Of a stretch of 64,000 bases of DNA, positions 1 to 64,000 are shown in pieces. The notes beneath the pieces were generated by a model. The model saw nothing but the letters and a program-made list of their open reading frames with translations, ran no database searches and was not told where the DNA came from. Positions within the stretch are counted from its first letter, which is position 1; the number at the start of each line of letters is the position of its first letter. The position numbers and the translations under genes are program-made. Origin of the DNA: Saccostrea echinata (Eukaryota); contig NW_026889758.1 in the NCBI RefSeq assembly GCF_033153115.1, forward strand, positions 28,210,001 to 28,274,000, in the 5' to 3' direction.

Positions 1-13432: not shown

Positions 13433-15058
13433 ATGAAAAGAATAGTCCTGGAAGTTGTGTTCTTGTTCTTGATCCATGCTGTCAACGCTCAGTTCGAAGC
13501 TCTTATTCCATTAATTGGCACCTTAGCTGGTGGTCTTTTAATGGGATTTGGAGTGAACGAAATGAACAACAATATGAATGCCATAAATGGCCCCGTCATG
13601 ATGATGCCAATGAACGGCGGAAGTTCCCCGAGCATGATGATACCAATGAGACCGGTGGGACGACCCCAGACGGTTGCCATGGTAACACCTCTCACTTCAC
13701 CTCAAATGACGAATGGAATGAGTATGGGGTGGCCAATGAATGGGATGGCATATGGGAATGGTATGATGATGCCAATGAATGGAAATAACGGCATGTCATC
13801 AAATGGGAGAAACAGGATGTCAAGTGCCAATGGAATGATGATGATAATGACTGGAGAGGGAATGATGAGAGGAAATATGGGCGGAAATAATGCTATGATG
13901 GTTAGTGAAAACGCTATGAGGAATGGAAATAATGGTATGATGAATAATGGAAACAATGGCGGAATGATGAACAGTGATATGATGAGTGGAAACGGCATGA
14001 TGATGAATGGAGGAAACGGCGGAATGATGAATGGAAACGGCATGATGATGAATGGGGGAAACGGCGGTATGATGAATGGAGGGAACGGCAGAATGATGAA
14101 TGGCAACGGCATGATGATGAATGGAGGAAACGGTGGTATGATGAATGGAAACGGCGGAATGATGAATGGAAACGGCATGATGATGAATGGAAGAAACGGC
14201 GGAATGATGAATGGGGGAAACAGCGGAATGATGAATGGAAATGGTGAAATGATGAATGGAAACGGCATGATGATGAGCAGAGGAAACGGTAGAATGATGA
14301 GTGAAAACGACATGATGATGAACGGAGAAAATGGTGGTATGATGAGCAGAAATCGCGAGATGATGAATGGAAACGTTATGATGATAAACAGTGGAATGAT
14401 GAATGAAAACAGGAGAGTAATAAATGGAGGAATGATGAGTGAAAGTGGCATGATGAGTGGAAACAGGAGATTGATGATAAGCAGTAACGGTAGAATGATG
14501 TTGATTGGAAATGGACGCATGATAATGCAAGAGGGGGGTTCTGCTAGAGATAATGGAGACAGGAGCTCAGCAAGGACGGGAGTCTTGATGCCCGTCAGCC
14601 GAATACCCCGCAATCGATTGCCAGCTTGTAAGTTCACTTTAGCGTGAAATCCACGTGTAAGGTATTCAATGCACGTACTTTTTATAATCTGTCTGCCTTT
14701 TTATTTTGTATTCCAGATATAATGAGGCGAAGAAGGTTACTAGTAGTGTGATCATACAAAACTTTCGAACATATTTCGTTTGCTTATATCCAGAAATCGC
14801 AAACTTGAGGTACATGTATTTTTTAACTTTACATGTATTAAATATATTTTGAATTAACAACATTTTTGAATTAAAAGCATCTATAAGTAAAAAAAGCCCC
14901 GTGACTTTTGAACGCTGACAATCTATGTATAATAGTTAGTGATTTTTTGTTGTTTGTTCTAAATTAGAGTTTTTTTTTTATTTTCAGCTTGTGTTGTTCC
15001 AGCTTCTTTTGCGGGTGTCAGTCAGGGGTCTTGTTTATATCATAATATCATAATGTAA
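13433..15058 (+). CDS. Secreted Met/Asn/Gly-rich low-complexity protein, putative shell-matrix protein (methionine-rich nacre protein-like in composition); coding exons 13433-14627 and 14988-(15058), C-terminus uncertain
   Basis: Signal peptide MKRIVLEVVFLFLIHAVNA and long (MMMNGGNGGMMNGNG)-type repeats. Acceptor TTGCAG|ATG, donor GCTT|GTAAGT at 14627, phase-compatible acceptor TTTTCAG| at 14987. Confidence 0.85.
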
Positions 15059-16431
15059 TATATATTAAGCATAATATTTTGGATGATACTTTTACTGTAT
15101 TTGTTGTTAGATATATAAATATTGTTATCCCATCTATTTTTTTTTTAAAATATAAATCTTTTAACAGCAAAAATGTTGATGGAGTTAAAAGGTAAAATAC
15201 ATCTAATGCCACACATTGTGATGTATTGAATTATTATATATATTTTGTGCGGATTCAATGCAAAATTTCCCTTTTTGGTCCTTTTCAGAGGTGCCTTGTC
15301 GTTAATACAGTAGTATTGTCTTGCATTGCTACACTTCATGGTTCTAACGAAAACTTAGCACTTGCAAATGTTCTATCTAAAGAAAAAGTCAACAGTCCTT
15401 TACTGTCACCTGAGTGTCATAAGTTTCTCAGGACCAACTCAGAGTCTCAGACACTCCTGGGATTGGAATTGTGGACTCATGTGAATTGAAATTTGCAGTT
15501 TCGTAGAAGCTTTTGTTGACTATCAAAGAACAAGGGCGAATAAGAATAGATAAACGCCCATGATTCGTCAAATAAGAAGCTGAAAATTAATCTCAATTAA
15601 ATTAAAAAAAAAATTTTTTTTGCTTGCTGGTTAGAATTTCATAGTTTAACACCTATTCCCTCATGCACTGTTTAAGAATTTTCTTTATTCAAATAAGTAG
15701 ACTGTGTGACCCCTGCTCTTCTCTTGTGTCCCGATTCTGTCAAATTTACCAGCTTTCCACAACTCTTAAATGTGCAAGCGTGAAATCTCATGTTATCGAT
15801 TGAGTGCCTTATTTGTTGTCGTATCTCTTGTGGAACTACAATAATTATTTAAACCTTCCAATTTCTTTTTCTCTGGAACAGATGCGAATTAGAGACTGTG
15901 TCTAATTTTTGAAGTGACAGAGAAACTTTTACACACTAAACGAATGATGGTGGTATATTTTATTTATCATTAAGATCAAGAAGATCGGATCGCACAGCTT
16001 TAAGAGATCGAATGTGGAGTATACTACTACCTTAAAAATACTTTGTGAAGACGCGACATTCGTATTTATTTAAGGATCATATCACAAACACGATGTACAT
16101 GCAAACAATCGTTGAGAGTTGCGTGGCTTTGTTGTAAAAGGGACACAGACACAGTTTTGATGTTTACATCCTTCAAAATTTTCGGTAGAGTTTCATGACT
16201 TATGTGTTGCGACAGGGTTTCGGACTGATTAATTGTAAACAAAACGACAATACAGGTGTGTCCATGTCCCTTGACACATCAATAGTTTGCTTCATGGATG
16301 TTTAAAGTTTAAAGACCAATATAAGCTGATAATTATATACGATTAAAAAAAACAGCATATTTTTCTGAAGAAAATTGAAAACTGTTTTGGTGCAAAGAAG
16401 ACATTTTGGACTTGCTGTTAATTTAAACAAT

Positions 16432-16959
16432 ACCAGAAATATGTCAATAGCACATGAATGCCCCGCCGAGGGTATATTAGCCATGCAAAATTGTAATACA
16501 AATTGAGAAAAGTGAGGTCAAGGTCAAAGGAAAGGTCAAGGTGAAAAAATATTGATGCAGTTGAATAACTTATATCAGTATGTATCAGCATATGAAGTTT
16601 GACACTAATTTAAGAAAAGTGAGGTTAAGGTCAAAGCAGGGTCAAGGTCAAAAATTGTTGATGCAGTTGAAAAGGTTACATCAGTATGCATTAGCATATG
16701 AAGTTTGATAAAAATATTATGAATGGTTTCTTAAAAACTGAGATAAACATTAATTTAAGAAAAGTGAGGTCAAGGACAAAGGAAATGTCAAGGTCAAAAA
16801 ATATTGATGCAGTTGAATAACTCTCATCAGTATGTATCAGCATATGAAGTTTGATAACACTATCTTGAATGGTATCTTTGAAACTGAGCTAAAAACTTAT
16901 TTAAGAAAAGTGAGGTCAAGGTCAAATGAAAGGTCAAGGTAAAAAATATTGATGCAGTT
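16432..16959 (-). mobile_element. Truncated Helentron-like (HINE) element with ~146/107-bp satellite units
   Basis: Reverse complement of the 3' part of the 31266-32520 element (GAATGCCCCGCCGAGGG; repeated GAGGTCAAGGTCAAAGG). Confidence 0.75.
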
Positions 16960-17040
16960 GCTTCGCGGATTATAAAGCGTAAACTGACCCAAACCAGGTT
17001 ATACTCAAATAATTTGGCCAAGAATTAGAGTCATTCCCTA
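16960..17040. repeat. Half-hairpin remnant of the H1 hairpin-ended element family
   Basis: Near-exact reverse complement of 19211-19291, beginning at the GCTTCGC apex. Confidence 0.85.
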
Positions 17041-17379
17041 ATTATTGAAAAGCTGATTTTCAGAACCTGAGGATCGGACTACCTTAAGAGGATTATGTAA
17101 AGGATGACTGCACTGAACGAGACATAAAATTTGCGACAAAATAAATTTTCCTGTAAATTGTAAAAATGGTTAACATCTAAACAACAACTTTGTGTATAAT
17201 TATATTAATTAAAATACTGTACTCGCGAAGTACAAATCCGGTTTCATAGCGGGGGTTATAATCCAGAATTTCTTGAATCTCCATACGAAAATGAGGATGT
17301 CCATTTTTTAATGACTTAATTAATACTGTCAACTCATGTTTGTCTATTGTTCTCCATTTAATGGTAGTTGTATATCTGT

Positions 17380-17585
17380 ATATTGTACACGGGGAAATTT
17401 TGCCCTCATTTTATTTTCGCCACTTTCGTCCTCGTCACAAGTGGGCGAATTAAAAAAATGGGGCGAATTAAAAAAAAAAAGATTTATCTCTTTTACACAA
17501 CTGTGTTTGGAAGAATAAACGGGACAAAATTATTTGCAAGTGTTAAAGGAAATAAAATGGAGCGAAAAGAAACTTGTATACAGTA
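17380..17585. mobile_element. Small Tc1/mariner-type MITE (TACTGTA...TACAGTA-like ends)
   Basis: TATTGTACACGGGGAAATTTTGCC at the left and AAACTTGTATACAGTA at the right, with TA at both ends. Confidence 0.5.
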
Positions 17586-17802
17586 AATAATTTTGTGTCA
17601 AAAGGAGATTTTCAAACAAACGTTTTGTATTGTTTGTTTGTTTTTTTAATATTCGTTCTCTCTTTTAGTACCAAGCATTGTAACCTATTGGATATATATT
17701 ATATATAATTCACAAAGTGATTTTTCACCTCATGTAATGCTCATGTAAGTTACTGCGAATTAAATTTGACCCCCGTTCACACGGGGAATTTAATGCGAAT
17801 TA

Positions 17803-18340
17803 TGCCCTGTTCACACGGAGAGTTTAATTCGAATTAAACGTAAGTTACTGCGAATTAAATTTGATCCGCGTTCACACGGAGAATTTAATGCGAATTAGTT
17901 TAATTCGAATTAGTTTACTGCGCATTAAATTACTTCGCATTAGCTCCGTGTGAACGCTAAGCGAAGCTAATTCGAATTAAATTTTGACGCATGCGTAAGG
18001 GCAGAATTAAGTCACAGGCCACATGCCGATGGTCAAATATAGGTACTTGTGCTATTTTTGAGTGGTAAACAAAGGAAAATTATGTTAATCACTAAAATGT
18101 GTACAGACACTATGACATTACGTCAAATGTATATCTATTCTGCACAATATGACGTGATTTGTAAATGACGTCATAATAGCCTCACTGAATAGACTTGTTG
18201 TAGAAATTACATTATAATTCGCATTAGTTTACTTCGCATTAGCTGTCGTGTGAACGCATTTTAATTCGCATTAGTTTAATTCGCATCATTTTACTTCGCA
18301 TTAATTTACTGCGAATTAAACTCTCCGTGTGAACAGGGCA
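17803..18340 (+). mobile_element. PIF/Harbinger-type MITE copy B (538 bp)
   Basis: TIR TGCCCTGTTCACACGGAGAGTTTAATTCG / ...AAACTCTCCGTGTGAACAGGGCA; TTA TSD on both sides. Confidence 0.92.
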
Positions 18341-18455
18341 TTAGTTTAATTCGAATTAGTTTACTGCGCATTAAATTACTTCGCATTAGCTCCGTGTGAA
18401 CGCTAAGCGAAGCTAATTCGAATTAAATTTTGACGCATACGTAAGGGCAGAATTA

Positions 18456-18993
18456 TGCCCTGTTCACACGGAGAGTTTAATTCGAATTAAACGTAAGTTA
18501 CTGCGAATTAAATTTGATCCGTGTTCACACGGAAAATTTAATGCGAATTAGTTTAATTCGAATTAGTTTACTGCGCATTAAATTACTTCGCATTAGCTCC
18601 GTGTGAACGCTAAGCGAAGCTAATTCGAATTAAATTCTGACGCATGCGTAAGGGCAGAATTAAGTCACAGGCCACATGCCGATGGTCAAATATAGGTACT
18701 TGTGCTATTTTTGAGTGGTAAACAAAGGAAAATTATGTTAATCACTAAAATGTGTACAGACACTATGACATAATGTCAAATGTATACCTGCTCTGCACAA
18801 TATGACGTGATTTGTAAATGACGTCATAATAGCCTCACTGAAAAGCCTTGTTGTAAAAATAAAATTATAATTCGCATTAGTTTACTTCGCATTAGCTGTC
18901 GTGTGAACGCAATTTAATTCGCATTAGTTTAATTCGCACCATTTTACTTCGCATTAATTTACTGCGAATTAAACTCTCCGTGTGAACAGGGCA
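18456..18993 (+). mobile_element. PIF/Harbinger-type MITE copy C (538 bp)
   Basis: Same TIRs; flanks are TTA and ATA (imperfect TSD). Confidence 0.9.
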
Positions 18994-19787
18994 ATAAGTC
19001 ATATGCCACATGTCGGTGGTCAAATATAGGTATTTGTGCTATTTTTGAGTGGAAAACAAAGGAAAACTATCTTGATCACTAAAAACTGTACAGACACTAT
19101 GAAATTATGTCAAATGTACATCTGCTCTGCACAATGTGACGTGATCTGCAAATGACGTCATAATAGCCTAATAGTAGAAATTTATGCCCTGTTCACACGG
19201 AGAGTTTAATTTAGGAATGACTCTAATTCTTGGCCAAATTATTCGAGGATAACCTGGTTTGGGTCAGTTTACGCTTTATAATCCGCGAAGCGGATTATAA
19301 AACAGCGTAAACTGACCCAAACCAGGTTATCCTCGAATAATTTGGCCAAGAATTAGAGTCATTCCTTATAATTTAATTCTAAAATCATTAAACAACTCTG
19401 GGTGTAAAATTTCGTTGCTTTTTATTAGTTCAAATTTGCCGCTCAATAATACAACCCTAGTAACGGAAGTGATGGGAAGCGAGGGGAGGTAAAAACTGAT
19501 ACATAGTCCTAGCCATGTTTTTTGTTTACATGTGGTAAGATCCGAGTTACTGTTTGAAGTTAAAGGTACATTTATTAAATCTGGAATTTTCCATGAATCC
19601 CGAGGACTGGAAATGAGAGGATTGCATGGATACAGACGATTCAGCTGGTTGTCAGGGGGGTGTGTCCCCATACCAAACCAGGTTATACAGAAATAATAGA
19701 CTGTTTCACGATAATTTCCGCACATGCGCATAAAGACTTCCGCAGGGCAAACTACTTTCAATTCTTCCTATGAGTGATCAAAACGGA

Positions 19788-20170
19788 ACACTTATTTACA
19801 CGTCCCAAATAAACAAATTTTATATGAAACTGTGTTTGTTTTTTGTGTTTTTGTAATTATTACATTAAGTTCTTTTGTTTTTTATTTAAATATACGAGAT
19901 GTTTTGTAAAATAAATTTTAAATTCAAGCATGAATCTTGGTGTACTACGGACACTTCCGCGTTTAAAATCAAGATAGGACACTTATTTACACGTCCCCAA
20001 TAAACAGAATTTATATGAAATTGAGTTTGTTTTTTGTGGTTTTGTAATTATTACATTAGGATCTTTTGTTTTTATTTAAATATACGAGATGTTTTGCAAA
20101 AATAAATTATTAAAGCGTCGATTTTAGTGCACTGCGGGCACTTCCGTGTTTACTAATCAAAAGATGGCGA
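19788..20170 (+). repeat. ~191-bp tandem duplication of the YqaJ gene promoter region
   Basis: ACACTTATTTACACGTCCC...CACTTCCG...AAGAT repeats at ~19788 and ~19979. The second copy ends in AAGATGGCG, which contains the start codon. Confidence 0.85.
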
Positions 20171-22936
20171 CCCGGGAGATTTCAAAAGATCCAAAGAGGA
20201 AAAATAAGGAAGTTCTTCAAGAAGTGCCTATCAAATATTTTGCATCTTCCCTGGAAGGTGTTGTACCAGACATTCCAGGTCACGAAAACCTCCCCCCTTT
20301 GCAGTTAGCCTCGTATATTACGGTAACGCCCACTTTCATGCCTCAGATTTCCTTCCAACAAATTTATCAACATATGATTCTCAGGAAAACAACAGATGGG
20401 AAGGAAGTTAATAACCACAGGGGTCTTGACAGAGCCATCAAACATTTCGAAGCTGGTGATATTTCACAAGTTATGATAGCACAGGTAAATTTAAGAAAAT
20501 AAAATTACAAGTGTACACATAATAATTAGAAGAACAATATGATTCTTTTGTCCTTGCACAAACACAATATTCTATCAACATTTTGTATTTCCTAAAATGA
20601 GTTATGAATTTAAATTAATTACAAACTGATAAATTCTTAGCTGTAATAATGTATCCCTCTCCTATAATTTTTATTTGGTGTTTTTAGGAGAGGGCTAGCC
20701 CCCCCCCCCCCCCAAGAAAAAAAACCCACAACAATGGTGAGGGCTAATTATTGCAGCTAATAAATTGTATGTGTATATGAAAATTGAATATGTACATGCC
20801 CACATGTTTATACATGCCCACATGTTTATTTAGTGATATGAAAATGCAAGGTTGCTTACATTTAGATTGACGACTCTGTGGATTATATAAGGGGATCCTG
20901 CTTGGCCTCCATGAAAAAAATCAAGTACCATGTATATATTTGTGTAGAAAACAAGCAAAAAGTCTGCTTTGCCTACTGTGAATGTCCAATTGGGTAAGGT
21001 AGCATTTTTAATAAAATAAAAATTAATTTGATAAAATCCCTTTCTTTATCTTGACTCCTTTCATATATACAGCAAGCATTAACTTCTAGTCTACATTGTA
21101 TCTATAATTAAATTTCATTAAAGTTTGGCCCAGTCATGCAGCCACATAGGCGGTCTACTTTTTTACATTCACCACCTACAACTTAGTGAAAAGCTAATGT
21201 CGGATAGTGCCACCTCTAAATCATGTCAATGGAATGTCCCCCGCCCTATGAAAATGGAACCAAAGCCCTTGAAAGACTGGAACTTAAGTCGACCCAAGTT
21301 GAGCTCGGAAGGCCAGGTTGAGTTCAGGGAAAAGAAACAGATTGACTTTGATCCACGTCACCCAGATCAGAGGGAATTTCAACTTGCTCACTCAATTGAA
21401 CAACTAAAGATTCTTAAGAAAATATTCCCCAAAACTGGTGAGCTTGTAAATTGGATATAGATATGGTATTACAATGTAGTGAAAAATTATGAGATTTGAT
21501 GTTTTAGAATATCTTATATTTTTACACCAATAACACTTCGTAAATACAGCTGATCTTCGGTATCTCGAACACCGATATCTCGAATACCATGGATATGTCG
21601 ATGTCAATTGGAATTGCCAGCCACTTATTCTTTAGGTATTTAACCCTTGATATCTTGAATACTCGGATATCTCAGTTTTTTTTCTTGGTCCCATTGAGTT
21701 CGAGATAACGAGGTTTGTCTGTATTTCAAATAATATAAAATGATCAATAAATCATGCCTTGCAACAGTGAATGTATTTATTAGGTTCTTACAATAAACAA
21801 AAGATCAAATTTAATATATGATTTAAAATGTCAGGTATGTGTCATTTATGGATGATCCCAGATGAAACACCAGAAGTAGTAAAAGAAGTGGAGGTACAGA
21901 CATCTGAGGATCCTATGGAGATGGCAATGAAGGCACTAATTCTGTCCAAGGAGAACTGTAAGAAAAAATAAACACAGAATTCAGATTATATAATTACTTG
22001 TAACTGATCAGAATTCAAATTTATTTTCCATGTTTTTATAATAGTGCCGATGGCAATCTCAATTGATGAAAACCTCAGCTTATTCATTGAGGAGAGAACC
22101 CAGGGCCAAAGATGTTGTCCAATATGGAGAGAGCTGCACAAAGGGAGAATAACCAGTTCTCTCTTTGGTGCAGTTCTCGGCTCTGGTGCTAACCCTAACT
22201 CCCTGGTAGACCAGATAATTAAAGGATCTGGTCTAGACAGGTACAGTACATTTCATGCAAAAAATTTAACATTTTGGAATTAAAACACTTATTGATTACA
22301 TTCATGAATGTTTATTTTAGATACCAGTCACTGCCCAAAGCAATACAGTGGGGCATAGACCATGAAAAGGAAGCCCTCCAGGACTATCTCTGCCTCCAGA
22401 ATTGCGTTACTAATCTAACAGTGGAACCATCAGGACTTACCATATATCCATCTCATGCATTTTTAGGTGCCTCTAGTGATGGATGGATATATGATAAGTC
22501 CATGCCAGTGGGTAACCAGAAAGGGGTGCTGGAAATTAAATGTCCTTATTCTATTTCCAATGAAGTCATCACAGACAGAGAGGTACAACAGTAGCATTTT
22601 TTTTTTTCCCATTTATTCAGCTTAATTGTTTTTTGAATTGCTGATCTACAGAAATTTAATTTATAGGTGCATGAACTTGCTGGACAAGGTGGTTTCTGTC
22701 TGGAGATGACTGATGAGGGCCCTCGCTTGAAAAGATCCCACAAATACTATGCCCAGATTCAGGGAGAGATGGCCATCATGGGTTGCTCATGGGGAGATTT
22801 TGTGGTTTGGACAGCTGCCTCTCAGAGCAATTGCTTTATCGAGAGAGTTTATTTCGATGTTACCTTTGTAACTTCAATGATGCCCAAACTTGTAGAATTT
22901 TTTGTTAGTTATATTTCACCTTCTTATACTAAATAG
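20164..22936 (+). CDS. ISL2EU accessory protein: SWIM zinc finger plus YqaJ/lambda-exonuclease-like PD-(D/E)xK nuclease, ~537 aa; exons 20164-20484, 20866-20993, 21124-21437, 21835-21957, 22045-22240, 22321-22582, 22667-22936
   Basis: All introns are GT-AG and phase-compatible, giving 1614 nt open. SWIM CECPIGLAQSCSH. YqaJ motifs TQGQ..W...HKGRITSS, WGIDHE, LGASSDG, LEIKCP, YYAQIQGEM. Confidence 0.9.
21547..21721. mobile_element. Tc1/mariner-pogo-type MITE in YqaJ intron 3
   Basis: TA|CAGCTGATCTTCGGTATCTCGAAC ... GTTCGAGATAACGAGGTTTGTCTG|TA. Confidence 0.8.
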
Positions 22937-23174
22937 TAAAACTCCATGATACCTCATTGAAACCTGTGTTGATTGACCAATTTGTCTTTGCATAATATTT
23001 CTGATAATTTTAGCCATCAGATCAAATGAGGACCTTATCATTTTAACTTTATAGAAGAAAACATTCAAGAAGTAGTGTTCAACATTTCCACTTCTGTCTT
23101 CCCACCTATTCAATTCATACCATTATGCAGGCGTTAAAGGAATACTTGAAGTTTTAAATTGTTCTTTAACTTAC

Positions 23175-26122
23175 CTAATTCTCAATCAAAGGGACATCAA
23201 AGTTTGTAATCCAACAGCAAACAGCAAACATCTGTGACGCTAATGGCACTAAAGAAAGAGAAAGAATACCATCAAAAATATGAAAATTCTTTACACGACC
23301 TATAGCTCTTTCTACATGAATTCTTAATTTAGCAATATCTTGAGTTTCGAAAACATCTTTAGTAGAAAATTGGTTAGAAGAAGAACGAAAAGGTGGGATA
23401 TTCAAAGTGCAGCCCTTTTTTTCTAGCAAATCTCGTATAGTAAAACCCTTGTCTGCCATCACCCCATCCCCTTCCTCCAGAAGTTCAAGAAAGAGGGATC
23501 GCTCTATCATCTGGCGATCTGACACCTTCCCACCAAAGCTCTCTGAAACAAAAGATATAACACCAGAGGGAGTGATTCCAATAAGAAACTTTAAAGTGGT
23601 ATGATGCTTGTAGTGTGAAAATGACTGATTCTGATTAATCAAACTGCTAGATCTCTGAATAAATATTTCTGTACAATCAAGTATAACTCTAAGATTTGAA
23701 AAAGAATGAAAGCATGATGGCATATTTCTCTGTATAATATCCCTAGATGGAAAGGGATTAAGCTCTTTCAGTTCCTTGTAGAGAAGGCACACCCAAGTTG
23801 CAAAGTATTGCGAAAAGGTCCCTGTTGACACTCCAAATCTCTCTGCCATGTCCTGGACATACAAGCCAACCTTTAAATATTGAAGACACATATAAAAAAT
23901 TTAAATATTAAATGAACCCTTAAATCAAAAAGCATGGAACAATTAATATAATATAATATAATATTGTGTTTCTCCTATGATTACCTTAAGTCTCATCAAG
24001 GTTGCTAAGAATTGATCAATAGGCTCCAAAGCCATGCACCTTCTAGTTCTGCTCCTTTCTTCTGGGGTTGAGGAACTGCCTCTCCAGTATACCATTCTCT
24101 CACATTTGGGAGCCAGATAACTGAATATAAAAGAATTAAGTTTTTAATACATCAAGGGATGGGTAAATGAATGGATAGATAAATTAGATGCTAAAGTGGT
24201 TTCAAGAACATTAATAAATCATATTTTACTATATCATTCCCAACTATCTCATTGGCTTAAACTTGATCACATGATCCTGCAAATTAAACAATCATGGTGA
24301 TAACAATATACAATTATGGACTTTAGTGTAGGTCGATATGTGGTTATAAGGACTCCTCTCAAGTGATATTGACCAAAGACCCAGAAAGTGATAGCAACCG
24401 AGCTTGCGAGGTCGCTATCATTTTCTGTGTCTGAGGTCAACATCACTTGACATGGCTCCTTATAACCAAACTTACCATTCATTTATATTAGTTATATTAT
24501 ATAATCACTCAAAATGAATATCCTGACAAAGTCCTAACTGAACAGACTTGGCTGACATTAAGTCACAATGGTAAACACATGCTTCTTATATTATGACGTC
24601 ACATTCTACACAACTTTGGTGGAGCCAAAGTGTGAGTCATGCGATGTCATATTCCACCAATGTGCTTTTGCGTCAATATCACAAAAGGACGAATATCATT
24701 TGACATCCTTTCAGCCAATGAAAATTACAGAAATAATCTTATATAATATTTGTCAATATTGACTGGATGTTCCTATATACATACTTGAAGAGCCATAAAA
24801 AAACTGCAAAGGTTGGCAGTCCCGTATAAAACTTTGTCATGGCATCATCATCCTTGATCTTTGCCACAGACCATTTACTATCTTGCAGTCTTCTCAACTC
24901 AGACTGGAGCTTCCTGTTCTCAAGTAACAAGGGATCTGGATCACATTGTACACCTACAATCATTTAATGAATGTTTACCCTTGAATAGACAATACATGTA
25001 TGTCTTTTTTACATTGATGAAATTAAGGAATGACTTGTCACGTAGGCATATTTCATGAAGCGAGCTAGCACTTCATGAAAAATATGCCTACGTGCTAGTC
25101 TGTGTGATCTACACACCAATAATTCACACAAAACTTAAAAACATTCCTTATATTTACATTTTACATGTTCAAAATCACCAACAATATACTCATTGTTTGA
25201 ATTTCTCGCTGTCCTATATCGTTACATTCTTTATTAATGTCTCTGTATCCTCATTGTGACGTCACTTTAGCACGAGTTTCTCAGTGCATATTTCTACGCG
25301 TGAGTATACACTAAAATGGTATTCATATCAATTTCACAGTTGGCTTAGTAGAAAAACACAGCAAATGTAAATATTAAAAACTGATTTTTGATATACCCTC
25401 TGTAAATTTCGTTTTGTCATCCTCTCAACTCTTTTTACATCCACAGCCTTCTCCTTGTAAGAAAAAAGTGTTGGGACATAATTAGTATCTTCTGGATCAT
25501 CACTATGCCACCCTAAAACAAAATGCTCAGAGCATATGCATGTGTGGTCACTGGGTGTGAAATCCTTTCTGTTGATGGCCTTAATCCACAGACGCCGTTT
25601 TCTGGTATCCTTTGGGAATCTTTATTGATAAAAAGCTCGAAATAAATACATGTATTTAGTACTGTAAATCTCTAAAACATACACACACAGAAACACCAGT
25701 ATAATTATATTTTGTGTAGAATTACGTTAATTTCCAAAATGTGCAATAGAAAGACTGTTTGATTCTAGATCTACATATTTATCCTGTGATGAACTGTATA
25801 TTTATCCTGTGATGAACTGTAATTATGTAAATAATTAAGTAAATATATAGAAATATATAGTCAACCATTTATATAGGTCGCAACTACTTTGCATCTCAAC
25901 AAAGGAAATAGTATAATATTATTACATAAATGTGAAAATTAGTGGACATACCCTTATGTTATATATACATGTACACTGTACAAAGGTATGTTTGAGATCA
26001 TTTTATCATGAATTATTTGGAAGAAAAAAAATGATAACATACCTAAAAAAGTGAAGTCCCTTCTCCTTTCCCTTTGTGTCATCACGATTTGTACATCCAA
26101 ACACGCAACACGTTCTTACCAT
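23175..26122 (-). CDS. ISL2EU transposase: THAP, HTH and DDE (Harbinger-like DDE_Tnp_4); exons 26122-26043, 25619-25397, [linker exon unresolved], 24953-24785, 24120-23985, 23870-23175
   Basis: THAP MVRTCCVFGC...FPKD...W...CICSEHF...VPTLF; FYTGLP; HTH LMRLKVGLYVQDMAERFGVS; catalytic LDCTE, MADKGF, RIHVERAIGRVK. Phase mismatch between 25397 and 24953. Confidence 0.88.
24301..24748. mobile_element. Hairpin-ended element H2 in a transposase intron
   Basis: Imperfect palindrome 24342-24467. Internal junction TATATTAGTTA|TATTATATAA (24484-24504) is complementary to the ends TAACAATATA and TTATATAATA. CCAAT at 24715. Confidence 0.65.
25024..25373. mobile_element. Hairpin-ended element H3 in a transposase intron
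   Basis: Palindrome 25039-25094. Internal CATTCCTTA|TATTTACATTT (25142-25161) is the exact reverse complement of right end AAATGTAAATA joined to left end TAAGGAATG. Confidence 0.7.
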
Positions 26123-26888
26123 GCCTAATGTTTATCGAGTAAACCGAAAGCGCAAGTTTCATTAAAGTGAAAGTTTGCCCTGCATGTGCGAAGAGCAGGC
26201 TCGCAGTTACCGTGAAACGGTCTATTTGTGTTCCTTTTTGGATATTAACCAATCAGAGGCTAGAATACAAACAAAATTGAATTATTTCGAATTAAACGTA
26301 AGTTACTGCGAATTAAATTCGATCCGCGTTCACACGGAGAATTTAATGCGAATTAGTTTAATTCGAATTAGTTTACTGCGCATTAAATTACTTCGCATGA
26401 GCTCCGTGTGAACGCTAAGCGAAGCTAATTCGAATTAAATTTTGACGCATGCGTAAGGGCAGAATTACGTCACAAGCCACATGTCGGTGGTCAGATATAG
26501 GTACTTGTGCTATTTTTGAGTGGAAAAAAGGGAAAATATGATAATCACTAAAATGTGTACAGACACTATGACAATGTCAAATCAGTGGTCAAATGTATCT
26601 GCTCAGCACAATATGACCTGATTCGCAAAATGACGTCATAATAGCCTTACTGAATAGCCTTATTGTAGAAATAAAAATTTAATTCGCATTAGTTTACTTC
26701 GCATTAGTTGTCGTGTGAACGCAATTTAATTCGCATTAGTTTAATTCGCATTAGTTTACTTCGCATTAATTTAATTCGAATTAAACTCTCCGTGTGAACA
26801 GGGCATTAACATTTTAATTCGCATTAGTTTACTTCGCATTAGGTGTGAACGCAATTTAATTCGCATTAGTTTAATTCGCATCATTTTA

Positions 26889-27408
26889 TGCCCTGTTCAC
26901 ACGGAGAGTTTAATTCGAATTAAACGTAAGTTACTGCGAATTAAATTTGATCCGTGTTCACACGGAGAATTTAATGCGAATTAGTTTAATTCGAATTAGT
27001 TTACTGCGCATTAAATTACTTCGCATTAGCTCCGTGTGAACGCTAAGCGAAGCTAATTCGAATTAAATTTTGACGCATGCGTAAGAGCAAAATTAAATCA
27101 CCTGCCACATGACGGTGGTCAGTTATAGGTACCTATGCCATTTTTAGTGCAAAACAAAGGAAAATTACGTTAATCACTGAAATGTGTATAGACACTATGA
27201 CATTATGTCAAATGGATTTGCTCTGCATAAGGTGACGTGATTTGAAAATGACGTCAGAATAGCCTTACTGAAAAGCCTTACTGTAGAAATAAAATTTTAA
27301 TTCGCATTAGTTTACTTCGCATTATCTGTCGTGTGAACGCAATTTAATTCGCATTATTTTATTTCCTATTAATTTACTGCGAATTAAACTCTCCGTGTGA
27401 ACAGGGCA
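26889..27408 (+). mobile_element. PIF/Harbinger-type MITE copy E
   Basis: Same TIRs; TTA TSD at 26886-26888 and 27409-27411. Confidence 0.9.
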
Positions 27409-29381
27409 TTACTTCGCATTAATTTACTGCGAATTAAAATCTCCGTGTGAACAGGGCATAACATTGTGAATACTTAATTTGTCACGCGACTTGTAGGGTA
27501 GCATGAGTTTTGAATGTTATGTTCTTTCCTGACTGATCTACTAGGGAATTGTGTTCGAACATGTAAAATTGTCAGGCATTGATTTACGATCTTCTTCTTC
27601 TACATCTTTTTGCTCTTATTGAAACCTTTGTTGAAACCTGGTGCCATATATGGGAAAAAAAAAAAATCATTCTTACAGTATTAGCTCCACCTCTCCTGCA
27701 TATTTACCAGTATAGATCAGACAATGTAATTTCCAAAGCAGCGAGGGCGAAAAAAGAACAACTTATTTTATTGCATCACAGTCATCAATCATTTCAAATT
27801 GACGTGAAAAGGAGTTGAATTAGGTAAGGCATGGAAGTTACAGAAGCCACCGAAAAAAAAATCAGTCCTAAGTGCAGTCGTCCTTTTTTCTGCAATGATA
27901 GCAATCGTTATTCCCTGTATTAACAAATACGAATTTTTTTATATTTATATCTGCATAAGCAATTCAGGGAAAGAACGTAAAATATTGTATAATTGGGTCG
28001 TAGATACATTGATGGAAGAGCCTGCTTCTCCATAAAATCTTTCAAACAGAGGTTCTAATATAGATTATTTATTGTTAATGCGAAAAGGGCAATCGTTTTT
28101 TTTTTTATAAGAAATAGAGAAAATATTTAGTTGATGTAGAATCTATGCATAATAAAAATATCTATAAATAAAATATGTCAAAAGAGTCTGTTAGACATTT
28201 TTTTAAAAGATAAAATAATTTTTATGAATTCCTCCTTAAATGCATATTTAAGCAATATGCTGTTAAGTTAAATAAATATTTACTTGAAGTTTCCGCTTTT
28301 TACTATACACGGAAAATTCATGTGATGCATATTGTAAATTACTTGGCGTTTGAGACAGAATAATAGTATCATTTGCATGAAATATCAACAGTTTCATAAA
28401 AATGAAGCCCATCATTTAATATACTTACATGTATCAACGGTAAAATAAGGGAATAATTAACACACATATGTTATCAAAACTGTAACCTGAGATAAAATAA
28501 ATTCTTGTACATTTCTACTCTAGGGCAAATATGGACAAATCGGGAGAAGACGTGAAGGGTTAGCTGGGTCACTTAATAGACAATGACCCCTGGTTGGACA
28601 CATGTATATTGGTCCAAACTACGTTGAATCATGAATATGCAAAAATGATATCTCTATTACATAGGAAATGTGAATAAGTTATATCATCTAATATAGTAGA
28701 GGGTGAACATGGCTGAATTTCAAACTCTTTATGCACAAATACATGTAACATCACCTGCGGGGACTTTGGTCATGGACAGTATCACACAGTGGTGTGTGTA
28801 TATATACCAGTAATTAGACAGAAATAAATTACACGGCCAAGTGATCTGGCGATAAGCAACTTGCTTTACTCCTTTCTGTTGAAAACAAAATTTTACCTTT
28901 ACATTTAAAAAGAAAAAGATCAGGATGAGACCAATACAACAACACTAATGTACTTATCCCATGAGCACTGAACAGTTGAAGTTAATGATATCAACCGATT
29001 GCCAAAATATTAACCTTTTCATTTACGACAATGAAAACACAACAATGCATGCCTAGCACTCATAGTCCTTCGTAACGATGATCGAAAAAATAATATAATT
29101 TCATTTGCATTTCATTGAAAATTTCAAATATGAAAAATTTACAGTCTTAACTATAGAAACGTACTGATTTAAAATGTTTTTTCTGTTAAATATAGATCCG
29201 ATAGATGTCTTTGTCGCCGTTTATTTCCCGGTATACTTACTCACTTCGGGTCACCATTCTAACCAGTACCCTGACCAATACACGTTCTTGACAAAACATC
29301 ACGTAACATAGTAACAAACCATCGATCAAATCACCGCAATTATACAGAACTTTCTTATCGAACACATTTATTACGACATGG

Positions 29382-29499
29382 CCAATCAAAATCGTGGGTA
29401 TCTCCACGTGGTATTACGTGTAGTATAAGAAGCAAATGTTTAATGTCCGCGTGTACAGGAGTTGACTCAATCTTTTTAGGACCACAAGTCTGCACGGGG
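29382..29499 (+). promoter_or_regulatory. Promoter (CCAAT, CCACGTGG, TATA) and non-coding exon 1 of the Gly/Tyr-rich gene
   Basis: CCAAT 29382, CCACGTGG 29404-29411, TATAAGA 29424, donor GG|GTAGGA at 29499/29500. The next exon's acceptor (29971) lies 6 nt before the ATG. Confidence 0.55.
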
Positions 29500-29977
29500 G
29501 TAGGACACTGGCTTAATTAACAATTGTTTCATGATATATATTGTTGCTTAAAATTAAATTCATTTTGGTGTGCATTTCATTATCTTCAATTTGTAATTAA
29601 TGTCAGATTTAAAATATAAAGTATGTCAATGCAAAGTATTTTTTTTTTCATTAATGAAATGTTTTTCTCGGTCTGTCTCATGATTATCCTTTAGTTTATA
29701 GTTAAGATATTAGAGCTCAGAAATGAAAAGTCTTTAACCAGTCGATAATCGATGTACTGAATATGTAAATTGTTATTTTTTTTTTAATATTTTTTTTTAT
29801 TGATGACACATTTATCTTTCAAAACTTGTTTTATAACTCAAATGATGTTATAAATTTTAATCCGATTCTCGAAAAAAAAAGTTATTAGAAAGAAATCCTT
29901 CCGTACGTTTTATAGTATATATAAAAGTTATAGAAACAAAAAGATTACAGTTCCATTTTCTAAACTTTCAGGTGAAA

Positions 29978-31113
29978 ATGAAGTTCCTGTTCGTGCTGTT
30001 GGTGTTGGCAATCATAGCTTCTGTGGAGGCTGGTGGATATAAAAGACGCCCTCAACCAAGGCGTAGTAAGTCTCTGATTTAAAAAAATGCATTACTAGAC
30101 ATACGTATGAAAATACAAACAATATCGGGGGAGGGGGGGGGGGGGGCTGGACCTTTGACTAACTTTTCGTTACAATTACTTGTATTTTTTTTTAATGCTG
30201 GTATTAACCAGTGTTCGATCGTACAGCAACAAAAAGTGGAAAGGGGGGATGCAGCATCCAAGTGAAAATTTACAAATCAAAACTACAGTCCCCCAACCCC
30301 GCCCCGGGTACTTCGGGCCCGTGTTCCGTTATTTTTGTGAAATTTGAGTGGGTAAAATTTTATTATGTAATATTTATTACAATCTAACTTACTTGTAAGA
30401 ATTGATAATTATCAGCATTTCGGCGACATAATTTCAGTGTTCAAAGGATACGGTAAACGTGGCGGCGGATCCTGGGGCGGAAACTGGTATGGTGGCATGG
30501 GCAATATGGGATACGGAGGATGGGGGTATGGGGGCGGCATGGGTGCCATGGGATATGGAGGATTGGGATACGGAGGCGGTCTAGGTGGATATTACGGAGG
30601 ATATGCAACATCATATCCCAGTATGTCGTATGGAGGATATGCATCGTCCTATCCCAGTATGTCGTATGGAGGATATGCATCGTCCTATCCCAGTATGTCG
30701 TATGGAGGATATTACAGTGGATATCCTTCCTACTCTGGAGGATACTACAGCAGCGGATATCCTGCATACAGTGGGGGATATTACTCTGGAGGTTACCCTA
30801 TGTACAGCGGTAGTTATTATACTGGTGCTAGTTACCCTGCCTACGCTACAAGCGGGTTGTCTACCGGGGGTGTCGTATCGACTGGGGCAGCAGTCCCAGC
30901 AGCAAGCAATGTCGCCGCCTTGGGAGGAACCTCTTTAGCTTCTGCCATCGGTTCCATTGGTTCATTCGGAACAGGATCTAACACTGGCTACTATCCTCTG
31001 GGAGCTGCAACTTATGCAGGTAAAAGACAATTTTTAAAACAGTCAGTGCAGCAATGATTACAACTGATTTGATGTTCCTTACTTATTGAAATACAATTTC
31101 TTTGTCAGGTTGA
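29978..31113 (+). CDS. Secreted Gly/Tyr/Ser-rich structural protein, ~224 aa (prisilkin/shematrin-like composition, putative shell-matrix protein); exons 29978-30065, 30438-31019, 31109-31113
   Basis: Signal peptide MKFLFVLLVLAIIASVEA, GGYGG repeats, 3x YGGYA(S/T)SYPSMS. Phase-1 GT-AG introns; AATAAA at 31181. Confidence 0.88.
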
Positions 31114-31265
31114 TGAAGCCACCACTCATGCTATTGTTGTTCTGGAAAGAGTTGCTGGTCATTTGTTCTTGTATTTTTACAATAAATTATTTCAATAATT
31201 AAAGTTTTATCCCAAATTTTTGTTGAAATAATACAAAACCCTGAAGTCATTGCAGATGGCGATCT

Positions 31266-32520
31266 TTATGCCCCGCCATGAATATGGCCGGGGCATGTAG
31301 TGTTTGTCATGTCCGTCTTCCGTCCTTCTGTCCTTCCGTCACACTTTGCGTTTAGCTCTGTTCAAAGCTCAGTTTCAAAGAAACTATCCAAGATATTTTC
31401 ATCAAACTTCATATGCTGATAGATATTGATGAGAGCTATGCAACTGCATCAACATTTTTTGACCTTGACCATTCACTTGACCTTGACCTCACTTTTCTTA
31501 AATTAGTGTTTAGCTCAGTTTTAAAGATACCATTCAAGATAGTGTAATCAAACTTCATATGCCGATAGATATTGATGAGAGCTATGCAACTGCATCAACA
31601 TTTTTGACCTTGACCTTTCACTTGACCTTGACCTCACTTTTCTTAAATTAGTGTTTAGCTCAGTTTTAAAGATACCATTCAAGATAGTATAATCAAACTT
31701 CACATGTTGATACATACCGGTGTAAGCTATTCCACTGCATCAACATTTTTTGACCTTGACCTTTCTTTTAACCTTGACCTCACTTTTCTTAAATTAGTGT
31801 TTAGCTCAGTTTTAATGAAACCATTCAAGATATTTTTAACAAACTTCATATGCTGATACATACTGATGAGAGCTATTCAACTGCATCAATATTTTTTACC
31901 TTGACCTTTCCTTTGACCTTGACCTCACTTTTCTTAAATTAATAAGTTTTTAGCTCAGTTTTAAAGATACCATTCAAGATAGTGTTATCAAACTTCATAT
32001 GCTGATACATACTGATGAGAAGTATTCAACTGCATTAACATTTTTTGACATTGACCTTTCCTTTGACCTTGACCTCACTTTTCTTAAATTAGTGTCAAAC
32101 TTCATATGCTGATACATACTGATAAGAGCTATTCAACTGCATCAATATTTTTTGACCTTGACCTTTCTTTTGACCTTGACCTCACTTTTCTTAAATTAGT
32201 GTTTATCTCAGTTTTAAAGAAACTATTCATAATATTTTTATCAAACTTCATATGCTAATACATACTGATGTAACCTTTTCAACTGCGTCAACAATTTTTT
32301 GACCTTGACCTTTTCTTTGACCTTGACCTCACTTTTCTTAAATTAGTGCCAAACTTCATATGCTGATACATACTGATGTAAGCTATTCAACTGAATCAAT
32401 ATTTTTTGACATTGACCTTTCCTTTGACCTTGACCTCACTTTTCTCAATTTGTGTTAAAATGTTGCATTACTAATATACCCTCGGCGGGGCATTCATGGC
32501 CTATGGACATATTTCTAGTT
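31266..32520 (+). mobile_element. Helentron-like HINE element with 8 internal satellite units (~146 and ~107 bp)
   Basis: 5' TTTATGCCCCGCC...CCGGGGCAT hairpin, CCGT microsatellite, tandem GACCTTGACCTCACTTTT units, 3' CGGCGGGGCATTCAT...CTAGTT. Confidence 0.8.
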
Positions 32521-34142
32521 ACAGAATAAATCGATGACAAAGAAAACTTCCTTTCTAATTCGCACTAATACTAGAACTTCAAGTGATAAAATCCGTCACT
32601 GTGCATACTTTTAACGATGTGATGTAAGAAAAAAAAACTATGAATCATTTTAACAATTCTAAAGACATTTATTAATTACTATTACATCTTACAAAAATTT
32701 TCATTAACTTCAACGCGTTTGTCTATGTACCTGCATTACACCAGAATATTTTAAAACAATGATATATTATTTAGTATGGAAAACCCTTCAACGTGTGATA
32801 CCGTTTCAACCAATAGGTGAAAACTGGCTCAATGACCACTTTGTGTGTGTTTTTTAAATCTGGCCCCTGGGGGCAGGGTGGGGCCACAATAGAGATCAAA
32901 GTTGTACATTGGAATATCTAGGAATTAAAAAAAAAACTTCTCAAAAACAGAAGGGTTGTGATAAGTGATATCAAAATGCAATCATCCTCTCGTAGTGCAG
33001 ATTCAAGTTTGTACAAATCATAGCACTGGGGTAGGATTGCAGCATGCTAGGAGATTTAAGTTCTGATGGGGAATATATGGAAAAAAATCGGATTCCATAA
33101 AAAGAAAAGAAGAAAGGTTTTATTCATTAGTATAAAGGACATAAGCAACGTAGTTTGAACTTTATTGTCTTTTCCCCTGGAGTTGAAGAGTTCCAATACT
33201 TAAAGGAACTGTGTGCTACATTTTAATGTCTATATATGCTGTTGTACACTTCTAAAACAAGTTTGGGTAAACAAAACATCCAGAATATATGTTTAGTAAT
33301 TATGTATATTTTTCTTTGAATTATACAAGAATTTTCACCTATTGATATCTTTTCAAAACCCCTGGTAATGCATGCTGAGTTTTTGTCTACGAACATCTGT
33401 TGGCACTATAATCTTAAATTCAGAATATCTTGAAAAAATATCAGTAAGTAAGGTACGTTGCGTATGTCATTAAACCTAAACCCTTTATTGTTTTACATAC
33501 CGTAGTCGGACGATTTATTAATCGGATACCATTGACAACGTTCGTTTTGTGCGAATGTCCTTAAAAATTATGGAATTCGGATAGGGCCAGTAGTTCACTA
33601 TCGCATCATCGCACCATCGAGGTTTGGGTCGATAGTGCAATTACGAATCAATGGTGCGACAGCGCGAAGACGATGATGCAATGGCACAACAATGCGATGA
33701 CACGATAGCCCGATGACGATGAAGCGATGTTCACTTTCGCTCCATCGTACCAACCTAGCTGCAGAACTGTAGCTCTATGGTTGAAAAAAATCAGACAAAC
33801 CAGAGAGCTACAGGTCCAGGCATTGTAAACTCCTTCCTTTTACGGCGTTTTTTTTTTGTTGTTGCTCGCTTCAGATACATGTATTAGTTTTTGTATTATA
33901 TGCGTTCCCCCACTTAAAGCCTGGCGTCTGTTAATTAACCATATATTTTACTCATAATATTGATACTTAATTTACTTTCAACAATACCAACAATACTATA
34001 AGGCCTCAGAATGTCAATTTTAAAATTCGCATCCCAACGTCCAAGTCAAAATTGAAATCAACTTTTTAAATTTTTCTCTTTTTTTTGGGGGGGGGGGGGT
34101 GTGTGTCAGAAATCATCTATATCTTTAGAAAAGGCATATGTA

Positions 34143-34146
<4 letters not shown>

Positions 34147-34181
<35 letters not shown>

Positions 34182-61966: not shown

Positions 61967-64000
61967 AAAATAAAAATACGATTATTCTGTATGAAACAAA
62001 ATTAATTTCCTTTCTTTATCTTCAAATGGTAAGGCTGTGTGTAATAAGTAGTTTCAATCCTTTTTAAACGGCAGATAATGGTAAGGCATATATTTAAATT
62101 AATTTGTGTGTGTGTAATATGTCAGTGAAAGTTTTCGCCACGCAACTCAATATAGTGTGCCTGGCATCTCTCCTATAAAAATACATTAGCCTTTTGAACA
62201 GTTGAAGGAATCCAATGAGATACACCCGTGAGCTACGAAAGGGGGGAAGAGCTCTCTTTCCTCGAGTGTGTAACAGAAAGAAAATGTGACAGACCAGACC
62301 AGGACTAGAAGCCGGCAGGATCTTTTGAACTCTAGATACGTGATCTAGTAACTGAGGTTTTCAGTCGTCAGCCATCTGCGTTCGAACCTGCTCGGCCGCT
62401 ACAAGATTTTTTTTTTTTAACATTTCCGGTCCCGAACACATCAATTACATATTCTAAATTTATATGCCATAGATAAGCCTGTGTAAAAGACCAGAAAAAA
62501 GTGAATTGAAAAAAACTCATATGTCATTTAACTGAAGTATGAAAGTGTATTTAAAAATCACAATTTGAATCTCATACTGCATGCTGTGTTTTGTTAATCT
62601 CCATCGAAATGAGTGCAGTTAGAAAGCTGAATTTACACTAAGAAATTTATGTGATTGTGATAGACTATAGTTTATTTACCTTATAACATAATTAAGATAT
62701 TACACATCGAATTCATTTACTATAACAATTAGAAAATAGCATAAACACATTTGTAAAAGGAAAGAAGAATCTATGATTTGACCAATATAATAAAAACAAA
62801 AACTTTTTATTTGAAAGAAATTATTTTCCTTTTACTCGAACAAGATTTTCGAATCTGATAATACTCAAAATAAAAACAATATCCCCAAAATGTTTCATTA
62901 TTTGATTCTATATTCATATTATGGAATTTTATGAATTTTCTTTTCTTTATTATTGTACAAAGGACTACATTGAAAAAAGCTATGATTTAACCAATAGTAA
63001 ACATTTAATTTATGGAGGCCACTCTTCCCCCTTTCCACCATCTAATTAATCAGTTGCTTTAACTGCTTATGAGAGCTTTATTGAAAAGCTCAACCAAAAT
63101 CCCAGACCATATCTACTTCGTCAATAATTACAATTACATGACACATTTTTTTGTAAAGCAATGCACATATAAATATTTAATAATAAAATTTAATAATAAA
63201 ACCCCACAAATTCCTTCTTCTCCGACGAATATTTCTAAGCTGTCTGAATCTTGTCTCTCCATATTTTTGCTTTTGATTGTGTCATTAGATCACTGCCTAT
63301 AAATGTTAATCATACTCCAATTTAATTGCTGTATTAATAATCCAGGTGCGAGAATTAAGAAAAAAGCTTCTTGTATAGGGGTTGACTTACTTACGTTATC
63401 ATAATACTAGTGTCTTTTATTAATTTTCAATCTAAAGTTGTAATTATTTTCAACTTTAGATTGAAAATTAATAAAAGACACTAGTACCTCAATTACCAAT
63501 ACATTTAAAATGTACATCATTGTTATTTTACCCATGCATTCTTTCTTTAAAAAAATCGATTTCATTAACAAACACTTAACGGTTCAAATTAAATTGTTAA
63601 AATACTTTGCATACAAACGCAAAGTATGGGAATACAAGCATGCATACTTAGAACTCCTAAATAAACCCATCCCATCCTACGTGACTAGGAATCATTAATG
63701 ATACAGAAAACATAGAAACTACTACCAAAAAAAAAATTCACAGAAAAAAGTTTAATTCTATCATTCACCAATGCATACCAGAAAAAAAAAACTGCAACTA
63801 TAAAGCCAACTGATAAACAATGGATTCTCTTTTTTAAAAAAAAAAAAAAAAAACTCCATGTATCCGTAAAAGTTAATAAATCAAAGTACTGACAGTACTG
63901 AAAAGCGCTAAGCTAACTTAGTTAAAGTATTCTGATGAATACAATCTTGATAAATATGCCCTTTTTCAGAAATTGTCACAAGGGAGGCAAACTATTTTTT

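What the first reader, a model, noticed from the sequence alone, without database searches (positions are those of the whole stretch)
17745..27458. Self-targeting MITE: four same-family copies inserted in one copy, all in the same orientation
Seen: copies B (17803-18340), C (18456-18993), D (19185-26805) and E (26889-27408) each sit at a different TTA inside host copy A, in A's orientation, each preceded by TTA on the top strand. No other copy occurs in the 64 kb, although TTA sites are everywhere. The element is full of GCGAATTA/TAATTCGC repeats. Inference: transposase bound to these repeats steers new insertions into the element itself, a homing or safe-haven strategy (or local hopping) that can build satellite-like arrays.
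Basis: partly seen in the sequence, partly recalled or inferred. Interest (0 to 1): 0.7.

Follow-up and report, generated by a model that had tools for sequence, protein, structure and literature searches.

The report
Mini-transposon attracts itself and other transposons
A 538-base non-coding jumping element receives new insertions of its own family, and of unrelated transposons, at least 100 times more often than chance across this animal genome, likely because its repeated motifs keep the surrounding DNA open; the shared orientation of the four nested copies here is not a genome-wide rule.

Summary
The nest is real. Four copies (B–E) of a 538-bp PIF/Harbinger-type MITE (M) sit at four TTA sites in host A, with the host continuous across each junction. 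Genome-wide, 13 of 93 position-sampled copies outside the window lie inside another M copy, 140–380 times chance.

The arrivals are independent: the host is never the insert's closest relative (0 of 33 pairs). Flanking sequence preference does not explain it. Orientation is not biased to 'same' (5 same, 8 opposite).

The pull is not self-specific. An unrelated Helentron-like family has 6 of 90 sampled copies inside M (not significantly below the self rate), about 18 of 93 M copies carry foreign insertions, and non-nested M neighbours lie within 172 bp. D's 7-kb insert is a Helentron-like element holding an ISL2EU transposon.

Best reading: M is a general landing pad, likely through accessible chromatin, with a possible self-tethering increment. 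The mechanism is inferred; no autonomous partner or long reads were found. MITE self-nesting is known from rice. This scan noted self-nesting of other families in this genome, but not this element.

The parts
17745..17802 (+). Host copy A, piece 1 (consensus 38-95; first 37 bp and left TSD missing)
17803..18340 (+). Copy B, full-length M, TTA/TTA duplication, at host site 93; 1.7% from consensus; nearest relative on another contig
18341..18455 (+). Host copy A, piece 2 (consensus 93-207)
18456..18993 (+). Copy C, full-length M, TTA/ATA duplication, at host site 205; 1.9% from consensus
18994..19184 (+). Host copy A, piece 3 (consensus about 205-406, small deletions)
19185..19211 (+). Copy D, left 27 bp (TIR), TTA before it; host site 404
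19212..19697 (-). Helentron-like non-autonomous element X, part with the ~160-bp hairpin end (19207-19368); boundary T ambiguous, no duplication
19698..26223 (.). ISL2EU DNA transposon inserted in X; 17-bp TIR with 2 mismatches, AT duplication in A|AT|T context
22223..22594 (+). YqaJ exonuclease exon of the ISL2EU element (PF09588, E 6.8e-10)
23175..23900 (-). HTH_Tnp_4 + DDE_Tnp_4 transposase exon of the ISL2EU element (E 2.6e-9, 1.1e-44)
25334..25621 (-). THAP-domain exon of the ISL2EU transposase (E 7.2e-8)
26224..26285 (-). Element X, other end with 11-bp subterminal inverted repeat
26286..26805 (+). Copy D, remainder, TTA after it; 4.5% from consensus; its 3' TIR reads like the 5' TIR over 35 bp
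26806..26888 (+). Host copy A, piece 4 (consensus 404-491)
26889..27408 (+). Copy E, TTA/TTA duplication, at host site 489, the genome-wide hot site; 6.3% from consensus
27409..27458 (+). Host copy A, piece 5 (consensus 489-538, 3' TIR, followed by TAA)

Best explanation
M is a 538-bp PIF/Harbinger-type MITE whose resident copies take up new insertions of their own family and of unrelated transposons far above chance, likely because each copy forms a patch of accessible DNA in the germ line. Shown: independent arrivals; at least 100-fold enrichment for M and for Y; spread of the effect to about 170 bp of unique flank; no regional effect beyond that; no explanatory target sequence. Inferred: a protein (the Harbinger Myb/SANT helper or a host factor) binds the 13 palindromic 12-bp motifs of the CpG-rich element and keeps it nucleosome-poor, so any integrase finds it easily. 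Also inferred: incoming M complexes are steered further to TTA sites at motif edges in the 3' subterminal region (459, 474, 489, 504; 15-bp period), which would give the roughly twofold, not significant, self excess. A was hit four times over a span of ages, and D was then hit by X, and X by ISL2EU.
For: Self-nesting: 13 of 93 (CI 8-22%) against 0.04-0.10% expected. Host never the nearest relative in 33 pairs, mean rank 0.57. Solo target preference is about 1 bit above null and M's own TWA sites weigh 0.66x background. Y in M: 6 of 90 sampled, 106-286x. X in M: 1 of 30 sampled and 7 of 832 by one context pattern. In the M-sample loci, 8 of 8 close-family X/Y copies lie inside M (about 50 kb) and none in about 225 kb of flank, p about 1e-6; one 73%-identical X relative lies in flank. 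About 18 of 93 M copies carry foreign inserts of several kinds, counted by hand, against 1-3 of 59 X/Y copies (Fisher p 0.0008-0.015). All 8 non-nested back-to-back M neighbours are 3-172 bp apart. 29 CpG against 17 expected, with no excess CpG decay; motifs are better conserved (2.7%) than other subterminal (4.2%) or central bases (6.7%).
Against: No chromatin, binding or expression data were available; accessibility is inferred only from where insertions fall. No autonomous Harbinger with M's ends was found among 50 of 1597 DDE candidates, so the motif-binding protein is unidentified. M's self-insertions are concentrated (11 of 13 in the 3' region, 5 of 13 at one site) while foreign ones are spread across the element, which points to a self-specific component. 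X and Y are younger than M (median 2.4% and 2.2% against 3.8%), which inflates the 18/93 versus 1-3/59 contrast and weakens the 0 of 93 M-in-X/Y result. Six of the 8 close neighbours come from loci picked by BLAST rank or junction pattern; only 2 are from the unbiased sample. Three of the 13 nested ends come from one cluster (L092).
Confidence: 0.55

Rival explanations
1. Self-tethering: Harbinger helper protein bound to resident motifs captures incoming M complexes by protein-protein contact; foreign insertions are only a side effect.
For: Self rate is the highest measured (14% against 7% for Y and 3% for X). Insertions cluster at motif edges in the 3' subterminal repeats (p=3e-4; site 489 p=4e-6). 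M is in X or Y 0 of 93 times. [quoted passage not shown]
Against: Self excess over Y is not significant (p=0.15). Helentron-like, hAT-like, TTAA-type, ISL2EU-like and SINE-like elements would not use the Harbinger helper, yet they are enriched. No partner element was found.
Confidence: 0.25
2. DNA structure: M's palindromes extrude hairpins or cruciforms, giving single-stranded or nicked DNA that many integrases exploit.
For: Copy B folds far better than shuffles (z -12.4). X and Y often sit inside the short perfect palindromes of M (positions 25-32, 416-436; partly set by my search pattern). D's 3' TIR looks templated from its 5' TIR (1 of 186 copies).
Against: X and Y carry much longer perfect hairpins yet show few foreign inserts and no M. 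The effect extends into unique flanking DNA.
Confidence: 0.12
3. Safe haven by selection, or regional TE graveyard: insertions are random but survive better in M or in TE-rich regions.
For: Proposed in print for plant MITE nests (PMC3695323 passage).
Against: It would need over 99% of other insertions to be purged. Flanks of the same loci hold 0 of 8 close-family X/Y copies, and no M neighbour was seen between 172 bp and about 1.5 kb.
Confidence: 0.04
4. Local hopping or tandem duplication from the host or a neighbour.
For: One pair of inserts in L112 are sisters (0.6% apart), and the L112 host has a near-identical outer copy.
Against: 0 of 33 hosts rank as nearest relative. A-E differ by 2.8-8.8% and each of B-E has closer relatives at other loci.
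Confidence: 0.02
5. Mis-assembly.
For: No read or contig spanning the locus was available.
Against: Five distinct sequences, each insert with its own duplication and host continuity; the same architecture recurs on many contigs. The X-without-ISL2EU joint 19695/26224 is seen in contigs of three other runs.
Confidence: 0.02

Closest known systems
MITE multimers of rice and maize (Jiang and Wessler 2001; seen only through passages of PMC5172404 and PMC3695323, original not held)
   Same: More than 10% of copies in multimers; independent insertion events; self-insertion in Castaway and Gaijin; Ditto targeted by many other families; few MITE insertions into other element classes; safe-haven reading.
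   Different: Animal genome; one family is both self-targeted and a target for unrelated classes; measured at 100-380x over a genome null, with a 15-bp-periodic hot region and a ~170-bp halo outside the element.
Tourist-like MITEs of the PIF/Harbinger group (mPing; PMC2836001, PMC4482050 passages)
   Same: TWA duplication, short TIRs, non-coding, high copy number.
   Different: Extended target preference is weak here (about 1 bit) against 9 bp in plants; autonomous partner not found; 28 of 100 duplications disagree at the middle base.
ISL2EU group (PMC4482050 passages)
   Same: The 6.5-kb innermost element has THAP-HTH-DDE transposase, YqaJ gene and A|AT|T target.
   Different: TIR begins AG, not the usual GG; it is a passenger, not M's partner.
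HINE / DINE-1 non-autonomous Helentrons (PMC4067079 passages)
   Same: X and Y have 11-12-bp subterminal inverted repeats, a terminal hairpin, T-rich insertion sites without duplication.
   Different: Hairpins are about 150 bp rather than 5-10 bp; Rep/helicase partner not sought.

Membership tests
PIF/Harbinger (Tourist-like) MITE | 3-bp TWA target duplication | tested here: met
   Of 100 full copies with TWA on both sides, 72 match and 28 differ at the middle base; nested cases with known host sequence confirm 3 bp.
PIF/Harbinger (Tourist-like) MITE | Short terminal inverted repeats, small non-coding body, many dispersed copies | tested here: met
   29-bp TIR, 538-bp consensus of 101 copies; 754 exact 20-bp ends; 1083 first-look candidates. 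Coding capacity of M itself was not scanned.
PIF/Harbinger (Tourist-like) MITE | Autonomous partner with DDE transposase and Myb/SANT gene sharing the ends | tested here: inconclusive
   None among 30 + 20 DDE_Tnp_4 loci examined of 1597 candidates; four widely spaced end pairs were M copies split by foreign inserts.
PIF/Harbinger (Tourist-like) MITE | Extended target preference beyond TWA | tested here: inconclusive
   1.95 bits against 0.93 +/- 0.15 null from 48 solo sites; weak.
Rice-type MITE multimer | Nested copies above 10%, arising from independent insertions | tested here: met
   13 of 93; host never nearest in 33 pairs.
Rice-type MITE multimer | Few insertions into other element classes | tested here: inconclusive
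   0 of 93 in X or Y, but only two families tested, both younger; some M copies do sit in other repeats.
ISL2EU (innermost element) | AT duplication in A|AT|T | tested here: met
   empty X site in L124 and in other runs
ISL2EU (innermost element) | THAP-HTH-DDE transposase plus YqaJ gene | tested here: met
ISL2EU (innermost element) | TIR usually starts GG | tested here: not met
   Starts AG; the paper says 'usually', so not treated as exclusionary.
HINE / non-autonomous Helentron (X, Y) | Subterminal inverted repeats, terminal hairpin, T-rich site without duplication | tested here: met
   hairpin far longer than described
HINE / non-autonomous Helentron (X, Y) | Rep/helicase partner sharing the ends | not tested
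   Not searched; X and Y are therefore called Helentron-like only.

The most novel reading that the evidence does not exclude
M is a portable 538-bp cis-acting landing pad: its motif array opens germ-line chromatin so strongly that under 0.07% of the genome captures 14% of its own family's and about 7% of a rolling-circle-type family's insertions, seeding transposon piles wherever it lands, and the pad would work when moved to new DNA.
Probability: 0.4. Interest if true: 0.65.

Novelty: new member of a known kind. Interest (0 to 1): 0.42.

Why it matters
Why MITEs pile into each other has been described since 2001 but, in the passages I could read, explained only by proposals such as safe havens. 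This family separates the options: sequence preference, local hopping and regional effects fail, while a short-range pull on mechanistically unrelated transposons remains. A 538-bp element with 13 defined motifs is directly testable as an insertion attractor, and if portable it could serve as a landing site for transgenes in invertebrates. The frequent middle-base mismatch in the duplications is a possible genomic footprint of donor bases carried by the excised Harbinger element.

Tried and rejected
Same-orientation rule: rejected. Local hopping: rejected as general cause. Composite re-transposition as the source of the hot site at 489: inserts there differ in orientation, host and nearest relatives; a few 'tailed' copies (L035, L115, L032) may be composites or collapsed nests. 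Extended target sequence: rejected. AT-type 2-bp duplication for M: rejected by nested cases with known host sequence. D as the autonomous element: rejected; its genes belong to an ISL2EU element with its own TIRs and copies elsewhere. L120 (M ends around a DDE gene) as partner: rejected; a 98.6% identical copy on C29 lacks M ends. Read support: the run search gave only small shares (at most 0.17) in four coded organisms and three metagenomes; laid contigs show the family in four runs at each laying but none spans the locus, and the listed joints showed no internal-site-to-terminus self-nesting joint, with most joints not shown, so this is uninformative. Papers PMC139471 and PMC2290759 were not held. 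Passages of PMC3227409, PMC8151067 and bioRxiv 2026.05.26.728016 and the abstract of PMC2872659 added nothing on mechanism.

Full report
Observation. The window lies on contig C9 of a 923-Mb animal assembly. Self-BLAST and direct reading confirm five related pieces between 17745 and 27458 and none elsewhere in the 64 kb. The family (M) has a 538-bp consensus from 101 full copies and a 29-bp TIR. B, C, D and E interrupt A at consensus sites 93, 205, 404 and 489, each with a 3-bp duplication (C's right copy has one mismatch), and A continues on both sides of each. A has lost its first 37 bp.

The insert in D. D is split after base 27 by 7.07 kb. The outer 0.55 kb is a dispersed element X (832 exact end matches) with an 11-bp subterminal repeat and a 160-bp hairpin. 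Inside X sits a 6.5-kb element with its own TIR and AT duplication, encoding THAP, HTH_Tnp_4, DDE_Tnp_4 and YqaJ domains (3 of 8 frames hit). It matches ISL2EU as defined in PMC4482050 (passages). The locus is thus four layers deep: ISL2EU in X in D in A.

Genome-wide nesting. An exact 33-bp 5' end occurs 294 times. I read all of the first 100 listed, in contig order; 97 had unique context, 17 were nested in M, 13 of 93 outside the window. In the null for the junction score, 295 of 300 random flanks scored 11 or less against a cut-off of 14; the other 5 were not inspected and may be real M pieces. Four of the 93 share one flank, giving 13 of 90 independent events; three of the 13 come from one cluster. 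With 400-1083 copies and measured TWA densities the expectation is 0.04-0.10%, so enrichment is 142-384x. Two junction patterns gave 11 and 31 matches genome-wide on many contigs, most confirmed as nests.

Orientation and sites. The unbiased sample gives 5 same and 8 opposite (p=0.58). Pooled 5' junctions give 11 same and 28 opposite, a set shaped by my patterns and possibly by loss of same-orientation nests through recombination (L035, L115, L032; inference). Eleven of 13 insertions fall in the 3' subterminal region and 5 at site 489, where E also sits. Used sites 459, 474, 489 and 504 follow the 15-bp period of the motif array.

Source of inserts. In 33 hand-picked insert-host pairs with a rebuildable host, the host was never the nearest relative among about 160 copies (mean rank 0.57); 23 of 33 inserts are closer to consensus than their hosts. 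A-E differ by 2.8-8.8%. One local sister pair was found (L112).

Target sequence. Forty-eight solo sites with matching duplications give about 1 bit of preference above null, and M's own TWA sites average 0.66 of background weight.

Not only self. A second Helentron-like family Y (344 exact 5' ends) had 6 of 90 unique sampled ends inside M (98 of the first 100 listed were fetched; 6 of 84 after merging a shared flank), 106-286x chance and not significantly below the self rate (p=0.15). X was in M in 1 of 30 sampled and in 7 of 9 context-pattern hits. Within the M-sample loci, all 8 close-family X/Y copies are inside M and none in about 225 kb of flank. By hand count, about 18 of 93 M copies carry foreign inserts, with 8-bp, TTAA, 3-bp or no duplications; the class labels hAT-like, TTAA-type and SINE-like are from memory of end structures, not from a call. 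X and Y copies are rarely interrupted (1-3 of 59) but are younger. Non-nested M neighbours lie 3, 26, 27, 54, 54, 102, 142 and 172 bp apart, none further within about 1.5 kb; those measured are not sisters.

Mechanism. Shown: a short-range pull centred on M that acts on several transposon classes. Inferred: accessibility maintained by a protein on the 13 palindromic motifs, which are better conserved than neighbouring bases, in a CpG-rich element without CpG decay. Harbinger helper proteins are Myb-like DNA binders (PMC2836001, PMC11254759 passages); that the zebrafish one binds palindromic subterminal motifs is recalled, the paper was not held. No partner was found in 50 of 1597 candidate loci. 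A self-tethering increment is plausible from the site pattern but unproven.

Side result. Of 100 full copies with TWA on both sides, 28 differ at the middle base, 17 of 50 in the younger half and 11 of 50 in the older, so the mismatch likely arises at insertion; 9 of the 28 could also be read as a 4-bp TTAA duplication. mPing is reported to leave with staggered cuts in the duplication and to carry donor TTA/TAA to Cas9-cut sites (PMC4561436, PMC11254759 passages), which would explain it (inference).

Known systems. Rice MITE multimers exceed 10% of copies, with self-inserting and foreign-targeted families and independent origins (PMC5172404 passage); carrot shows the same and cites the safe-haven idea (PMC3695323 passages). 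Nine literature searches listed no paper on this element or on an animal MITE measured as a multi-class insertion magnet; the library lacks most subscription papers, I saw listings only for most hits, and I read no supplements, where Repbase-type descriptions of M, X or Y may exist. Earlier notes of this scan describe self-nesting of other families in this genome and none matches M by sequence.

Verdict. Observation confirmed; interpretation partly supported; new member of a known kind; interest 0.42.

Noticed in passing
100 full-length M copies across loci L002-L191: 28 of 100 TWA duplications disagree at the middle base (TAA/TTA or TTA/TAA), no more often in old copies; possible footprint of donor bases carried by the excised element.
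   Followed up: partly
window 26770-26805: D's 3' end reads as the 5'-type TIR over 35 bp (two coordinated changes; 1 of 186 copies), as from template switching in a hairpin.
   Followed up: partly
window 19698-26223; C1:30028624, C52:14330515: The ISL2EU element has two other copies with an equal-scoring 241-aa DDE frame and 95% identical ends, so it was recently active; it also holds smaller repeats near 21540-21720 and 24000-25400.
   Followed up: partly
window 16432-17044: Half of an X-type hairpin abuts a ~150-bp tandem array that recurs inverted at 31366-32519; may be an array-carrying Helentron-like element.
   Followed up: no
L120:620-5235 and L302:2365-6945: A second THAP-DDE plus YqaJ-type 4.6-kb element without obvious TIRs, two copies 98.6% identical, one inside M.
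   Followed up: partly
L047, L069, L075, L076; L194, L196-L198, L333, L340, L344: One M copy and one Y copy each appear to have been amplified as passengers of a larger element (shared flank at the same junction).
   Followed up: no
L079 and L092: Two different M copies sit at the same position of a ~160-bp tandem repeat unit at separate loci.
   Followed up: no
L206/L207, L210, L358, L359, L364, L369; L238: Y and X also nest in or abut their own family (5 of 90 Y flanks are Y sequence).
   Followed up: partly
M consensus 157-166 and 364-371; hairpin loops of X and Y: M contains a GCGAAGC mini-hairpin like the GAA loops of the X and Y hairpins, and a TGACGTCA palindrome (CRE-like, label recalled).
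   Followed up: no

What the first reader, a model, noticed from the sequence alone, without database searches (positions are those of the whole stretch)
19211..26284. Three unrelated small elements share a self-splinting design: terminal hairpin plus an internal complement of the joined ends
Seen: H1 (19211-19697 plus 26226-26284), H2 (24301-24748) and H3 (25024-25373) have different bodies but the same layout: [left end - long palindrome - complement of left end | complement of right end - body - right end]. In H3 the internal 20-mer CATTCCTTA|TATTTACATTT exactly complements right end plus left end joined (AAATGTAAATA|TAAGGAATG). H1 (CATTCCTTA|TAATTTAATT) and H2 (TATATTAGTTA|TATTATATAA) do so with few mismatches. 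All three junctions centre on TA|TA. Palindrome apices are short GC-rich motifs (GCGAAGC, CGAGCTTGCG, CGAGCTAGC). H1 and H2 have CCAAT ~30 bp from the far end. None has a clean TSD. Known: DIRS retroelements use an internal complementary region (ICR) to align their ends into a circle that a tyrosine recombinase integrates, and d(GCGAAGC) is an unusually stable mini-hairpin. Inference: these are tiny non-coding elements that fold as a single-stranded dumbbell, abut their own ends for ligation, and are mobilised in trans by a Crypton/DIRS-like recombinase or a HUH nuclease. Structure appears conserved where sequence is not.
Basis: partly seen in the sequence, partly recalled or inferred. Interest (0 to 1): 0.85.

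Follow-up and report, generated by a model that had tools for sequence, protein, structure and literature searches.

The report
Hairpin-ended rolling-circle transposon relics
The three small elements are real, high-copy, non-coding mobile elements whose layout matches the known Helitron2/Helentron rolling-circle transposons, here with an unusually long terminal hairpin, so the "self-splinting" design is a sharp view of a known architecture, not a new kind of element.

Summary
H1, H2 and H3 are separate repeat families (about 1800, 260 and 1900 first-look candidates in this 923-Mb genome). H1 is indeed split by a 6.5-kb DDE transposon. Each family has a 150-190-nt palindrome that starts at one terminus. 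An 11-12-nt repeat follows it directly and is the exact reverse complement of the other terminus. I found a fourth family (H4) with the same plan.

There is no target duplication. Insertion is at TAW|W. Predicted single-strand folds of H1 and H3 bring the two ends together on the internal segment, leaving a 2-3-nt T bulge at the nick. So the "exact" 20-mer holds only after trimming one T from each end. Exact head-to-tail junctions are more than 200-fold over-represented.

This layout matches published Helitron2/Helentron (HLE2, HINE) termini: short asymmetric inverted repeats beside a terminal stem-loop, no TSD, T-rich targets. The genome holds at least 285 RepHel candidates, including an intact Helentron present in seven identical copies.

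I could not tie any RepHel element to these termini, so membership rests on architecture (confidence about 0.7). Crypton or DIRS mobilisation is not supported. The long palindrome flush with the terminus is the only unusual feature.

The parts
19207..19697 (+). H1, left part: terminal palindrome, internal repeat and most of the body
   Evidence: Aligns end to end with 20 genomic copies. The left end is fixed by the flanks and by the empty site in sister array units.
19210..19367 (+). H1 terminal palindrome (apex GCGAAGC), preceded by three unpaired T
   Evidence: Arms 96% complementary. Forms the hairpin in both the MFE and the centroid fold of a full copy.
19368..19378 (+). H1 internal asymmetric inverted repeat (ATAATTTAATT)
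   Evidence: 11/11 complementary to the consensus right terminus. Paired with the last 11 nt in the fold.
19698..26225 (.). 6.5-kb DNA transposon inserted into H1. It is not part of the H design. It has AGACYGTTTCACG inverted ends and either a 2-bp AT duplication or none.
   Evidence: Other H1 copies are continuous across this point. Pfam hits are DDE_Tnp_4 and HTH_Tnp_4 on the minus strand, and YqaJ and viral alkaline exonuclease on the plus strand. Two further identical copies lie on C1 and C52.
26226..26285 (+). H1, right part, ending in the terminal repeat at 26275-26285 (AATTGAATTAT; the G is private to this copy)
   Evidence: The host array resumes at 26286.
24307..24749 (+). H2, complete copy. 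Palindrome 24307 to about 24493, internal repeat 24494-24504, terminal repeat 24739-24749.
   Evidence: Alignment of 30 sequences, 27 of them independent copies at about 82% identity, with sharp ends.
25023..25374 (+). H3, a copy with a 42-nt deletion in the left arm. Palindrome 25025-25149, internal repeat 25150-25161, terminal repeat 25363-25374.
   Evidence: Alignment of 19 copies. Fold of a full-length copy.
17745..19206 (.). Host context: a satellite-like array of about 630-653-bp units that H1 interrupts. It resumes at 26286 and runs to about 27460.

Best explanation
H1, H2, H3 and a fourth family, H4, found elsewhere in the genome, are non-autonomous Helitron-like elements of the HLE2 group (Helitron2/Helentron; their non-coding derivatives are called HINEs).

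Layout on the window's + strand: a 150-190-nt palindrome starts 2-3 nt from the left terminus. An 11-12-nt repeat follows it directly. Then comes a family-specific body of 200-380 nt. The element ends with the reverse complement of that repeat.

Shown here:
- sharp family ends;
- no target duplication;
- insertion at TAW|W, where the left flank mimics the element's own ...TAT right end;
- a predicted single-strand fold in which the internal repeat pairs with the far terminus directly beside the hairpin foot, so the two ends meet at a nick carrying a 2-3-nt T bulge;
- more than 200-fold excess of exact head-to-tail junctions;
- intact Helentron genes in the same genome.

Inferred:
- A RepHel protein (HUH nuclease plus helicase) supplied in trans nicks one strand after TAT at the element boundaries and at the target.
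- The displaced single strand folds as above.
- The folded junction either marks the termination point or helps the 3' OH attack the tyrosine-linked 5' end, giving a circle or concatemer that is then inserted.

Which strand moves is not settled. So it is also unsettled whether the hairpin is the 3' end (canonical HLE2) or the 5' end ('HLE2-reverse').
For: Family ends and layout.

Repeat lengths of 11, 11, 12 and 12 nt fall inside the published 8-16-nt range, and the repeat lies directly beside the stem-loop (PMC3627910; PMC4067079; PMC11417382).

No TSD, and the target statistics over 61 insertions:
- T at -3 in 51 of 61;
- A at -2 in 57 of 61;
- W at -1 in 56 of 61;
- W at +1 in 57 of 61.

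Three empty sites:
- L008 and L014, which are nested copies;
- the window's own H1 site, compared with sister array units.

Fusarium Helitron2 elements insert between TNAT and A/T and show joined ends (PMC5148889).

Folds: H1 and H3 form the hairpin plus the end-closing helix in both the MFE and the centroid structures.

Covariation: H3 and H4 share the junction 14-mer, but the 12th repeat pair changes from T:A to C:G on both sides.

Chance level is about 2e-4 per element.

Head-to-tail junctions: 11 for H1 and 10 for H3, with controls at 0, against about 0.04 expected.

RepHel: 285 candidates, of which 150 were scored and all exceeded the Pfam cut-off, with many open frames of 2500-2900 aa. 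One ORF carries OTU, DUF6570, Helitron_like_N, PIF1 and Exo_endo_phos domains and lies in seven 100%-identical copies.

Classical pearl/Cg_HINE-type elements are also present (PMC7492417).
Against: - No autonomous RepHel element carrying these termini was found. None of the listed H copies lies within 100 kb of a listed RepHel hit. The one Helentron I examined shows no such ends within 22 kb.
- The palindrome is roughly 5-30 times longer than published HLE2 stem-loops. It also runs to the terminus with no tail.
- There is no hairpin or inverted repeat at the repeat-bearing terminus, unlike Helitron2, DINE-1 and Cg_HINE.
- The target is TAW|W rather than a strict T|T.
- In the diverged H2 copy I folded, the AT-only repeat helix is not in the MFE structure.
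- Repbase and Dfam could not be consulted.
Confidence: 0.7

Rival explanations
1. The elements belong to a separate, undescribed group of single-strand DNA transposons. A HUH nuclease that is not a Helitron RepHel would mobilise them, for example a stand-alone or virus-derived Rep. The resemblance to HLE2 termini would then be convergent.
For: No RepHel partner was found. The palindrome length and its position flush with the terminus lie outside published HLE2 ranges. Replitrons show that other Rep-based eukaryotic transposons exist (PMC10288648).
Against: Every structural hallmark that could be tested fits HLE2. Replitrons are reported from plants, algae and protists, not from animals (abstract). 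RepHel genes are abundant and intact in this genome.
Confidence: 0.12
2. A Crypton-like tyrosine recombinase integrates a double-stranded circle by crossover between the element's joined ends (...TAT|TT...) and a TAW target. The hairpin and the repeat would serve another role.
For: The left flank (TAW) and the element's right end (TAT) form a quasi-direct repeat, as site-specific recombination would leave. Over-represented head-to-tail junctions are also compatible with this.
Against: Conserved single-strand structure with a compensatory change has no role in double-strand site-specific recombination. The flank differs from TAT in 24 of 61 insertions, including six young H1 copies. No recombinase link was found. 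From my own knowledge, Cryptons lack terminal hairpins and inverted repeats.
Confidence: 0.05
3. Each element is a chance composite: a foldback or MITE-type palindrome inserted next to, or inside, an unrelated repeat, both moved by DDE transposases.
For: The left part, from TTAAGGAATG to CATTCCTTA, looks like a TIR-bounded unit. A lone palindrome arm exists at window 16960-17047.
Against: In 4 families and more than 70 aligned copies the palindrome and the body always occur together, with a constant junction. There is no TSD. A TA-duplication model fails at the window's own empty site by one base. The repeat complementarity is about 2e-4 by chance per family.
Confidence: 0.02

Closest known systems
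Helitron2 elements (Bao & Jurka 2013, PMC3627910)
   Same: Short asymmetric terminal inverted repeats: one copy 0-2 nt from one terminus, the other immediately beside the hairpin at the other end. No TSD. T at the 5' end. The authors proposed that pairing of the two repeats defines the replication end point.
   Different: There, the repeat next to the hairpin lies only 20-30 nt from the terminus, so the hairpin is short; here it is 150-190 nt long. Helitron2 also has a second hairpin at the repeat-bearing terminus, which is not seen here. Autonomous partners are known for Helitron2 but not for these families.
Helentrons and their non-autonomous HINEs / DINE-1, including oyster Cg_HINE / pearl elements (PMC4067079, PMC7492417)
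   Same: 11-15-nt subterminal inverted repeats, a palindrome after the 3' repeat, a preference for T-rich or TT targets, no TSD, very high copy number, nesting in other repeats, and tandem copies. Intact Helentron genes and classical HINEs occur in this genome.
   Different: HINE palindromes are 5-10 bp and lie 8-35 nt from the end. HINEs usually carry a microsatellite, central tandem repeats and a 5' inverted repeat. H1-H4 have none of these.
'HLE2-reverse' arrangement (FoHeli3-5 of Fusarium, proto-Helentron; PMC5148889, PMC11417382)
   Same: [quoted passage not shown] This is how this variant is described.
   Different: The sequences are unrelated and come from fungal and oomycete hosts. Their stem-loops are short and set at a distance from the repeat.
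IS200/IS605 (IS608) single-strand transposition (works like; stated from my own knowledge)
   Same: A HUH enzyme, subterminal hairpins, and no TSD. Insertion is 3' of a short target that mimics the cleavage site at the other end. Cleavage sites are recognised through base pairing with a segment at the hairpin foot.
   Different: IS608 is bacterial, uses a Y1 transposase, and has hairpins at both ends and 4-nt guides. There is no evidence of homology.
DIRS internal complementary region
   Same: An internal segment complementary to both element ends.
   Different: DIRS elements are retroelements of several kilobases with terminal repeats at both ends and RT and YR genes. The ICR acts on cDNA. 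None of these features is present here.

Membership tests
HLE2 (Helitron2/Helentron) non-autonomous elements | Short (8-16 nt) inverted repeats placed asymmetrically: one at or near a terminus, the other internal | tested here: met
   11, 11, 12 and 12 nt, exact in the family consensus for H1-H4. The terminal copy reaches the last base.
HLE2 (Helitron2/Helentron) non-autonomous elements | A stem-loop directly beside the internal repeat, at the end of the element | tested here: met
   The palindrome abuts the repeat with a 0-1-nt gap. It is much longer (150-190 nt) than published examples and has no tail.
HLE2 (Helitron2/Helentron) non-autonomous elements | No target-site duplication | tested here: met
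   61 insertions and three empty sites.
HLE2 (Helitron2/Helentron) non-autonomous elements | Insertion between T and T, or in T-rich or TNAT|W targets | tested here: inconclusive
   The target is TAW|W. T at -1 occurs in 37 of 61 and T at +1 in 32 of 61. This is close to the TNAT|A/T target of Fusarium Helitron2 but is not a strict TT.
HLE2 (Helitron2/Helentron) non-autonomous elements | Termini shared with an autonomous element encoding RepHel, with or without an endonuclease | tested here: inconclusive
   RepHel genes are abundant and intact, but none was linked to H-type ends.
HLE2 (Helitron2/Helentron) non-autonomous elements | A second hairpin or inverted repeat at the repeat-bearing terminus (Helitron2, DINE-1, Cg_HINE) | tested here: not met
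   No such helix appears in the folds. The feature is not universal: the FoHeli3-5 group lacks one of the two hairpins.
HLE2 (Helitron2/Helentron) non-autonomous elements | Signs of a circular or concatemeric intermediate, meaning precise head-to-tail copies | tested here: met
   11 (H1) and 10 (H3) exact junctions against about 0.04 expected. Some are duplicated within a higher-order repeat.
DIRS-like retroelements | Terminal repeats at both ends plus RT/RNase H/YR coding capacity; an ICR complementary to the ends | tested here: not met
   The inverted repeat is a single contiguous palindrome at one end. The elements are 390-560 nt with no ORF. Only the ICR-like complementarity is present.
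Crypton (tyrosine-recombinase transposons) | Encodes, or depends on, a YR; no terminal structures; short direct repeats at the boundaries from crossover | tested here: inconclusive
   The TAW...TAT quasi-repeat is compatible. The terminal hairpin and repeat are not expected for Cryptons. No YR link was sought beyond the local context.
MITE / foldback elements of DDE transposons | [quoted passage not shown] | tested here: not met
   No TSD. A TA-duplication model fails at the window's empty site. The element is asymmetric.

The most novel reading that the evidence does not exclude
The long palindrome flush with the terminus, together with the adjacent repeat, is a functional end-joining device. 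In the displaced single strand it holds the 3' and 5' ends on an internal splint and presents the TAT|TT junction as a small bulge. This would make H1-H4 either a distinct lineage of single-strand DNA transposons or a distinct HLE2 subgroup whose termination or circularisation step can be read directly from sequence.
Probability: 0.15. Interest if true: 0.7.

Novelty: new member of a known kind. Interest (0 to 1): 0.35.

Why it matters
The end chemistry of Helitron2/Helentron transposition has not been worked out as it has for the bat Helraiser element. These families carry the terminal structure in exaggerated form:
- a perfect 11-12-bp helix beside a roughly 80-bp hairpin stem;
- a compensatory change between families;
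- an over-representation of exact end-to-end junctions.

H1 is 98-99% identical among about 1800 candidates, which suggests recent activity. That makes it a practical substrate for testing whether pairing of the two repeats sets the termination or circle-closing point.

For genome annotation, the finding shows that a large share of the 'foldback/MITE-like' palindromes in this genome are rolling-circle elements, and that they nest in one another and in satellites.

Tried and rejected
**(1) Search for the autonomous partner.**
- I cross-checked all listed H1-H4 places against 150 RepHel places. None lies within 100 kb.
- I fetched one active-looking Helentron on C5 (L081-L083, 22 kb). It has no H-like ends or long palindromes. 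All seven copies are identical across the full 22 kb, so its ends could not be found.
- tblastn with its RepHel found nothing in the window or in any H locus.

**(2)** A 17-nt CCAAT-box match between H2 and L081 looked like chance.

**(3) TSD models.** Duplications of TA, TAT or TT fit the nested empty sites. They fail for flanks that are not TAT and at the window's own empty site.

**(4)** An apparent end-to-end junction in L014 turned out to be the internal junction of an inverted, interrupted copy.

**(5) Parvovirus-like rolling-hairpin idea.** It was rejected because there is a hairpin at one end only and the terminal bases are unpaired.

**(6) Earlier scan notes** gave no partner.

**(7) Reads.** No read-based test for circles or insertion polymorphism was therefore made.

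**(8)** The N run near window 61800-61960 was left as it is.
Full report
**Context.** The window is G000:C9:28210001-28274000 of a 923-Mb, AT-rich (about 33% GC), intron-bearing eukaryotic genome. It carries pearl/Cg_HINE-type repeats typical of bivalves. The region 17745-19206 and 26286-27460 is a satellite-like array of about 630-653-bp units. Everything between those two stretches is inserted DNA.

**Checking the observation.** I searched the genome with each element plus flanks and aligned the copies.

*H3* has about 1900 first-look candidates at about 92% identity.
- Nineteen copies align with sharp ends: TTAAGGAATG... on the left and ...GCAAATGTAAATAT on the right.
- Full-length copies have a palindrome of about 165 nt.
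- The window copy (25023-25374) lacks 42 nt of the left arm.

*H2* has about 260 candidates at about 82% identity. It runs from TATACAATTATGG... to ...CTTATATAATAT, at 24307-24749.

*H1* has about 1800 candidates at 98-99% identity.
- All hits stop at window 19697.
- Twenty copies fetched with flanks continue without a break into the sequence found at window 26226-26285.
- The intervening 19698-26225 is a separate transposon. It has 13-nt inverted ends and either a 2-bp AT duplication or none.
- It carries a DDE_Tnp_4/HTH_Tnp_4 transposase gene with a THAP-like start on the minus strand. It carries a YqaJ/alkaline-exonuclease gene on the plus strand.
- H2 and H3 sit in introns of the transposase gene. 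They were copied with the transposon to two other loci.

*The internal repeat.* In each family consensus, the word that begins at the foot of the palindrome is the exact reverse complement of the far terminus:
- H1: ATAATTTAATT
- H2: ATATTATATAA
- H3: ATATTTACATTT

Random pseudo-elements in this window show an 11-nt match of that kind in 63 of 300,000 trials.

*A fourth family.* A scan of all loci I held for long palindromes turned up H4.
- It is at L011:1124-1449 plus 1844-2085, with at least 748 candidates.
- Its palindrome and body are unrelated to the others, but the plan is the same.
- Its repeat, ATATTTACATTC, pairs 12/12 with the terminus ...GAATGTAAATAT.
- H3 and H4 share the 14-nt junction word. 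The twelfth pair of the repeat differs on both sides: T:A in H3 and C:G in H4. This is a compensatory change.
- Otherwise the four families share nothing beyond 14-46 nt around the junction.

**Ends, targets and junctions.**
- Across 61 insertions there is no target duplication.
- The left flank is strongly biased: T at -3 in 51 of 61, A at -2 in 57 of 61, W at -1 in 56 of 61. The first base after the element is W in 57 of 61. P values range from 1e-6 to 1e-22.
- The target is therefore TAW|W, and its left half mimics each element's own ...TAT right end.
- Three empty sites confirm the ends. Two are nested copies in L008 and L014. The third is the window's own H1 site, which in sister array units reads GAGTTTAA|TTCGAATT.
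- That third site has TAA on the left. It therefore shows that the right-hand TAT belongs to the element and is not a duplication.
- With these ends, the internal segment is 2 nt shorter than the complement of the joined ends.

*Folds as single-stranded DNA.*
- A full H1 copy and a full H3 copy both give the same structure, in the MFE and in the centroid (z = -15 and -17).
- It consists of 2-3 unpaired T, then the long hairpin, then at once an 11-12-bp helix between the internal repeat and the last bases of the element.
- The ends thus meet at a nick with a small T bulge.
- A diverged H2 copy does not form the AT-only helix in its MFE.

*Head-to-tail junctions.*
- Exact junctions exist in the assembly: 11 for H1 and 10 for H3. 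The reversed-pattern controls give none.
- Target choice alone predicts about 0.04.
- At one locus the junctions belong to a 1112-bp higher-order repeat of a 'mini-H1' (nt 1-165 plus 485-551) followed by H1. Not all junctions are therefore independent events.

**What it is.** The plan matches published Helitron-like elements of the HLE2 group.
- Bao and Jurka describe Helitron2 termini as 8-15-nt asymmetric inverted repeats. One copy lies 0-2 nt from the 5' end and the other immediately upstream of the 3' hairpin. They suggest that pairing of the two defines the replication end point (PMC3627910).
- Helentrons and their non-coding HINEs, including DINE-1 and the oyster Cg_HINEs, have 11-15-nt subterminal repeats, a 3' palindrome, TT-rich targets and no TSD (PMC4067079; PMC7492417).
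- HELIANO summarises canonical HLE2 as short inverted repeats at both ends with a stem-loop after the right repeat. [quoted passage not shown]
- Fusarium Helitron2 elements insert between TNAT and A/T and yield joined ends by PCR (PMC5148889).
- The host genome encodes many RepHel proteins: 285 candidates, with the 150 scored all above the Pfam cut-off and many open frames of 2500-2900 aa.
- One ORF I examined has OTU, DUF6570, Helitron_like_N, PIF1 and Exo_endo_phos domains, which is the Helentron make-up. It lies in seven 100%-identical copies.

**Mechanism.**
- Shown: the structure, the ends, the targets and the junction excess.
- Inferred from the published Helitron and HUH literature and from my own knowledge of IS608: a RepHel supplied in trans nicks one strand after TAT at the boundaries and at the target. 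The displaced strand folds so that the internal repeat and the hairpin foot bridge the two ends. That folded junction marks termination or aids closure to a circle or concatemer, which is then inserted 3' of a TAW site.
- Which strand moves is open. The strand with T at both boundaries puts the hairpin at the 5' end ('HLE2-reverse'). The other strand gives the canonical 3' hairpin.

**What is missing and what differs.**
- I could not link any RepHel element to these termini. Membership therefore rests on architecture, not on a demonstrated partner.
- The palindrome is roughly 5-30 times longer than published HLE2 stem-loops and runs to the terminus.
- There is no second hairpin at the repeat-bearing end.
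- The target is TAW|W rather than a strict TT.
- A tyrosine-recombinase crossover at TAW would leave the same flanks and cannot be excluded from sequence alone. It gives no role, however, to a conserved and covarying single-strand structure.
- DIRS features are absent.
- A composite of independent insertions is contradicted by more than 70 aligned copies with constant junctions.
It is therefore untested whether these families are already catalogued and whether free circles exist.

**Verdict.** The design is the known Helitron2/Helentron terminal architecture in an exaggerated form, so these are new members of a known kind. Interest is moderate. H1 in particular looks recently active and would be a convenient natural substrate for testing how HLE2 ends are recognised and joined.

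Noticed in passing
window 19698-26225 (also G000:C1 near 30.02-30.03 Mb and C52 near 14.33 Mb): A 6.5-kb DNA transposon with 13-nt inverted ends (AGACYGTTTCACG) and a 2-bp AT duplication or none. On the minus strand it has a multi-exon transposase gene (THAP-like start, HTH_Tnp_4, DDE_Tnp_4). On the plus strand it has a multi-exon YqaJ/alkaline-exonuclease gene. From memory this combination fits the ISL2EU/PIF-Harbinger group. The three copies are identical where compared, and all carry H2 and H3 in the same introns.
   Followed up: partly
L011:1124-1449 plus 1844-2085; L084-L093: A fourth family (H4, at least 748 candidates, about 86% identity) with the same plan. It has an unrelated 155-nt palindrome (apex CCGCGCGTTAGCGCGG). 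Its 12-nt repeat differs from H3's at one position, with the change present on both sides. The L011 copy carries a nested H3.
   Followed up: yes
L081-L083 (G000:C5:6819000-6841000): A segment of at least 22 kb is present in seven copies at 100% identity. It contains an uninterrupted Helentron ORF (OTU, DUF6570, Helitron_like_N, PIF1, Exo_endo_phos) that one search lists as 2626 aa; 2051 aa of it lie inside L081. It is either a very large active Helentron or a recent segmental duplication. Its ends were not reached.
   Followed up: partly
L081:1-1275: A classical pearl/Cg_HINE-like element. It has a short terminal hairpin after a run of T, a GTCY-type microsatellite and tandem repeats of about 166 bp. 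The 3.9-kb query L081:1-3900, which includes it, gave about 15,000 first-look candidates genome-wide, and many hits end sharply at position 1275.
   Followed up: no
window 25270-25285 (H3), 24595-24605 (H2), 26245-26255 (H1); L011 H4 body: The element bodies carry promoter-like motifs. TGACGTCA (CRE-like) occurs in H2 and H3, with a TGACG half-site in H4. CCAAT boxes with good NF-Y context lie about 35-40 nt from the repeat-bearing terminus of H1 and H2. The host satellite units also carry TGACGTCA.
   Followed up: no
window 16960-17047: A lone H1-type fragment: a single palindrome arm running from the apex to the terminus. It could be a truncated copy or a hairpin-mediated deletion.
   Followed up: partly
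L094 (G000:C54:43569800-43573400): A 1112-bp higher-order tandem repeat made of a 'mini-H1' (palindrome plus internal repeat joined to the last 67 nt) followed head to tail by a longer H1 variant. The mini element shows what a minimal H1 retains.
   Followed up: partly
window 17745-19206 and 26286-27460: A satellite-like array of about 630-653-bp units, built from sub-repeats with GTTCACACGGAG-type inverted ends and AATTCGCATTAG 15-mers.
   Followed up: no
window about 61800-61960: A run of N flanked by A/T-rich inverted sequence. It is masked or a gap, and I left it untouched.
   Followed up: no
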